Positions 1 to 64,000 of a stretch of 64,000 bases of DNA are shown here, in pieces (position 1 is the stretch's first letter; each line of letters starts with the position of its first letter). A program made the translations under genes and the position numbers. The notes beneath the pieces were generated by a model. It had not been told where the DNA came from. It was given only the letters and a program-made list of their open reading frames with translations, and did no database searches. Source of the stretch: Bacillota bacterium (GTDB lineage: Bacteria > Bacillota > Sulfobacillia > JAJZYS01 > JAJYTV01); assembly GCA_021793315.1 (NCBI GenBank), contig JAJYSZ010000003.1, positions 11,032 through 75,031 of the forward strand, written 5' to 3'.

Positions 1-595
1 GCTCGTGCAGGAATAGCATCAGCAGGATCGCACTCAAAGCGGTCAGACCCGCGTCCACCAGGAAAAGGTTGCGCAGGCCCAGGTCCGAGGCGATGATTCC
101 GCCAAGGAGAGGGCCTGCGGCGATCGCGACCGAAGGGCCGGAACTCACCACCGCGATGGCGAGACCGACCCTCTGCGGCGGCGACACCTCGGATTGCAGG
201 GCGAGCATCACCCCGGTGTTGCCGAGCACGAAGCCGGAGAGGAAGCGCGCCAGGGCGAGCGCGTAGGGCGATCCGGCCCGGCTCGCGATCACGAACATCA
301 GCGCCTCGATCACGGCACTGCGCACGATGATCGGCTTGCGCCCGACTCTCTCGGCAAGCGGCCCCCAGAACGGCAGCAGAGGCAGCCCGAGGATGAACCC
401 GATCATGCCGAGAAAGCCCGTCCAGGCCGGAATCTGAGCCGGGGGAACGTGCAGCTGGCGCAGGTAGAGCGGCGTGAAGGCCTGAAAATGACCGAACGCG
501 AGCGACTCCGCCAGACCTGTGAAGACGAACAGGGCCATCATGAGACGCCAGTCCGTAGGGCGTGGTGCGCGCTTGTCGATCGAAGTGCTGGTCAA
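1..595 (-). CDS. MFS transporter (3' end runs off the window)
   Basis: Read manually on the minus strand. AGGAGG precedes TTG at 595. Translation MTSTSIDK...WGPLAERVGRKPII (MFS motif A-like)...LARFLSG...GPLLGG; hydrophobic helices throughout. Confidence 0.85.
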   Translation of the reverse strand, partial: MTSTSIDKRAPRPTDWRLMMALFVFTGLAESLAFGHFQAFTPLYLRQLHVPPAQIPAWTGFLGMIGFILGLPLLPFWGPLAERVGRKPIIVRSAVIEALMFVIASRAGSPYALALARFLSGFVLGNTGVMLALQSEVSPPQRVGLAIAVVSSGPSVAIAAGPLLGGIIASDLGLRNLFLVDAGLTALSAILLMLFLHE

Positions 596-791
596 TTGGG
601 TTGCCTCCTGGGGAACGCAAGGCCATTCGCGCACGGCCGGCGCGAATCCTGGCGACAGGCTGGTCCGGCGACCGTACGCAATCCTTGGGCGGCTATCGCG
701 ATTCCGCATGACATCGTTGCGATATCGCACATTGAAGAATGTACAATAGTGCTTGGTGCGAAGTACGCACGCCTTCTTTCAGGAGGGATCC

Positions 792-3104
792 ATGATGACG
801 ACGATCGAGTCGACCCCCGAGCTCGTTCGCGGCGTGTACCAGCGCACGGCGCAGAACCTCGCCGTGGTGCGACGCCGCCTGGGCGGCAAGCCGCTCAGCC
901 TCGCAGAAAAAGTGCTTCTGGGGCACCTTGAGGATCCATCGCGCCAGGAGCTTGAACCTGGCAAGAGTTATCTCGCCCTGCGCCCGGATCGCATCGCGAT
1001 GCAGGACGCAACGGCGCAGATGGCGCTTCTGCAATTCGCCCACGCTGGCCGCGCGCAGGCTGCCGTGCCGACCACGGTGCACTGCGACCATCTCATCACC
1101 GCCAGGGTGGGCGCTGAGCCCGACACCGAGGCGGCCGTCATTTCGAACCGCGAGGTCTACGAGTTCCTGCGCTCCGCGGCGCAGCGCTACGGACTCGGCT
1201 TCTGGGAGCCGGGCTCCGGGATCATCCACCAGGTCGTTTTGGAGAACTACGCCTTCCCCGGCGGCCTCATGATCGGCACCGACTCGCACACGCCCAATGC
1301 CGGGGGCCTTGGCATGCTCGCCAGCGGCGTGGGCGGCGCGGACGCCGTCGACGTGATGGCCGGCCTGCCTTGGGAAGTGCTGTACCCGCGTCGCGTGGGG
1401 GTGCGCCTGAAGGGCCGCATGAACGGCTGGACGGCGCCAAAGGACGTCATCCTGGCGGTGCTCGACAAGCTGACCGTCAAGGGCGGCACGAACAAGATCG
1501 TCGAGTACTTCGGCGAGGGCGCCGCCACGATCAGCTGCACCGGCAAGGCGACGATCACCAACATGGGCGCGGAACTCGGGGCGACCACCTCGGTTTTCCC
1601 GTTCGACGACCGCATGGCCGCCTATCTGCGCGCGACCGGCCGAGAGGAACTCGCGCAGCTCGCCGAGCAGAACAGGGATCTTCTGCAGGCCGATCCGGAG
1701 GTGCTCGACGAGCCGACGCGCTACTTCGACGAGCTCGTGGAGATCGATCTTTCGGCCCTGCAGCCGAACGTCACCGGCCCGCACACGCCGGACCTGGTGC
1801 GCCCGACTGGCGCCCTCAAGCAGGAGGCCGAATCCGGCGCCTTCCCGCACCTGTTGTCGGCCGCGCTGATCGGCAGCTGCACCAACTCATCCTACGAGGA
1901 CCTGACCCGCGCCGCCGATGTGGCGCGCCAGGCGATCGCGCACGGCATGAAGATGCCGGTCCCGTTCCTCGTGACGCCAGGTTCTGAGCAGGTGCGTCGC
2001 ACGGTGGAACGCGACGGTCTGCTGGACGTGTTCGCGGCGATCGGCGGCAAGGTTCTCGCCAACGCCTGCGGACCGTGCATTGGTCAGTGGCAGCGCGACG
2101 AGGTGGAGAACGCCGAAGGCAGCCAGGGCAAGGTCGCGGGCAGCGAGAAGCCCAAGAACTCCATCATCACTTCGTACAACCGCAACTTCCCGGCGCGCAA
2201 CGACGGCAACCCGAACACCTTCTCCTTCATCGCCAGCCCGGAGGTGGTCGTGGCCTACGGCCTCGCCGGCCGGTTGGACTTCAACCCCTTGGCGGACAGC
2301 CTCGAAGGGGCGAACGGCGAGAAGTTCCGCCTCGAGCCGCCCGCCGCGGCGCCAGACGTGCCGAAGGAAGGTTTCGTGCGTTCGCGCAAGGGCTTCGTCG
2401 AGCCTGCCGCAACGGCTGACGCGGTGTCCCTGGCCGTCGATCCGGCCTCGGACCGCCTGCAGCTGCTGGAGCCGTTTGCGCCGTGGGACGGCAAGGACTA
2501 CCTCGACCTGCCGCTGCTGTTCAAGGCCAAGGGCAAGTGCACCACCGACCACATCTCGCCCGCCGGCCCGTGGCTGCGGTTCCGCGGCCACCTCGACCAC
2601 ATCAGCGACAACATGTTCCTCGGGGCGCTGAACGCGTTCACGGGGAAGAACGGGTCGGGCATCTCGCAGCTGACCGGCAAGGAGGAGCCGCTCAGCAGCA
2701 TTGCCCGGGACTACAAGAAGCACGGCCTGAGGTGGGCCGTGGTAGCCGACGAGAATTACGGCGAAGGGTCGTCGCGCGAGCACGCGGCGATGTCGCCGCG
2801 CTACCTTGGTGCTGCCGCGGTGATCGCGCGCAGCTTCGCCCGCATCCACGAGTCCAACCTGAAGAAGCAGGGCATCCTGCCGTTCACTTTCGTACACGCC
2901 GAGGATTACGACCTGGTCCGCCAAGGCGACCGGGTAAGCGTCCTCGGGCTGCAGGATCTGGCGCCCGGCCGCTCGGCGAGAGCCGTCTTCACCCACGAGG
3001 ACGGTAGCCGCGACGAAGTGGAGATTCGCCACAGCCTGAGCCAGGAGCAGATCGAGTGGTTCCACGCGGGCTCCGCCCTCAACCTGATCGCACAGTCCGC
3101 CTGA
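792..3104 (+). CDS. acnA: Aconitate hydratase (mitochondrial-like type)
   Basis: Motifs RPDRIAMQDATAQMALLQF, HCDH, GTDSHT, IGSCTNSSYED, NACGPCIGQW, KCTTDHIS, GEGSSREHAA. AGGAGG precedes ATG at 792. Confidence 0.95.
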   Translation: MMTTIESTPELVRGVYQRTAQNLAVVRRRLGGKPLSLAEKVLLGHLEDPSRQELEPGKSYLALRPDRIAMQDATAQMALLQFAHAGRAQAAVPTTVHCDHLITARVGAEPDTEAAVISNREVYEFLRSAAQRYGLGFWEPGSGIIHQVVLENYAFPGGLMIGTDSHTPNAGGLGMLASGVGGADAVDVMAGLPWEVLYPRRVGVRLKGRMNGWTAPKDVILAVLDKLTVKGGTNKIVEYFGEGAATISCTGKATITNMGAELGATTSVFPFDDRMAAYLRATGREELAQLAEQNRDLLQADPEVLDEPTRYFDELVEIDLSALQPNVTGPHTPDLVRPTGALKQEAESGAFPHLLSAALIGSCTNSSYEDLTRAADVARQAIAHGMKMPVPFLVTPGSEQVRRTVERDGLLDVFAAIGGKVLANACGPCIGQWQRDEVENAEGSQGKVAGSEKPKNSIITSYNRNFPARNDGNPNTFSFIASPEVVVAYGLAGRLDFNPLADSLEGANGEKFRLEPPAAAPDVPKEGFVRSRKGFVEPAATADAVSLAVDPASDRLQLLEPFAPWDGKDYLDLPLLFKAKGKCTTDHISPAGPWLRFRGHLDHISDNMFLGALNAFTGKNGSGISQLTGKEEPLSSIARDYKKHGLRWAVVADENYGEGSSREHAAMSPRYLGAAAVIARSFARIHESNLKKQGILPFTFVHAEDYDLVRQGDRVSVLGLQDLAPGRSARAVFTHEDGSRDEVEIRHSLSQEQIEWFHAGSALNLIAQSA

Positions 3105-3225
3105 ACCAGGATCAGCGAGTCCGCCGCGCATCGCGCGGCGGACTCGCTGTGCTCCCGGCCGTCGCGTGCGTGCGGTATGATACCGTCATGCACACTTCGA
3201 CAGGTTTCGCGCAGGGCTGGTTGTC

Positions 3226-3960
3226 ATGACGGACGCCACCGCGCCTGAGGTCGCCTTGCGGCCAAGCGGCTGGCGCCTTTTCTTCATGCTGTTCTGCTCT
3301 TACTTTGGGGCGCAGGTTGTGGCGGCCCTTGCCCTGATGCTGCTGGCGGGCTTCCCGACGTCGCTCGCCGGCATCCGCGCCGTCGCTGGCATCGCCCAGT
3401 CCGGAACCCAACTTGCCATCACCTCCAGCCTGGGCGAGATCTCGATCTTCGCCATCGCCTGGCTCTTCATGCATCGGCGAATGACCGTGCGCGCGGCCGG
3501 GCTCGACCGCCCGCGCATCCGCTATCTCGGGGACGGCGTGGTGCTGTTCCTGTTCGTTCTGCTCGCATCGATCGTGTTCGGACTCCTGCTGCACACTGGC
3601 GACGTGCGCAGTCAGCTCACCGTGGCACAGGATCTGCACGGCTGGTGGGAGGGGCCGCTGATCGCGATATCGGCGGGCTTTGCGGAAGAAGTCACCTTCC
3701 GCGGTTACCTGCTGACGGGTCTTCGGCGCATGTGGCCAAACGCCACGTGGCTAGCTGTGCTGCTGTCCAGCGTGGGCTTCGCCTTGGCGCACGTCGCGTG
3801 GGGCCTGCAGCCTCTGCAGTTCGTGTTCTATGTCGCCCTCGGCGTGTTGCTTGCGATTGGCGTATTAAGAACACATAGCGTCTGGCCGGCGATCGTGGCA
3901 CATGCCGGCTGGGACGCTCTGGCGTTTTTGCTCTTGGTGGCGAAGACGAAGGGAATCTAG
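3226..3960 (+). CDS. CPBP (Abi/CAAX) family intramembrane metalloprotease
   Basis: EExxFR motif (AEEVTFRG), FALAH and AHAGWD motifs; multiple TM helices. Confidence 0.9.
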   Translation: MTDATAPEVALRPSGWRLFFMLFCSYFGAQVVAALALMLLAGFPTSLAGIRAVAGIAQSGTQLAITSSLGEISIFAIAWLFMHRRMTVRAAGLDRPRIRYLGDGVVLFLFVLLASIVFGLLLHTGDVRSQLTVAQDLHGWWEGPLIAISAGFAEEVTFRGYLLTGLRRMWPNATWLAVLLSSVGFALAHVAWGLQPLQFVFYVALGVLLAIGVLRTHSVWPAIVAHAGWDALAFLLLVAKTKGI

Positions 3961-4337
3961 GTCAGGCGGACGGCACCTTCCGCCCCGGCGCCCTGACATA
4001 CGGGGTGCGAGGGTTCCCGGCCAGGGCGAAGGTGTGCCGTCGCCCAGCGGTCGATGGCCGAAATCACGTCCTGCAGTTCGTGCCCAGCCGGTGTCAGGTG
4101 GTAGAGGGTGCGCGGCGGCATGACGGACTGGACTTCCTTGTGCACGACGCCGATGTCGCAGAGCCGGTCGAGGCGCTGGGCCAAGGTGGCTGGATTGCAA
4201 CCTCCGACGGAACGCGACAGGTCATTGAAGCCACGCGGTCCCTCGAGCAGGCTGCGCACGATGTGCAAGACCCACTTCTCCTGAAGGACCTGAATGGCTT
4301 CGTGTACAGGACAAAATTCGTGTTCCACCGAGATCAT
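3957..4337 (-). CDS. HxlR-family winged-helix transcriptional regulator
   Basis: C-terminal part of ORF 3957..4931: FCPVHEAIQVLQEKW...GPRGFNDL...LAQRL...PPRTLYHLT. Divergent from a YceI gene. Confidence 0.9.
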   Translation of the reverse strand: MISVEHEFCPVHEAIQVLQEKWVLHIVRSLLEGPRGFNDLSRSVGGCNPATLAQRLDRLCDIGVVHKEVQSVMPPRTLYHLTPAGHELQDVISAIDRWATAHLRPGREPSHPVCQGAGAEGAVRLT

Positions 4338-4421
4338 CTCCAGTTCCACTATACTTGACAATTCGAAGCGCTTCAAGATACGATGTGCGCGAGGAAGGAT
4401 CCAGCAAGAGGAGGAGCCAAC

Positions 4422-4943
4422 ATGGAGTGGCAGCTTGACGCGTCCCATACCAGTGCAAGTTTTTCGGTGCGTCACATGATGATCGCAACGGTGCGCGGGC
4501 ACTTCGACCAGGCGAGCGGGTCCGCGGACGTCGAGGACGGCAAGATCCGGTCCGCCAAGGTGGACATCGCGACGGGATCGGTTGCCACCAGGGACGCCGG
4601 GCGCGACCAGCACCTCAAGTCTGCGGATTTCTTCGACATCGAGAACCACCCGCACCTGCATTTTGAGACCAGCAATGTGGAGCATGTCGACGGCGATAAG
4701 TACCGCATTGAGGGTAATCTTACGATCCGCGGCGTCACGCGCCCGATCACCCTGGAGGCTGAGATCACGCCGGTAGTCAAGGACCCCTGGGGCAACGACC
4801 GCCTCGGCGTCTCCGCGACCGGCCAGCTGAACCGCAAGGAGTTCAACCTCAACTGGAACGTGGCCCTCGAGGCCGGCGGCGTTCTCGTGGGTGAGCAGGT
4901 AAAGATCGAAGTGGACGCCGAGTTCACGCACGCACCCAACTGA
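4422..4943 (+). CDS. YceI family protein
   Basis: WQLDASHTSASFSVRHMMIATVRGHF, RDQHLKSADFFD, DPWGN. GAGGAG ribosome-binding site. Confidence 0.95.
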   Translation: MEWQLDASHTSASFSVRHMMIATVRGHFDQASGSADVEDGKIRSAKVDIATGSVATRDAGRDQHLKSADFFDIENHPHLHFETSNVEHVDGDKYRIEGNLTIRGVTRPITLEAEITPVVKDPWGNDRLGVSATGQLNRKEFNLNWNVALEAGGVLVGEQVKIEVDAEFTHAPN

Positions 4944-4955
4944 AACTAAGCGGAG

Positions 4956-4985
4956 AAGGTGCCCTGGACTAGTCCAGGGCCTTTC
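4956..4985. terminator. Probable intrinsic terminator after the YceI gene
   Basis: Perfect 20-bp palindrome gccctggactagtccagggc at 4961-4980, followed by ctttcc. Confidence 0.6.
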
Positions 4986-5431
4986 CCTGTGCGCCCGGCA
5001 TGGGTAAATGACCCGCGTGGGGTGTGGGGCGCAGGGAAGGAGATGCGCACCAAGCTGCGGGCACCCCGCGCCCTTGGCCCTACTGAACGGCTGGCGAGGG
5101 AGTTTGCGTCTTGCGCCGAAGAGCCCTCGGGCAGGAGGACGCGGGCGCCATGTCCTCCTGCCCGATTGGGCAAACGGCCAGAGGCGGTGTCCTGCGCTTT
5201 TTCATGCGCCACCGTTAATGCCTTGGGCCCATGCGCCGGCAGCACCTTTGCTCTTGCCGGGACCGATGCGGATGACGCTGCCGTTCGCGAGCGAAAGTAG
5301 AAGATGCGCGCGTACGAAAGGTTGCCGCCTCGTGTGACTCCCAGACGCCATCCCGAGAGCCGCCCGCCAGCGGGGTCCTTGGGACGGACGTGGCGAGCGT
5401 GCGCTGCGGCGGGGGGGGCGATGATGGGATC

Positions 5432-6460
5432 ATGTCCCTGCGCATATGGAACCCGGCCGTCTTCCAGGGGCATCTGCCCCCGCACGGCCGCTACTTCGAA
5501 GGCTGGTACTTCAAGCTCGTCTCCAGCGACCGGAGCACGGCGCTCGCTGTGATTCCCGGCGTGGCATGGGACGAAAGGGGCCCCACGGACGGCCATGGCT
5601 TCGTGCAGGTGATCGACGGGCGCACCACCCAATCGGCGTTCGTCAGCTATCCGCTCGCGGAATGCAGCTTCTCCCGTAGACGGTTCGACGTGCGCGTAGG
5701 ACCAAACCGGTTCAGCCTGAGCGGTCTCCACCTCGATATCGACGACCGACAGCTGCGCCTGCAAGGGCGCCTGGAGTTCTCGGAGCCCGTTCCCTATCCC
5801 GTGCGGCTTCTCTCGCCGGGCGTGATGGGTCCGTACACCTTCGTACCTTTCATGGAGTGCTATCACGGCCTGGTGTCGATGCACCACGCCTTGAAAGGCG
5901 CGGCAGACGTAGCCTGGGGCGATTCCGGCGACCCAGGACGGCGGGTGGCCATGGATGGAGGTTCCGGATATATCGAGAAGGACTGGGGGCGATCCTTCCC
6001 CTCCTCCTGGGTCTGGTTGCAGTCCAACCACTTCGACGGTCAGAAAGCAGGCTTCATGCTGTCGGTGGCGCGCATCCCATGGATCCGCAGGCACTTTACC
6101 GGCTTCATGGCGGTTGTCTGGGTGGACGGCCGATTTCACACCTTTGCTACCTACACCGGGGCACGCTTGACTGCCATCGCGCAGACGGCGGAACATCTCG
6201 AGGTCGAGATCGAGGGCAACGCCCATCGCCTGCGCGTGCGAGCGCACCGGGCTAGGCACGGCACTCTGCGCGCTCCGGTCGAGGGCCGAATGGAGCGGCG
6301 CATCGCCGAGAGCATGGACGCAATTGTGGAGGTCTCCCTACGGACGCGCCGAGGGACGCCGCTCTTCGAAGGAGTGGGCCGGATGGGCGGCCTCGAGGTT
6401 GCGGGCGACGTGGGGGAGCTTTGCGCGGGAGCCGGTCTGCCGGACCCGGGCCTCCCGTGA
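5432..6460 (+). CDS. Tocopherol cyclase family protein
   Basis: YFEGWYFKL, GVMGPYTFVPFMECYHG, GYIEKDWGRSFPSSWVWLQSN. Confidence 0.85.
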   Translation: MSLRIWNPAVFQGHLPPHGRYFEGWYFKLVSSDRSTALAVIPGVAWDERGPTDGHGFVQVIDGRTTQSAFVSYPLAECSFSRRRFDVRVGPNRFSLSGLHLDIDDRQLRLQGRLEFSEPVPYPVRLLSPGVMGPYTFVPFMECYHGLVSMHHALKGAADVAWGDSGDPGRRVAMDGGSGYIEKDWGRSFPSSWVWLQSNHFDGQKAGFMLSVARIPWIRRHFTGFMAVVWVDGRFHTFATYTGARLTAIAQTAEHLEVEIEGNAHRLRVRAHRARHGTLRAPVEGRMERRIAESMDAIVEVSLRTRRGTPLFEGVGRMGGLEVAGDVGELCAGAGLPDPGLP

Positions 6461-6629
6461 GGTCGGAAGAGGGCGTGCGCCTCAGGCAGGCAGGGTCCTG
6501 CCCGCGGGTCGCCGTACGAGCAGGCGGGCGAGCGAGTCGAAGCCTGCGATCGCAAGGTTGCCGAGGAGGCGGAGCGCGCAAAATTCCGCCAACATCCGCC
6601 CGAGAGTTAGACCGCCACGCCGGGAACGA

Positions 6630-9047
6630 TCAGCGGGTGACGATGCTGAGCAGACGGTCGGGCACGTGCACGAAGCGCAGGGAGGCGCCATCGGGCAGAA
6701 ACCGCCGGACGGCATCGCTGTGCAAGGCGGCTTCGCGCACGGCGGCCTCGTCGAGGCCAGCGGGCAGTTGCAAACGCTCCCGCAGCTTGCCGTCCACCTG
6801 GACGACCAACGTGACCGTCTTGGCTACCAGAACGTCGGCGTCGTAAGTCGGCCAGGCCGCCTGGTGCACCGAGTAGGACTGTCCGAGTGCCTGCCAGAGT
6901 TCTTCGGTCAGGTGGGGAGCGAAAGGCGCCAGCAGCAGGACGAGGGTTTGCAGGTCCTCCCGCGCCACGCTGCTCGCGCGCTGGAGACCGTTCAGGTATT
7001 CCATCAGAGCCGCCAGCGCGGTGTTGTACTTGAGCCCTTCGACGTCCTCGGTGACTCGCCGGATCGTCTGGTGACGGAGCCGCACGACATCCGGCGACGC
7101 TGCGGAGGCGCTCTGGCCTGCGTTCTTGCGCACCAGGTGGTAGACCCGGTTGAGGAAGCGGTAGATTCCCTCGATGCCCTGGTCCGAGAAGTCGCCGCCT
7201 TCCTCGTAGGGGCCCATGAACATCAGGTAGGAGCGCAACGTATCGGCGCCGTAGCGGTCGAAGAACTCGTCAGGGTTCACGACGTTGCCCCTGGACTTCG
7301 ACATCTTGGTGCCGCCGCGCACGATCACGCCGTGGGCGCGGAAGCGCTCGAACGGCTCCTCGAAGTCGAGGTAGCCGAGGTCGTGCAGCGCCATGCAGAC
7401 AAAGCGCGTGTACAGGAGATGCAGAACCGCATGCTCCTTGCCGCCGATGTAGCTGTCCACCGGCAGCCACTTGCGCGTCAGATCCGGATCGAACGCATGC
7501 TCCTCGTCGTGGCTCGACGGATAGCGCAGGAAGTACCACGCGGAGTCGAGGAAGTTGTCCGACACGTCGGTCTCGCGTCGTGCCGGTCCGTGGCAGCTTG
7601 GGCAGGTCGTCTCCACGAAGGAGGGGATGGCCGCCAGGGGACTCTCTCCCGTGCCCTTGGGCACGAAGTCCTGAACGTCCGGCAGCAGGACGGGGAGCTC
7701 CTCCTCTGGTACCCCGACGGTGCCGCACCGGTCGCAGTATACGACCGGAATCGGCGGGCCCCAGTAGCGCTGACGCGAGATCAGCCAGTTGCGCAGGTGG
7801 TAGGTGCGGTGGCGCTGCCCGATGCCGCGCTCCTCTGCGAGGCGGATTGCCGCCTCCTTCGCCTCGGCCGTCGGGAGGCCGTCGAAGGGGCCTGAAGCGA
7901 TCGCCGTGCCGGTATCCTCGTATGCCGCGGTGAGCGTGCTCCGGTCCCCGTCTGGTCCCGCCACGACGCGGACGATCGGCAGCCCGTACTTGGTGGCGAA
8001 GTCGAAGTCGCGCGCGTCGTGCCCGGGTACGGCCATGATGGCGCCGGTGCCGTAGCCGTAGAGCACGTAGTCGGCGATGTAGATCGGGATCTGCTTGCCG
8101 TTGAAGGGATTGACGGCGTAGCCGCCGGTGAAGACGCCGGTCTTGTCCTGTCCGCCGACGCGGTCTTCCTGGCTGCGCTCGGCAGCCTGGCGCACGTAGG
8201 CCTCAACCTCGGCCTCCGTCTCAGGCGTCTTCAGATCCCCTACGAGCGGGTGCTCGGGCGCCAGCACAAGGAAGGTGGCGCCGAAGGCAGTGTCAGGCCG
8301 CGTGGTGAAGACGGAGATCGCCTTCGCCTGGTCCTTGACGAGCGCAAAGCGGAGCTCCGCCCCGTCGCTGCGCCCGATCCAGTTGCGCTGCGCCGTCTTG
8401 ATCACGTCCGACCAGTCCAGGTGGTCGAGGTTGTCCAAAAGCCGGTCGGCGTAGCGCGTGATGTCGAAGAACCACTGCTCGAGCTCGCGCTGCCCGACCT
8501 CGCTGTCGCAGCGCTCGCAGCGGCCGCTGATCACCTGTTCGTTCGCCAGCACCGTCTTGCAGGACGGACACCAGTTGACAGGGGCCTTGCGCCGCTGCGC
8601 CAGGCCCGCCTTGAAGAACTGGAGGAAGATCCACTGCGTCCAGCGGTAGTAGTCCGGGTCCGTGGTCTCGACCGCGTGCGACCAGGCGAAGCGTCCGCCC
8701 AGTCGGGTGAGCTGCTCGCGGAAGTGACGGACGTTGCCGGCAATCAGGGTCTTCGGGTGAATGCCCCGCTTGATGGCGAAGTTCTCGGAGTGGATGCCGA
8801 AGGCGTCGAAGCCCATCGGCTCGAAGACGTCCTTGCCGCGCATGGCCTGGTAGCGGCCATGGATATCCGCACCGGTGAAGGCGTACACGTTGCCGACGTG
8901 CAGGCCCTCGGCGGATGGGTAGGGGAACATCATCAGGTTGTAGTACGGCTGCTTGGCGTGCGCCAGGTCCACCTCATAGATGCCCGTCTCCTGCCAGCGC
9001 TGCTGCCACTTGCGTTCGATGGCTGTCGGGTCGTAGGTCGTATTCAT
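6630..9047 (-). CDS. leuS: Leucine--tRNA ligase
   Basis: MFPYPSAEGLHVGN (HIGH-like), FTTRPDT and GTGAIMAVPGHD editing domain, SRQRYWG, KMSKS. AGGAGG precedes ATG at 9047. Confidence 0.97.
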   Translation of the reverse strand: MNTTYDPTAIERKWQQRWQETGIYEVDLAHAKQPYYNLMMFPYPSAEGLHVGNVYAFTGADIHGRYQAMRGKDVFEPMGFDAFGIHSENFAIKRGIHPKTLIAGNVRHFREQLTRLGGRFAWSHAVETTDPDYYRWTQWIFLQFFKAGLAQRRKAPVNWCPSCKTVLANEQVISGRCERCDSEVGQRELEQWFFDITRYADRLLDNLDHLDWSDVIKTAQRNWIGRSDGAELRFALVKDQAKAISVFTTRPDTAFGATFLVLAPEHPLVGDLKTPETEAEVEAYVRQAAERSQEDRVGGQDKTGVFTGGYAVNPFNGKQIPIYIADYVLYGYGTGAIMAVPGHDARDFDFATKYGLPIVRVVAGPDGDRSTLTAAYEDTGTAIASGPFDGLPTAEAKEAAIRLAEERGIGQRHRTYHLRNWLISRQRYWGPPIPVVYCDRCGTVGVPEEELPVLLPDVQDFVPKGTGESPLAAIPSFVETTCPSCHGPARRETDVSDNFLDSAWYFLRYPSSHDEEHAFDPDLTRKWLPVDSYIGGKEHAVLHLLYTRFVCMALHDLGYLDFEEPFERFRAHGVIVRGGTKMSKSRGNVVNPDEFFDRYGADTLRSYLMFMGPYEEGGDFSDQGIEGIYRFLNRVYHLVRKNAGQSASAASPDVVRLRHQTIRRVTEDVEGLKYNTALAALMEYLNGLQRASSVAREDLQTLVLLLAPFAPHLTEELWQALGQSYSVHQAAWPTYDADVLVAKTVTLVVQVDGKLRERLQLPAGLDEAAVREAALHSDAVRRFLPDGASLRFVHVPDRLLSIVTR

Positions 9048-9059
9048 GACCGGCCTCCT

Positions 9060-9235
9060 GCCAGGAAATCGACGCCTTTCGCCTCCGAGCGAGGCGAAAG
9101 GCGCCCATTGCGCTTTCCCACCGGTTCGCGGCGCTTGCCCATAGTCCCTTCCCGGGTGGCAGGCCAGCGATGTGAAGATCCCTGCCGGGAGAGTGCCCTC
9201 CTCGGCAGGGGCCTTCAAGTGCGGCGCGCTCGGGC
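9060..9235 (-). promoter_or_regulatory. Structured leuS leader, possible non-canonical T-box/attenuator
   Basis: Minus strand has stem GAAG-CCCTGCCG...CGGCAGGG-CTTC, then GGTGGGAAAGCG (T-box-like, lacking the canonical ACC), then strong hairpin GCGCCTTTCGCCTC...GAGGCGAAAGGCGT just before the RBS. Confidence 0.4.
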
Positions 9236-9277
9236 GTTGCCGCCATTCTATGCTTGCCTGAAGACGGGGTCAAGGAG

Positions 9278-10438
9278 CTATCCGAGCGCGTTGAGGCCGG
9301 TGATGTCGCGCCCGACGATCAGGGTGTGGATCTCGTAGGTTCCCTCGTAGGTATCGACCGACTCGAGGTTCGCCATGTGGCGCATGGCCCTGTACTCGCT
9401 GGTGATGCCGTTGCCGCCCAGGAGTTCGCGCGCCATGCGCGCGGTCTGCAACGCGGCGCGGACGTTGTCGCGCTTGGCCAGCGAGACCTGCGTGAAGGTG
9501 TAGCGGTCGTCCTGCTTCAGCTGGCCCAGGCGCAGGGCCATCAGCTGGCTGCGGGTGGTCAGCGATAGCATGTCGACGAGCGACTGCTGCATGAGCTGCG
9601 TCTGCGCGATCGGCCGGTGGAAGGCGATGCGGTTCTGCGCGTAGTCAAGCGCCTCATTGAAGCAGTCCATGGCGGCGCCGACGGCGCCGAAGGCGATACC
9701 GTAACGGGCCTGCGTCAGGCACGAGAGCGGCGCGGCGAGGCTCTTGGCCTCGGGTAGCCGCAGTTCCTCCGGCAGTTCGACGTCCTCCAGGACGATGTCG
9801 CCGGTGGAGGAGTAGCGCATCGAGATCTTGGTCTCGATCGCGGGAGCCGAGAGGCCCTTCGTTCCCTTGGGCGCGATGAAGCCGCGCACCTTGTTCTCCT
9901 CGTCCATGGCCCAGATGACCAGAACGTCCGCGATCGGCGACGAGGTGATCCAGCGCTTCTCGCCGTTCAGGATCCAATGGTCGCCGACACGCCGGCAATT
10001 CGTGCGCATGGTCCCGGGATCCGAGCCGGCGTCGGGCTCCGTGAGGCCGAAGCATCCGATCAGCTCGCCCTTCGCCATGCGCGGCAGGTAGGTCTTGCGC
10101 TGCTCCTCCGTGCCGTAGCGGTAGATCGCGTGCATCGCGAGGCCGCTTTGCACCGACGCGAAAGAGCGCAGACCGGAGTCGCCGCGCTCGAGTTCCTGCA
10201 TGATCATGCCGTAGGCCACCTGCGAGATGCCTGCACCGCCATACTCTTCGGGCAAGGTCGGGCCGAACAGGCCGAGCTCTCCCATCTTGCGCACGAGATG
10301 AATCGGGAAGCGACCCTGCAGCCAGTCCGCGCCGACGGTCGGCATGACCTCGGCGGCGACGAAGTCGTGCACCATCTGACGAACCGCGCGTTCCTCTTCG
10401 GAGAGCAGGCTTTCGACGTCGAAGTAATCCGGTCCCAT
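9278..10438 (-). CDS. Acyl-CoA dehydrogenase (glutaryl-CoA dehydrogenase-like)
   Basis: ELERGDSGLRS, GCFGLTEPDAGSDP, NGEKRWIT, LGGNGI, TYEGT. Confidence 0.92.
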   Translation of the reverse strand: MGPDYFDVESLLSEEERAVRQMVHDFVAAEVMPTVGADWLQGRFPIHLVRKMGELGLFGPTLPEEYGGAGISQVAYGMIMQELERGDSGLRSFASVQSGLAMHAIYRYGTEEQRKTYLPRMAKGELIGCFGLTEPDAGSDPGTMRTNCRRVGDHWILNGEKRWITSSPIADVLVIWAMDEENKVRGFIAPKGTKGLSAPAIETKISMRYSSTGDIVLEDVELPEELRLPEAKSLAAPLSCLTQARYGIAFGAVGAAMDCFNEALDYAQNRIAFHRPIAQTQLMQQSLVDMLSLTTRSQLMALRLGQLKQDDRYTFTQVSLAKRDNVRAALQTARMARELLGGNGITSEYRAMRHMANLESVDTYEGTYEIHTLIVGRDITGLNALG

Positions 10439-10584
10439 CGCCGTGAGGGCCACCCAAGACCACATCCATTCCGAGAAAGATCTAGCCGCATCGTACCACT
10501 TGGAGATATGGAGCGTCCAGGGCAGGGCCGCCACGCCTTGCCTTTGCTCCATATGTATCGCAGAATGAAACGGAAGGTGATGGC

Positions 10585-11331
10585 TTGGACGGGCCCTTGC
10601 GCACGGTGGAGCGTACGATGAAGCTGCTGGCGGAGATCGGTCCGAGCAGTCAGCCGCTCACCTTGGCGGAGCTGAGCAGAAGGCTCGGACTCGGCAAGGC
10701 GACCGTCCGGCGCTTCCTTTTGAGCCTTGAGGAACTTGGCTATATCGAACGCGATGCACGTGGCAGCTACCTCGCGTCAGCGGCCTTGGGCAAGCTGGCC
10801 GCGCGCCCCGCGACGCGGGTCGGCCCTGCGGTCGTCGAGGCGCTGCGCGACCTCGCGGCGGAAACGCATACGGCGATCAGTCTCGGCGTGCTGAACGGCC
10901 GCGATGTCCTCTACCTCTGGCGCGAGCCGCCCGGATCGGCGGCGGGCGTCGCCCTGGGAGAAGGCGCTCGCCTGCCGGCCCACGCGACCGCCATCGGCAA
11001 GGTGCTGCTCTCGCAGCTCACCCATACCGCTGTCGAGGAGATCTACACAGCGCAGCCGCCCGGGGCGTTCACGCCGCGGACCATCGCAAGCCTGCCCCTG
11101 CTGCTGGGCGCGCTGCAGGAAATCCGCCGCCAGGGCTGGGCCCTCTCGGACGGCGAACTCGAGGAAGGACTGACGGCGGCCGCGGTTCCCGTCTACGATC
11201 GGGGAGGCAACCTGCGCTGGGCCCTGAACGCGTCCTCCTCGGGACATCGCATGGCTCCCGCGGCCTTTGCGACCGACGTGGTACCGGCCTTGCTGAGAGC
11301 CGCGGGCACGATCGGCGGCCTCGAAGCCTAG
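10585..11331 (+). CDS. IclR-family transcriptional regulator
   Basis: N-terminal HTH (LTLAELSRRLGLGKATVRRFL) and GARLPAHATAIGKVLL; divergent from the acyl-CoA dehydrogenase gene. Confidence 0.92.
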   Translation: MDGPLRTVERTMKLLAEIGPSSQPLTLAELSRRLGLGKATVRRFLLSLEELGYIERDARGSYLASAALGKLAARPATRVGPAVVEALRDLAAETHTAISLGVLNGRDVLYLWREPPGSAAGVALGEGARLPAHATAIGKVLLSQLTHTAVEEIYTAQPPGAFTPRTIASLPLLLGALQEIRRQGWALSDGELEEGLTAAAVPVYDRGGNLRWALNASSSGHRMAPAAFATDVVPALLRAAGTIGGLEA

Positions 11332-11403
11332 ATCTGCCGCGACCCGGCGACAAGAAGGGTCGCTCCCGCAATGGCGGGGGCGACCCTTGGGTCTATGCCG
11401 GGA

Positions 11404-12660
11404 TTACGAGTTGGCAGCGGTCTTGGGGTGCAGATCGCGGCGCACCGGGCGGGGCTTGGCGCCGATGTGCCAGATGCGCCCGCGCGTCGGAACGAAGCGG
11501 CCTTCGTGCGCCAGGATCTTGCGGCGGATGGCCGCCGTGTGCATGCCCATCAGCAGGGAGAGATCGGGCAGCGACAGCAGCGCCCCCTGTTCCCACGCCT
11601 CGTTCGCGTAGCGCTCGATGCGGCCGAACTTGAGTTCGAACACGCGCCGGCGCGAGACGCCGCGGTAGCCGGCGGCCGCATCCTGCTGCGTGAAGTAGCT
11701 TATGTGCACGGGCAGGACGCGTGCGGACTCCAGCCGGGCGCCGGCGCCCTGATCGGCCGCCAGCGCGAAGAAGACCATCTCGTCTTCCTGCAGGGTGCGC
11801 AGGCCGAGTTCTTCCACCGTCTCGCCGAGCCACTGCAGGTAGCGCTGGCCCTCGAAGGCTGTAAAGGCGCTCGTCTCCACAGGGCTCTTGCCGATCGGCT
11901 GCAGCCACTCGTCGATCAGCGTCGCCGCCTGATGGTGCAGGCGCGGGTGAAGCGCCGCCCAGCGCGCGACGGCCGCCAGGTGCTCGTGCTCGACATCCGA
12001 GTAGCCGGGGATGCGGCTCTGGCCGTCCGACATGAGCTGGCCCAGCCTGCGCATCATGCGGCGGAACGAGCCTTCGCTGATACCGAGCACGCTGCGCTCA
12101 AGCGATACGTCGCCGAACTCCAGGTACCGGCGGACGAGCCAGGCGTCCAGAGCCTGGCGCTGTTCGCCGGGCTTCGGGCCGCCGACGTGCGGCAGCCAGA
12201 TGCCGAGCTCGCGGACGGGCTCGAGGCGGTGCTCCAGGGCGGTCGGGGTGAGGTTGGCCCAGGCGGCGAGCTCTGTCAGGGATGCGTAGCCGCCCTGGCG
12301 GTAAATTTCGTAGATCCAGCGGATCAGGCGTCGGCGCTGCAGCACCGCAAGTCCGTACACTTGCCAGATTTCCGCGTCCTCGTCGACATCCACCGCCGTG
12401 ATGGTGGCGGTGCGGCGGCGCGTTGGGGCATAGCGGCGGGATGCCGTTTCAGGCACCGAGAGGCGCACCGATCCCGGCAGGGTGAGCCCCTGCACCTGGC
12501 TCATCCAGGCGAGACTCTCGTCGGCGATCTCCTCCGCCGCGAAAGCACTCTGGTCAAACTCTTTGCGCAGCGTCCGCACGAGCAGGGCCCTGGCACTCTT
12601 CGGCCGGACCCACGACGTCGTGTGCTGCAACGAATTCTGGTACCTGACGAGCTCCCCCAC
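11404..12660 (-). CDS. DUF1670-like protein with two HTH-containing repeats
   Basis: RIERYANEAWEQGALLSLPDLSLLMG...VPTRGRIWHIG, plus an upstream degenerate copy RLIRWIYEIYRQGGYASLTELA...LPHVG. GGAGG precedes GTG at 12660 (ORF track start 12675). Confidence 0.7.
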   Translation of the reverse strand: MGELVRYQNSLQHTTSWVRPKSARALLVRTLRKEFDQSAFAAEEIADESLAWMSQVQGLTLPGSVRLSVPETASRRYAPTRRRTATITAVDVDEDAEIWQVYGLAVLQRRRLIRWIYEIYRQGGYASLTELAAWANLTPTALEHRLEPVRELGIWLPHVGGPKPGEQRQALDAWLVRRYLEFGDVSLERSVLGISEGSFRRMMRRLGQLMSDGQSRIPGYSDVEHEHLAAVARWAALHPRLHHQAATLIDEWLQPIGKSPVETSAFTAFEGQRYLQWLGETVEELGLRTLQEDEMVFFALAADQGAGARLESARVLPVHISYFTQQDAAAGYRGVSRRRVFELKFGRIERYANEAWEQGALLSLPDLSLLMGMHTAAIRRKILAHEGRFVPTRGRIWHIGAKPRPVRRDLHPKTAANS

Positions 12661-12724
12661 TGTGGCCACCTCCATGGATTTCGGGACAGTGTGGAGGGGG
12701 CGGCTCGGCCGCCCCCTCTCGTTA

Positions 12725-14110
12725 CTAGTGCGAGTGCTGCACCCTGGCCGTGCTGGCGGCCTGAGTCTGTCCGCGGCCCACCACCGACCAGATGGCGAGC
12801 AGGGCGCCGATCACGACGACCACGAAGCCGATCGTGGTGATGACGAACGAGACGCCATGACTGGCCTGGGAGACGAAGATGTAGAGCATGCCGCCTATGA
12901 AAGAGACGAACGCTCCGGCGAGCAGCGTCCAGGTGGCACTGCGCTTGAGGCCCTCGTCGATGGCGAGCCACTTGAGGGCCAGCAGTACGGTGAGGATCGC
13001 TGGCAGCAGGAAGAAGGCGAAGTCCTGGTGGAACCAGGTGAATACGGAGTCGGCGGCCGAGCCGGGCGCACCCGTGGCACCGGCGCCAAAGATGTTCTCG
13101 TGGAACTCGATGTAGTAGCCGAAGCCGACCACCGTGACGAAGAGGATGGCTGTGACGAGCGCCGCGCCCCAGCGGTGCAGGGCATTCGGCAGGGCTTCCG
13201 CACCGAGGCCGATCAGAGCGAGCAGGCCGCCGCCCATCACGAAGACGCCTGTCACGAGGTCGTCGCCCGCGAGTCCGTTGACACCTCCTGGGCCGCTTGC
13301 GAAGAGCATGGGCGGCTGGGCGACCGAGAAGCCGCCTACGACGTAGACGAGCGTCATGACGATCGTGCCGATGGAGACGAGCCAGAGTCCGACCTTCATC
13401 AGCTTGCTGCCTACGCGGTCAACGCCGTAGGCAGCGCAGGTCGTGGCGATCGCCAGTGCGATGACCGCGGTCACCATCTCGTGCGAGTGCGATCCGATCA
13501 GGTTGGCCATCCAGTCCTGCCACTTCATGCCCGCAAGCGTGGCGTAGCCGCCGATGATGCCCTTCGGCCAGTCGCCGAACTCGAGCATCCAGCCTGCGAT
13601 GTGTCCCATGATCGCCGCCAGAAGTGCGCTTATTGCGGCAAAGGCGGCCGTCCAGGCCCAGACGCGACGGGTGTCGGCGGCCCGGAAGAACAGCGCGATG
13701 CTCAGGGAAACGAGGATCTCGTCCAGGAAGAAGAAGGAGACGATCTGGATCCAGAGCGGGAACGTGTCGGTGACCGCGTGGTCGAAGATGCCGCCGATGC
13801 CGCTGAGCAATGTAGCGCCCAGCGTACCCCAGAGAATGAGATTGTGCAGGGTCTTGTTCTTGTGGGATGCGCCGAAGACGTCCATCGCGACCAGGGAAAG
13901 GAAGCCCACCATGCCGATCAGTAGGCCGTGCAGGTACATGACGTGCGCGTAGTCGATGTTCGCGCCGGCTGACGGTTCCGACTGGAATGGGGTGTTGACG
14001 AAAGCGCTGCCCAGCGCCAAGAGAAGAAGCCAGACCAGCATGCCGACGACGACACGCTTTTCCGGCGACCAGAGCATATCGCCCAGGTTACTCTTGTCGT
14101 CCTTGGACAT
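12725..14110 (-). CDS. Multi-His ~12-TM integral membrane protein, putative heme/metal-binding (copy 1)
   Basis: About 12 hydrophobic segments; motifs MYLHGLLIG, FFFLDEIL, MGHIAGW, HSHEMV, FHE, WFHQDFA. Alignable over its full length with 25892..27268. Confidence 0.85.
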   Translation of the reverse strand: MSKDDKSNLGDMLWSPEKRVVVGMLVWLLLLALGSAFVNTPFQSEPSAGANIDYAHVMYLHGLLIGMVGFLSLVAMDVFGASHKNKTLHNLILWGTLGATLLSGIGGIFDHAVTDTFPLWIQIVSFFFLDEILVSLSIALFFRAADTRRVWAWTAAFAAISALLAAIMGHIAGWMLEFGDWPKGIIGGYATLAGMKWQDWMANLIGSHSHEMVTAVIALAIATTCAAYGVDRVGSKLMKVGLWLVSIGTIVMTLVYVVGGFSVAQPPMLFASGPGGVNGLAGDDLVTGVFVMGGGLLALIGLGAEALPNALHRWGAALVTAILFVTVVGFGYYIEFHENIFGAGATGAPGSAADSVFTWFHQDFAFFLLPAILTVLLALKWLAIDEGLKRSATWTLLAGAFVSFIGGMLYIFVSQASHGVSFVITTIGFVVVVIGALLAIWSVVGRGQTQAASTARVQHSH

Positions 14111-14267
14111 TGTGGATGCCTCCTCGACCAGAGAATCCGCTCGAGACTCGGCGCCAACCGACGGGATGGCCGATCTTGGCGCCTCACCTACCGTGACCGC
14201 CTTGGGAGCGGTTCAAGGGTGCGGCCCGGGCCGCGTCCTCCGAATGCAGGATAGCAGTGCCGCGATT

Positions 14268-14285
14268 CTGTGAAACTGTGCACAA
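14268..14285. promoter_or_regulatory. Rex/Crp-Fnr-type operator upstream of membrane protein copy 1
   Basis: CTGTGAA-ACTG-TGCACAA versus the Rex consensus TTGTGAA-N4-TTCACAA. Overlaps a minus-strand TTGGAC-N16-CAGAAT promoter-like sequence. Confidence 0.65.
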
Positions 14286-14631
14286 GGTCCAACGTCCAAC
14301 TATCCAAGCGGTCATTCGCATATCGGATTAGACATCATCTTCGCTAAGCGCCTGCGCACGGTTTGGCAGGACGGCCCTTACGCTCAACGGCGGATGAACG
14401 GGCCGAGTCTGCCGTTTGGCCCAGTCCCATAGGCCGTATGAGGCGCGGCATCAGGCCGGGTTTTGCCGTTTATCGGGCATGGATCCCGTGCATGAAGGTC
14501 GGTCGCTGCTATGCGAGCCTGTAGGGATCCCCAGCACTATACCACATGCGTCCTATGCTGCTAGGGTCCGTGGGACCCAGGATCGGCATGTCCGAACGAG
14601 AAGTTATCGGGTTGCTTGGGGGGATGAGCCT

Positions 14632-14847
14632 TTGCAAGATCGCCACTGCTGCGCCACTTGCCAGCACATCGCCGCGGAGCGGAGCGCTGGCGCGGTCGTC
14701 TTCCGTTGCCGCCGCCTCGGCTGGGAGACGCGACCTGGCTGGCGTTTTCGCTGCTGGCAGGAGCGACCTGCCGGGACACCGATGTCCAAGGTCGAGCATC
14801 CTTCCGCGTCTGGCGGCCCACCAACCGAGGATAGGGAAGGTCGGTAA
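14632..14847 (+). CDS. Small Cys-rich (Zn-ribbon-like) hypothetical protein
   Basis: TTG start after a G-rich RBS. CCATCQH...FRCRRLGWETRPGWRFRCW resembles a small conserved Bacillota family (from memory, not searched). Confidence 0.6.
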   Translation: MQDRHCCATCQHIAAERSAGAVVFRCRRLGWETRPGWRFRCWQERPAGTPMSKVEHPSASGGPPTEDREGR

Positions 14848-14850
14848 ACG

Positions 14851-14889
14851 AAGGCAACCCCCGGCAGGCGTGCCGGGGGTTGCCTTTTG
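14851..14889. terminator. Bidirectional intrinsic terminator
   Basis: Inverted repeat AAGGCAACCCCCGGCA...TGCCGGGGGTTGCCTTTT between convergent genes. Confidence 0.8.
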
Positions 14890-14895
14890 GAACTT

Positions 14896-16245
14896 CTAGG
14901 CCGCGACGCGTCGGCTGCCCGAGAAGGCCAGATACAGCCCGCCCGCCACGATCAGACCAAGGATCCACGAGATGTCCGCGCCGCCCAACGCTTTAGCGAC
15001 CGGTCCCTCATAGAGCGTGGAGTTGATGAACGGGATCTCCACCAGGACTGCCAGCACAAACGTGCCGAGTGCCAGCCAGTTGCTGCCGCCATAGCCCTGG
15101 GGCCGGTAGAAGGCCTCGGGGTCGTAGTGGCCGTGGCGCACCAGATAGAAGTCGGTCAGGTTGATGGCCGTCCACGGCACGACGAGATAGGTGAGGAAGG
15201 TGATGAAGTTCGTCAGGTCGGTATTGAAGTTGCCCGCGGCGATGATGCCCAGGACGATGCCGACGACGGCGAACGCGATGATGAGCCCGATGCGCGCGCC
15301 TGACGGCGTGCGCTCGCGCGTGCCGAAGGTGCCTCCGATGGTGTCGATCGTCAGCATGCCGCCGTAGTTGTTCAGCACATTGGCGGCGATGATCCCCAGC
15401 AGGATGATGATCATCATCAGCCAGCCGAGGCCGCCGCTGAGCTGCTGGATGACGCCTACCGAGGAGAGCTTTTCATTGACCTCCGTCAGGACCGCTCCCA
15501 GGATCATCATCCAGACCGAGGCCACCACCGTGCCCCAGAAGGTGGTGTTGAACGTGGTGCCCACGCCGATGTCCTTGGGAAGGTAGCGGGAGTAGTCGGA
15601 GACGTAAGGGGCGTAGGTGATCTGCCAAGTGACCGCAATGGTCACACCGAGCAGGAAGGTGCCCCAGTTGAAGCCCGACATCGCCCAGGCCGACGCCGGA
15701 ACGTGCCCACCCAGGCCGACCGCGAAGGTGAACACGAGGAAGGCGACCAGGAAGATGAGCGAGAGGTAGCGCTGGTAGGCGTGAATCAGGTCGTAGCCGA
15801 AGATTGCCATCGCGGCCGTGATGGCGCCGAGCACGATCGTGCCCACGGCGACCGGCAACCCCGTCAGGCTCTGCAGCGCTTCGCCGCCGAGGGCCCCGCT
15901 CAGGGCGAAGAAGCCGAGGTACATCACAACGACGAGGACAAGCGGCAGAATAGCGCCGTAGAATCCGAACTGTGCCCGGGACTGGATCATCTGCGGCACG
16001 CCGATGATGGGTCCCTGAGCGCTGTGGTAGGCCATGAAGACGGCGCCGACAAGGTTGCCTAGAATGATGGCGATGATCGACCAGATCAGAGGCAGGCCTA
16101 TGAAGACGTAGGCCGCCCCCACCGCGATGGTGGTCAGCTGCATGTTTGCCGAGAACCAGAGCGTGAAGAGGTCGCGTGCCTTGCCGTGGCGCTCCCCCTG
16201 GGGTATCGGTTCCACCGCGTGCGTCTCAGCCTGCCAGACGGACAA
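14896..16245 (-). CDS. NCS1 family purine/cytosine permease
   Basis: ERHGKARDLFTLWFSAN, GVPQMIQSRAQFG, YAPYVSDYSRYLP, PWTAINLTDFY. Confidence 0.92.
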   Translation of the reverse strand: MSVWQAETHAVEPIPQGERHGKARDLFTLWFSANMQLTTIAVGAAYVFIGLPLIWSIIAIILGNLVGAVFMAYHSAQGPIIGVPQMIQSRAQFGFYGAILPLVLVVVMYLGFFALSGALGGEALQSLTGLPVAVGTIVLGAITAAMAIFGYDLIHAYQRYLSLIFLVAFLVFTFAVGLGGHVPASAWAMSGFNWGTFLLGVTIAVTWQITYAPYVSDYSRYLPKDIGVGTTFNTTFWGTVVASVWMMILGAVLTEVNEKLSSVGVIQQLSGGLGWLMMIIILLGIIAANVLNNYGGMLTIDTIGGTFGTRERTPSGARIGLIIAFAVVGIVLGIIAAGNFNTDLTNFITFLTYLVVPWTAINLTDFYLVRHGHYDPEAFYRPQGYGGSNWLALGTFVLAVLVEIPFINSTLYEGPVAKALGGADISWILGLIVAGGLYLAFSGSRRVAA

Positions 16246-16443
16246 TGCGCATGCCTCCCTTGGATGACGGTGGATCCCCCGCCCAAACCTCCCTTCGGGT
16301 GCCGCGCTTTCACATACGAACGTGGTGGTCTTTCGGCGCCGTCAACCCTCATACCTGCGCACTTGGGATGGCCCGGGCACTGCGCTATACTACGATCGTC
16401 GGCAGCATCGGCGGCCGCTTTCGGCCACCAAGGAGGCGTCCGG

Positions 16444-16647
16444 GTGAACGTCAACATCGGCGGAACAGAGCGCGCGATCCGCACGACGTTCGGAGTCATC
16501 TTTGCCATCCTCGCGATCGTTCGGCTCGGGGGTACCGTCGGGGTCATCATTTTTGGCATCCTGGCGTTGATCGCACTGGTCACCGGCATCTCCGGCACGT
16601 GCCCGCTCTACGCGGCATTCCACATCGACGCAGCCCACAAGGACTGA
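16444..16647 (+). CDS. DUF2892 (YgaP-like) small membrane protein
   Basis: AGGAGG precedes GTG; NIGGTERAIR, two TM helices, TGISGTCPLY. Confidence 0.88.
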   Translation: MNVNIGGTERAIRTTFGVIFAILAIVRLGGTVGVIIFGILALIALVTGISGTCPLYAAFHIDAAHKD

Positions 16648-16685
16648 CCCCGCGTGGCGTCCCCACGTTCAGGGGGCGCGACAAA

Positions 16686-16721
16686 AAAGAGCGGGCCCCC
16701 CGGCGGGGGGCCCGCTCTTTT
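16686..16721. terminator. Bidirectional intrinsic terminator
   Basis: AAAGAGCGGGCCCCCC...GGGGGGCCCGCTCTTTT between convergent genes. Confidence 0.85.
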
Positions 16722-16730
16722 GGCTTCTCC

Positions 16731-17363
16731 TCAGGCGCCGACGACAGCCTGGATCGCCTTCACGAGGTGATCCTCGGGCACCGCGCCCTCCAGGTAGTGC
16801 CGTCCCTCGTTGATCACGGTCTTGGGGACCCCGCGCACGTTGTGCTTGCGGGTCAGGTCCCAGAATTCGTTGGCGTCGACCATCTCGGCCACGACATGCG
16901 GCGAGTACATTGCCATCTGGTGTGCCAGGCGTACAGCCCGGGGGCAGTATGGTCAGGTGGGGGTGGTGAACACCTGCAGGTGGACATCCTCGGTCAGCGA
17001 CTCGAGGTATCTCTTGGTCGCGTCGGAGAGTTCGATCTGGCCCTGCGACAGATCGATGATGTCCTGAATCAGTACACCGAACTCGTGTCCCGCCGGGGCG
17101 CCGGTGAAGCGCGCGCGGGAGAGGCCCTCCGGTCCTTCGAGCAGGATCGACGGCAGCGACTCCTCCTCTAGACCGTACCGGCCGGCGTCAGCGACTTCAG
17201 CGCGCTGGTAGCTGAGCTTGGGGCTCAAGCCATCGAGTTCCGAGAGCAGCTGGTCGAGTTCCGACTTGCCTCCCTCGTCCACCAAGATCATCTTGATGGG
17301 GTCGCCGATCTGGGAGAACATCTCCTCGACCTGCTGCTTGACGTTTGCTGGCAGGATGGCCAA
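16731..17363 (-). CDS. Thioredoxin-fold protein disulfide oxidoreductase (AhpF N-terminal/PDO-like), selenocysteine at TGA 16953-16955
   Basis: ORFs 16953..17402 and 16731..16916 are in one frame: GAPAGHEF...LQVFTTPT-TGA-PYCPRAV...VRGVPKTVIN, giving a UxxC motif. Hairpin just downstream of the TGA; TTG start at 17363. Confidence 0.88.
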
Positions 17364-17454
17364 TGGCTGCACCTTCCTTTCGCTGCGGCCATGGCGTGAC
17401 ATGCTCCGCAGGGTTTCCGCAGGCCACGCCGCGTCCGGCGTTGGCGCTACACGT

Positions 17455-17470
17455 ATACCAGTATAGGTAT
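17455..17470. promoter_or_regulatory. CsoR/CstR-type operator upstream of the selenoprotein gene
   Basis: ATACC-AGTATA-GGTAT inverted repeat; same ATAC-N8-GTAT layout as 42730-42745. Confidence 0.55.
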
Positions 17471-17534
17471 CCGGCAGTATCCGCGCAACCCCAGTTTGCC
17501 CAACTGCCGCCCGCTTCTTCGGCGAACTTGCGGC

Positions 17535-18479
17535 TCAGTCAGGCACCGGACGACCTGCGGCCGGCCCGCCTTTGACGCGCCAGAAGAGGAACGGCTTGGC
17601 CGCATCCGAGGTCCCAAGCTGCCCGTCTTCCGTCACCCAGAGGGCTGCCAGCTGCCCGCAGGCTTGCGCGATGCCCGTGGACCCGCGGAGGAAGAGCGTC
17701 TTGCTCCAGATTTCGGTCCAGGCAGGGTCGCGGCCGATGACCGTGACGGCGAGCAGCCCCTGCCCACCCGGACGTCCGGTGCGCGGATCGATTAGGTGAT
17801 GGACGGTCTGGCCGTCGTGCTGCCAGCGGTGCCTCGCGATCGAGGAGGTACAGACTGCACCGCCCTCAGGCAGCTGCAGTGCCGCGATCAGGTCCTCCGG
17901 ATTGCGTGGATCCTCGATTCCGACCTGCCAGCCGCGGCCTTGCGGGCCGTCGCCCGAGGCCAGGAGGTCGCCGCCGGCGTTGAGCAGGAAGTTCCCTGTC
18001 ACATGTTGCGCAATGCGGGCTCCCCAGCGCACGCCGAGCCCTTTGCCGATGCCGCCGAGGTCGAGCGCAGCGAGTGTGCGCACCTCCAACTGCCGTGGCC
18101 GGCGAACGAGCCAGCCAGGGCTGGGATCCGACACAGGGGAACTGCCGCGCGGTGCCCCCACATAGCCGTACTCCTCAAGGCGATCCAGGATGCGCGGGTC
18201 GAAGAGACCGGCCGTGCGTCGGTAGGCGCGCAGGGAGGTCGCAAGGGCTGTGTAGAGCCTTGGTGACACCGTCGTCCACAGGCCGGCGCGCCCGTTCAGT
18301 CGCGCGAGTTCGGCCGTCGGGCGAAAACGCGACATCGCCTGTTCGCTGGTCTCGAAGTCCGCCGCAGCCGCCCTTGCGACGGCAAGAGCCATCGCTTCGC
18401 CCACCGCGGGCAGATGCAGGCTGACCGGCGAGTGCATGGCGTTCCACTGAAAGGAGCCGTCCGATCCTTTGGTGACCAA
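17535..18479 (-). CDS. apbE: FAD:protein FMN transferase
   Basis: MSRFRPTAELARLN, LDLGGIGKG, NAGGDL, GWQVGIEDP, VCTSS, HHLIDPRTG. No signal peptide or lipobox seen. Confidence 0.95.
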   Translation of the reverse strand: MVTKGSDGSFQWNAMHSPVSLHLPAVGEAMALAVARAAAADFETSEQAMSRFRPTAELARLNGRAGLWTTVSPRLYTALATSLRAYRRTAGLFDPRILDRLEEYGYVGAPRGSSPVSDPSPGWLVRRPRQLEVRTLAALDLGGIGKGLGVRWGARIAQHVTGNFLLNAGGDLLASGDGPQGRGWQVGIEDPRNPEDLIAALQLPEGGAVCTSSIARHRWQHDGQTVHHLIDPRTGRPGGQGLLAVTVIGRDPAWTEIWSKTLFLRGSTGIAQACGQLAALWVTEDGQLGTSDAAKPFLFWRVKGGPAAGRPVPD

Positions 18480-18711
18480 CGGTTCGTCGCCTCGTGCGGA
18501 TCAAGGATGGGGGAGCGTCGCGCAGGTAACCGGCTTCAGCATCCTGCCGCGTGCGGTCGCGTACAAGGGCACGATGGGGCGTTACACGCGGGCTTGGGTT
18601 CCAAAATCGATCGGACCTCTGGACGTGAGATCGCACCGCGAGGCGGGAGCAAAGGAGAAGCGGGAAGGGCGCCAGGGCCCTACCCGCTTCCTTTTGGTCT
18701 GGTGACACCGG

Positions 18712-20151
18712 CTACTTCGTCACTCGGAGGACGATGTGGAAGGCTGGCAGCGTGTCGCCCGGGTGGTCCTGCGCGTAGGTGAGCTGGGGCATGCCATACC
18801 AGTTCGGCAGGATCGAGCTTCCTTGGTACGGCGACGGGTAGATGTCGATGAAGTGGTAGCCCGGGGTGCCGATGGCGGGGATGTGGATGTGGACGTCGCC
18901 GTGGCTGTTGAAGCCGCAGGCGTAGCCCATATAGGCGTTGTCGTAGTCGACGGCGTAGATGTTGTCGTACTGCGTCCAGCCGACGCCGGTCAGGTGGACG
19001 ATGACCATGCTGCCCACCTTGGCGGGGTTCGGCGAGACGTCGATGAGCTGCGGCATGATCCGGAAGTAGGCCGACCCCACCTTCTGGCTGCCCTGCATGA
19101 GGTCGATTTCGTGCGGCGGGCCGCCAAGGTCGTCCGGGACCGTGCCCTTCCAGGTGAAGCTGCCGCTGCCGTCCGTGGTGATGGTGGCCAGCTGGGTCTG
19201 CGCCGTCTGGTACATCGAATTTGTCACGCGATTGCCCGACATGGTGTTCCAGACCACGCGCAACTGGGTGTTGGCCGGGAGCCCCTGGCCCTGCAGGGTG
19301 AACGTGCTGCCCACCACGCCGGATGTCGGCGTCACCGTCAGGTTGGTGCCGGTGGGCACGTCGGTCGCCGGTTCAGGGTCGACGACGGTCGCAGGCGTTC
19401 CCTTGGTGACCTGCACGGTCCAGTAGTAGCGCGGCAGATAGGCGTAGGGGCCTTCCTGCTCGTTCAAGTACGGTCCTTCCACGGCGCCAGCGCGCAGGGA
19501 GATCTGGTGGGTCCCCACACCCTCCGCCCGGACCGAGAAGGTCGCCGTGCCTTCGGTGGTGACGCCGGAGATGAAGCCCATGTAGTGGTTGTCGTAGAGC
19601 ACGCCGTACTCGGCGCCTTCGGCTCCGTAGGCCAGCCCCTTGACGGTGACGTGGAAGAGATCGCCCTGCGGTACGGCGGTACTCGAGATGGTGGCGCCGA
19701 TCGACTCGATCACGGACCCGACCGCGACGGCCATTCCACCTGCATCGGTCAGCTCGAAGTTGTGCATACCTCCGAAGCCGTTCGGCACGGGGAACGAGCC
19801 TGAAGCGGTGCCGGTTGCCGACGTCTCCACCGTGCCGATCTGTTCGCTGCCGTAGGAGTACACGACCGGCTTCTCCGTGCTGGTCCCGAGGTCCGCGCCG
19901 TCGATGACCCAGTGGCCGGAGACGGTCTGCCAGTCGAGCTCGAGCGTCGTGCTGGCCGGCAGGCCGGTGGCGGTCCACTGAATCTGATCGCCGGGGTAGA
20001 CGTAGGGGGTGAGGACGGTCAGTTGGCCCTGCGGTACGGACGTGGCTGCGTCATCCGCGAACGCCGGCAGGCTGAATCCGGCAAGGGCGACCGCGCCAAG
20101 GAGCGTTGCTGCCAGAGCGGGGAGGAGGCTGCCGTGCAGTGTCCTGGACAT
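18712..20151 (-). CDS. Secreted beta-sandwich repeat protein with YACGFNS motif (copy A)
   Basis: Signal peptide ending PAFA; Thr/Gly-rich beta-strand pattern; internal A-B-A-B duplication; single Cys in YMGYACGFNSHGD; paralogue of 22316..23767. Confidence 0.88.
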   Translation of the reverse strand: MSRTLHGSLLPALAATLLGAVALAGFSLPAFADDAATSVPQGQLTVLTPYVYPGDQIQWTATGLPASTTLELDWQTVSGHWVIDGADLGTSTEKPVVYSYGSEQIGTVETSATGTASGSFPVPNGFGGMHNFELTDAGGMAVAVGSVIESIGATISSTAVPQGDLFHVTVKGLAYGAEGAEYGVLYDNHYMGFISGVTTEGTATFSVRAEGVGTHQISLRAGAVEGPYLNEQEGPYAYLPRYYWTVQVTKGTPATVVDPEPATDVPTGTNLTVTPTSGVVGSTFTLQGQGLPANTQLRVVWNTMSGNRVTNSMYQTAQTQLATITTDGSGSFTWKGTVPDDLGGPPHEIDLMQGSQKVGSAYFRIMPQLIDVSPNPAKVGSMVIVHLTGVGWTQYDNIYAVDYDNAYMGYACGFNSHGDVHIHIPAIGTPGYHFIDIYPSPYQGSSILPNWYGMPQLTYAQDHPGDTLPAFHIVLRVTK

Positions 20152-20154
20152 GGC

Positions 20155-20967
20155 TTACTGCAGTTGGAACGCGAGCGAGGTGCCGGTGCCGGTGTTCGGC
20201 GGCGCCACCTTGTCTTGGGCGTTGACCTGGACGACGTAGAGACCAGCCTTGAGCCCTGACATCGACACGTTGCCCAGCCAGGCCTTCTTGGCCGCGTTGT
20301 AGCGCAGCGGGACGCTCCGGGCGACGATCTGCTGGCCCTTGGCGTTGATGTTGCCCTCGAGGCCGATGTTAGCCGTGACCTTGCCGGCGGTCATCGGCGA
20401 CAGGGTGGTCTTGCCCTTCGCGACCAGGGCAAGGTTGACGCCCGCGGTGATCGGCAAGGACTTCACGGTCTTGCCGACGACGGTGGCGGACTTCGCGGCG
20501 TTGCCCACCTTGACGTTCACCGCGTAGCTGGCGGGGACGATCATCAGTTCGGACGGTGCGACCATGAACTGCGGCTGGAAGCCGCCGCTGAGGCTGCCGT
20601 CCGTCGCGGTGACCGACCACTGGATCGTGCCGGTCGGTGTGTTGAGACCCTCGTGCCAGGCCGCCGTGAAGAAGCCGTCGTCCGTGTTGTAGATGGCGGG
20701 GTACGTCTTGCCGCCCTTCACGTAGACGGTCACTTTGGCGCTCTTGTCCTGTTTCCCGTCCTTGAGCACGTTGATGCGCCAGACGACGACGTCGACCCCG
20801 CGGTGGAACACATTTGTCTGCAGGCAGCCGACGTTTGTGACGGTGTCGGCGTAGACCATGAGACCGTCATTGGTCGATGCGGCAAATGCGGGGGAAGCCG
20901 TCGCGGCCAGCATGGTCGCTGCACCAGCCAAGCCTACCAAAGCGGCAAGGTTCCTGCGAAGTGACAT
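20155..20967 (-). CDS. Secreted protein with GCxQTNVF motif (copy A)
   Basis: ATG at 20967; MSLRRNL...PAFA signal peptide; YADTV...GCLQTNVFHRG; 3-bp gap to the downstream gene; paralogue of 23769..24578. Confidence 0.88.
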   Translation of the reverse strand: MSLRRNLAALVGLAGAATMLAATASPAFAASTNDGLMVYADTVTNVGCLQTNVFHRGVDVVVWRINVLKDGKQDKSAKVTVYVKGGKTYPAIYNTDDGFFTAAWHEGLNTPTGTIQWSVTATDGSLSGGFQPQFMVAPSELMIVPASYAVNVKVGNAAKSATVVGKTVKSLPITAGVNLALVAKGKTTLSPMTAGKVTANIGLEGNINAKGQQIVARSVPLRYNAAKKAWLGNVSMSGLKAGLYVVQVNAQDKVAPPNTGTGTSLAFQLQ

Positions 20968-21202
20968 CTCTCGAACCCTCCTTGCACTGTCAGGACGGCG
21001 GTGCTGTGCACAGGTTCCGGCGGGTACACCTTGCCTTTGGGGGCCTGCGCAGGGGCGGGCGGGTATTCGGCGCCGGGCGGGGGAGCGCGCCACGCTGCCG
21101 AAACACGGAAGAATCCGCAGCCACCTCCGGGGCTCGAAGTTGAGGCGCCGCTACACCCTTGGATCACCGCACCATCCCATGAACATCTCACCGCTGCGCG
21201 GG

Positions 21203-21220
21203 TTGTGAAACAATGCACAT
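21203..21220. promoter_or_regulatory. Rex/Crp-Fnr-type operator
   Basis: TTGTGAA-ACAA-TGCACAT upstream of the copy A pair and apbE. Confidence 0.7.
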
Positions 21221-21544
21221 GTGGACGCACTAGAGCGTTTCAAGAGGCCGGGAAAGGTCGGCGCATGGAAACAGGTGGCATGCCCCATGCAGACGCACCG
21301 CCGGCAGGGCGACCCTGCCGCCAAGAGACCGCGACAGGGGTCGTCCGGCCGCCGCCGACGAACGGCGTGGCCATCAGGCCTTGGGAACTGCGAGCAGGGG
21401 ACAGCTCTCGTGGCCCGTCGCCTGCCAGGTGGGGGACTTCTCCCGCCTCGCAGATGTGCCGCTGCAGCAGGCAAGCGCACCTCCCGAGGAGATGCGCTTG
21501 CGTCTTCGCTTGTCGCCAGGGCCACCTGAATGCGGATCAGCCAA

Positions 21545-22210
21545 CTAGCCTGACGCACCGCTGCTGGCGTGCACGGCGGGCTTGACCGAACCGCGCACGA
21601 GCATGTAGCCGCGACGCAGGTGGAAGCCCTTCGGCAGGGCACAGATCTGGGCTGCGGTGTAGCCGGCATTGGCTGGCTCGACCCCGACCAGCTTGCACCC
21701 GTTGAGCCATGGGGCCTTCAGCTGTTCGCCAGCGACCTTGCCGCCGGCGGACAGTAGCCGCGTCTCCTTGACCTTGGCGGCGCCGACCACGCGGTATTTG
21801 CCCGCCGGCGCAATGGCGAAGGTCAAGGTGATGAGGATCTCGTCCAGGAAGAACAACGAGAGGATCCGCAGCCAGAGAAGGAACGTGTCGCCGATGCTGT
21901 GATCGAAGATGCCGCTGAAGAGCCCGGCACCCAGCGTGCCCCAGAGCACCAGGTTGTGAGCCGTGCGGCTCTTGTGGCCGGCCCCGAAGACGTCCATCGC
22001 AATAAGTCCCACCATACCGATCAGGAGACCGTGCAGGTACATCGCGTGGGCGTAATCGGGCGCCATGCCCTGGTGCTGGTCGAAGAACGGCGTCGCCACG
22101 AAGGCGCTGCCGAGCGCCAGCAGCGTCAGCCAGACGAGCATGGCCACGATGACGCGCTGTTCGGGCGATCAGAGCGTTTTTCCGGGACTCTTCTCGCCGT
22201 GATCCCACAT
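21545..22210 (-). pseudogene. Decayed fusion of the membrane protein N-terminus with the SGAS protein C-terminus
   Basis: ATG at 22210, then TGA at 22169-22171 where paralogues have Trp (LWSPEK). Short in-frame deletions (MVG/LIAMD, FSG/IFD). After EILITLT it switches to GCKLV...ALPKGFHLRRGYMLVRGSVKPAVHASSGASG. Confidence 0.8.
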
Positions 22211-22315
22211 GGACGCTCCGCCTTAGACGGGGGGGTGCCCCGGATGGGGAGAAGCGGAAGTCCAGCCTTGGCCGTACTCCCGCTTCTCCCGGAGTGCCTG
22301 CGAATGCGGGGCCGC

Positions 22316-23767
22316 CTACCTGACCACCTTGATGACGAGGTGGAACGCGGGCAGGGTGTCCCCAGGATGGTCCTTCGCGTACGTCAGCTGGGGCATGCCC
22401 CACCAGTTGGGAAACACGCTGGTGCCCATGTACGGCGAGGGATAGATGTCGATGAAGTGGTAGCCGGGAGCTCCCACGGCGGGAATCTGGATGTGGACGT
22501 CGCCATGGCTGTTGAAGCCGCATGCGTAGCCCATGAACGCGTTGTCGTAGTCCACGGCGTAGATGTTGTCGTAATCGGTCCAGCCGACGCCGGTCAGGTG
22601 TACGGTCATCAGGCTGCCCTGCCTGGCCGGGTTCGGCGATACGCTGAGGAACTGCGGCATGATGCGATACTGCGCCGACCCGAGGACGCTTTGGTTCTGG
22701 TCCACGAGGTCGATCTCATGCGGCGGGCCGCCGAGGTCATTCGGCACCGTGCCCTTCCAGGTGAAGGCGCCGCTCGCGTCGGTCGTGACGGTGGCGAGCG
22801 CGATCTGGGCCGACTGGTACATCGACGACGTGACGCGGTTGCCGGACTGGGTGTTCCACACGACCTGCAGGGTCTCGTCGGCCGGAAGACCGCGACCCTG
22901 CAGCGTGATCGCGCTGCCGACGACGCCGGATGTCGGCGTCACGGTCAGGTTTGTTCCTGCCGGCAGCGTGACCTTGGGCTCGGGGTCCACGATGGTCTTC
23001 GGCGTCGCGGCGGTCACGCGGACGTTCCAGTAGTAGCGCGGGTTGAGCGGGTATGGGCTCTCCTCCTGGTTGAGGTATGGCCCCCAGACGCCTGCGCCCC
23101 GCAGGGAGATCTGATGGTTGCCGACGCCCTCGGCGCGCACCTCGAAGTTCGCGGTGCCGTTGGTGCTCACCGCAGAAATGAACCCCATGTACTTGTCGTC
23201 GTAGAGGACGCCGTAGTCGGACGTGTAGGGGGTGTAGGCAAGCCCGAGCACCTGGATGTGGAAGAAGCCGCCCTGCGGCTCCGTTGTTTGGGCGATGGTA
23301 GCCGACGGCCACTCGGCGACGCTGCCGACCGCCTCTGCCGTTCCATCTGCGTCCGCCAGCTGGAAGTTGTGCGTACCGCCGAAACCGGCGGGCACCGGGA
23401 ACGATCCCGATGCCGTGCCGGCCGCGGACGTCTGCACGGTTTCGATCTGCGTGCTGCTGAAGGTGTAGCTCGCCGGCTTCTCGGTACTCGTACCGAGATT
23501 GTCGCCATCGACTACCCAGTGACCGCTGACGGACTGCCAGTCCAGGTCGAGCGTTGCGTTCGGGGTCAGGCCCGTCGCAGTCCACCTGATCGCGTCGCCG
23601 GGGTAGACGTTCGGCGTGAGCACGGTGATCTGTCCGTTGGCGGAAGGGGTGCTCGTGGCGGAGCCGCCGTCTGCGAGAGCGGGCGAGCTGAAGCCGGCTA
23701 CCGTAACGCCAGCGAGGGCGATGAGGGCCAGGGACCGCAGGCAAGTCCGAACAAACGCTCGTGACAT
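22316..23767 (-). CDS. Secreted beta-sandwich repeat protein with YACGFNS motif (copy B)
   Basis: Signal peptide ending PALA; near-collinear with 18712..20151, including GYACGFNSHGDVHI and PQLTYAxDHPG. Confidence 0.88.
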   Translation of the reverse strand: MSRAFVRTCLRSLALIALAGVTVAGFSSPALADGGSATSTPSANGQITVLTPNVYPGDAIRWTATGLTPNATLDLDWQSVSGHWVVDGDNLGTSTEKPASYTFSSTQIETVQTSAAGTASGSFPVPAGFGGTHNFQLADADGTAEAVGSVAEWPSATIAQTTEPQGGFFHIQVLGLAYTPYTSDYGVLYDDKYMGFISAVSTNGTANFEVRAEGVGNHQISLRGAGVWGPYLNQEESPYPLNPRYYWNVRVTAATPKTIVDPEPKVTLPAGTNLTVTPTSGVVGSAITLQGRGLPADETLQVVWNTQSGNRVTSSMYQSAQIALATVTTDASGAFTWKGTVPNDLGGPPHEIDLVDQNQSVLGSAQYRIMPQFLSVSPNPARQGSLMTVHLTGVGWTDYDNIYAVDYDNAFMGYACGFNSHGDVHIQIPAVGAPGYHFIDIYPSPYMGTSVFPNWWGMPQLTYAKDHPGDTLPAFHLVIKVVR

Positions 23768-23768
23768 G

Positions 23769-24578
23769 TTACTGTACCGTGAAGGCGAGCGACGTGCCGG
23801 TGCCGGTGTTGGCCGGCGCGACGTGGTCCGCTGCGTTGACGTCGACGATGTAGAGGCCGGCCTTGAGGCCAGCGGTCGGGATGCTGCCGACCCAGGTCTT
23901 GCTGGATGCGTTGTAGCGCAGGGCGACCGTCTTGTTCACGATCTGCTGGCCCTTGGCGTTCACGTTGCCTTCGAGGCCGATGGCGGCCTTGACGGTGCCG
24001 GAGGTCATCGGCTTGAGCGAGATCTTGCCTTGGGACGAGGTGACGAGGTCAACTCCGGCCGTCACCGGGATGGCCTTGACGGCCTTGCCGAAGAGCGTGA
24101 CCGGCTTGGCGCCGCTGCCGACCTTGGTGTTCACGGTGTAGGTGGCCGGGACGATCATGAGTTCGGACGGTGCGACCATGAACTGCGGCTGGTACGAGCC
24201 TGTCGCGGAGCCGTCCGTCGCGGTGACGGAGTACTGGATCGTACCGGGGGCCTGGTTGATGGGGACGGGCCAGAACGCGGTGTAGAAGCCGTCCTTGGAG
24301 TTGAAGGGCGCCTTGAAGGTCTGTCCGCCCTTGACCTGTACGGTTACGGTGGCCGTCTTGTCCTGCTGGCCGTTCTGGAGCACGTTGATGCGCCAGACGA
24401 TGCCGTCGATGCCGCGGTGGAACACGTTGGTCTGGACGCAGCCCTGGTCCGTGACGGTGTCGGCGTAGACGGTGAGTCCGCCCGTCGAGGCGGCGAAGGC
24501 CGGGGTGGCGGTGGCGCCGACCATGGTAACGGCGGCGGCGAGTCCGGCAATCACACCGAGGCTCCTGCGAAAGTGCAT
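23769..24578 (-). CDS. Secreted protein with GCxQTNVF motif (copy B)
   Basis: AAGGAGG RBS; MHFRRSL...PAFA signal peptide; GCVQTNVFHRG; PQFMVAPSELMIVPA shared with copy A. Confidence 0.88.
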   Translation of the reverse strand: MHFRRSLGVIAGLAAAVTMVGATATPAFAASTGGLTVYADTVTDQGCVQTNVFHRGIDGIVWRINVLQNGQQDKTATVTVQVKGGQTFKAPFNSKDGFYTAFWPVPINQAPGTIQYSVTATDGSATGSYQPQFMVAPSELMIVPATYTVNTKVGSGAKPVTLFGKAVKAIPVTAGVDLVTSSQGKISLKPMTSGTVKAAIGLEGNVNAKGQQIVNKTVALRYNASSKTWVGSIPTAGLKAGLYIVDVNAADHVAPANTGTGTSLAFTVQ

Positions 24579-24911
24579 CTCGTTTCCTCCTTGGTTCGAG
24601 CGAGCTTGGGTTGGGCCGGATGTACGTGGCTCTGCCTCACGATTGAGGTGGTCTGCGGCGATCCTTCAGGCTCTGATGCCGGATCGCAGGACCATCCGCA
24701 GAAGGCGTTTCACGCGGACCGATCCATCTAGGCTGCGGGCGCCCTGCGGCGAAACGGGGGAAGCGCATTGCGCCGCCTGACACGGGCCGCGAACCTTCAT
24801 CTCTCCCTCCCTCCTCCTTGCCAGGGAAGATGGTCCGGGTCGGCCTGGTGTGCGATATCAGATCGCCTCATGCCGAGGCATCCGTCCCACAACATCACAC
24901 GACACGGCACT

Positions 24912-24929
24912 ATGTGAAACAATGCACTT
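24912..24929. promoter_or_regulatory. Rex/Crp-Fnr-type operator
   Basis: ATGTGAA-ACAA-TGCACTT, overlapping a minus-strand CATAGT -10-like hexamer. Confidence 0.65.
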
Positions 24930-25329
24930 GTGGACCCTGCTTGTGATCACAGTCCTCTTTCTCGAATGGCCTAGCCCAAGAAGCCGATGGAAACGCGAGC
25001 CATACGCCGGTTGGATGGAGGACATGCATAGGGCCCTCTTGCGCGGCAGGCCTGCGGGTGCCCAGTTGAGCGGGCGGCCCTGACCCATCGGCAATGGCCT
25101 TGCCGCTTGGTCAGCCAATGTGCCTATCTGCGGGTAGCCACGGCGCGGGAAAGGCCTCGCGATGCGCCTTGGCACCTTCTTCCGCTGTGGTAGGAAGAAG
25201 GGGGCAGGTCCCAGGGCACTGCAGCTTGGGCTCCCTTTGCTCCCTGAAGCGCCATGGCTGATGCGTACGGCAGAAGCGGGAACGAGCCGGGGGCCCATTC
25301 GGTCCCAGGGGCCGCCGACGGCGGAAAGA

Positions 25330-25363
25330 AGTCGCACCCCTTGCCCGTGCAGGGGGTGCGACT
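25330..25363 (-). terminator. Hairpin downstream of the small SGAS protein gene
   Basis: AGTCGCACCCCTTGC...GCAGGGGGTGCGACT inverted repeat, followed on the minus strand by a T-rich run. Confidence 0.65.
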
Positions 25364-25395
25364 GGAAGTCCTGGGCACTTAGAGACGAGCGGGGA

Positions 25396-25800
25396 TCAAC
25401 CCGACGCGCCGGAGGTGCTGTGCACCGTCGGCTTCACGGAACCGCGCACGAGCATGTAGCCGCGCCGGAGGTGGTAACCCTTGGGCAGGGCGCACATCTG
25501 CGCAGCCGTGTAGCCGGCGTTGGCCGGCCCGATCTCGACGAGCTTGCAGCCCTTCGGCAGCCAGCGGGCGGTGACCCGTGCCGCGGCTGCGCGCTTGGCG
25601 CCGGCGAAGAGGTGGGCCGTCGCGCGGCTCGAGGCAAGGCGATGGCGCGCGGGCGCGGCTTGCCGCATCGGGGTGCTGGCTGGTTGGACGCTGTGCACAG
25701 CTGGGGTGGAGGCCGCGGCAAGGCCTGGCGCCAGCGCGGCCAGCGGCAGTGAGGCGGTGGCCGACGCTGCGATGAGTGTTAGGGCACGCGAACGTTTCAT
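25396..25800 (-). CDS. Small secreted protein with C-terminal SGAS flavinylation motif (putative ApbE substrate)
   Basis: AAGGAGG precedes ATG at 25800; MKRSRALTL...LAAA signal peptide; two Cys (GCKLV, QMCALP); ends VHSTSGASG-stop. Confidence 0.8.
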   Translation of the reverse strand: MKRSRALTLIAASATASLPLAALAPGLAAASTPAVHSVQPASTPMRQAAPARHRLASSRATAHLFAGAKRAAAARVTARWLPKGCKLVEIGPANAGYTAAQMCALPKGYHLRRGYMLVRGSVKPTVHSTSGASG

Positions 25801-25891
25801 GGCCCGTTCCTCCTTGGTATGGCGAGTGCTCAGGGCGCCTCTGGCATGGCGATCTGTCTGACGGCCATCCGGGCGGTTGACGTGACTCTTG

Positions 25892-27268
25892 TCAGTCCGT
25901 CCCGGACAGCACGGCCTTGTCGGGCGTTTGGGCGCCGACGCCGGGGCGTATGATGGCGCGCAGGGCCAGTACGACGCCGAGGACGATGCCGGCCAAGCCG
26001 ATCGTCGTGATGACGAAGGAGACACCGTAGAGCGCAGGGGAGACGAACACGTAGAGCATTCCGCCGACGAAGCCGAGGCAGCTTCCGGCGAGCAGCGTAC
26101 CGACGGATGCGCGGCGCTGGCGGGCGTCATGCGTAAAGTGCATGACCGCCAGGATGAGCGTCATGATGGCTGGGATGAGGAAGAGGGCGAAGTCCTGGTG
26201 GAACCACCCGTACACCGCGTCGTTGACTCCGCGGGGCGCCGAGGCGAGACCGTGGTTGTAGAGCGTTTCGTGCATGTAGATGTAGTAGCCCGTTATCGGA
26301 ACCGTCACGAGCAGCAGGGTGCTAAGCAGCGCCGAACCCCAGCGCGTCACCGGGTCCGGCAGCCTTTCGACGCCAAGGCCGACGAGCGCGATCAGCCCGC
26401 CGAGCATGACGCCCAGGCCCGTGACGAAGTCGTCGCCGCCGATGCCGTTCAGGCCGTGGGCGAAGAGCACGGGCGGCTGGGCCCAGGAGAATCCCGCGAC
26501 GACATAGACGAGCGTCATGGCGATCGTGCCGATCGCCGCCCACCAGAGCCCGAACCGCATCAGCTTGTTGCCGCGGGTCTGCAGGCTGAAGTAGGCGCAG
26601 AACGTCGCGACGAGCAGGGCGATCACGGCCACGACCATCTCGTGGGCGTGTGCCGATATCAGGTGGGTGAGCAGGCTTTGCCACGACTCCGCGGCCAGCG
26701 ATGCGTATCCGCCGACGATGGCCTTCGGGTAGTCGCCGAACTCGAGGATCCAACCGGCGATATGCCCCATCACCGCGGAGATGAAGCCGCTGAACGCCGC
26801 CAGGGCTGCGAGCCACGTTGCGACGAAGCGCGTTTCCACGGCGCGGAAGAAGAGCGCCAGGGTCAGGCTGATGAGGATCTCATCCAGGAAGAAGAACGAG
26901 ATGATCTGCATCCAGAGAAAGAGCGTGTCCTCGATGTTGCGGTCGAAGATGCCTCCGACGCCACTGAAGAGCGCGGCGCCGAGTGTGCCCCAGAGCACGA
27001 GGTTGTGCATGGTGCGGTTCTTGTGGCCAGCACCGAAGATATCCATCGCAATCAGCGACAGCAGACCCACCATGCCGATCAGCAGTCCGTGCAGATACAT
27101 GGTGCGCGCGTAGTCGGGCGGTGCCCCCGCACGCTGGTCGACGAAGGGCGTGGAGACGAAGGCGCTGCCGAGCGCGAGCAGCGCCAGCCATATCAGCATG
27201 GCTACGACGACGCGCTTCTCGGGAGACCAGAGGGTCTCGGAAAGGCTTCGCTGGCTTCCGGTCGACAT
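25892..27268 (-). CDS. Multi-His ~12-TM integral membrane protein (copy 3, intact)
   Basis: GAGGAGGAG precedes ATG at 27268; MYLHGLLIG, MGHIAGW, HAHEMV, MHE, WFHQDFA. Confidence 0.87.
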   Translation of the reverse strand: MSTGSQRSLSETLWSPEKRVVVAMLIWLALLALGSAFVSTPFVDQRAGAPPDYARTMYLHGLLIGMVGLLSLIAMDIFGAGHKNRTMHNLVLWGTLGAALFSGVGGIFDRNIEDTLFLWMQIISFFFLDEILISLTLALFFRAVETRFVATWLAALAAFSGFISAVMGHIAGWILEFGDYPKAIVGGYASLAAESWQSLLTHLISAHAHEMVVAVIALLVATFCAYFSLQTRGNKLMRFGLWWAAIGTIAMTLVYVVAGFSWAQPPVLFAHGLNGIGGDDFVTGLGVMLGGLIALVGLGVERLPDPVTRWGSALLSTLLLVTVPITGYYIYMHETLYNHGLASAPRGVNDAVYGWFHQDFALFLIPAIMTLILAVMHFTHDARQRRASVGTLLAGSCLGFVGGMLYVFVSPALYGVSFVITTIGLAGIVLGVVLALRAIIRPGVGAQTPDKAVLSGTD

Positions 27269-27560
27269 GGAATCTCCTCCTCGAGCGGCGGCGAGGCGGC
27301 CGCCTCCACCCCGCACGCACCTGCCCACTCCTGGAATCGACGACTGCGTCCTGCGCCTGCAGCGGGTCTCTCGCCTTACCCGCTGACACATCCAAGACGG
27401 CCGCGGCGGTAGCCGTTCCGGGGCAAGAACGCGGCTGAGAGCCCGCGCCTGCGAGGTGCCCGAGTCCTTGTCAGCAGTCCGCGACAGCGTGGTTGGACTC
27501 TTCGCAGGAGGCGCCTCGTCCCGATGACGCTCAGCCGAATACAGTGTGGGCCAGGGCACT

Positions 27561-27578
27561 TTGTGAACCAATGCACGA
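27561..27578. promoter_or_regulatory. Rex/Crp-Fnr-type operator
   Basis: TTGTGAA-CCAA-TGCACGA upstream of membrane protein copy 3. Confidence 0.65.
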
Positions 27579-27971
27579 AAGGACGCTGCCTCCGGCCTCA
27601 TTGCAGCCAGGAAAAAGGTCTATGCCCAACGGCAACGAGCGAAACCGAGAGCGTCGGCGCAAGCACATGTTGGCGACACGGGCGTAGCCGTTCACCTTCC
27701 TGGAGGTCCGAAAATCGCAAGGCAGCGGGCGAGCGCCCCTAGGCCAAACGGGGCATGCATGCGCAAGCCGCCACCTGCGAATGCGCGGGAATCGCATCAG
27801 GATGCCGGAAAGGGAGTTTGCCCCTATGTGCGTCTTGAGAGAACGCCCGCGTCGGCACCCGGGACACGCGGGACCCAGCCTCAGGGAGGAGTTGCGACCA
27901 GCGGGCTTATCCATGCGGCACGCGGTCGCAGGGCAGTCCAGACGGCGGTGAGCGGAGAGTCGGGGGAAGAC

Positions 27972-28009
27972 AAAGCCGCTGCACCGGAGGGCTCCGGTGC
28001 AGCGGCTTT
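27972..28009. terminator. Intrinsic terminator after the lipoprotein gene
   Basis: AAAGCCGCTGCACCGGAG...CTCCGGTGCAGCGGCTTT. Confidence 0.8.
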
Positions 28010-28025
28010 AACATGGGCGTGGCTG

Positions 28026-28610
28026 CTAGCGGTTGCCGCCGTACTCCCCGACGACCTTGCCCTGGGCGAGCACGAAGTGGGCCACGCCCAGGTGTGCGGC
28101 GTTGGCCTGCGGCGGCAGCGTGACCACCGCGAGATCCTGATAGGACGAGCCGGGCAGCTTCAGGCCGAGCTTGCGCAGGCGAGACCCGGCAATGCGCCCG
28201 AGATGCGCTCCGACGACCTGCAGCTTGACGCGGCCAAGCGGACTTTTGCCAACGATCGCAAGGGCCGACGCCTGGACGTGCAACTGACTTGCGTGCGCCG
28301 CCGCAGCCGCCAGGTCGGGGTAGATCTGCAGCGTCTTGGCGCCACTCGGACCGCCGAGTACCCACACGGGCACCTTGGTGCCCGTGCGCTGGACGGTGAA
28401 GAGATAGGCAGGCGCACCGACGCTGCCCTCTTCGGGGAAGTCGGAAAGGACGCCGGCCGTGGAGATCGGATAGCTCAGTACTTTGGTGGCTCCCGGAATG
28501 GCGCTTAGGGCGCTGTTTTCGGCGGCGCTCGGCCCATTTGGGCTGCTGCCGCAGCCTGCGATGAGGAAGGCGGCGGCGAGGCCGAGGGCCAGCGTGCGGG
28601 ACTGACGCAA
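28026..28610 (-). CDS. Lipoprotein of unknown function
   Basis: AAGGAGG precedes TTG at 28610; MRQSRTLALGLAAAFLIAG-C lipobox. Confidence 0.75.
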   Translation of the reverse strand: MRQSRTLALGLAAAFLIAGCGSSPNGPSAAENSALSAIPGATKVLSYPISTAGVLSDFPEEGSVGAPAYLFTVQRTGTKVPVWVLGGPSGAKTLQIYPDLAAAAAHASQLHVQASALAIVGKSPLGRVKLQVVGAHLGRIAGSRLRKLGLKLPGSSYQDLAVVTLPPQANAAHLGVAHFVLAQGKVVGEYGGNR

Positions 28611-28701
28611 AGAGGGTCCTCCTTGTGCGGATGCTCGCCTTTCTCTTCGCGCTGGCCAGGGACGATCCCTCCGAGCGCGAGCCGCCAAAGGCTTCCTGCC
28701 G

Positions 28702-29958
28702 TCAGGCCACCTTGCGCACCTGGCGCACCAGGATCGAGCCGAGCAGGAAGAGCACGAACGTCACGGCAAAGAGCGAGCGGTAGCCGAGGCTGTAGCCCCA
28801 GTGGGGAATCACGACCGCCGCCATCGTCAGCCCGATCGTCGACGCGAGTACCTGCGGCAGTGTCGTGGAGGTACCCCAGATCCCCATATCCTTGGCGGTG
28901 TTCTTGGTAGGCAGCGTGTCCACGACCAGCGCATAGTCGGTCGAGGTGTAGGTGCCGTAACCCAGGCCGAACAGGGCGGCCGCGACATAGATGCCGGCCA
29001 TGGCATGCATGAAGACGAAGAGGAGCGACGAGAGCCCCATCAGGATGCCCGCGTACGTGACGAGGATCTTGCGCTTGCCGAGGCGATCGGAAAGGTAGCC
29101 GGCGCTCAGCACCGAGAGCAAGGCAGTCACCGTGAGTACGATAAGAATGAGGAAGACCGTTCCGGCCGGATTCTTGATGCCCATCACGAACTCCAGGTAG
29201 TAGGCGAGGTAGAACTCGAGCACGTAAAGGCCCATCATGACGAGAAAGCGTGTCACGTAGACCCACCAGAAGTCGCGGTACTCCGGTCCGCGAATGAGAA
29301 AGCTGCGCAGGAACGATGAAAGATTGAAGCGTTTCACCGCAGGCGGAACCGGTTCGCGCACGAAGAGCAATGTGACGAGAAGGCCGAGCAGCATGATGAC
29401 CGCTGTGGCATACCAGTACCCCATGCCGGCGAGGGATGTGGCGAGAAGGGCACCCACGATGACGGCGAGCTGGTTCCAGCTGCCCATGAAGCCGGAGGCC
29501 GTGCCCCGCTGCGCGTGTGGTACGAGATCGGGAATCAGGCCCGTATAGGCAGAGCCTGCGACGTTGTTGAAGAGTTGGACGCCGATGAAGCCGACCAGGA
29601 ACATCGCAAAGTTCGTGGCAAAGCCCATGAGAAGAAAGAACACGATATTGCCGATTACCCCGACCGCCATCTGCGCTCTGCGCCGACCTGACCGGAACTG
29701 CCAGCGATCCGAGATGGCGCCGAAGATGGGCGCCGCCAGGACCGCGACGATCGTCCCCACGAGGTTTACGATCGACAGATGCCCGGTGGACTCGGATGTG
29801 CCCACCAGCTCCATGACCTTTGCCGGCATGATAATAAGTAGGAGTCCGGTCCAGAGGGTGTTGTTGGAGAACCAATAGAAGGTCAGGGACAGAAGATTGC
29901 CGATACCGAGTCTTGGACGTCCGGGCCAGCCGAGGTAGGGGCTGTCCTCCGCGATCAA
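28702..29958 (-). CDS. MFS transporter
   Basis: GGAGG precedes TTG at 29958; PIFGAISDR...GRRR and GYLSDRLGKRK motifs; about 12 TM helices. Confidence 0.9.
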   Translation of the reverse strand: MIAEDSPYLGWPGRPRLGIGNLLSLTFYWFSNNTLWTGLLLIIMPAKVMELVGTSESTGHLSIVNLVGTIVAVLAAPIFGAISDRWQFRSGRRRAQMAVGVIGNIVFFLLMGFATNFAMFLVGFIGVQLFNNVAGSAYTGLIPDLVPHAQRGTASGFMGSWNQLAVIVGALLATSLAGMGYWYATAVIMLLGLLVTLLFVREPVPPAVKRFNLSSFLRSFLIRGPEYRDFWWVYVTRFLVMMGLYVLEFYLAYYLEFVMGIKNPAGTVFLILIVLTVTALLSVLSAGYLSDRLGKRKILVTYAGILMGLSSLLFVFMHAMAGIYVAAALFGLGYGTYTSTDYALVVDTLPTKNTAKDMGIWGTSTTLPQVLASTIGLTMAAVVIPHWGYSLGYRSLFAVTFVLFLLGSILVRQVRKVA

Positions 29959-31499
29959 GCGTATTCCTCCCCATGCGCCATGGGCGATTGATTGGCGCAA
30001 GACGCCCCAATACCTTCCCGTGCCCATGCGGAAGGAGAGTGGCCGAGTTCGCTGGCCAGGCCGGACACGGCATCCAAGACGGCGCCGGGCACATCGCTTG
30101 ACGCGAGTTCCTGCTCGCCGCGCAGACCGATCGCCCAGGCGACTTGCTCCAGCGCTTCGCGGCGGGCGGTCGGGGACGGCGGCAGGGCGGCATTGAGGTG
30201 CGACCAGGCCTTGGGCGCCTCTTGCCGGTGGACGTGGCAGAGCGCCTCCAGCAGGTGGAGATGTGCAGGCAGCTCCGGTAGCTCGAGCCTGGCGTCGGAA
30301 AAGGCGTGGAGGGCATCTTGCCAACGACGTAGGCGAAAGAGAGCCGCCGCCACCTCCAGCGGCCCTGGGGGAGGGCTCTGCCAGAGTTCCCCGGCCGGGC
30401 GGCCGGCGGCGAGGTGCAGCTCGACGAGCGCCTGGACGTGCGCGAGATCGTCCGGCTCGAGACGCACCGCCTGTGCCAGCGCCGCGAGGGCTTCGTCGTG
30501 GCGCCCGAGTTCGCCAAGCAGCCGGCCAAGCGTGCGCCAGGCCTGCGCACCGCCTAGCCTGGGGTCCGCGCCGTCGTAGGGAGGCGTCTGGGCGGGACCG
30601 AGGGCGATCGCTCGCCGCAGGTGGCGCTCTCCCTCGCGGGGTCGCCCTGCGCGAAGGAGGAGCACGCCGGCCAGATAGTGGAGATCGGTGAAGCGGGGGA
30701 AATGCCGCAAAGCCTCGAGCACGAGATGGCGCGCATCGTCTTCGCGCCCTGCCTGCCAGAGCGCCGAAACCTCGAGCTTGAACAGCCTGCTCTGCCACGG
30801 CTCCACCGCCACGGTGAGGCTGCGGGCCCGCTGCAATTCGGCGGCCGCCGCGTCAAAGTCGCCCTGCGCGAGGTGCTCCACTCCCAGGGCGTAAGCGGAG
30901 AACGCGTCCTCCGGCCGTTCCGCGACCTCTTCCTGCGCCAGCCGCAGGTTGCGCGCCTTCTTGTCGCGATCGTCCACGAACTGCGGCAGGTAGCCGCGAT
31001 GGATGATGGCCACCGGCGCAGCGGAGATGGGACCGTGGGGGCGCGCGGCCAGCAGGCTGCCGATCACCTGCTCATGCAGCCTGCGCTCGTAGTGGATGCC
31101 AGGCAGGCGCCGGAAGAGGCGCACCGCGCTGTGGCGCTCTTCGCGGCCGCCTGCCAGGAGGTTGCGGATCGGTACTTGGGCGGCGACCGCCGACGTCCGG
31201 CGAAGCCAGCTCCGCAGCGTTGCGGGGTCGCCGTCGAGACGCTCGTCGGCGTCCAGCACCAGCACCCACTTGCCATGCGCCGCGGACAGCGAAGCGTTGC
31301 GCGCCTGGGCGAAGTCCCCTTGCCAGGGCGACTCGACGACCACCGCACCGAACGACCGCGCCACCTCCTGGCTGTGGTCGCTGGAACCGGTGTCCGCGAC
31401 GACGATCTCGTCGACCGCGGCCTGCGCGGAGCGGAGACATTCCGCAAGCTCCGCCTCTTCGTCGCGCACGATCATGCAGAGAGTAAGCAGCAAAGGCAA
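29955..31499 (-). CDS. GT2 glycosyltransferase with TPR repeats
   Basis: LCMIVRDEE, VADTGSSD, DFAQARN, LDADE, HEQ, then TPR-like helices. Confidence 0.9.
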   Translation of the reverse strand: MPLLLTLCMIVRDEEAELAECLRSAQAAVDEIVVADTGSSDHSQEVARSFGAVVVESPWQGDFAQARNASLSAAHGKWVLVLDADERLDGDPATLRSWLRRTSAVAAQVPIRNLLAGGREERHSAVRLFRRLPGIHYERRLHEQVIGSLLAARPHGPISAAPVAIIHRGYLPQFVDDRDKKARNLRLAQEEVAERPEDAFSAYALGVEHLAQGDFDAAAAELQRARSLTVAVEPWQSRLFKLEVSALWQAGREDDARHLVLEALRHFPRFTDLHYLAGVLLLRAGRPREGERHLRRAIALGPAQTPPYDGADPRLGGAQAWRTLGRLLGELGRHDEALAALAQAVRLEPDDLAHVQALVELHLAAGRPAGELWQSPPPGPLEVAAALFRLRRWQDALHAFSDARLELPELPAHLHLLEALCHVHRQEAPKAWSHLNAALPPSPTARREALEQVAWAIGLRGEQELASSDVPGAVLDAVSGLASELGHSPSAWAREGIGASCANQSPMAHGEEYA

Positions 31500-31545
31500 C
31501 GCCCCCGGCGCAGGCTATGCGCGCCGGGGGCCGCTTGCCGCAACT

Positions 31546-32400
31546 CTAGAAGCTCGGTCCCGCGAAGAGCTCTTCCACCAGCACGCCGCCCGTCACGGGC
31601 AGGACTGCGATGCCGGTCTGGGTGAAGGCCGAGTCGAGCAGGTTGGCCTTGTGGCCAGGATCGGACATCAGGTCGATCATGGCCCGCTGGATGGTCCCGG
31701 CTTCTGCGATGTTTTCCGCACCCATGGACTGGGCGCTGAAGCCGGCCGCGGTCTCCTGGTTGATCGGCCAGCCAAGGCGCGGCGAGTAGTGGGCCACGTA
31801 GCCGTAGGTGATCATGTCCTGTGCCTTGGCCAAGGCCAGCTGATCAAGGGTGGGGCTGTCGGCCAGCGCGCCGACTCCCGCCTGCTGGCGTGCCTGGTTG
31901 ACGAGCGACAGGAATTGCGCCGAGAGCGAGGCGCTGCTGTCGGGCGCGGTGCTGGGCGCACCCGCGTTGGACGAGGTTGCGCCGGTCGAGCCGGAGGCGC
32001 CCGATCCGGAGGTGGCCGCGCCGGATGCACCCGAGGAACCGGAGCTTGTCCCACCGGTCGACACGCCGCTCGGCGTCGGGGCCGGGGCCACCGGCTGGGA
32101 GACCCACTGGCCGAGCCCGGGCACGAAGTAGGACGTCGAGCCGACCGAGAAGGCGGAACCTGAAGCTGAGGTCGTCGCCGGCTGCGACGGGCTGGTGGAC
32201 GGCGTCGACGGCTGGGCCGGTGTCGTGCTCGGCTGCGGGAAGGTGAGCGACGTCGGTACGGTGACAAGCGGGCTGCCAAGAACCGCGCCGAAGTAGGTGG
32301 TGCTTCCCTGGCTCGTGTAGGTCGGGGCGGCAAAGGCGGGCACGGCCGGCAGGAGAAGCCCGGCGGCGGCGGCCAGCGGCAGGATGCGCAGCTTCTGCAA
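31546..32400 (-). CDS. Secreted CAP/SCP domain protein with Ser/Gly/Pro-rich linker
   Basis: Signal peptide ending PAFA; LVNQARQQAG, AKAQDM, HYSP, GAENIA, SDPGHKANLL. Confidence 0.88.
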   Translation of the reverse strand: MQKLRILPLAAAAGLLLPAVPAFAAPTYTSQGSTTYFGAVLGSPLVTVPTSLTFPQPSTTPAQPSTPSTSPSQPATTSASGSAFSVGSTSYFVPGLGQWVSQPVAPAPTPSGVSTGGTSSGSSGASGAATSGSGASGSTGATSSNAGAPSTAPDSSASLSAQFLSLVNQARQQAGVGALADSPTLDQLALAKAQDMITYGYVAHYSPRLGWPINQETAAGFSAQSMGAENIAEAGTIQRAMIDLMSDPGHKANLLDSAFTQTGIAVLPVTGGVLVEELFAGPSF

Positions 32401-32423
32401 GGAGACACCTCCTACGCCAGACT

Positions 32424-33329
32424 CTAGTCGCCGCTGGGATTTCGGACAAACGCGCCATCCCGCTGGGACGACTTCTCTTGTGCGATGGGCTCGTGGTTCC
32501 CTTGGCGATGTCGGCCAACCGCCAACTTTCCGGCAGGTGGGATATGCTCCTTCTCAAGCCATGGCTCAATGTCCCACGACGCGTAGCTGCCGTGGCGCAG
32601 CGTAGGCACCCCGTCCTGCTCCGCCAGCGCGACGTGCCGCCACGAGCCGTCCCGATAGAGCAGCCAGGCACCTGTCCCGACGCGTACGCACGGCCCCGCG
32701 TCGGTCTGCCGCAGGCGCGTCAAGGCTTCCGTCGGCAGAAGGAGCGGGGGCAGGGGCTGCCAGACCGTCCAGGGCGCCTGACGGTGCCAGAAGAGAAGCA
32801 GGCGGTCGGCAACGCCTCCCTGGTGGCGCACGGCCGCCAGCGGAGGGTCGCCCGCGAGCAGGAGAAGCTCGCGGGCTCTTGCCTCCGTCAGCCTCTGCAC
32901 GGAGACCCTGTCGTCTTGCCAGGAGAGGGCGTGCACGCCGTCCGGGAGGTCGAGAAGACTGAGGATCGGTCCCCCCTGCGGGGAGCCGAGCGCGGCCATT
33001 ATGGCTGGCACGGCCGGCAGGGCCAGACTGGTGCAGACACGATCCGACACCAGGCGAAGGATGCCACCGAAGTGGACCGCGACCAGAAGCCAGGGGTCTG
33101 CGGCAAGGGCGGCCAGGCCCGTCATCGGGGCTGTCGGCCCAGAGCCGGCAAGCGTTCCCTGGGCATCGAGCCAGAGGACGGGTCCTCCGGCCGCGCGAGG
33201 CGCGAGGACCGGCTGGACGGCGCCGGGCGGTGCAGTTGCGCAAGTTGCGCCAATGCGATACGCCAGCGTTTCGCCTCGCTGCCCGACCCAGGCGTCCCCC
33301 TGCGGCCAAATCAGCTGCGTCGCCTTCAT
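32424..33329 (-). CDS. Hypothetical protein
   Basis: 301-aa ORF that fills the gap and is co-oriented with the CAP gene; no motif recognised. Confidence 0.5.
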   Translation of the reverse strand: MKATQLIWPQGDAWVGQRGETLAYRIGATCATAPPGAVQPVLAPRAAGGPVLWLDAQGTLAGSGPTAPMTGLAALAADPWLLVAVHFGGILRLVSDRVCTSLALPAVPAIMAALGSPQGGPILSLLDLPDGVHALSWQDDRVSVQRLTEARARELLLLAGDPPLAAVRHQGGVADRLLLFWHRQAPWTVWQPLPPLLLPTEALTRLRQTDAGPCVRVGTGAWLLYRDGSWRHVALAEQDGVPTLRHGSYASWDIEPWLEKEHIPPAGKLAVGRHRQGNHEPIAQEKSSQRDGAFVRNPSGD

Positions 33330-33397
33330 GGACGGGTAACCTTACGAAACGCCTCGACATAGGAAGGATCGAGACCATGAAGGGGAGGGATCTCGCC

Positions 33398-33964
33398 TTG
33401 GCAGTAACACCGGGTCCTTGCCCGACAACCGGCTGTCCTGCACCCACGGAGATCGACTGCATCCTGGTCGACAAGGTGTTCGACTACTGCTACCAGGCCG
33501 ACACGACCGGCACCGTCTGTGCGCCCTACACGTGCACGGGCACCGTCACGGGAATCAGCTGCGCGGTGACCGACGCGTCCTGCAGTTTCCAAAGCAGCAC
33601 CTCCGCCGTCACCACCGACTACGTCAACGCGACGTTCCTGATCACCGCCACCGTCGAGTTCACCATCACGACCTCGGTCACGACCTGCACCACCACGGCG
33701 AGTGTGACCATGCTCAAGACGGTCACGCTTTGCGGCCCGACCGGTACCGCGCAAAGCTGCTCGGTGTTGAGTGCCTCGTGCGCGCCGCCCGCCCTCGTCA
33801 ACGGCACGATCTGCACGACGGTGACAATCTGCAGCACCTTCATCTCGACCGCCAGCGTCCAACTGCTGGTGCCCACCTACGGCTACTGCACGCCAGCGCC
33901 GTGCGTCACGCTGCCGCTCCCGCCGTGCCCGCCCAGCCCGCTCTTCCCGCCACAGTGCACGTGA
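33398..33964 (+). CDS. Cys/Thr-rich spore surface (exosporium CsxA-like) protein
   Basis: GGGAGG precedes TTG; IDCILVDKVFDYC and VQLLVPTYGYC...PC...CPP..LFPPQC patterns seen in clostridial exosporium proteins. Confidence 0.7.
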   Translation: MAVTPGPCPTTGCPAPTEIDCILVDKVFDYCYQADTTGTVCAPYTCTGTVTGISCAVTDASCSFQSSTSAVTTDYVNATFLITATVEFTITTSVTTCTTTASVTMLKTVTLCGPTGTAQSCSVLSASCAPPALVNGTICTTVTICSTFISTASVQLLVPTYGYCTPAPCVTLPLPPCPPSPLFPPQCT

Positions 33965-34039
33965 ACGCCGGGAGCCCGAACCACACAGGTTCGGGCTCCC
34001 TCCTTCTTCGGACCTGCGCACGGCAGGTCAGTGGTGGCG

Positions 34040-34855
34040 TCAGGGATACTGATGCACGCTGCCGGTGGCGGTCACCCCTTGCGAGGGCCACTGGTGCATG
34101 CTGCCGGTGGCGGTCACCCCCTGCAAGGGCCACTGGTGGAGGCTGTGCGCGGCAGGGGCCGAGGCGCCGACAGGGCGAGGAGGCATGGCTGCCCCGGGCA
34201 CCAGGTTCGCTGCGGACGGGAAGGTGCTGGTCGGCGAGAGGATGCGGTGGGCGCCGCCGGCGAAAAGCGCGGCATTGGCCGCTCTCGAGGCGATGGCGAG
34301 TGCGCTTTGCGCTGGCCCATACGCGACGAATGGAACCTGGCTGCGGGAGACGTTGGGCGCAACGGTGATCTGGGGAGCGAACGGGGCGCCCATGGCCACG
34401 GAATCGGCCTCCGCGACGGGCGGGCGCCGTTCGGCTGTGGAGATGAGCTGCGGAGTCGGGAGCTCCTGCACCGCGGGCACGACGGTCGGGCCCGGCACAT
34501 CCTCAGGGGCGGGCGGGACAAGCGGGGGAGTGGACGGCGTCCCGAGCACGGCAGGGCCGGCCGCTGGGGCAGGCGGAGGCTCCAGCTCCGCGGGCATGAG
34601 GTGTGCGGCGGACTGGGTCTCCCGTCCTGTGGGGGCGACGGCCGGAGTCTTCATGTCCCCTTGCGCGAGCACTTGCGGCGGCGCCGAGATCACGGGGACA
34701 GGGGGCGCAACCTGCCGCGCTGCAGGGGCGATCTGAAGCGGGGGCTCCGACGGCGCAGCCCCAACCTGCGGAGCGGGCGGGGTCTCGTGTGCCGCGGCCC
34801 TGCCCTCGAGCCAGCGGCCCAGTGCGTACGCTTTGCTGGCAAGCCACTGCGACAC
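34040..34855 (-). CDS. Pro/Ala-rich hypothetical protein with C-terminal 14-aa repeats
   Basis: AAGGAGG precedes GTG at 34855; low-complexity middle; ends HQWPLQGVTATGSM-HQWPSQGVTATGSV-HQYP. Confidence 0.6.
   Translation of the reverse strand: MSQWLASKAYALGRWLEGRAAAHETPPAPQVGAAPSEPPLQIAPAARQVAPPVPVISAPPQVLAQGDMKTPAVAPTGRETQSAAHLMPAELEPPPAPAAGPAVLGTPSTPPLVPPAPEDVPGPTVVPAVQELPTPQLISTAERRPPVAEADSVAMGAPFAPQITVAPNVSRSQVPFVAYGPAQSALAIASRAANAALFAGGAHRILSPTSTFPSAANLVPGAAMPPRPVGASAPAAHSLHQWPLQGVTATGSMHQWPSQGVTATGSVHQYP
34048..34140. repeat. 42-bp tandem direct repeat (2 copies plus a partial)
   Basis: actgRtgcaYgctgccggtggcggtcaccccYtgcRagggcc at 34048 and 34090; partial copy at 34132. Confidence 0.9.
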
Positions 34856-34939
34856 GACAGCGACCTCCTTGCCCGGCGCATAGCACCGGGCCCAGATGCG
34901 CCAGCATACGCCTTTGCGCGTCGCAGTGTGACGGTTTGC

Positions 34940-35818
34940 CTAGGCCAGGCCAGACCGCCGCAGGATGGACACATCCCCGCGGCGCTCACCGTGGCGCAGG
35001 TAGAGGCGCACGGCGGCGGGATCGCCGTGCGACGGGGCCGTCGTGTGCATTTCGGCGGTGCGTACGCCGCGGTTCCAAAGCACCTGCAGGGCTCGCAGCA
35101 GCAGATAGTTGCCGATGCCCTGGCCCCGCATGGCCGGGCGGACAAGCACACCGAACGTGGAGAAGTCTCCGGGGACCACTTCGCCGCTGCCTGTGCTGAC
35201 GAAGCCGATCAGCTCGCCGTTCTGGCGGGCGCCGATGAAGCGCTCGTCCCGAGGCGACTCGAACAGTCGTGCGAAATTGCGACGTGCCGCGATGTCGCCG
35301 CCCCAGTGGTCGAACAGCCAATCCCAGGAGCCGCGGTATGCGGCCACCGCGAGCCGCGCGTATTCCTCGGGGTTTGGGATTTCCTCGGCGAACGAAATGC
35401 CGCTGGGCGGATCCCCGGGCGGCGGCGCGGGCAGGCGCCAATGGATGTGGACGACGCGCCGCTGCACCGTAAAGCCGCGCTCCGCCAGCACCGCGGCCAT
35501 CGGCGAACCGGTCGGGGCGGCGGCCTGGATCGTTTCCGCACCCTGACCGATCGCGTGCTGGCTCAGCTCGTCGACGAGGGCGAGCAGAGGGCCGGCAGCG
35601 CCCGCAAGGTCGGTGAGCAGGGCAAGTCCGGAATGGGGGGCAATGCAGAGGCGGGCGGTCGCGACGACCTCATCGCCATGCTCCGCAAGCCACGTTTCGT
35701 GACTTGGGTAGACAAACAGATCGGCCTCATTGAGACCGCGCTGCGCATGCGGGTCCCAGCCGAGAGCGGCGAGCGCCTCGGCGTCGGAAGGAGTCGAGGA
35801 ACGCAAAATATAGGACAC
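34940..35818 (-). CDS. GNAT family N-acetyltransferase (two-domain)
   Basis: VLVRPAMRGQGIG acetyl-CoA motif and AVRLY; GTG at 35818 with a G-rich RBS. Confidence 0.8.
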   Translation of the reverse strand: MSYILRSSTPSDAEALAALGWDPHAQRGLNEADLFVYPSHETWLAEHGDEVVATARLCIAPHSGLALLTDLAGAAGPLLALVDELSQHAIGQGAETIQAAAPTGSPMAAVLAERGFTVQRRVVHIHWRLPAPPPGDPPSGISFAEEIPNPEEYARLAVAAYRGSWDWLFDHWGGDIAARRNFARLFESPRDERFIGARQNGELIGFVSTGSGEVVPGDFSTFGVLVRPAMRGQGIGNYLLLRALQVLWNRGVRTAEMHTTAPSHGDPAAVRLYLRHGERRGDVSILRRSGLA

Positions 35819-35939
35819 GGGGCTCCCCCTCGCGCCGACGGATAGTTCGGCAATTCGCCATGCCGCCCGCATCTCCCTGGCGGCGCAGGAAACAGGGCTC
35901 CGCCCCGCGAAGCCGGGAGCCGCGAAGGAGATGGCGTGA

Positions 35940-36662
35940 TTGTCGGTGATGTCCTTGAGGCCCGACATCCTGTCCGCACGGCGTGTTCTAGCCGTCCAGC
36001 CGCATCCCGACGACAACGAAATCGGCGCCGGTGCCCTGATCGCGCGGCTGTCAGACCTGGGACGCCTCGTGCGCTACATCACCGTCACGGACGGCAGCAT
36101 GGGAACCATGGACCCTGGGCGGATGCCGTCGGAGCTGGCACGTCTGCGCAAGGCTGAGGCCGATTCCGCCGCGCGGCTGCTCGGGGTCACGGAGAATCGC
36201 CACCTCGGCCATCGAGACCTGCTCGACAGCCCCATGCCTGACCTGCGCGCCGAGCTGATGGCGGAGATCGGGGAATTCCGACCGGACTTCATCCTGACCT
36301 GCGACCCATGGCTTCCCTACGAGTCCCACCCAGATCACCGCGCAGTCGGCCTGGCCGTGGCCGAAGCAGTCAGCTTTCTCCAGTTTCCGCACGTTCCGGG
36401 TGCGCCGCAAGACGCTCCGGCGCAGCCGATGGTGGCCTTCTACGCCAGCGGCCAGCCGAACGTGCAGATCCCCGCCGGGGCGTACTGGCAGCGCAAGTGG
36501 GACGCGGTCGGCCTACATCGGACGCAATTTCCGCCCCAGGCGCTGATGCAGCTCAGGGCCTTCGCCGAGAGCCTGTCGCAAGGCGAGGAAGGCTTCTTCG
36601 AGGCCTTCAAGGTGCTGCACCCCTTCTTCCTGCACTTCAACCCGGCGGCGGTCCTGGCATGA
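35940..36662 (+). CDS. PIG-L family deacetylase (diacetylchitobiose deacetylase-like)
   Basis: QPHPDD, TDGSMG, RKAEA, ESHPDH, HRTQF. Confidence 0.92.
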   Translation: MSVMSLRPDILSARRVLAVQPHPDDNEIGAGALIARLSDLGRLVRYITVTDGSMGTMDPGRMPSELARLRKAEADSAARLLGVTENRHLGHRDLLDSPMPDLRAELMAEIGEFRPDFILTCDPWLPYESHPDHRAVGLAVAEAVSFLQFPHVPGAPQDAPAQPMVAFYASGQPNVQIPAGAYWQRKWDAVGLHRTQFPPQALMQLRAFAESLSQGEEGFFEAFKVLHPFFLHFNPAAVLA

Positions 36663-37948
36663 AGATCGCGGTGCTGGGCGGCGGCAGCTCGTACACGCCG
36701 GAACTGCTGGAGGGACTGCTCCAGCGGCAGATGTCCATCGAAGAGGTCTGGCTCGTCGATGTGCCGGAAGGCCGCGAGAAGGTAGGGATCATCGCGGGCC
36801 TTGCCGAGCGCATGGCGGCCGCGATCGGGCGCCGGGTCCGCTTTCCCGTCACGGAGGACAGGAAGGCGGCTATCGCGGACGCGAGCTTCGTGCTCAGCCA
36901 GATGCGGGTCGGCGGACTCAGGATGCGCGGGGCGGACGAGCGGATACCGCTCAGACACGGCCTGCTCGGCCAGGAGACCACCGGCGCAGGCGGCTTTGCG
37001 AATGCCATGCGGACCATTCCCATCGCGCTGCAAGTGGCGGAGGAAGTGGAGAGGCTGGCACCAAAGGCGTGGCTGCTCAACTTCACGAACCCTGCGGGTC
37101 TTGTCACGCAGGCGATCTCCAGCGCCGGATACGAGCGGACGGTCGGGCTCTGCAACGTGGCCCGCACCACTGAGCGGCGCATCGCGCAGTTCGGCGGGCT
37201 GCCCCAAGAGTCGGTCGAACTCGAGGTCGCGGGTCTCAACCACCTGACAGGCAGCTGGATTCGCGTCGGCGGCCAGGACGCGACGGCGTTGGCGCTGGCG
37301 AGCGGAGCCCTCGAGGAGGAGCTTCGCCAGGTCGCTCCCGAGGCGGTGGTGCCGCAGGGCTTCTTCGCGGGACTCGGTTTCTTCCCGAACCCGTATCTCA
37401 ACTATTTCTTCTTCCCCCGCGCCACCCTGAGGCACGCCGAGCAGGCCGCCGCCTCGGCAGAGGGGACGCGCGCCGATCGGGTGCAAGCGATCGAGCAGCA
37501 GCTGTTCGCGCGTTACCGGGACCCGCAGCTTGCAGGCAAGCCGCCTGAGCTTGAAAAGCGCGGCGGCGCCTACTACTCCGAGGTGGCCGTGGATGTCATG
37601 ACGGCGCTGCAGGCCGACAAGCCGCGAAACCTCGTCCTCAATCTGCGCAGTCGCGGCGCCCTCCCAGGTTTTGCGGACGACGACGTCGTCGAGCGCAACG
37701 CCGAGGTGAGTCGCGCGGGCATCCGCCCGGTTCCTCGCAAGGAGCCCCTGCCGCCGCTGCTGCGGGGGGTGGCGCTGGCCGTCAAGGAATACGAGCGCCT
37801 GACGGTGGCAGCGGTGATGCAGGGGTCGCGCAGAAAGGCGCTCGAGGCACTGATGTGCCACCCGCTGGTGGGCGGCGCCGATCTGGCTGACAGGCTGCTT
37901 GACGACCTGGCGGCGGCCAACCGCGCCTACTGGCCCGAACTGAAGTGA
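36659..37948 (+). CDS. GH4 6-phospho-beta-glucosidase
   Basis: MKIAVLGGGSSYTPEL, GQETTGAGG, NFTNP, GLCN, GLNHL, KRGGAYYS. ATGA overlap with the upstream gene. Confidence 0.95.
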   Translation: MKIAVLGGGSSYTPELLEGLLQRQMSIEEVWLVDVPEGREKVGIIAGLAERMAAAIGRRVRFPVTEDRKAAIADASFVLSQMRVGGLRMRGADERIPLRHGLLGQETTGAGGFANAMRTIPIALQVAEEVERLAPKAWLLNFTNPAGLVTQAISSAGYERTVGLCNVARTTERRIAQFGGLPQESVELEVAGLNHLTGSWIRVGGQDATALALASGALEEELRQVAPEAVVPQGFFAGLGFFPNPYLNYFFFPRATLRHAEQAAASAEGTRADRVQAIEQQLFARYRDPQLAGKPPELEKRGGAYYSEVAVDVMTALQADKPRNLVLNLRSRGALPGFADDDVVERNAEVSRAGIRPVPRKEPLPPLLRGVALAVKEYERLTVAAVMQGSRRKALEALMCHPLVGGADLADRLLDDLAAANRAYWPELK

Positions 37949-38889
37949 ACGTCCTGGTCGGTGTCGACGGCGGCGGCACCCACACGCGCGCCCTGGCCGT
38001 CACGGGGGAGGGGCGTCTCGTCGGCGAGGGCCGGTCCGGCCCATGCAACCACCAGACCGTAGGCATCGACGGGGCCGTGGCGGCCGTGATGCAGGCTGTG
38101 CGCCAGGCGACGGCCGGAAGTCGCCCCGACGCGGTCGGGGCATGCCTTGCTGGCGTGGACCTGCCGGAGCATGCCGAAATGCTGCACGACCGGCTGGCCG
38201 AGGCCCTCTCCTGCCACGTGCATGTCGACAACGACATCGTCGCACCGCTCTGGGCGGCGCCGGGGGATTCGATCGGCGTCGTCGCCAGCGGCACGGGCGC
38301 TGCCATCGCCCTGCGCAAGCGGGGGGAAACAGGGCGCCTCCTCGCCCTCAACGACTACACGGGACCGCAGGGTGGCGCGGGCGACATCGCCACCCTGGCC
38401 CTGCGCGAGGCCATTCTTTCGGCCCAGGGCGCTGCGCCGCCCACGCGACTCCTGGAGCGCATCCTGGCGATCTTCGGGCTGCCGGATCATGTTGCCTTGG
38501 CCAGGGCGACGGAAGGGCCGGCGCTTGCGCCCTGGCAGGTGGCGCTACTGGTGGCGCCGCTCTGCGCCCAGCTGGCGGAGGAGGGCGACCAGGTCGCGCG
38601 CTCCGTCGTGCAGCGCGTGGGCGGCGCACTCGGCCAGACGGCCGGCCGCTACTTCGCGTCGCAGGGCCTCGCGTCTGGTTCCCCGGTGGCGCTGTACGGG
38701 TCTCTGCTGCGCGGTGGGCCCAGCAGGTATCGAGAGGCGTTCATGCGCGCGCTGCGCCGGCACTTCGCGGCTGGCGCAGCGCCGCAAGGCAGCCTTGACG
38801 CCGTGCAGGGCGCGGCGCTCTACGCGGCGGAGCGGGAAGGCGCGCAGCCCGAACGCCTGCGCCTCGCGTTCCAGGGGGCCAGGGCCTAA
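37945..38889 (+). CDS. BadF/BadG/BcrA/BcrD family sugar (GlcNAc/GlcN) kinase
   Basis: GVDGGGTHT, VDND, SGTG; GTGA overlap. Confidence 0.9.
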   Translation: MNVLVGVDGGGTHTRALAVTGEGRLVGEGRSGPCNHQTVGIDGAVAAVMQAVRQATAGSRPDAVGACLAGVDLPEHAEMLHDRLAEALSCHVHVDNDIVAPLWAAPGDSIGVVASGTGAAIALRKRGETGRLLALNDYTGPQGGAGDIATLALREAILSAQGAAPPTRLLERILAIFGLPDHVALARATEGPALAPWQVALLVAPLCAQLAEEGDQVARSVVQRVGGALGQTAGRYFASQGLASGSPVALYGSLLRGGPSRYREAFMRALRRHFAAGAAPQGSLDAVQGAALYAAEREGAQPERLRLAFQGARA

Positions 38890-39497
38890 CGGTCGCTCTG
38901 CCGCCGCAAGGCGTAGATCGCAAGCTGCGTGCGGTCCTGGAGATCCAACTTCTGCAACAGGCTTGAGACGTGTGCCTTCACGGTGCGCACCGTGATCGTC
39001 AGGCGGTCCGCGATCTCCGCGTTGCTTAGTCCCTGCGCCACGAGGTGCAGCACCTCCTGCTCGCGCAGGCTGAGGTCCGAGACCTTGGGCTGGCGCAAGG
39101 CTTCCACCGCTACGGCATCCAGGACCTGCTGGCCTTGCGCGACGGCGAGCACAGCCTGCAGCACGCCTTCCGCCGACGCGGTCTTCAGCAGGTAGCCGTC
39201 CGCGCCGGCCGCGAGGGCCGGCTGGACGAGGTCGCCCTCCGTATAGCTTGTCAGCAGCAGCACCCGCGTGTGCGGCGCCGCCGCCTTGATGGCCGCGGCC
39301 GCGGCCACGCCGTTCATCTTCGGCATGATCATGTCGAGCAGCACGACATCCGGCTGCAGGCGGTGGCAGATCGGCACTGCCTCCTCGCCGCTGGCTGCCT
39401 CGCCCACGACCTGAAGTCTCGGGTCCGTGGCGATCAGCGCAGCGAGGCCCTGGCGGACTACCGCGTGGTCGTCGACGAGCACGATGCGGACGCTCAA
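38886..39497 (-). CDS. NarL/LiaR-type response regulator
   Basis: LVDDHAVVRQG, DVVLLD, GYLLK, LuxR-type HTH (LSLREQEVL...TVKAHVS). Confidence 0.95.
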   Translation of the reverse strand: MSVRIVLVDDHAVVRQGLAALIATDPRLQVVGEAASGEEAVPICHRLQPDVVLLDMIMPKMNGVAAAAAIKAAAPHTRVLLLTSYTEGDLVQPALAAGADGYLLKTASAEGVLQAVLAVAQGQQVLDAVAVEALRQPKVSDLSLREQEVLHLVAQGLSNAEIADRLTITVRTVKAHVSSLLQKLDLQDRTQLAIYALRRQSDR

Positions 39498-40531
39498 ACT
39501 TCTTCCTCCTCCTCGGGCATAGTGAGTCCACTCAGCCTGAGCTGCACGGTGCAGCCTGCGCCGGGCCGGCTCTGGATCACAAGCTGACCGCCGATCTCGG
39601 CGGCGCGCTCGCGCATGCTGGCGAGGCCGATGTGGGCAACGACGCTGGCGGGATCGAAGCCGCAGCCGTTGTCCCCGATGCTGAGGGCGAGATCGTCGCC
39701 GCTGCGGCGGAGCGTGAGCGAGATTCGCGTCGGCTGCCCGTGGCGGATCGCGTTCGATACGGCTTCCTGGGCGATGCGAAAGAGCCTGTCCTCGATGCCC
39801 GCAGGCAGGGGGCCCTGGCCCTGCACCTGCAGGTCCGTCTCGATGCCCTGGCGTTCGCCCACTTCGTCCAACAGACTCTCAAGGGCCGCGGTGAGGCTGC
39901 GGCTGCCGAGCTCCACGGGCCTTAGGGCGCGGATGAGGCCGCGCATGCTGGCCTGGGCGCGCCTTGCGACTTCCTCCGCGCGACTCAGCTGCTCGCGCGC
40001 CCCGCCGTCCGACGCGGGCAGGATGTGGCGGATGGCCCCGAGCATCATGGCCAGGGCGAAGAGTTCCTGGCTCACGGTGTCGTGCAGTTCGCGCGCCAGG
40101 CGCTGGCGTTCCTCGAGCACAGCCACCTGCTCGGCCTGCTGGGCCAGATCCTGACGCTCGGCGGCCAGACGCCGCACGGCGGCCACCTGATCCGCAAGCG
40201 ATACCGCCATGGCGTCAAGCTGGCGCATGAGGTAGCGCAGCTCGCCCGCTCCTTGGCCGGGCAGCCTGGCGTCGAGTTGGCCGTGAGCGAGCAGCGCGGC
40301 ATAGAGGGACAGTTCGCGCAGGTCCCGCTTCAACGGTCTGGCCAGAAGAAAGCCGGCGGCCCCGCCGACGACGGCTCCCAAGGCGGCGCCGCCAAGCAGG
40401 ACGCCAAGCGGGTGCTGGGCAAGGCCCAGCGCCGCGAGGGCCGCGGCGGCGCCGATGATGAGGCCGAAGCCACCAATCTGCCAGTCGATGCCGAGGGTGC
40501 CGCCTTCCGGACGCTGTGGCTGGCTTGCCAT
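39494..40531 (-). CDS. LiaS-type sensor histidine kinase
   Basis: Two closely spaced TM helices, HAMP domain, EERQRLARELHD, QEAVSNAIRH, DNGCGF. Confidence 0.93.
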   Translation of the reverse strand: MASQPQRPEGGTLGIDWQIGGFGLIIGAAAALAALGLAQHPLGVLLGGAALGAVVGGAAGFLLARPLKRDLRELSLYAALLAHGQLDARLPGQGAGELRYLMRQLDAMAVSLADQVAAVRRLAAERQDLAQQAEQVAVLEERQRLARELHDTVSQELFALAMMLGAIRHILPASDGGAREQLSRAEEVARRAQASMRGLIRALRPVELGSRSLTAALESLLDEVGERQGIETDLQVQGQGPLPAGIEDRLFRIAQEAVSNAIRHGQPTRISLTLRRSGDDLALSIGDNGCGFDPASVVAHIGLASMRERAAEIGGQLVIQSRPGAGCTVQLRLSGLTMPEEEEEV

Positions 40532-41334
40532 CAGAACTGCTGCACGGTGATGTCACCGATCAGGAGATGCGCCATGATGCGCACCTTGCGCGGCGCGGCG
40601 TCGTAGCCCGGTGTCTCGTAGGTCAGGCGACGTCCGATGCCGTCGGCTGTTTGCCGGAAGATCCGGATGTCGCCGACCGTGACTTCCGCCACAACCGAAA
40701 CGGCGAGGTCCGTAGGCACCAGCACGGTGATGTCGCCGATCAGGGCATTCAGTTCGAACGGGGTCTCGCCGTCCTCGAGGTGCACCTGCGAGAGGTCGAG
40801 ACGCAGGTCGCCGATCAGGTGGCCCTCGTGATGCAGGCGTCGGCCGTGGTTGGCGCCGACCGTCGCGTCGACGTCGACGTCGACGTCGCCGATACCGTAC
40901 CGCCAGCCTTGGCGCCAGTCACGGCGCCAGTCACGCCGCCAGCCACGCCGCCAGTCGCTTCGCCAGTTGGGTCCGCGCAGCACTTCGAATGCGAACGCGA
41001 TGACGACGATTGCCCAGAAGATCGTCCCGGCATCGAAATGGCCGATATGCAGGGCACTCAGCTGGATGAGCGCCGCCAGCAGCAGGACCAGAAGGTAGAC
41101 GAGGGTGCCTCCGGCGCCTCGCGCCAGCCGGTAGATGAGGCCGACCAGGGACCATGCGATGATGGGCAGCGGCCAGTAGAGCTGGACGATCTGGCCAACC
41201 TCCGTGGCGCTGAGGCCAAGCCCGCGCACGGCCAGGATGACGCCCCAGGCGAGCAGCAGGTAGCCGATCAGGGCGCGGAAGCTGAACTCATGCCAGCCGT
41301 CGTGCCGCACATGCCTGTCGTCCATGCCGCTCAC
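40531..41334 (-). CDS. LiaF-like membrane protein (DUF2154-type C-terminus)
   Basis: Four TM helices, then LIGDLRLDLS...LIGDITVLVP...VGDIRIF...LIGDITV; directly upstream of the kinase gene. Confidence 0.85.
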   Translation of the reverse strand: MSGMDDRHVRHDGWHEFSFRALIGYLLLAWGVILAVRGLGLSATEVGQIVQLYWPLPIIAWSLVGLIYRLARGAGGTLVYLLVLLLAALIQLSALHIGHFDAGTIFWAIVVIAFAFEVLRGPNWRSDWRRGWRRDWRRDWRQGWRYGIGDVDVDVDATVGANHGRRLHHEGHLIGDLRLDLSQVHLEDGETPFELNALIGDITVLVPTDLAVSVVAEVTVGDIRIFRQTADGIGRRLTYETPGYDAAPRKVRIMAHLLIGDITVQQF

Positions 41335-41732
41335 GACCAGCCGCCCCCACGCCTGACGAGGTGGCGCAGGAAGCTCAGCCCCAGACCCACGAGCAGTACG
41401 GCGGCGAACAGCGTGCCGACCTCCACGTGCGCAATGTGCAGGGTGTCGACCTCGACCAGAGCCGAGAGGGCGGCGACGATGAGGTAGAACATCGTTCCCG
41501 CCGTGCCGCGCAGGAGATGCCAGAGAAAGCCGAGCAAGCCCCAGGCAAGGAACGGCACGGCCCAGTACAGTTGAAACGCCGTAGCGATCGGGCCATGCTG
41601 GATGCCAAGGCCAGAGACGGCGAGCGACAGACCCCAGACCAGGAGCAGCGCACCACCAAGCAGACGGCCGCCCTGGTCCACGGGCCAAAGATCGCTCACA
41701 TAGCTCTGTCGACGGATGCGCACCATGACCAC
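41331..41732 (-). CDS. LiaF/LiaI-like four-TM membrane protein
   Basis: Hydrophobic; resembles the TM half of the downstream gene (LLxWG, QLYW, YL, GT-F); translationally coupled. Confidence 0.75.
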   Translation of the reverse strand: MVMVRIRRQSYVSDLWPVDQGGRLLGGALLLVWGLSLAVSGLGIQHGPIATAFQLYWAVPFLAWGLLGFLWHLLRGTAGTMFYLIVAALSALVEVDTLHIAHVEVGTLFAAVLLVGLGLSFLRHLVRRGGGWS

Positions 41733-41842
41733 TCCCCAGTTCCGAACCGCGACCTGTCACCAGCTTAGGCGGCTTTGGGCGCCGGCACAGCGCACTGTGG
41801 GACAGCAAGGTGATTGTACCCGGGTCCAATCCGTCAGACCGC

Positions 41843-42649
41843 TCAGACCACGTTGAAGCGCGCCGTCATCATGCCGAAGTAGCTGGGACGGGCGTAGGCG
41901 AAGTCCTGCACCCGGTGCGGGCCGCCCATCATGCCCTGCAGGATGGCGAGCTGCCAAGGCGCGTCTGGCTTGGCGGCGTCAAGAAAGTCACGGGAGAGCT
42001 CCGCGAGCGGCGTGAGGTCCCCTGCCAGCGCAGCGTCCTGCACGAGCGCATCGTAGGTTGCCGCCGCGGGATCGAAGCCGTAAGGACCCTCCTTCTGATG
42101 CGCGTGCGCAAGATCCGCGCTCGCGATGAACGCCACGCGCCGATCCGGGCAGCATCGGGCGATCTCTTCCCCGAGGCGCACCAGGGGCCGCAGTCCGAGG
42201 TCGCGCGGCGGGCCGACGAGGCAGACCTTCGGCCCGACCTTGGCGCCCAGGAGGTAGTAGAGGGGAACGAGCGAGCCGAAGTCGAGGGGCAGCGTCGAGA
42301 GCGGTCCCTCGGCGGTTTGAAAGCTGACCCGTGCCGCTGGCAGGCCGGCAGCGGCGGAAGCCTCGGCCAGCGTCCGGTTGAAGGCGCGGTCGAGTTCGAC
42401 CCGCCGGCTGTAGACGGCGTCGCCGGCTTCCACCGAGCCTTCCGCGTAGGCTGTGTCCGCGATGGCCAAGAGGCCTCCGATGCGCAGATTGTGCGGGCTC
42501 GCGATGAGTACGAGGTCGGGCTCGCTGGCGCGCAGGGCGGCACCGATGGCCGCCATGCTGCGGCGCAGGACCAGAAGACCAGCGCCTGCCGCCGTGAACG
42601 GCAGAAGCTCGTCCCCATGGGGCATGATGGCTTTGAAGACGATCGGCAT
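41843..42649 (-). CDS. LigB/Memo-fold extradiol dioxygenase-like protein
   Basis: IMPHG, IASPH, LDFGSLVPL, IASADLAH, YARPSYFGM. Confidence 0.85.
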   Translation of the reverse strand: MPIVFKAIMPHGDELLPFTAAGAGLLVLRRSMAAIGAALRASEPDLVLIASPHNLRIGGLLAIADTAYAEGSVEAGDAVYSRRVELDRAFNRTLAEASAAAGLPAARVSFQTAEGPLSTLPLDFGSLVPLYYLLGAKVGPKVCLVGPPRDLGLRPLVRLGEEIARCCPDRRVAFIASADLAHAHQKEGPYGFDPAAATYDALVQDAALAGDLTPLAELSRDFLDAAKPDAPWQLAILQGMMGGPHRVQDFAYARPSYFGMMTARFNVV

Positions 42650-42729
42650 GACCTTCACCCCCTCGGGCGATTCCACCTGTGCCGCTGCATCCCTGCTCGG
42701 CATTGCACGCCGGGTGCGGTCAAGGTAGC

Positions 42730-42745
42730 ATACACGGTAGAGTAT
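42730..42745. promoter_or_regulatory. CsoR/CstR-type operator
   Basis: ATAC-ACGGTAGA-GTAT overlapping a TATGAT -10, upstream of the DUF302-CsoR pair. Confidence 0.6.
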
Positions 42746-42773
42746 GATAGCCCGAAACGAAGGAGGATGCGCC

Positions 42774-43175
42774 TTGTCGTTTGCGTACCGCGTGCAAAGC
42801 GCCAAAAGTGTGGACGAGGCGCTGGCCGCCGTGCAGGCGGCGCTCGCCGCACATCGATTCAAGGCCCTCTGGCAGACCGATATGGGTGCGATCCTGACGG
42901 AGAAGGGATTCCCGGGCCACGGGGCGCTGCATGTGCTCGAGATCTGCAATCCGGCCCGCGCAGACGAACTGCTGCGGATCGATGCGGACAATGCCTATTT
43001 TTTGCCCTGCCGCCTGCTCGTGCGCCAAACGGCGTCCGGCAGCGAAGTCGGTATTCTCAGGCCGGAAAAACTCATCGGTCTTGCGGAGGATGGCCCAAGC
43101 GCTGATCGCCAGGCCAAGCTCGCGAGCGAGGTGGAGGTAGAGCTTCGTGCCATCGTCGACGATGCCGCCCACTGA
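42774..43175 (+). CDS. DUF302 domain protein
   Basis: AGGAGG precedes TTG; LEICNP and FLPC motifs. Confidence 0.9.
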   Translation: MSFAYRVQSAKSVDEALAAVQAALAAHRFKALWQTDMGAILTEKGFPGHGALHVLEICNPARADELLRIDADNAYFLPCRLLVRQTASGSEVGILRPEKLIGLAEDGPSADRQAKLASEVEVELRAIVDDAAH

Positions 43176-43440
43176 CGGTCCGCATCTGGATTCGGAGCAG
43201 CGCCAGGCCTTGATTGCCCGCATGCGCCGCATCGAGGGGCAGGCCCGCGCGGTGGAGCGCATGATCACCGAGGACGACACCTGCGAACGCGTACTGCATC
43301 AGATCGCTGCGATGCGCGGGGCGCTGAGCCGGGTAGGGGCCGAGCTCGTGGCCTGCCAGGTGGCGCAGGAGATCACGGGCATGCCCAAGGCGGATGCGCG
43401 CCGCACGCTCTCGTACTGGATGAGCCGAATCGGACTCTAA
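43162..43440 (+). CDS. CsoR/RcnR/CstR family repressor
   Basis: RMRRIEGQ...C..VLHQIAA.RGAL...VAC. Confidence 0.9.
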   Translation: MPPTDGPHLDSEQRQALIARMRRIEGQARAVERMITEDDTCERVLHQIAAMRGALSRVGAELVACQVAQEITGMPKADARRTLSYWMSRIGL

Positions 43441-43448
43441 ATCCCGTG

Positions 43449-43497
43449 CACCGCGACAGGGGAGGGCCGCCATGTGGCGGCCCTCCCCTGTCGCGGT
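43449..43497. terminator. Long hairpin between convergent genes
   Basis: ACCGCGACAGGGGAGGGCCGCCA...TGGCGGCCCTCCCCTGTCGCGGT. Confidence 0.75.
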
Positions 43498-43499
43498 CT

Positions 43500-44335
43500 C
43501 TATTCCTGGCTCTCGGCCCACCGCGATGCCCTATGCGCCCCGGGGAGGTTGAGATACGCGATGGTTGTGATGATCAGAAAGGCCAGGTAGACGCCGACCT
43601 GCAGCACTGTCGGCGCCTGCGCGTAACCAAACAGGCTGTGCAGGATGTCGCCCAAGGGGCTCTCCTCGCTCAGCAGGGCCTGGCTGTGCCAGACGATGGT
43701 CGTCAGGACGTTGAGCCAGCCGATGGATTGGAACGACTCGATGGCGTCCGCGAGCAGGCCAGCCCCGAAGAGGAGAAGCAGCACGCCGAGCACATTGAAG
43801 AACAGGCCGAGCGGCGCTCTGCGGCCCAGACTGTACACCCACGCGCTGACGCCCAAACCCGCGAGCAGCCCGACGAAGGCGCCGAACAGCATGGGCAGGC
43901 CCTGCTGGTTTAGTGCGATCGCGAGCGTGAAGAAGGCAGTTTCGAGTCCTTCGCGGCCGACCGTGATGGCCGCGAGCAGGATCATGGCGCCGAGCGAGCC
44001 GCGCGACAGCGCGATGTCCACCTTGCGTTCGAGTTCCCCGCGGATCTGGCTGCTCTGACCTTTCATCCAGAAACTCATGTAGGTGAGCATGGCGGTAGCG
44101 ATGACGTAGGTACCGCCCTCGAGAATCGCCTGGACGCGCGATCCGTCGTACTGGTGGATCAGATGATAGCTGACCATGGCGACCGCCAGGTCGAGCGCGA
44201 CGGCGATGCCGACGCCAAGCCAGACGCTCGCCGTACGGTCCCTGCGGCCGATGCGGTGCAGGTATGCCAGGATGATGCCCACCACCAGGCTGGCCTCCAG
44301 CGTCTCGCGGAAAAGATGACGAATGTCGGAAGCAA
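43500..44335 (-). CDS. efeU: FTR1/EfeU iron permease, apparent 1-nt frameshift near codon 8
   Basis: RETLE and REGLE motifs. The family-typical N-terminus (TTG)LPTFVIF lies in a different frame, joined at a T4 run (44311-44314). Confidence 0.8.
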
Positions 44336-44449
44336 CCTCCGCCCCCCGCATGGGACACTAATATAAGTGAAACACTCAACATTTGTACCCGAGCGTCGGC
44401 GAGGCGTCAAGGTCAGCTAAGCAGGGAGCGGGGAGGTATTCGTCTAAAC

Positions 44450-45535
44450 ATGACGACCATGTCATGTTGCAAGGAGGGGCTGGCCACGGAGATCACCAAA
44501 GAGATGCGCAAGACGGAACGGATCGAGACCTGCCTACGCTCGGCGGGCAGCGAGGACAAGGACATCCTGCTGCTCGTGCACGGCAACGCCTCGTCGTCGG
44601 TGTTCTTCGACGAGCTGATCATCGACATGGCCGGCGACTTCCGCGTCATCGCGCCCGACCTTCGCGGCTATGGCGAGACGGAGCCCAAGCCGATCGATGC
44701 CCGGCGGGGCATGCGGGACTTCGCGGACGACCTCGCAGCCCTGGTGGACCACATGGGCCTCAGCGACTCCAGGCTCCACCTCTTGGGCTGGTCCATGGGT
44801 GCGGGCGTCGCCATGCAGTTCGCTCTCGACCACGCGGACCGGGTGGCTTCGCTGGTCCTGGAGAGCCCCTTGCCGCCGTTCGGCTTCGGTGGCACCAAGG
44901 ACGCTGTTGGCACCTCGTGCTGGCCGGACCGCGCCGGCAGCGGCGGCGGTGCGGCGAACCCGGAGTATGTGCGGCGCCTGGCGGAAAAGGACCGCAGTGA
45001 CGAGAGTCCCTTCTCACCGCGCAACGTGATGAATTCGTTCTACTTCAAGCCGCCGTTCCGCATGCGGCCCGAGCGGGAAGAGGAGCTCGTCTCCTCGGTT
45101 CTGGCCATGCGCATAGGCGAGGGCTTCTACCCAGGCGGGCTTGCGGCTTCGCCGAACTGGCCCGGCGTAGCCCCTGGGGAGGATGGCATCAACAACGCCA
45201 TGGCTCCCGGCTACTGCGATCTCTCCGGCTTCGCCGACATCCCGTCGCGCCCGCCGGTGCTCTGGGTGCGCGGTGCGGACGACCAGATCGTCTCGGATTT
45301 CTCCATGCTGGATTTCGGCACCCTCGGACAGCTGGGAGCGGTGCCGGGCTGGCCGGGAGCGGACGTCTTCCCGCCGCAGCCGATGGTAAGTCAGATGCGA
45401 CATCTGCTTGAGCGCTACGCAGCTGCCGGAGGGCGCTATCAGGAGGTGGTCGTCGAGAATAGCGGCCACTCCCCGCACCTGGAACAGGCGGCCACCTTCA
45501 CGCAAGCCTTGCGGGCGTTCCTCGCCGACGTCTGA
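44450..45535 (+). CDS. Alpha/beta hydrolase
   Basis: LVHGN, APDLRGYG, GWSMG nucleophile elbow, GADD, SGHSPHLE. Start codon uncertain. Confidence 0.9.
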   Translation: MTTMSCCKEGLATEITKEMRKTERIETCLRSAGSEDKDILLLVHGNASSSVFFDELIIDMAGDFRVIAPDLRGYGETEPKPIDARRGMRDFADDLAALVDHMGLSDSRLHLLGWSMGAGVAMQFALDHADRVASLVLESPLPPFGFGGTKDAVGTSCWPDRAGSGGGAANPEYVRRLAEKDRSDESPFSPRNVMNSFYFKPPFRMRPEREEELVSSVLAMRIGEGFYPGGLAASPNWPGVAPGEDGINNAMAPGYCDLSGFADIPSRPPVLWVRGADDQIVSDFSMLDFGTLGQLGAVPGWPGADVFPPQPMVSQMRHLLERYAAAGGRYQEVVVENSGHSPHLEQAATFTQALRAFLADV

Positions 45536-45590
45536 GCGGATCACTATGAAGGCGCCCGGCCGGCCGGCCGGGCGCCTGAAAAGTTCGGGA

Positions 45591-46163
45591 CTAAGGTGCG
45601 ACCTGCTGCACCGCGGCGGCGGAGACGACGCCGGCGCGCACCAAGCTTCCGCGCACCACGACCGCAGAGCCGACCGGATAGGCGGCAGACTTCGTGCCGC
45701 TTGGCAGGTCCACCCGCACGACCTCACCGCCGACCCGCACCTGCAGCGACTGGCTGGCGTGGCCCACCACGAAGCCGGTCCATGTCGACAGCTGCGACCA
45801 GTTTGGGCCGCCGTCGACCCGGATGCCCAGGTTGAAAGGCATCACCGCGCTGGCGCCGGTCGTGCGGGGCGGCTGCAGGTCGCGGCTGAACGACGGGTAA
45901 GCAAGGAAGGCAGCGAGCACGGCAGCCGCGGCTGCGGGCACCTGCAGGGGCAGGCGCGTGCGCGGGATACCGGCGTGGGCGCCTGCGGGCAGCGGCATCG
46001 CGAAGTAGGACTTGAGGTCCAGCGTGAGCCGCTGTTCGCCTTCAAGGCGTCCACGACAGTAGGTGCACTCGGAGAGATGCCGGTCGAGGCGCAGCGCCTC
46101 GTCGCGTTCCATCTCGCCGTCGACGTAGCGTCCGATGTCCTTGCCTGAAATGTGTGCGACCAT
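45591..46163 (-). CDS. Zn-binding (zf-HC2) membrane anti-sigma factor
   Basis: YVDGE...HLSECTYC (HxxxCxxC), one TM helix, small extracytoplasmic domain. Confidence 0.85.
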   Translation of the reverse strand: MVAHISGKDIGRYVDGEMERDEALRLDRHLSECTYCRGRLEGEQRLTLDLKSYFAMPLPAGAHAGIPRTRLPLQVPAAAAAVLAAFLAYPSFSRDLQPPRTTGASAVMPFNLGIRVDGGPNWSQLSTWTGFVVGHASQSLQVRVGGEVVRVDLPSGTKSAAYPVGSAVVVRGSLVRAGVVSAAAVQQVAP

Positions 46164-46738
46164 CACCGTTGCCTGCCCTTCGGTTGGTCCATGGTCCTGC
46201 GCAGCCGCTCCTTCGCACGGTAGAGCCAAGTAGCTACGGTTCCTTCCGTCGTCTGGAGCATGCCCGCGATCTCATGGTAGGAGAGGTCCTGCTCGTAGCG
46301 CAGTGCAAGGATCCTGCGGTCATGCAGGCTCAGCGCAGCGAGCGCCTGCGCGATTTCCAGCTGGCGCTCCGCGCGCAGCAGCCGCTCATCGGGCAGAGCC
46401 TCGGGATCCGGGCGATCATGCAGCGCGTCGTCGAAGGGCAGCTGAGGCAGCTTGTGCCTGCGCCAGCCATCTCGCAGATGGTTGACGGCGATCTGCCGGA
46501 GCCAGCCGAAGAACCGCTCGCCGTCCCTCAGGTGGCCGACCGCTTCGAACGCCTTGACCCAAGTGACCTGGGCCAACTCCTCGGCGGCGTCCGGGTCTGC
46601 GGTGAGTGCGGCACACATGCGCCGTACCCGGACCTCATAACGCATGACGAGTATGGCGAACGCACGTGCATCCTGCTCTTGGGCACGGCGCACGAGCTCA
46701 CGGTCATTCAAGCTGGCGAGGTCCTCTTTGACCGACAC
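46163..46738 (-). CDS. ECF RNA polymerase sigma factor (SigW-like)
   Basis: DRELVRRAQ, AEELAQ, WLRQIAVN, LSYHEIA, GTVATWLYRAK; GTG at 46738. Confidence 0.93.
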   Translation of the reverse strand: MSVKEDLASLNDRELVRRAQEQDARAFAILVMRYEVRVRRMCAALTADPDAAEELAQVTWVKAFEAVGHLRDGERFFGWLRQIAVNHLRDGWRRHKLPQLPFDDALHDRPDPEALPDERLLRAERQLEIAQALAALSLHDRRILALRYEQDLSYHEIAGMLQTTEGTVATWLYRAKERLRRTMDQPKGRQR

Positions 46739-46773
46739 CCGCCTGTCCCTCCAGAAAGCCCGCTGCAACTACT

Positions 46774-46801
46774 TAGACGCAAAACGTGCCAAGATGTTTC
46801 A
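46774..46801 (-). promoter_or_regulatory. ECF (SigW/SigM-type) autoregulatory promoter
   Basis: TGAAAC-N16-CGTCTA on the minus strand directly upstream of the sigma gene. Confidence 0.85.
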
Positions 46802-47008
46802 ACGGGTCTGCAGTTGCACGGCCAGATGCCGCGACTTAGCCGTTCATTCCTCCTTGCGCGAGTCAATCCCTGCCCCTTTCGGCCGAGACACGGCGGCGGA
46901 AGAACCTACCACGGTCGACGCAGGGAAGCGCTGGGGTGCATGGCGAGGGCGGCAGCCTGGGCCCGCCCTTGCCCTCGCCCGTGGCTGCCGCCCTCTTTCG
47001 CCGCCCGA

Positions 47009-47224
47009 TTATTCCTGGTTCTCGGACCCGTCCTCGGCAAGCGCCTCCTCGCCGCGCTGCACGAGGCGCCGCACCATCTGTCCGCCCACCTTGCCAAGCT
47101 GGCGGGCGGTAAGATCGCCATTGTCGCCGTTTTCCTCAAGGGGCACGTCGACGTCGTCGGCGACGTCCATCTTGAGGTCGTCGAGCGCTTCCTCCGGCGT
47201 CTTCTTCCCATCGCGATCCGTCAT
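47009..47224 (-). CDS. Alpha/beta-type small acid-soluble spore protein
   Basis: ALDDLKMDVA...GDLTARQLGKVGGQMVRRLV. Confidence 0.88.
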   Translation of the reverse strand: MTDRDGKKTPEEALDDLKMDVADDVDVPLEENGDNGDLTARQLGKVGGQMVRRLVQRGEEALAEDGSENQE

Positions 47225-47352
47225 CCTGCGCCACCTCCCCAGGCGGAAGTGTCCCCGCTTGGAGGACACGCGATGAATCGTGGAGCGAGGAACGGACCCG
47301 CAACCGGAGATGCCTCGCCAGAGACGAGCCGACAGCGTATAATGCCGTTGTC

Positions 47353-47428
47353 GGCCCCATGGTCTAGAGGCCTAGGACACCACTCTTTCAAGGTGGGAAC
47401 ACGGGTTCGAATCCCGTTGGGGCCACCA
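47353..47428 (+). tRNA. tRNA-Glu(TTC)
   Basis: 76 nt; acceptor stem GGCCCCA/TGGGGCC plus ACCA; anticodon arm CCACT-CTTTCAA-GGTGG; T-loop GGTTCGAATCC; TATAAT just upstream. Confidence 0.97.
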
Positions 47429-47535
47429 GGCGTAAGGCGCGAGGCAACTGCGCAAGCAGCCCTCGCGCTCTTTTTGTTCATGGCTTGACAGCCCAATAGG
47501 CCCAGGCAATAGTTAAGCGACTAAACATCTAAGAG

Positions 47536-48015
47536 GTGGAGTCCGTGGCCGGGCCGGATGTGGATGAACTGATCACGCTGCTCTTCCAGACGCTGGCCGG
47601 CTTCCGCCGGCATCAGCGCAAGGAAGCAGAAGCAGGACTCGGTCCGAGCCATCAGATGCTGCTCTGGCGCCTCAAGCCGCGGGGCCGGTTCGAGACGCCA
47701 TGGCCCCAGGGTCCTTCGCGCGTCTCTGACCTTGCGCAGGCCTTGCAACTGACTCCGGCAGCGATCACCCAGCTCGTCGCCGACTTGGAGCGGCGGGGCT
47801 ATGTCCGTCGGGACCGCGACGAGCGGGACCACAGGGCCGTGGTGGTCAGCCTGACGCCCCAAGGCGAAGAAGTGCTCGCGGAGCACAGGCAGCGCAGGCG
47901 GGTAGAGATGCAGCGGCTCGTGGAGGCTCTCGAGCCGCAGGACCGCGAAGCGCTGCTGCGCATTCTGCATCGGCTCAGGGCGATTGCCCGTGAAGGTGGG
48001 GATCCGGACCACTGA
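47536..48015 (+). CDS. MarR family transcriptional regulator
   Basis: VSDLAQALQLTPAAITQLVADLERRGYV.R..DERDHR...LTPQG; TTGACA upstream. Confidence 0.92.
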   Translation: MESVAGPDVDELITLLFQTLAGFRRHQRKEAEAGLGPSHQMLLWRLKPRGRFETPWPQGPSRVSDLAQALQLTPAAITQLVADLERRGYVRRDRDERDHRAVVVSLTPQGEEVLAEHRQRRRVEMQRLVEALEPQDREALLRILHRLRAIAREGGDPDH

Positions 48016-48127
48016 GGCATCAGACAAGGCATCTTAGGAAAACTTGGCCAAGAACTTACCTTGGCAAAAGAAATGGCGACCAGAATCAAAGAGCCGTGCA
48101 CACCGCAGCGCTAGAGGGGGAACCGGG

Positions 48128-50182
48128 ATGCGTCGTGTCGTGACCATCGTTGTGGTGGTCGTGGTTGTCTTGGCAGTTGCCTTTGTCGGCGTTCGTGCCT
48201 TAAGAGCAGGGCACAAGACCACCCAGCAGAATTATGCCGTTGCCACCGCCTATAACGGGCCGCTAATGGTCAATGTGACCGGCAGCGGCACGGTGCAGGC
48301 GGCGACTTCCGTCAACGTGAACGCCCAGGAGCCGGGCACCGTGACTTCGGTGCCTGTGCAGGTCGGCAGCCAGGTGCGTGCCGGGGAGATCCTGGCCACC
48401 GTGGCCGACACGCAGAGCACGCTCGCCTCGAATCTCCTGTCCTCCGAGGCTCAGTTGGCCTCGGACCAGGCCAGCCTCAGCCAGCTCGTCTCGCCGACGC
48501 CCGCCTCGGCGACGCAGATCCAGGCGGACAAGGATCGCATCAAGGTCGACCAGCAGAAGATCGCCAATGACCAGCAGAAGATCACGAACGACGAGCAGAA
48601 GATCACCAGCGACCAGCAGAAGGTCGCGACCGACCAGCAAAACCTCCAGTATCTCACGGTCACCGCGCCGGTGGCGGGCGTGATCTCGACCGTCAGCGCC
48701 ACACCGGGGCAGAATGTCGGCCAGGGCGCGACGGTCGTCCAGATCGTGCAGCCGAATTCGATCGAGGTGCAGACCAGCATACCCGAAATCGATCTGCCGA
48801 ACATCTACATCGGTGAGGGCGTGCAGGTCTGGACGCAGGACCAGGGCACGCTGAACGCCGCGGTCTCGGCGATCGGCGTCACGTCGAGCGGCTCGAACCG
48901 GCAGGGAGCCCTCTTCCCCGTGACTTTGACCATCGAGAACCCGCCCTCGGGCATGCGGGCCGGCATGAACGCCACGGCCAACTTCACGCAGATCTACCTG
49001 ACGGAAGCCGGGACGGTCGCGTTCGCAGACACCCAGGCCGTCACGACCCAGGTGGCGGGCAGCGTCACGAGCGTCGCGGTGCAGACCGGGCAGAACGTGC
49101 AGCAGGGCGCGACCTTGCTGACGCTCTCGAATCCGTCGCTGCAGACACAGCTCACCACGGACGAGGCCCTGGTGAGTTCGGATGAGGCCCAGGTGAATTC
49201 GGACAAGACGCAGGTGAGTTCGGACCAGGCGCAGTTCACGTCGGATCAGGCCACGCTCCAGCAGCTCGAGAGCCCGACGCCGCCGTCGGCCGGCCAGGTG
49301 TCATCGCTCAAGGCGAAGATCGCCGTGGACCAGCTGAACGTGCAGAAGGCCAAGAACGCCTTGGGCGATCTCAACATCACGAGCCCGATCGCCGGCATCG
49401 TCACGGCTGTTAACGTGCAGCCCGGCGACACGGTGACCCAGGGCGGCGGCGTCACGAGCGGCAACGGCTCCTCGACGACGACATCCGCGTCCACAGCGCC
49501 GTTTGCGGTGGAAGCGCCCAGTTCCCTGCAGATCGTGGTGCCGATCAGCCAGGTGTCGATCGCCCAGGTAAAGGTGGGGCAGAAAGTCGTCGTGACGTCG
49601 GACGCCTTGCCCGGGCAGATCTTCGCCGGGACGGTGGCCCTGATCTCCCCGGCAGGGACGAACTCTTCGGGCGTCGCGAACTTCAACGTCATCATCGACG
49701 TCGCCAAGCCGGGCGGGATGCTGGCCGGCATGTCGGCGAGCGTCACGATCGACGTCGCCTTCGTCCGCCAGACGCTCCTCGTGCCCGTGGAGTCCGTGAC
49801 CGGCACGGGCCCCTCGGCCACTGTGGAACTCGTCAGGAACGGCAAGATCACGGTGCAGCGGGTGAACGCCGGCCTTTCCAACGATGTTGCGATCCAGATC
49901 CTCTCCGGACTCAAGGCGGGTGACAAGGTGGTCACAGCCTCCGTCTCCAGCTCGACGTCCGGCACCGGCTTCGGCGGCGGCGGCGGCGGCGGCTTGCGGG
50001 TGGGTGGACTCGGCGGCGGCGGCGGCGGCGGTGGCAGCTTCCGCAGCGGCAGCCACAGCGGTGGGTCCGGTGGCAGCGGTGGCGGCTCGGGCGGTGGCGG
50101 CTTCGGCGGTGGTGGCTTCGGCGGAGGCTCGGGCGGCGGCTCGGGCGGCGGCAGCTCTACTGGCGGCAGCGGAGGCCAGTGA
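48128..50182 (+). CDS. Membrane fusion (HlyD/MacA-like) protein with duplicated hairpin modules and Gly-rich tail
   Basis: N-terminal TM; three lipoyl-like half motifs (GTVTSVPVQVG, APVAGVI, SPIAGIV); heptad repeats; GLKAGDKVV; long Gly/Ser tail. Confidence 0.88.
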   Translation: MRRVVTIVVVVVVVLAVAFVGVRALRAGHKTTQQNYAVATAYNGPLMVNVTGSGTVQAATSVNVNAQEPGTVTSVPVQVGSQVRAGEILATVADTQSTLASNLLSSEAQLASDQASLSQLVSPTPASATQIQADKDRIKVDQQKIANDQQKITNDEQKITSDQQKVATDQQNLQYLTVTAPVAGVISTVSATPGQNVGQGATVVQIVQPNSIEVQTSIPEIDLPNIYIGEGVQVWTQDQGTLNAAVSAIGVTSSGSNRQGALFPVTLTIENPPSGMRAGMNATANFTQIYLTEAGTVAFADTQAVTTQVAGSVTSVAVQTGQNVQQGATLLTLSNPSLQTQLTTDEALVSSDEAQVNSDKTQVSSDQAQFTSDQATLQQLESPTPPSAGQVSSLKAKIAVDQLNVQKAKNALGDLNITSPIAGIVTAVNVQPGDTVTQGGGVTSGNGSSTTTSASTAPFAVEAPSSLQIVVPISQVSIAQVKVGQKVVVTSDALPGQIFAGTVALISPAGTNSSGVANFNVIIDVAKPGGMLAGMSASVTIDVAFVRQTLLVPVESVTGTGPSATVELVRNGKITVQRVNAGLSNDVAIQILSGLKAGDKVVTASVSSSTSGTGFGGGGGGGLRVGGLGGGGGGGGSFRSGSHSGGSGGSGGGSGGGGFGGGGFGGGSGGGSGGGSSTGGSGGQ

Positions 50183-50183
50183 T

Positions 50184-50909
50184 ATGCCCGATGTCATCCG
50201 CGTCGAGGACCTGAAGCGCACCTACCGCATGGGCGATGTGCAAGTGCACGCCTTGCGCGGCCTGCACTTCGCGATCCCGGAGGGGCTGATGGTAGCCATC
50301 ATGGGCCCTTCGGGTTCGGGCAAGTCGACGCTTCTCAATCTCCTGGGCTGCCTCGATCGACCCAGCGCCGGTTCCTACTTCCTGGGCGGCGAAGAGGTGG
50401 GACGCAAGTCGGATGACGCCCTCGCCGACGTGCGCAACCGTCGCATCGGCTTCGTGTTTCAGAACTACAACCTGCTGCCGCAGCTCACCGCGTTCGAGAA
50501 TGTCGAGCTGCCCCTCGTCTACCGGGGGTTGACCGGGGCGCAGCGGCGCAAGCGCGCCGAGGACGCCCTGGCGGCAGTAGGGCTTTCGGATCGCCGGCAT
50601 CACAGGCCCACGGAGCTCTCGGGTGGGCAGCAGCAGCGCGTGGGCGTAGCCCGCGCCCTGGCTGGGGAACCGGACGTGATCCTGGCCGACGAACCGACGG
50701 GGAACCTTGACTCCACCTCGGGCGAAGATGTGATGCGCCTCTTCCTCGAACTGCACAAGACCGGTCGGACGATCGTGATCGTCACGCATGACGAGGACGT
50801 CGCCCTGCACACTGAACGTATCATCCGCCTGCGCGACGGCCTCGTCGTCTCGGATGACCTGGTGCCCGCCTCGCGCAGGCACACCGTGGGGGAGGTGCAG
50901 GGGCTTTGA
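50184..50909 (+). CDS. ABC transporter ATP-binding protein (MacB/LolD type)
   Basis: GPSGSGKST, LSGGQQQRV, ILADEPTGNLD, VTHD. Confidence 0.96.
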   Translation: MPDVIRVEDLKRTYRMGDVQVHALRGLHFAIPEGLMVAIMGPSGSGKSTLLNLLGCLDRPSAGSYFLGGEEVGRKSDDALADVRNRRIGFVFQNYNLLPQLTAFENVELPLVYRGLTGAQRRKRAEDALAAVGLSDRRHHRPTELSGGQQQRVGVARALAGEPDVILADEPTGNLDSTSGEDVMRLFLELHKTGRTIVIVTHDEDVALHTERIIRLRDGLVVSDDLVPASRRHTVGEVQGL

Positions 50910-52078
50910 TGATCTACGAGAGCATGCGGATGGCGTGGCGCAGTCTGATGATGGGCAAACTGCGCGCGTTTCTGACCATGCTCGGCATCATCATCGGCGT
51001 CGGCGCCGTGATCGCGCTGATCTCGATCGGGCAGGCAGCGACGGGATCGGTCACGTCGCAGATCCAGTCGCTCGGTTCGAACCTGATCACAGTCACGCCG
51101 ATGCGCTCGAGCGGTGCCGTTCTCTACTACCCGCAGGATGTGACCTGGCTCAAGCAGGTCGTACCGCAGATCAGCGCCGACGCACCGCTGATGACCGGCC
51201 AGGTCACTTCAGCTTTCGGCTCTCAGACCTACTCCACGTCGCTGATGGGCACGACCCCGCAATCTCTCAAGATCCAGGGCCGCACCCTGGCATCAGGCCG
51301 TTACATCATCGCGTCGGACGTCACCTATCGGCGTGACGTCGCCGTGATCGGCCAGACGGTGGAGCAGCAGCTGTTCGGCGTGCGCTCGGGCATGGGGCAG
51401 ACCATCTACGTCAACGGCACGCCACTGACGGTGATCGGCGTCCTCAAAACGGCCGGCGGCGCGTTCGGGGCGAACCAGGACGACGTGATCCTGACGCCGA
51501 TCACCACGGCCGAAGAGGTCCTCGGCACCAACCAGATCACTTCTCTCATCGCGGAAGCGAGATCTTCGAGCGTGGCGCCACTCGCGGTGGCCCAGATCGA
51601 GGCCGTCATGAACACGCGCTTTGACAACCAGAACGCGGCCATGGTCGTCTCCCAGGACCAGATCCTCTCCACCCTCTCCACGATCACCGGCACTCTCACG
51701 ATGATGCTTGGCGGCATCGCGGGCATCTCGCTGCTCGTGGGCGGCATCGGCATCATGAACATCATGCTGGTGACCGTCGCGGAGCGTACGCGCGAGATCG
51801 GCCTGCGCAAGGCGATCGGCGCTCGCCGCGGTGCCATCCTGACGCAGTTCCTGGTGGAGTCCGGCATCCTCAGCCTGTTCGGTGGAGCAATCGGCGCCCT
51901 CCTGGGCAGTCTCGGGGCGAAGATCATGGCCACCGCCCTCGGCTGGAGCGGAGGGGTCGCGAGCAGCTCGATCATCCTGGCGCTCGGCTTCTCGCTGGTG
52001 GTCGGCATCGTGTTCGGGATGTGGCCCGCCATGCGCGCCAGCCGCCTCGACCCGATCGAGGCCCTGCGGCAGGGCTGA
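50906..52078 (+). CDS. MacB/FtsX-type ABC permease
   Basis: LTMLGIIIGV, GGIGIMNIMLVTVAERTREIGLRKAIGA, LDPIEALR. Confidence 0.95.
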   Translation: MMIYESMRMAWRSLMMGKLRAFLTMLGIIIGVGAVIALISIGQAATGSVTSQIQSLGSNLITVTPMRSSGAVLYYPQDVTWLKQVVPQISADAPLMTGQVTSAFGSQTYSTSLMGTTPQSLKIQGRTLASGRYIIASDVTYRRDVAVIGQTVEQQLFGVRSGMGQTIYVNGTPLTVIGVLKTAGGAFGANQDDVILTPITTAEEVLGTNQITSLIAEARSSSVAPLAVAQIEAVMNTRFDNQNAAMVVSQDQILSTLSTITGTLTMMLGGIAGISLLVGGIGIMNIMLVTVAERTREIGLRKAIGARRGAILTQFLVESGILSLFGGAIGALLGSLGAKIMATALGWSGGVASSSIILALGFSLVVGIVFGMWPAMRASRLDPIEALRQG

Positions 52079-52138
52079 GGCCAGCCCGGCCGGCAAGGTG
52101 CTATACTGCCTTGCGCAGGCAGGCTTGGAGGTGCAGTC

Positions 52139-52597
52139 ATGTCTCTTCGGGCGATGGTCGAGGCGATGCTGCAGGAGGATGGCTGGCAGTACGCGCCCGT
52201 TGAAGGCCAGTCCACCCTGGCGATGGGGTTTCGCGGCCAGCACGGCAGCTGGATGTGCTATGCCCACTGCGATGACGAGCGCGGCGCCCTGGTGATCTAC
52301 TCGGTGACGGCGAAGGCCGTGCCCGAGCAAGCCAGGCAGATCATGGCGGACTTCCTGACGCGCGCCAACTATGGCCTTGTCCTCGGCAACTTCGAGATGG
52401 ACTTCAGCGATGGGGAGACGCGGTTCAAGACCAGCGTCGAACTTGGGCAGACAGAGGCGAATACCGCTCTTCTGCGCAGGCTCCTGCACGTCAATGTCGC
52501 TACGCTCGACCGCTATCTGCCAGGCATCGAAGACGTCGCGGAGGGCCGGCTCAGCCCCGCGGAGGCTATGGAACTCTGCGAGGTGCCCGGCAGCTGA
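52139..52597 (+). CDS. YbjN domain protein
   Basis: FLTRANYGLVLGNFEMDFSDGE motif. Confidence 0.85.
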   Translation: MSLRAMVEAMLQEDGWQYAPVEGQSTLAMGFRGQHGSWMCYAHCDDERGALVIYSVTAKAVPEQARQIMADFLTRANYGLVLGNFEMDFSDGETRFKTSVELGQTEANTALLRRLLHVNVATLDRYLPGIEDVAEGRLSPAEAMELCEVPGS

Positions 52598-52834
52598 GAT
52601 CGACTGATAAGGAAGACGAATCGGCACCGCGGCCGCCCCGCAGGTTTGGGGGCAAGGCCGCGGTGCTTTGTTCCGCTGGGTGAGCGTCACAAGCGGGAGC
52701 AAGTTCGCGAGGGGCACGTATCGTGTCGCACGGCGCTCGCCCGGGTTCGCCACGGTAGAACAGCCCGGCCAGCCTATACTGTGCGCGACGCACGACCACC
52801 ACAGCGGTAGGCGCTGCGGCCTGGGGGCGGTCTA

Positions 52835-54949
52835 TTGGCTGATCGGCCGGGACGCGGAAATGCGCCTTCGGACCGAAGACGTTGGCTCCGGGTTTCCCTT
52901 GTCGGTTTTCTCGGACTCATCCTCGGGCAAGCCTCGATCGGTCACCCCGCCTGGCCTCTCGGACTCGCGGCTGCTGGCGGACTTGCCGAGTTGCCGTTCG
53001 CCGTAGTGGGTGTTCTGGCCGCCGCCATCGGCATCTTGCTGCGTGGGGCGGATGGAGCGGCGTTCGCCACGCTATTGAGCCTGGCGCTCCTGCCGATCGC
53101 GGTGGGCGAGGGCCTCTGGCCGCGCCTGCGCCGCGGCATCGGAGGTCCGCTGCTGGCGGGCATTCTGGCGCTGCCGCTTGCCCTGGCGCTGCCGGGGGGG
53201 TTCGAGCGCTTCCTCCTGGTGCCCGTCTCCATGTTCGGCGGCTGGACTGTGGCGTTTGCCTGGCGCGCCCTGCAGGGGGCCGAGCCGGAGCAGCGCCGCC
53301 TCGCGGCGGGTCTCCTGGCGGTGGCGGCCGTGTGGTCTTTGCAGGCGTCGCGCATGCCGTTGCTGGATCCAGACCTGGTGCTGGCCCTCGCGGTCGTCTT
53401 CGTCGCGCTGCGCTGCCGCCTGCGGGCGGCCCCGCTCGCGCTGGCGCTTGGCGCCGTACTTGCCCTTGGAACTTCCGTGCCGCCCGCGGCAGGCCTCTGG
53501 CTGGCGGCGGGTGGCGCCGTCGGCACTCTGCTGCGCCGCTACGGCCCCTTCTGGGGCTGGGTGGGTCTCGTCCTGCCGCTCGGGCTCATGCTGCCGCTGC
53601 TGCCGCTGGAGGCGGGCGAGGCCGTGGTTGGCTGCGCCCTGGCGCTCTTAGTCCTTGGCCAGGCGGTTCCCGAGAAAGCGTTCGCCGCCCTGCGCCTAAC
53701 GCTTGAACCGCCGCCACCGCCGGCGCCGAGCGGGCCCGAGGAGCGCATTCAGGGCGCTCTGAACCAGCTCGACACCCTGATCCGGGCCCTGGCCCCGGAG
53801 GTGGCCGCCACATCCGCAGAGGAGGCCGACGTCGCCCGCTACCTCGGCAGCGTGCGCGAACACGTCTGCAGCGGCTGCCCCCTGGAGCGCACCTGCTGGG
53901 ACCAAGGCTTCTACCGCACATACACAGGCGTGCGGGAACTGATGCTGCGCCATGAAGGCGGACCCGCCACCGGCGGGGACCTGCCTCCGGAACTGCGCCA
54001 GCGCTGTCCGCGTCCCGATCAGGTGGCCACGGCCGTCTCGGTGGCTGGCGACCGTCTGCGCGCCGAGGCCAACGTGCGACGTCTGTTGCAGGCTGAACGC
54101 ACACTCGCCCACGATGTGCTTCTGGGCGTGCGGCAGATGCTCGGCTGGGCGTTTACATCCCCCCCTGAGCATGCTCCACCCCGGATCCACTACGCCTGCG
54201 GCATCGCACAGCTGGCCAAGGGGCAGGCCGGCCTCAGCGGCGACTCCTATCTCGTGCGCGAGCTGGAGGAGGGCCGCTTGCTGATCGCGCTCTCGGATGG
54301 CATGGGCACCGGCTATGCGGCCGCGGAACAGAGTGCGGGCGCCCTCGAAGCGCTGGAAGGCCTGATTGCGACCGGCATGGACCCGGTGCTTGCGGTGCGC
54401 AGCACGAACGCCGTGCGTCGCGCCTTGGGCGGCGACAGCTACGCGACGCTGGACGTGGCCCTGATCGACCTCGTGGCCGGCGAGGTGGCTTCCCTGAAGA
54501 TTGGCGCTCCCGAGACCTATCTGTGGCGCGGCGACGGCGTGCAGGTGCTGCGGGGCGAGGCGCTGCCTCTCGGGGTGCTGCCTGAGGCGGAGGCGACGGT
54601 GCAGCACCTTTCGCTCCGAGCGGGGGACAGGCTGGTGCTGGTCTCGGACGGGGTGCTCGAAACCATGCCGGGGCAGCGCGGCGCATGGCTCGAGGCCATC
54701 CTCGCGACCCTCGGCGGTCGCGATCCGCAGTTCCTGGCGGAGGCGATCCTCGACGCGGCGCTTGGACGGCGCTCTGCGCCGCGCGACGATGCGACGGTGC
54801 TCGTGGTCGCTTTCTATCCCCAGCGCGGGGAGCCGGAGATCCGGCCGTGGCGCCGACGGACGGCGGCTGGGATAGCTTTGGCCGATCAGGGAAAGAATGC
54901 TGGCGGAAGGAGGCGTGTCCCATGGGCGAGGCGGTCGACCGGCCGGTGA
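52835..54949 (+). CDS. spoIIE: Stage II sporulation protein E (membrane PP2C phosphatase)
   Basis: N-terminal TM domain, CxxC...CW...C regulatory region, SGDSY, LSDGMG, ATLD, KIGA, VSDGV, DDATV; upstream of tilS-ftsH. Confidence 0.88.
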   Translation: MADRPGRGNAPSDRRRWLRVSLVGFLGLILGQASIGHPAWPLGLAAAGGLAELPFAVVGVLAAAIGILLRGADGAAFATLLSLALLPIAVGEGLWPRLRRGIGGPLLAGILALPLALALPGGFERFLLVPVSMFGGWTVAFAWRALQGAEPEQRRLAAGLLAVAAVWSLQASRMPLLDPDLVLALAVVFVALRCRLRAAPLALALGAVLALGTSVPPAAGLWLAAGGAVGTLLRRYGPFWGWVGLVLPLGLMLPLLPLEAGEAVVGCALALLVLGQAVPEKAFAALRLTLEPPPPPAPSGPEERIQGALNQLDTLIRALAPEVAATSAEEADVARYLGSVREHVCSGCPLERTCWDQGFYRTYTGVRELMLRHEGGPATGGDLPPELRQRCPRPDQVATAVSVAGDRLRAEANVRRLLQAERTLAHDVLLGVRQMLGWAFTSPPEHAPPRIHYACGIAQLAKGQAGLSGDSYLVRELEEGRLLIALSDGMGTGYAAAEQSAGALEALEGLIATGMDPVLAVRSTNAVRRALGGDSYATLDVALIDLVAGEVASLKIGAPETYLWRGDGVQVLRGEALPLGVLPEAEATVQHLSLRAGDRLVLVSDGVLETMPGQRGAWLEAILATLGGRDPQFLAEAILDAALGRRSAPRDDATVLVVAFYPQRGEPEIRPWRRRTAAGIALADQGKNAGGRRRVPWARRSTGR

Positions 54950-55602
54950 TCTGGGGCGAGTCGCATCGCTACCAGATCGGGGTGGCGCTGGGCGAGCGCA
55001 CCTTCTGGGCTTTGGACGAGGCAGGACGCGCCTGGACGGTCGAGATCGGCCGCAGCGAGATCCTGCACGCCCGCGCCGCATTGGCGCGGCGGCTGCCCCA
55101 GGGGATCCTGCCGCAGGTGCGCGAGTGCGGCGACATGCCAGGGGGGCGTCTCTCCTACCTGGTGACCGAATGGCTGGCGGGGTACACCCTGACGACGTTT
55201 CTCGAGGAAGGCCGGCGCCTGTCGCCCAACGAGCTGCGCGGGCTCGGCTTCGACATCGGCCTGGCGCTCGACGTGCTCGCGAAGCACGCAGTGTGGCTCA
55301 CAGGCGTGGCTTCGGACGAGATCATCTACAGCGTGCACGAGCGGCGCTGGCGCCTGGCGGCGCCCGGCCGCTGGCAGAATTGCGACGACGGCCCGCTCGA
55401 CCTCGGCTGGCTGGCGGCGGCCATGCTGGCGGCAGGCGGCAGCGTGCCGGGAGAGGAGCCCCCGTGGGCATTGGAGGATCGCCGGCTCTGGCGACTGCTG
55501 CAGGAGACGCTGTCCGGCCGCTTCACGCCTCGCGCGTGGATACGCCGCGTGCGGCGGCTGCGCGACATGGTGCGCGTGCTCGGAACCCTGTCGCAGCACT
55601 AG
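54922..55602 (+). CDS. Degenerate Ser/Thr kinase-like protein at the yabT position
   Basis: AAGGAGG precedes ATG at 54922; YLVTEWLAGYTL hinge-like segment; no recognisable catalytic loop or DFG; synteny between spoIIE and tilS. Confidence 0.55.
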   Translation: MGEAVDRPVIWGESHRYQIGVALGERTFWALDEAGRAWTVEIGRSEILHARAALARRLPQGILPQVRECGDMPGGRLSYLVTEWLAGYTLTTFLEEGRRLSPNELRGLGFDIGLALDVLAKHAVWLTGVASDEIIYSVHERRWRLAAPGRWQNCDDGPLDLGWLAAAMLAAGGSVPGEEPPWALEDRRLWRLLQETLSGRFTPRAWIRRVRRLRDMVRVLGTLSQH

Positions 55603-55640
55603 CGGCAGGACCGGGCCCTGCGACGTCGAAGCCGGGCGCC

Positions 55641-56918
55641 ATGCAGGACTTGAGGGCGCTCGTCCGCCGGCAGGCGGAGTTGGCAGGCCTATGCGGCCGC
55701 AGAATCCTGGTCGCCGTATCCGGCGGCCCGGACTCCGTGGCCTTGTTTCACATCCTCGCGGAGCTCAGGCAGGAGGCGCGCATCGATCTCCACCTCTGTC
55801 ACGTCGACCACGGCTGGCGGCGGGAGTCCGCGGGCGCGGAAGCCGCCCTCTGCGCGGAACTGGCGCGGGCTTCAGGAAGCGGTTGGAGCGTAATCCACCT
55901 GCCGGCGCCGAAGGCCCCGAACGAGGCTGAGGCCCGCGCGGCGCGCCTTGGCGCCTTGCGCCGGACTGCGGCAGGCGTCGGCGCCGCGGCCGTCGCCTTG
56001 GGCCATCAGGCGGATGATCAGGCGGAGACGGTCCTGATGCAGCTGGTGCGCGGCACGGCTTTCGCCGGCGGCATGGCCGCATGGCGACCGCCGCTCTGGC
56101 GCCCTCTGCTTTCTGTTCCGCGCGAGGCGCTCCGCCAATACTGCCTTGCGCAGGGGCTCGCCTTCGCGGATGACCCGAGCAATGACTCCCTTGATTTCGC
56201 GCGCAATCGCCTGCGGCTTGAGGTCCTGCCGAGGCTGCGCCGCGAGAATCCCAGAGCCCTCGAGGCGATCGGACGCTTCGCGGGCCTGCGCCAGGAGGAA
56301 GACGCCTGGCTGGAGCAGCAGGCCGCTGTCCTCGCGAGCTGCCTGCCCCGGCTCGGCAACGTCCTGGACCTGCGCCCTCTGAAGGGCGAGCCGCGCCCCT
56401 TGCAGCGCCGGGTCCTGCGCCGGGTGCTCAAGGACCAAGGCGTGATGCTGGACGCAGAGCGCCTGGCCGCTTGCCAGGAGATTCTCGAGACGGGCGGCAG
56501 GTGCGCTCCTGCGCATGATCTTGAGATCGAACGCGGCCTTCTCTACCGTCCGGGGCCGCCGCGACCCTGGTGCTGCCTGCGCGATGGTACCAAGGTGCTC
56601 TGGGCCGACCTCAGCCTGGGCGTCGGTTCGCCGCCCAAGGACGCGCTGCAGGCCGAGGTGGGTCCGGGTCGCATCTCGGTGCGGTCTCGGCGCCCGGGAG
56701 ACCGGTTGCAGCTCGCGGGCGGCCGGCGCAAACTGCAGGACATCCTGGTGGATGCGAAAGTTCCCCGCCCGCTGAGGGATGCGGTGCCGGTCGTCTGTCT
56801 GGAGGGACGGCCCGTGTGGCTTCCCGGCCATGCGCGTTCGACCGATGCGGGTAGCGGAAGGACTGTTTGGGTCGGGTCAGCGGAAGTTGTTGCACAACTT
56901 TGGAGTGTGCTAGAATGA
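55641..56918 (+). CDS. tilS: tRNA(Ile)-lysidine synthetase
   Basis: VAVSGGPDS, HVDHG, GHQADDQAETVL, RPLL, DPSN, RNRLR, C-terminal RRPGD...KVP. Confidence 0.95.
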   Translation: MQDLRALVRRQAELAGLCGRRILVAVSGGPDSVALFHILAELRQEARIDLHLCHVDHGWRRESAGAEAALCAELARASGSGWSVIHLPAPKAPNEAEARAARLGALRRTAAGVGAAAVALGHQADDQAETVLMQLVRGTAFAGGMAAWRPPLWRPLLSVPREALRQYCLAQGLAFADDPSNDSLDFARNRLRLEVLPRLRRENPRALEAIGRFAGLRQEEDAWLEQQAAVLASCLPRLGNVLDLRPLKGEPRPLQRRVLRRVLKDQGVMLDAERLAACQEILETGGRCAPAHDLEIERGLLYRPGPPRPWCCLRDGTKVLWADLSLGVGSPPKDALQAEVGPGRISVRSRRPGDRLQLAGGRRKLQDILVDAKVPRPLRDAVPVVCLEGRPVWLPGHARSTDAGSGRTVWVGSAEVVAQLWSVLE

Positions 56919-56970
56919 ACCGATTCGCGTGGCCCGAGTGCGAGAGCCCGCGAAAGGAGGCCGGGCGTCG

Positions 56971-58782
56971 GTGAACAACAATATCTTCCGCCGCATCACG
57001 TTCCCTCTCGTGATGCTCGTTCTGCTTCTCATGGTGCTCGAGTACGTGCACACCGCGCAGCCGGCCAATGTCACCCAGTACACCTACACGCAGATGGTCA
57101 ACGGGGTGAAGCATCACCAGGTCAAGAGTGCCACCATCAACGGGGACACGCTGACCGGGACGCTGACGAACGGCAAGACGTTCCAGACGACCATCTCGCC
57201 GTACGCCACCAGCAGCCTGCAGGACCTTCTCGGCGCCAATGGCGTGAACTTCAAGTACGCGACGTCGCCGACGCCGTGGTACGACAGTCCTCTGTTCAAC
57301 ACGCTTCTGTGGGTGGCGCTGCTCGCTGCCGTGATGTTCTTCCTGATGCAGCAGACGCAGGGCGGCGGCAACCGGGTGATGCAGTTCGGCAAGAGCCGGG
57401 CGCGCCTCCACACGGATGACCGCAAGCGCGTCACGTTCGATGACGTCGCCGGCGTCGAGGAAGTGAAGGAAGAGCTCGAGGAGGTCGTGGACTTCCTCAA
57501 GCATCCGAAACGCTATGTCGAGCTGGGTGCGCGCATCCCGAAGGGCGTCCTGCTCTTCGGCGAGCCCGGCACCGGCAAGACCCTGCTTGCGCGTGCCGTG
57601 GCCGGTGAGGCCGGCGTTCCCTTCTTCAGCATTTCCGGCTCCGACTTCGTCGAGATGTTCGTCGGCGTCGGTGCTTCCCGCGTTCGCGACCTCTTCGAGC
57701 AGGCCAAGAAGAATTCGCCCTGCATCGTGTTCATCGATGAGATCGACGCCGTCGGCCGCATGCGTGGCGCGGGGTACGGCGGCGGCCACGACGAGCGCGA
57801 GCAGACGTTGAACCAGCTGCTCGTCGAGATGGACGGCTTCGGAATCAACGAGGGGATCATCGTCATCGCGGCCACGAACCGGCCGGACGTCCTTGACCCC
57901 GCTCTGCTGCGTCCGGGCCGCTTCGACCGGCAGGTAGTGATCCACCGTCCTGACCTCAGGGGGCGCAAGGAGATCCTGGCTGTCCACGCGGCCAACAAGC
58001 CGCTCGAGCCGGGAACCGACCTCGAGCAGGTCGCGAAGCGCACACCGGGGTTCACAGGTGCAGACCTCGCCAACACGCTCAACGAGGCCGCGCTGCTGGC
58101 GGCAAGGCGGCACAAGAAGCGAGTCGGTATGCCGGAGCTTGACGAGGCGATCGAGCGGACGATCGCCGGGCCGCAGAAGAAGTCGCGCGTCATGAACGAG
58201 AAGGAGAAGCGCCAAGTCGCCTTCCACGAGGTGGGACACGCGCTTGTGGGGCACCTGCTGCCGCACGCCGACCCGGTCGTCAAGGTGACGATCATCCCGC
58301 GTGGCATGGGTCTTGGCTATACGCTCCAGATGCCAAGCGAGGACCGCTACCTGGTGTCGAAGGAGGAGATCCTCGACCGCATCACGGGAGCCCTGGGTGG
58401 CAGGGCGGCGGAAGAGATCATCTTCGGCGAGATCACGTCCGGTGCGGCGGATGACCTCGACAAGGTCACCAAGATGGCTCGCCGCATGATTACCGAGTTC
58501 GGCATGTCGGAGGCGCTCGGGCCGATGACGTACGGCACGAAGCAGGATCAGGTCTTCCTCGGGCGCGACCTGATGCGCGACCGCAACTATTCCGAGGAGA
58601 TCGCGGCGATGATCGACCGCGAAACGCGGCGCGTGGTGCAGGAGTGCTATCAGCGTGCGAAGCAGCTGCTGCAGGACAACCGCCAGATGCTGCACCGCAT
58701 CGCCGAGAAGCTCCTCGAGGTCGAGACGATCGAGGGAGCAGAGCTCGAGGCCATGATCGAGGGCAAGGAACTCGCGATCTAG
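56971..58782 (+). CDS. ftsH: ATP-dependent zinc metalloprotease FtsH
   Basis: Two TM helices, [39 protein letters not shown]; AAGGAGG precedes GTG. Confidence 0.98.
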
Positions 58783-58790
58783 ACCAAAAG

Positions 58791-58833
58791 ACAAAGGGAG
58801 CGCATGGGCAAAGGTCCATGCGCTCCCTTTGTG
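58791..58833 (+). terminator. Intrinsic terminator after ftsH
   Basis: ACAAAGGGAGCGCATGG...CCATGCGCTCCCTTTGT. Confidence 0.8.
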
Positions 58834-58920
58834 CTCTTTCCAATCGTCCTTGCGTACCATGCGGCAGGGTTGAAAAGTGCCCCGCGGGGTGGCAATATTG
58901 AGGCGAGAGGGGATCAAATC

Positions 58921-59298
58921 ATGGAGATCCAGGGTCTGCCGCTCTGCCCGGGGTGCGGCGGCGGCATGCAGGTTGCGGAACTGCGGTGCCCGCGCTGCGC
59001 GACGACGGTGCAAGGCGAGTTCCGGCCGGGACTCTTCGGCCTGACGCCGACCCAGCAGATGTTCGCCGTACGATTCCTCGCCGCGCGCGGCAACCTGAAG
59101 GAGCTCGAGCGGGAGTACGCGATCTCCTACCAGGCGCTGCGCGGCCAGCTCGACGAGATCGTCGCCGCGCTCACCCCGCCTGCCCGCGGCGGACGCGAGA
59201 CGGTGCTGCAGCGACTGAGACGCGGCGAGCTGCGGGCGGACGAGGCGCTGCGCCTGCTCGAGATACAGGTGCCGGACGGAGATTCCGCGGACCGCTGA
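58921..59298 (+). CDS. DUF2089 family Zn-ribbon/HTH protein
   Basis: CPGCG...CPRCATTVQGEF...GNLKELER...ISY. Confidence 0.9.
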   Translation: MEIQGLPLCPGCGGGMQVAELRCPRCATTVQGEFRPGLFGLTPTQQMFAVRFLAARGNLKELEREYAISYQALRGQLDEIVAALTPPARGGRETVLQRLRRGELRADEALRLLEIQVPDGDSADR

Positions 59299-59311
59299 AG
59301 GAGGATGCCGG

Positions 59312-60307
59312 ATGGGAGACTTTGAGCGTCGCGTTCTGCGCCTGGTCTCGGAGGGCAAGCTGACGGCCGAGGAGGGCGAGGAGCTTCTGCACTCCCATGA
59401 GCGAGGGACCCTGCGCGATCTGCGTACGGTCGTCGAGGATAGCCTCTCCGGTGTTGGGCGCGTCGTGCGCGAACACACGGAGCCGGACGTGCAGGAACTG
59501 CTGCGCGCCGAACTGCCGGAGGCCGACGAGCCGCTCGAGCTGCGGATCGCTGGCGACTTCGGCCTTGCGCTGATGCCTGGCGACGAGGGGATCTGCCGGG
59601 CGGTCTGGAGCGTCGGGCGACCGTTGTTCGGCGAGGTGCCACCGCCGCCCGAGGTGCGGCTCGACGGCCGCACGCTGCGCGTCGAGGGGCGCGCACGCTA
59701 CGGCTTCGGCCTAGGTATGCCGTTCGCGGGCTATTCCCTGGATATCTACCTGCCACCGGCTACGCGCCTCGCCGGCGGCGTCGCCCAGCGGCTCGGCCGC
59801 GTCCGCATCGACGACCTGGCCGTCGAGTCCCTGCGGCTCGACACCCAGAACGGGCGCGTCCAGGTGGAGGTGCCGAGCATCAAGGAGCTGCAGGTGACCT
59901 CGCGCAACGGTTCGATCGAGGTGTCGGCAAGCGAGGCGGGCAAGGTGCGGGTGGACGCCTACAACGGCCGGGTGGCGCTGCGCGGCGCCTTGCGCGACGT
60001 GGACGCGATGACGCGCAACGGGCGCATCGAGGCCGATCTCAAACCCGTGCGCGGCGGCAACTGCCGGCTGCAGACGCTCAACGGTGCCGTCGAACTGGAA
60101 CTGGCCTACGCCATTGCCTGCCAGCTCTCGGCGGAGACGGTGCACGGGCCAATCTCGGTCGACATGCCGAATCTCACGATCCAGGAGGACGTGCGCGACT
60201 TCAGCCGCAGGCGCCTGCGCGGCCAGACGAGCGGCAGTGAGGGCGACCTGGTCGCGGAGCTCGGCACGACAAATGGCGCGGTGCGCGTCGTCCAGCACGC
60301 GCGCTGA
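59312..60307 (+). CDS. SHOCT-like + DUF4097 beta-repeat protein
   Basis: VLRLVSEGKLTAEEGEELL N-terminus and repeated TxNG motifs. Confidence 0.85.
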   Translation: MGDFERRVLRLVSEGKLTAEEGEELLHSHERGTLRDLRTVVEDSLSGVGRVVREHTEPDVQELLRAELPEADEPLELRIAGDFGLALMPGDEGICRAVWSVGRPLFGEVPPPPEVRLDGRTLRVEGRARYGFGLGMPFAGYSLDIYLPPATRLAGGVAQRLGRVRIDDLAVESLRLDTQNGRVQVEVPSIKELQVTSRNGSIEVSASEAGKVRVDAYNGRVALRGALRDVDAMTRNGRIEADLKPVRGGNCRLQTLNGAVELELAYAIACQLSAETVHGPISVDMPNLTIQEDVRDFSRRRLRGQTSGSEGDLVAELGTTNGAVRVVQHAR

Positions 60308-60394
60308 CAGGAGAACGGGCGCCTAGGTAAGAATAGGGGCGTCATCGCATCGGATGGCGAAGGGAGGGAGGCCGGGCTCTGCCCGGCCGAACTG

Positions 60395-61681
60395 TTGGCG
60401 TTCATCGAGACACCTCTGCAGCCGGGCGCATCGCTCTTCCTGTGGTCCACGTCCAAGTTCAAGACGACGACGGTGCGCGTGCTCCTGCGCATGCCTCTGG
60501 ACGACGGGGCTAGCGCCGGTGCGCTCCTGCCGATGGTCCTGCAGCGCGGCACGCGCAGCCTGCCGCAGACGATCCTGCTCTCCCGCCGGCTGGACATGCT
60601 CTACGGCGCGGAACTGCGAGCCGACGTGCTCAAGCTCGGCGAGGAGCAGATCACGATCTTCCACCTGGAGGTGGCGCACAGCGCCTACCTCACCGGCGAG
60701 GACCCGTTGCCCGAAGCCCTCACGCTGCTCGGCGACGTGCTCACCGAGCCGCCGCTCGAGGACGGCGGCCTGCGCGCGGAATGGGTGTCCCAGGAGCGCG
60801 AGAATCTTCGCCGCCGGATCCAGGGCATCTACAGCGACAAGGCCCACTACGCCCAGCTGCGTCTCGTCGAGGCGATGTGCAGCGGGGAACCCTATGCCAT
60901 CCCGCGCCTCGGGGCTCTCGGTGACTTGGACCGCCACACGAGCGAGGGCCTCTGGCATCACTGGCAGGAGACCCTGCTGCGTGCGCCGATCGCCATCTAC
61001 ATGGTGGGAGCGCTAGAGCCTGCGGCGGCGGAGGACCACGCACGCCGGCTGCTCGCGCGCATCGGCCGACGCGAGTTGAGGCCGACCGCCGCGGTGACGC
61101 CGCATGCCGCCCCCGCGAGGCCGCGCGACGTACACGAGCGCCAGCCGATTGCGCAGGGCAAGCTGGCGATCGGCTTCACGACGAGCCTGCACGCCTCGGA
61201 TCCCGGCTATCCTGCGCTTGCCATGATGAATGGCATCTACGGCGGGTTCAGTCACTCGCGCCTCTTCCAGGAGGTGCGCGAACACCACTCGCTAGCCTAC
61301 TACGCGCAGTCTCAGATCGATGGCGTGAAGGGGCTCCTGTTCGTGCATCTCGGGATCGCCTCGCCGAACAGGCAGGCTGCGCAGGATCTCGTCCTGCAGC
61401 AACTGGAGACGGTGCGGCGCGGCGAGTTCCGGCCACAGGAGGCGGAGGATACGCTGAAGGGGATCGCGACGCAGATCGAGCAGTCCGCGGACGCCCCCAG
61501 CGAGGCCATCATGACCGACTTCGAGCTGCGCGCGGCCGGGCGCCCGACCGATCCGGAGCGCCGCATCGCCGCACTCGCGGCCGTCCAGGCGGAGGAGATC
61601 GCGGAGGCCGCGCGAGGCCTGACGCTGGATACGGTCTATTTCCTCGACGGGGAGGGGGATGGCGATGGCGACGCGGATTGA
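60395..61681 (+). CDS. M16 peptidase-like subunit, non-catalytic (YmfF-like)
   Basis: KFKTTTV, LYGA, QGKLAIG, GGFSHSRLFQEVRE..SLAYY; no HxxEH. Confidence 0.88.
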   Translation: MAFIETPLQPGASLFLWSTSKFKTTTVRVLLRMPLDDGASAGALLPMVLQRGTRSLPQTILLSRRLDMLYGAELRADVLKLGEEQITIFHLEVAHSAYLTGEDPLPEALTLLGDVLTEPPLEDGGLRAEWVSQERENLRRRIQGIYSDKAHYAQLRLVEAMCSGEPYAIPRLGALGDLDRHTSEGLWHHWQETLLRAPIAIYMVGALEPAAAEDHARRLLARIGRRELRPTAAVTPHAAPARPRDVHERQPIAQGKLAIGFTTSLHASDPGYPALAMMNGIYGGFSHSRLFQEVREHHSLAYYAQSQIDGVKGLLFVHLGIASPNRQAAQDLVLQQLETVRRGEFRPQEAEDTLKGIATQIEQSADAPSEAIMTDFELRAAGRPTDPERRIAALAAVQAEEIAEAARGLTLDTVYFLDGEGDGDGDAD

Positions 61682-62936
61682 GGTACCAGCCCTGCGCGAG
61701 GAGATCTGGCAGGAAATCCTGCCGTCAGGGCTGGCCTGCTACGTGCTGCCCAAACCGGGTTTCGCCACGCGCTACGCAAGCTTCTCGACACGCTACGGCT
61801 CCTGCGACCAGACCTTCGTCGACGCAGACGGCCAGCTGCAGCGTACGCCGGCCGGCATCGCGCACTTCCTCGAGCACAAGCTCTTTGAGGAGCAGGACGG
61901 CAACGTCGCCGAGCGTTTCTCCGCACTGGGCGCGATGTCGAACGCCTATACGAACTACGGCGCCACCAGCTACCTGTTTTCCACCACCGAGCGCTTCGAG
62001 GAGGCGCTCGAGCTCCTGCTGCACTTCGTCCAGCAGCCCTACTTCACCAAGGAGAACGTGCAAAAAGAGCAGGGCATCATCGCCGAGGAGCTGCGCATGT
62101 ACCTCGACGATCCCCGGTCCGTCGTGTTCCAGAACCTGCTGGCTGCCCTTTACCAGCATCATCCCGTCCGGGTCGAGATCGGCGGTACGCTGGAGTCGAT
62201 CCAGCAGATCGGGCCCGACGAGCTCTTTCTTTGCCACCGGGCCTTCTACCAGCCGGGCAACATGGTGCTGATGGTGGCGGGTGACGTCGACCCGGCCGAG
62301 GTCTTCGGCATGGCGCACTCGGCGGTCGGCAAGGCTGGACTCCCCGCCGTGCGACGGGTCTATCCGGAGGAACCGGCGTCGGTCGCCGAGGCGATGAAGC
62401 GCCAACGCATGGCGGTCGGGGTGCCTTTGATCGCCATCGGCTTCAAGGACGACCCGGCGCCGCCCTCGGAGGCCCTGTTGCGCGAGGTGACGATGGAGAT
62501 CCTGCTCGACGTCGTGTTCGGCAGTTCCTCCGAGATCCACCGCCAGCTCTACGAGGAGGGACTGATTGGCCAGCAGTTCTCCTCGAGCTACTTCTCCGGC
62601 GACGGGTATGCCGCGTCGGTGCTGGGCGGCCCGACGCCAGAGCCGGATCGTCTGCTGGCGCGGGTGGAGGCGCTCTTGGCCGAGACAGTGGAACGTGGCC
62701 TCGACCCGAATGATGTGGAGCGCAGCCGCCGACGCTCGCTCGGCGAGTTCGTGGCGCTCTTCAACGCGCCGGAGGCGGTGGCCCACGCCCTCAGCGAATA
62801 CGCGATGCGGGGATTGGACTTCATCGCGGTCTACGACCTGCTGCGCCAGGTTACCGCGGACGATGTCAGCCGGCGGCTGCAAGAACACCTCGCGGCGCCG
62901 CGCCGCTCGGTTTCGATCGTGGAGAGCGCCGGCTGA
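61659..62936 (+). CDS. M16 zinc peptidase (YmfH-like)
   Basis: GIAHFLEHKLF, NAYT, KEQGIIAEE. Confidence 0.93.
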   Translation: MAMATRIEVPALREEIWQEILPSGLACYVLPKPGFATRYASFSTRYGSCDQTFVDADGQLQRTPAGIAHFLEHKLFEEQDGNVAERFSALGAMSNAYTNYGATSYLFSTTERFEEALELLLHFVQQPYFTKENVQKEQGIIAEELRMYLDDPRSVVFQNLLAALYQHHPVRVEIGGTLESIQQIGPDELFLCHRAFYQPGNMVLMVAGDVDPAEVFGMAHSAVGKAGLPAVRRVYPEEPASVAEAMKRQRMAVGVPLIAIGFKDDPAPPSEALLREVTMEILLDVVFGSSSEIHRQLYEEGLIGQQFSSSYFSGDGYAASVLGGPTPEPDRLLARVEALLAETVERGLDPNDVERSRRRSLGEFVALFNAPEAVAHALSEYAMRGLDFIAVYDLLRQVTADDVSRRLQEHLAAPRRSVSIVESAG

Positions 62937-63066
62937 ACGCGTGGCGGACCGTGAGAGGGGCCCGGCCGTGACCCGGCCGGGCCCTCTCACGCGGTCCACG
63001 TCCTACAGCGGCAGAGCGGCACCAGCTTGCCCATACTAGGCACATCTGCCGTGGGGAGGCTGGCCA

Positions 63067-63897
63067 TTGCTGAGGTTGCTGCCGGGGCTGCTCGCCGCCG
63101 TCGGTGCCGCGGTGCTCTTGCTGTCGGCCGTCCTGCTCGGTGTGCACGGGCATCACGCCCCGCCAGGGATGCGGCCCGCCGCCGCAGGGCAGACGCTCTG
63201 GCAGGACACTGGCGCCCAGGCGGTGCGGCGGGTGGCACCCGCGGTGGCGCGGGTCTCGGTGCTTGCCGCCAGCGCGCTTCCCTCCGTTTCGGGTCGCCCT
63301 GTCGCCGTGCGGGTGGTTGGCAGCGGCTTCGTGGTCGACCCGCGGGGCGGTGTTCTGACAAGCGCGAGCCTCGTCGCCGGCGCGAGGTCCGTCGACGTGC
63401 AGGTCGGCGGCCATGGTCCTGTGCTGCCCGTCGACACGATGAGCCTCGATGCGGCAGACGACATCGCCCTGCTGCACGTGCAACCGCCAAACCGTCTTCC
63501 CGCCCTCCGGCTCGCGGCCGTCGGGCAGCCTCTAGCGGGTACCTACGTGCTGGCCCTCGGCCACGCGAGCGCCGGGTTCGGCGTGGTATCCGGCGACGCG
63601 CGGAGACTTCTCCTGCCGGACGGCTCGCTGCATCACCTTCTCCAGACCGACGCACCGATCAACTTGGGCAATGTGGGCGGGCCCCTGATCAACCTCTCTG
63701 GCCAGGTCATTGGCATGGCTACCTTGCAGGTGCCCGGCGGGCGCGGCATCGGCTTTGCCGTGCCGGCGGAGGACATTCAGGCGGCCATCGGACGCTTTCG
63801 CCTAAGTGCCCCTCGCACAGGCGGAGCCTGGAAGCCAGTTGCCGCCAGCATTTGGAGGCATATACCCCCACCCCTCAAATGGTCCGTTCGGGCCTGA
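63067..63897 (+). CDS. Trypsin-like (S1C/HtrA) domain protein, catalytically degenerate
   Basis: GSGFVV, LTSASLV, DIALL, QTDAPINLGNVGGPL; N-terminal TM/signal; no PDZ domain. Confidence 0.85.
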   Translation: MLRLLPGLLAAVGAAVLLLSAVLLGVHGHHAPPGMRPAAAGQTLWQDTGAQAVRRVAPAVARVSVLAASALPSVSGRPVAVRVVGSGFVVDPRGGVLTSASLVAGARSVDVQVGGHGPVLPVDTMSLDAADDIALLHVQPPNRLPALRLAAVGQPLAGTYVLALGHASAGFGVVSGDARRLLLPDGSLHHLLQTDAPINLGNVGGPLINLSGQVIGMATLQVPGGRGIGFAVPAEDIQAAIGRFRLSAPRTGGAWKPVAASIWRHIPPPLKWSVRA

Positions 63898-64000
63898 ACC
63901 ACGATGCGACACAAAGAGATATACTTGTCGCGTGTGCGGCCAAAGCTGACGGGTTGCCCCAGGGGCCCGTCCATGGAGGGACTAAGGTTGCTGAGTGATA

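Follow-up and report, generated by a model that had tools for sequence, protein, structure and literature searches.

The window, by which we mean the whole 64,000-nucleotide stretch of DNA analysed here, carries on its minus strand a gene cluster in which a small protein ending in an ApbE-type motif is encoded together with a 12-helix membrane protein (TM12) and an ApbE enzyme. Read along that strand, the order is lipoprotein, TM12, small, mid, big, chimera, mid2, big2, ApbE, a thioredoxin-fold protein, a PF02133 permease and a third TM12. The genes referred to below are as follows:

28026..28688, minus strand: lipoprotein gene, upstream of TM12
25892..27268, minus strand: TM12 gene, 458 aa, 12 helices, no Pfam or NCBIfam family; invariant H60, H169, H207, H209 and H357
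25396..25800, minus strand: small-protein gene, 134 aa plus stop; signal peptide, basic linker, two-Cys mini-domain, end reading ...VHSTSGASG
23769..24578, minus strand: mid of cassette 1, secreted, 269 aa, no family; its paralogue mid2 lies at 20155..20967
22316..23767, minus strand: big of cassette 1, secreted, 483 aa, Ig-like; its paralogue big2 lies at 18712..20151
21545..22147, minus strand: in-frame chimera of a TM12 N-terminus and a small-protein C-terminus, with both Cys and the end ...VHASSGASG
17535..18479, minus strand: ApbE, FAD:protein FMN transferase family (PF02424, E 2e-46, 159 bits), no signal peptide in any frame
12725..14110, minus strand: third TM12 paralogue, 461 aa, five His kept

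Within and around the small-protein gene, these features were located:

25809..25815, minus strand: ribosome-binding site AAGGAGG, 8 nt before the ATG at 25800
25708..25800, minus strand: predicted Sec-type signal peptide, residues 1 to ~31 (MKRSR, hydrophobic run, Ala-rich end; read by eye)
25564..25707, minus strand: basic Ala/Arg/His linker, residues 32-79, from sequence
25441..25563, minus strand: mini-domain, residues 80-120, with invariant L81, P82, G84, C85, C103, G108, G114 and Y115
25399..25440, minus strand: tail, residues 121-134; H127 is position -6, S130-G131-A132-S133 is the ApbE-type motif and G134 is the last residue
25322..25363, minus strand: intrinsic-terminator-like hairpin of 11 + 3 base pairs followed by UUCUUUCC, ~33 nt past the small-gene stop

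At the site of the small gene, the automatic ORF list held only a longer frame (25396..26130, 244 aa), inside which the original prediction had placed a 134-aa protein with an AAGGAGG of its own. Codon-position composition and the starts of homologues both bore this out. GC at codon positions 1/2/3 was 0.69/0.66/0.84 over 25399..25800 versus 0.56/0.78/0.68 over 25801..26130 in the same frame, and the latter segment, read in a different frame with a GC3 of 0.87, belongs to the upstream gene, of which it forms the 3′ end; by codon-position GC, the 5′ extension of the 244-aa ORF is non-coding. GC3 reached 0.93 across the domain and tail of the small gene, and the same Met-Lys start was found in 10 of 12 homologues, the remaining two being a truncated call and the chimera.

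The signal peptide, basic linker, two Cys and terminal SGAS that had been described for the protein could all be read in it. With its charged N-terminus, hydrophobic run, lack of a twin-arginine consensus and two invariant Cys, the small protein looks Sec-exported; a Tat signal was rejected, as adjacent Arg-Arg occurs in just 1 of 18 N-termini and the consensus in none. The linker comprises ~48 Arg/His/Ala-rich residues with zero acidic ones, the segment from W80 to G120 holds Cys85 and Cys103, and the tail reads S-V-K-P-T-V-H-S-T-S-G-A-S-G. The AlphaFold2 model, built with 12 sequences, was weak (mean pLDDT 57.8); it predicted two strands within residues 80-122 (pLDDT ~78) and a low-confidence tail, along which pLDDT drops from 54 to 38.

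The hairpin past the stop of the small gene is strong and has a U-rich tail; apart from L012 and L010b, the other loci have an equivalent, with differing stem letters, 3′ of their small gene. An internal mismatch in the stem of the window copy explains why a simple promoter/terminator scan missed it, and strand folding recovered it, the 86-nt stretch that contains it having a folding z-score of only -1.66. Given this terminator-like element, TM12 and the small gene appear to form a separate unit. Another hairpin lies 3′ of big2. The simple promoter scan found no promoter, and Rfam at gathering level reported for the whole window only the tRNA at 47353..47425 and no FMN riboswitch.

To define the family of the small protein, a word-indexed search was carried out, which gave 12 proteins, and a profile search of 1.84 billion representatives, which gave 19 matches at E<=0.001, 13 of them covering the C-terminal domain. 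Six long proteins (P0113-P0118, 492-4331 aa) were set aside as low-complexity, their match being confined to Ala-rich linker positions. Likewise, three loci (L015-L017) were dropped, since they matched at E 3e-4 with 33-39% identity over the linker only and had no match to the cluster proteins. Short members of the family, of 88-104 aa, have no basic linker, and among the 401 genomes of the phylum sample the family was found in the source genome only. Pfam at E<=10 gave no family match for the 18 aligned members, FMN_bind, DUF2271, DUF3570, Flavodoxin_4 and FMN_red included, and NCBIfam gave nothing over cut-off for the small protein or the other cluster proteins. Profile-profile comparison with 20 FMN_bind domains (hhalign) returned a probability of 0.3% and an E value of 0.21. 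The prediction that there is no canonical FMN_bind domain therefore holds, and by Pfam and by hhalign against FMN_bind no flavin-binding fold was recognisable in the mini-domain.

Analysis of the alignment of 18 sequences, from which the chimera and a 59-aa fragment (both also GASG-ending) were left out, revealed invariant columns at L81, P82, G84, C85, C103, G108, G114, Y115 and the terminal G-A-S-G. The last of these is the sole run of four consecutive invariant columns (18/18), so that the terminal SGAS singled out by the original prediction is indeed conserved in the homologues, with S or T at position -3 in 17 of the 18. GASG also stands at the end of all 24 family proteins seen, i.e. the 18 aligned sequences, the chimera, the fragment and four further cluster members, with 0-2 residues after the final G. 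At position -3, 10 of the aligned members have S, 7 have T and one has A, and the near relatives of the last carry T; accordingly, [ST]-G-A-[ST] is matched exactly in 17 of 18 and G-A-S in 18 of 18. At position -6, His was found in 16 members and Asn in 2, and Asp never. According to the available text of PMC12052999, the ApbE motif is D-x-x-[ST]-G-A-[ST], in which D -> A has a minor effect and Ser is accepted as the acceptor residue. Of the 20 natural FMN_bind domains, which come from this phylum too, 9 have D at position -6, 5 have E, 5 have Q and one has L.

Could such a tail be a chance product of Ser/Gly/Ala-rich sequence in a high-GC genome, with no specific role? The genome has 67% GC, and its 5,743 crude ORFs (1,308,348 residues) contain [ST]GA[ST] 334 times and the extended motif at 36 positions. 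At 2.6e-4 per position, a terminal motif match in a single protein is thus a ~1e-3 event, and what exceeds chance is the conservation of GASG at the end of the 18 aligned members. GASG stays invariant down to 37% identity while the adjoining positions vary. Moreover, when 11 copies are compared as DNA, the GASG codons show 3, 3, 3 and 4 synonymous variants and zero amino-acid replacements; by this synonymous-only turnover, the tail is under purifying selection. A chance origin of the motif is, on these data, hardly credible.

Selection on the tail had first been argued from the gene at 21545..22147, which was regarded as a decayed paralogue with a diverged linker. This gene does keep both Cys and the ASSGASG end, but it is a deletion chimera of TM12 and small rather than a decayed copy. 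Its residues 1-112 come from the N-terminal helices of a TM12 paralogue (72-76% identical to TM12 proteins), and what follows, ~88 aa, is the C-terminal part of a second small protein; what had looked like divergence of the linker is in part TM12 sequence and in part a linker of the cassette-2 type. The frame is open, with a GC3 of 0.88. Since both genes are intact at this position in L006 and L010, within a complete second cassette (TM12', small', mid', big'), the copy in the window was interpreted as an in-frame deletion chimera; in L005, TM12' and small' are both lost. At three positions that are near-invariant in the family, the chimera differs (P82 missing, E89 -> G, G91 -> E). Judged by the helix boundaries of the AlphaFold2 model of TM12, TM1-TM4 are still present, so that the mini-domain of the chimera would lie on the cytoplasmic side, and the idea of a chimera with the mini-domain kept outside the cell was dropped on this ground. 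As evidence for selection on the tail the chimera is weak, and the paralogue argument was wrong in its details; the claim itself stands on the family-wide data, namely the invariant GASG and the synonymous-only codons.

The identification of 17535..18479 as ApbE was confirmed by its match to PF02424. The protein aligned with the solved enzymes of E. coli, Thermotoga, Vibrio, Listeria and Treponema, keeping the Ser and the His-x-I-D-P block, and from this alignment it looks intact. Ser, His and Asp are described as the conserved catalytic residues of ApbE (PMC12052999); in the alignment as read, the window protein has Glu at the position of the catalytic Asp. The 3.5-Mb source genome contains a second ApbE gene on another contig. 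An apparent read-through fusion of this second gene with a small upstream ORF was discarded, as the two are separated by an ordinary TAG with an ATG 6 nt on.

The substrates of these enzymes were sought among the known classes, which the available texts of PMC8238504 and PMC11334425 give as FMN_bind, NqrB/RnfD, DUF2271, DUF3570, Flavodoxin_4 and FMN_red. In the source genome (90.24% complete), there were 0 FMN_bind, 0 DUF3570, 0 NqrB/RnfD, 0 Flavodoxin_4 and 0 DUF2271 genes above cut-off, and two FMN_red genes, the motif being in neither. The apbE of this genome is thus an orphan: none of the known ApbE substrate classes is represented here by a protein with the motif. In the phylum sample, FMN_bind is otherwise common (83 of 150 other genomes). 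Within the cluster, [ST]GA[ST] occurs in the small protein and the chimera only. Further upstream, a CAP-domain protein carries [ST]GA[ST] inside a Ser/Gly low-complexity linker.

Neither a signal peptide nor a lipobox was found on ApbE in the window, L005, L010 or L012 (4/4), other upstream frames included, and the second ApbE of the source genome likewise has no signal peptide. In these four loci the small protein has a Sec-type signal versus none on ApbE, the signals having been read by eye.

Comparison of the window with nine related loci showed that, of 11 intact small genes, all but the first copy in L010 have TM12 immediately upstream (10/11). The apbE gene was present in the cluster in all four loci that reach far enough (window, L005, L010 and L012), and five further loci end earlier. 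In L012 the order is TM12, small, ApbE, TM12', with 70 nt between small and apbE; as mid and big are missing there, this arrangement suggested TM12, small and ApbE as the conserved core. These co-occurrence counts are not independent, since the loci are close kin from a small, narrow family. In most loci apbE lies several transcription units away from the small gene, and the two are linked by cluster, not by operon. For two divergent members of the small-protein family, contigs equal in size (P0119/P0049, 7387; P0111/P0028, 6220) give a hint of co-location with TM12, and only a hint.

In a rival reading, the GASG-COOH tail has no link to flavin and serves for docking or as a ligand, such as a TM12 plug or a metal or cofactor ligand, or else as the site of another modification, while ApbE acts on some other, unrecognised cytoplasmic target. 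Such a role would account for the compartment mismatch, with ApbE lacking an export signal in 4/4 loci, and for His or Asn instead of Asp at position -6. It would also fit the arrangement of the genes, in which TM12 and small form their own terminator-bounded unit and the small gene adjoins TM12 (10/11) more tightly than apbE. What it leaves unexplained is the exact [ST]-G-A-[ST] in 17 of 18 members, the absence of the motif from the other cluster proteins and of known ApbE substrates from the genome, and the position of apbE directly after the small gene in L012. We regard this reading as somewhat unlikely.

Another possibility concerns mid and big. The small protein might be flavinylated and yet not be the partner of TM12, acting as a general extracytoplasmic carrier for mid and big or for other acceptors. 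The exported mid and big are encoded in the same cluster in the window, L005, L006, L010 and L014, and a divergent small homologue and a 'big' homologue are on contigs of equal size (11027). But neither mid nor big accompanies TM12, small and ApbE in L012, mid and big have a conserved upstream block of their own, and the 'big' family is far wider than the small family, with 169 matches that include Alicyclobacillus, Sulfobacillus and Paenibacillus. For mid and big, the ESM Atlas returned unannotated clusters only, mostly from Actinomycetota. A general carrier of this kind appears to us quite improbable.

To elucidate what TM12 might be, its family and predicted structure were analysed. The family has 90 members, none of them named, among which are an Alicyclobacillaceae isolate and an Actinobacteria MAG; in 38 aligned sequences, the five His and D129, D279, D280, E334, D350, Q358 and D359 are invariant. 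The AlphaFold2 model (pLDDT 83.8, pTM 0.87) has 12 long helices. The matches listed by Foldseek against the PDB were all subunit I of heme-copper oxidases (HCO) or NO reductases (NOR), with TM scores of 0.33-0.57 and E values from 1.8e-3. VIA-align over 48,161 representative chains likewise gave HCO/NOR subunit I for all of its top 10 (Z 15.6-23.3, 372-405 aligned residues), the best being NorB (Z 23.3, 383 residues, rmsd 4.2) and CcoN (Z 22.8), and the next unrelated chain reached Z 10.6. At the level of sequence, the TM12 profile had 0 matches at E<=10 among PDB sequences, hhalign against 17 COX1 sequences gave a probability of 1.3% in local mode and no significant match in global mode, for which the input was poorly trimmed, and scanning the source genome with PF00115 found two canonical COX1 genes only, leaving TM12 unmatched. 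The sole local resemblance in hhalign, of the TM12 H-x-H-E to the H-x-H of HCO helix X, was rejected as not trustworthy.

By the helix index of the model, the invariant His fall in helices II (H60), V (H169), VI (H207 and H209, as H-x-H) and X (H357), all of them in the outer third of the membrane. The canonical six His of HCO subunit I are in helices II, VI, VII (twice) and X (twice). The His pair of TM12 helices II and X presumably corresponds, in the model, to the low-spin heme position. By this index TM12 has neither the helix VII pair nor the second helix X His, and it is therefore described here as oxidase-fold rather than as an oxidase. One TM12 paralogue in L012 has lost all five His. 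Prediction of a complex between TM12 and residues 74-134 of the small protein scored 0.00, which is evidence neither way.

Based on the above, we propose that the small protein is a natural 'flavin-tagged' redox carrier that works with TM12, a reading to which we give slightly better than an even chance. ApbE would transfer FMN from FAD onto Ser133, the last-but-one residue, so that the flavin would sit at the end of a ~14-residue tail hanging from a mini-domain that is presumably disulfide-bonded and outside the membrane. The mini-domain would be placed at the outer face of TM12, and the tethered flavin might pass electrons between the putative cofactor site(s) on that face and extracellular partners; which way the electrons would run, and what for, is conjectural. 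As ApbE is without a signal peptide, the tail would probably be flavinylated in the cytoplasm, before or during Sec export, in which the C-terminus would be the last to leave. The Sec channel tolerates small adducts, and attachment of FMN before export would suit an unstructured site at the extreme C-terminus. In the parts of the ApbE flavinylation literature available to us, no case of cytoplasmic flavinylation of an exported protein was found.

A bolder form of the flavin-carrier proposal is that TM12 represents an oxidase-fold branch using an FMN-tailed mini-protein as its electron entry or exit subunit, in place of the CuA/cytochrome subunit, with the mini-protein flavinylated by a signal-less cytoplasmic ApbE and then threaded through Sec. 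We think this combination unlikely; if true, it would provide a natural flavin-tag and a new route to extracytoplasmic flavoproteins without the export of FAD.

As for the original prediction of a new ApbE substrate class, we consider it plausible and partly supported. The conserved tail, the apbE gene in the cluster and the orphan status of apbE speak for it; the chimeric nature of the paralogue, His or Asn but no Asp at position -6, and a signal-less ApbE set against an exported substrate are the reasons why the support is partial. For bacteria, ApbE flavinylation is one of the main means of extending redox chemistry beyond the cytoplasm, and if the proposal is true the small protein would be a new type of substrate, i.e. 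a bare terminal tail on a mini-domain that has no flavin-binding fold. It would also link flavinylation to a membrane family with the fold of oxidase subunit I that sequence profiles do not see, which bears on the diversification of the HCO fold, and the cytoplasmic ApbE versus the exported target would turn the site of flavinylation into a directly testable question.

About 4% of the genomes with apbE were left without a known substrate in the survey of Meheust et al. (2021), according to the available part of PMC8238504. To be retained there, a cluster needed a signal peptide or lipidation site on one of four types of target gene, namely ApbE, FMN-binding, DUF3570 or DUF2271 (PMC8238504). 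As judged from this selection rule, the present cluster would escape it, because its ApbE has no signal and none of the other screened gene types is present. The DUF2271 and DUF3570 proteins of the same study resemble the present case in that substrates of 'orphan' apbE genes were recognised by a conserved [ST]GA[ST] together with clustering; unlike the small protein, they have other folds and internal motifs, as far as the available text describes them (PMC8238504). Our literature search found no reports on orphan substrates beyond this survey, and no paper linking heme-copper oxidases or oxidase subunit I to ApbE or flavinylation.

A precedent for the site is FMN_red (Huang et al. 2024, PMC11334425), in which, in the text available, the acceptor Ser also lies on an unstructured C-terminal extension, apbE is co-located and the hosts are Firmicutes. 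Given this flavinylated Ser, the location of the site is not new (PMC11334425). In FMN_red, however, the tail is described as tethering FMN into the classical flavin site of the PF03358 fold (PMC11334425), whereas the small protein has a two-Cys body of ~40 residues without a Pfam family and is predicted to be exported. New here are the partner protein and the lack of a flavin-binding fold under the tail. With the synthetic Flavin-tag (Tong et al.; PMC9400968, PMC12052999), a short unstructured terminal peptide suffices for ApbE, as is proposed for the small protein; in the parts of these papers available, tags of 7-12 residues function at N or C termini, and the ApbE that flavinylated them was produced in the cytoplasm of E. 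coli. The tag is an engineered sequence (GVDGLSGATLTS), with Asp at -6 and residues past the acceptor, four in the C-terminal tag described as tested (PMC9400968), whereas the tail of the small protein is natural and has one residue only after Ser133.

The FMN_bind proteins (NqrC, RnfG and PplA; PF04205) also resemble the small protein as proposed, being small extracytoplasmic carriers that partner a membrane redox complex. Their V-[DEQ]-x-x-[ST]-G-A-T can be aligned with the V-H-x-x-[ST]-G-A-S of the small protein, but there is no HMM or profile relation between the two, the acceptor is Thr there and would be Ser here, and the chain of the small protein ends one residue past the acceptor where FMN_bind continues into a helix. 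On the side of the membrane partner, TM12 as modelled resembles HCO/NOR subunit I (COX1, PF00115) in its 12-helix fold and in the His of helices II, VI and X near the outer face. It differs in having no sequence-profile match and five invariant His, not the canonical six. Furthermore, the TM12 locus encodes no subunit II; the gene for the small protein, with its putative flavin tail, stands in its place.

A conserved element lies in the gap of about 800 nt between the gene of the small exported protein and that of the mid secreted protein.

~24860..24990, minus strand, near-invariant block of about 130 nt

Almost no change was found in this block across four loci, although its flanks had diverged, and only one copy is present in the window. 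The palindrome TGTGATCACA forms part of it, and a conserved AAGGAGGAGGGAGG...ATG follows further downstream, where the reading frame of the ORF after the ATG is not conserved. The block probably serves the mid-big unit as a promoter, operator or leader; the second member of that unit belongs to a family represented twice in the window.

22316..23767, minus strand, big secreted protein
18712..20151, minus strand, big secreted protein

The architecture of the big proteins comprises internal Ig-like repeats and a conserved His-rich C-terminal part. The family gave 169 matches, all unnamed, including records from Alicyclobacillus, Sulfobacillus, Paenibacillus and Deinococcales, and is spread far more broadly than the family of the small protein and the 12-helix membrane protein TM12.

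Two further genes lie upstream of the cassette.

28026..28688, minus strand, lipoprotein gene of no family
31546..32400, minus strand, CAP-domain (PF00188) protein

The lipoprotein gene keeps its place directly upstream of the cassette in four related loci (L005, L006, L010 and L011), and its product may be part of the TM12/small system. The CAP-domain protein has three matches to [ST]GA[ST], all in a Ser/Gly/Ala low-complexity linker, and these are most likely compositional.

Additional TM12 paralogues were located in the window, elsewhere in its genome and in a related locus.

12725..14110, window, full-length TM12 paralogue
C103:1256..2650, contig of the same genome, full-length TM12 paralogue
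L012:2064..3440, related locus, TM12 paralogue after apbE

With the TM12 of the cassette, the genome harbors three full-length TM12 proteins and the TM12-small chimera. The paralogue in the window adjoins a DUF1670 protein (11404..12810), and no small gene accompanies the C103 paralogue on its 4.2-kb contig. The L012 paralogue retains none of the five His that are otherwise invariant, and may serve as a non-catalytic partner subunit.

Directly after the apbE of the window lies a gene interrupted in frame.

16731..17402, minus strand, thioredoxin/PDO-like gene

Its in-frame TGA (16953..16955) falls exactly where the redox motif would have its first Cys; read-through would give T-P-T-U-P-Y-C, with the frame continuing to a second TGA. 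A small hairpin begins 14 nt past the first TGA, a TGA-ended first part of the frame also occurs in L005, and aragorn detected a tRNA-SeC in the genome. The product is a candidate selenoprotein.

The same genome carries a second apbE.

C19:25576..28011, contig of the same genome, second apbE with its neighbours

Like the apbE of the window, it encodes no signal peptide. The gene ahead of it codes for a small membrane protein with a single membrane-spanning segment and a Ser/Gly-rich tail, and the TAG that ends this gene is followed 6 nt on by the apbE ATG. Both neighbours lack [ST]GA[ST], and the gene after apbE is predicted to encode a ferric-reductase/MsrQ-like membrane protein.
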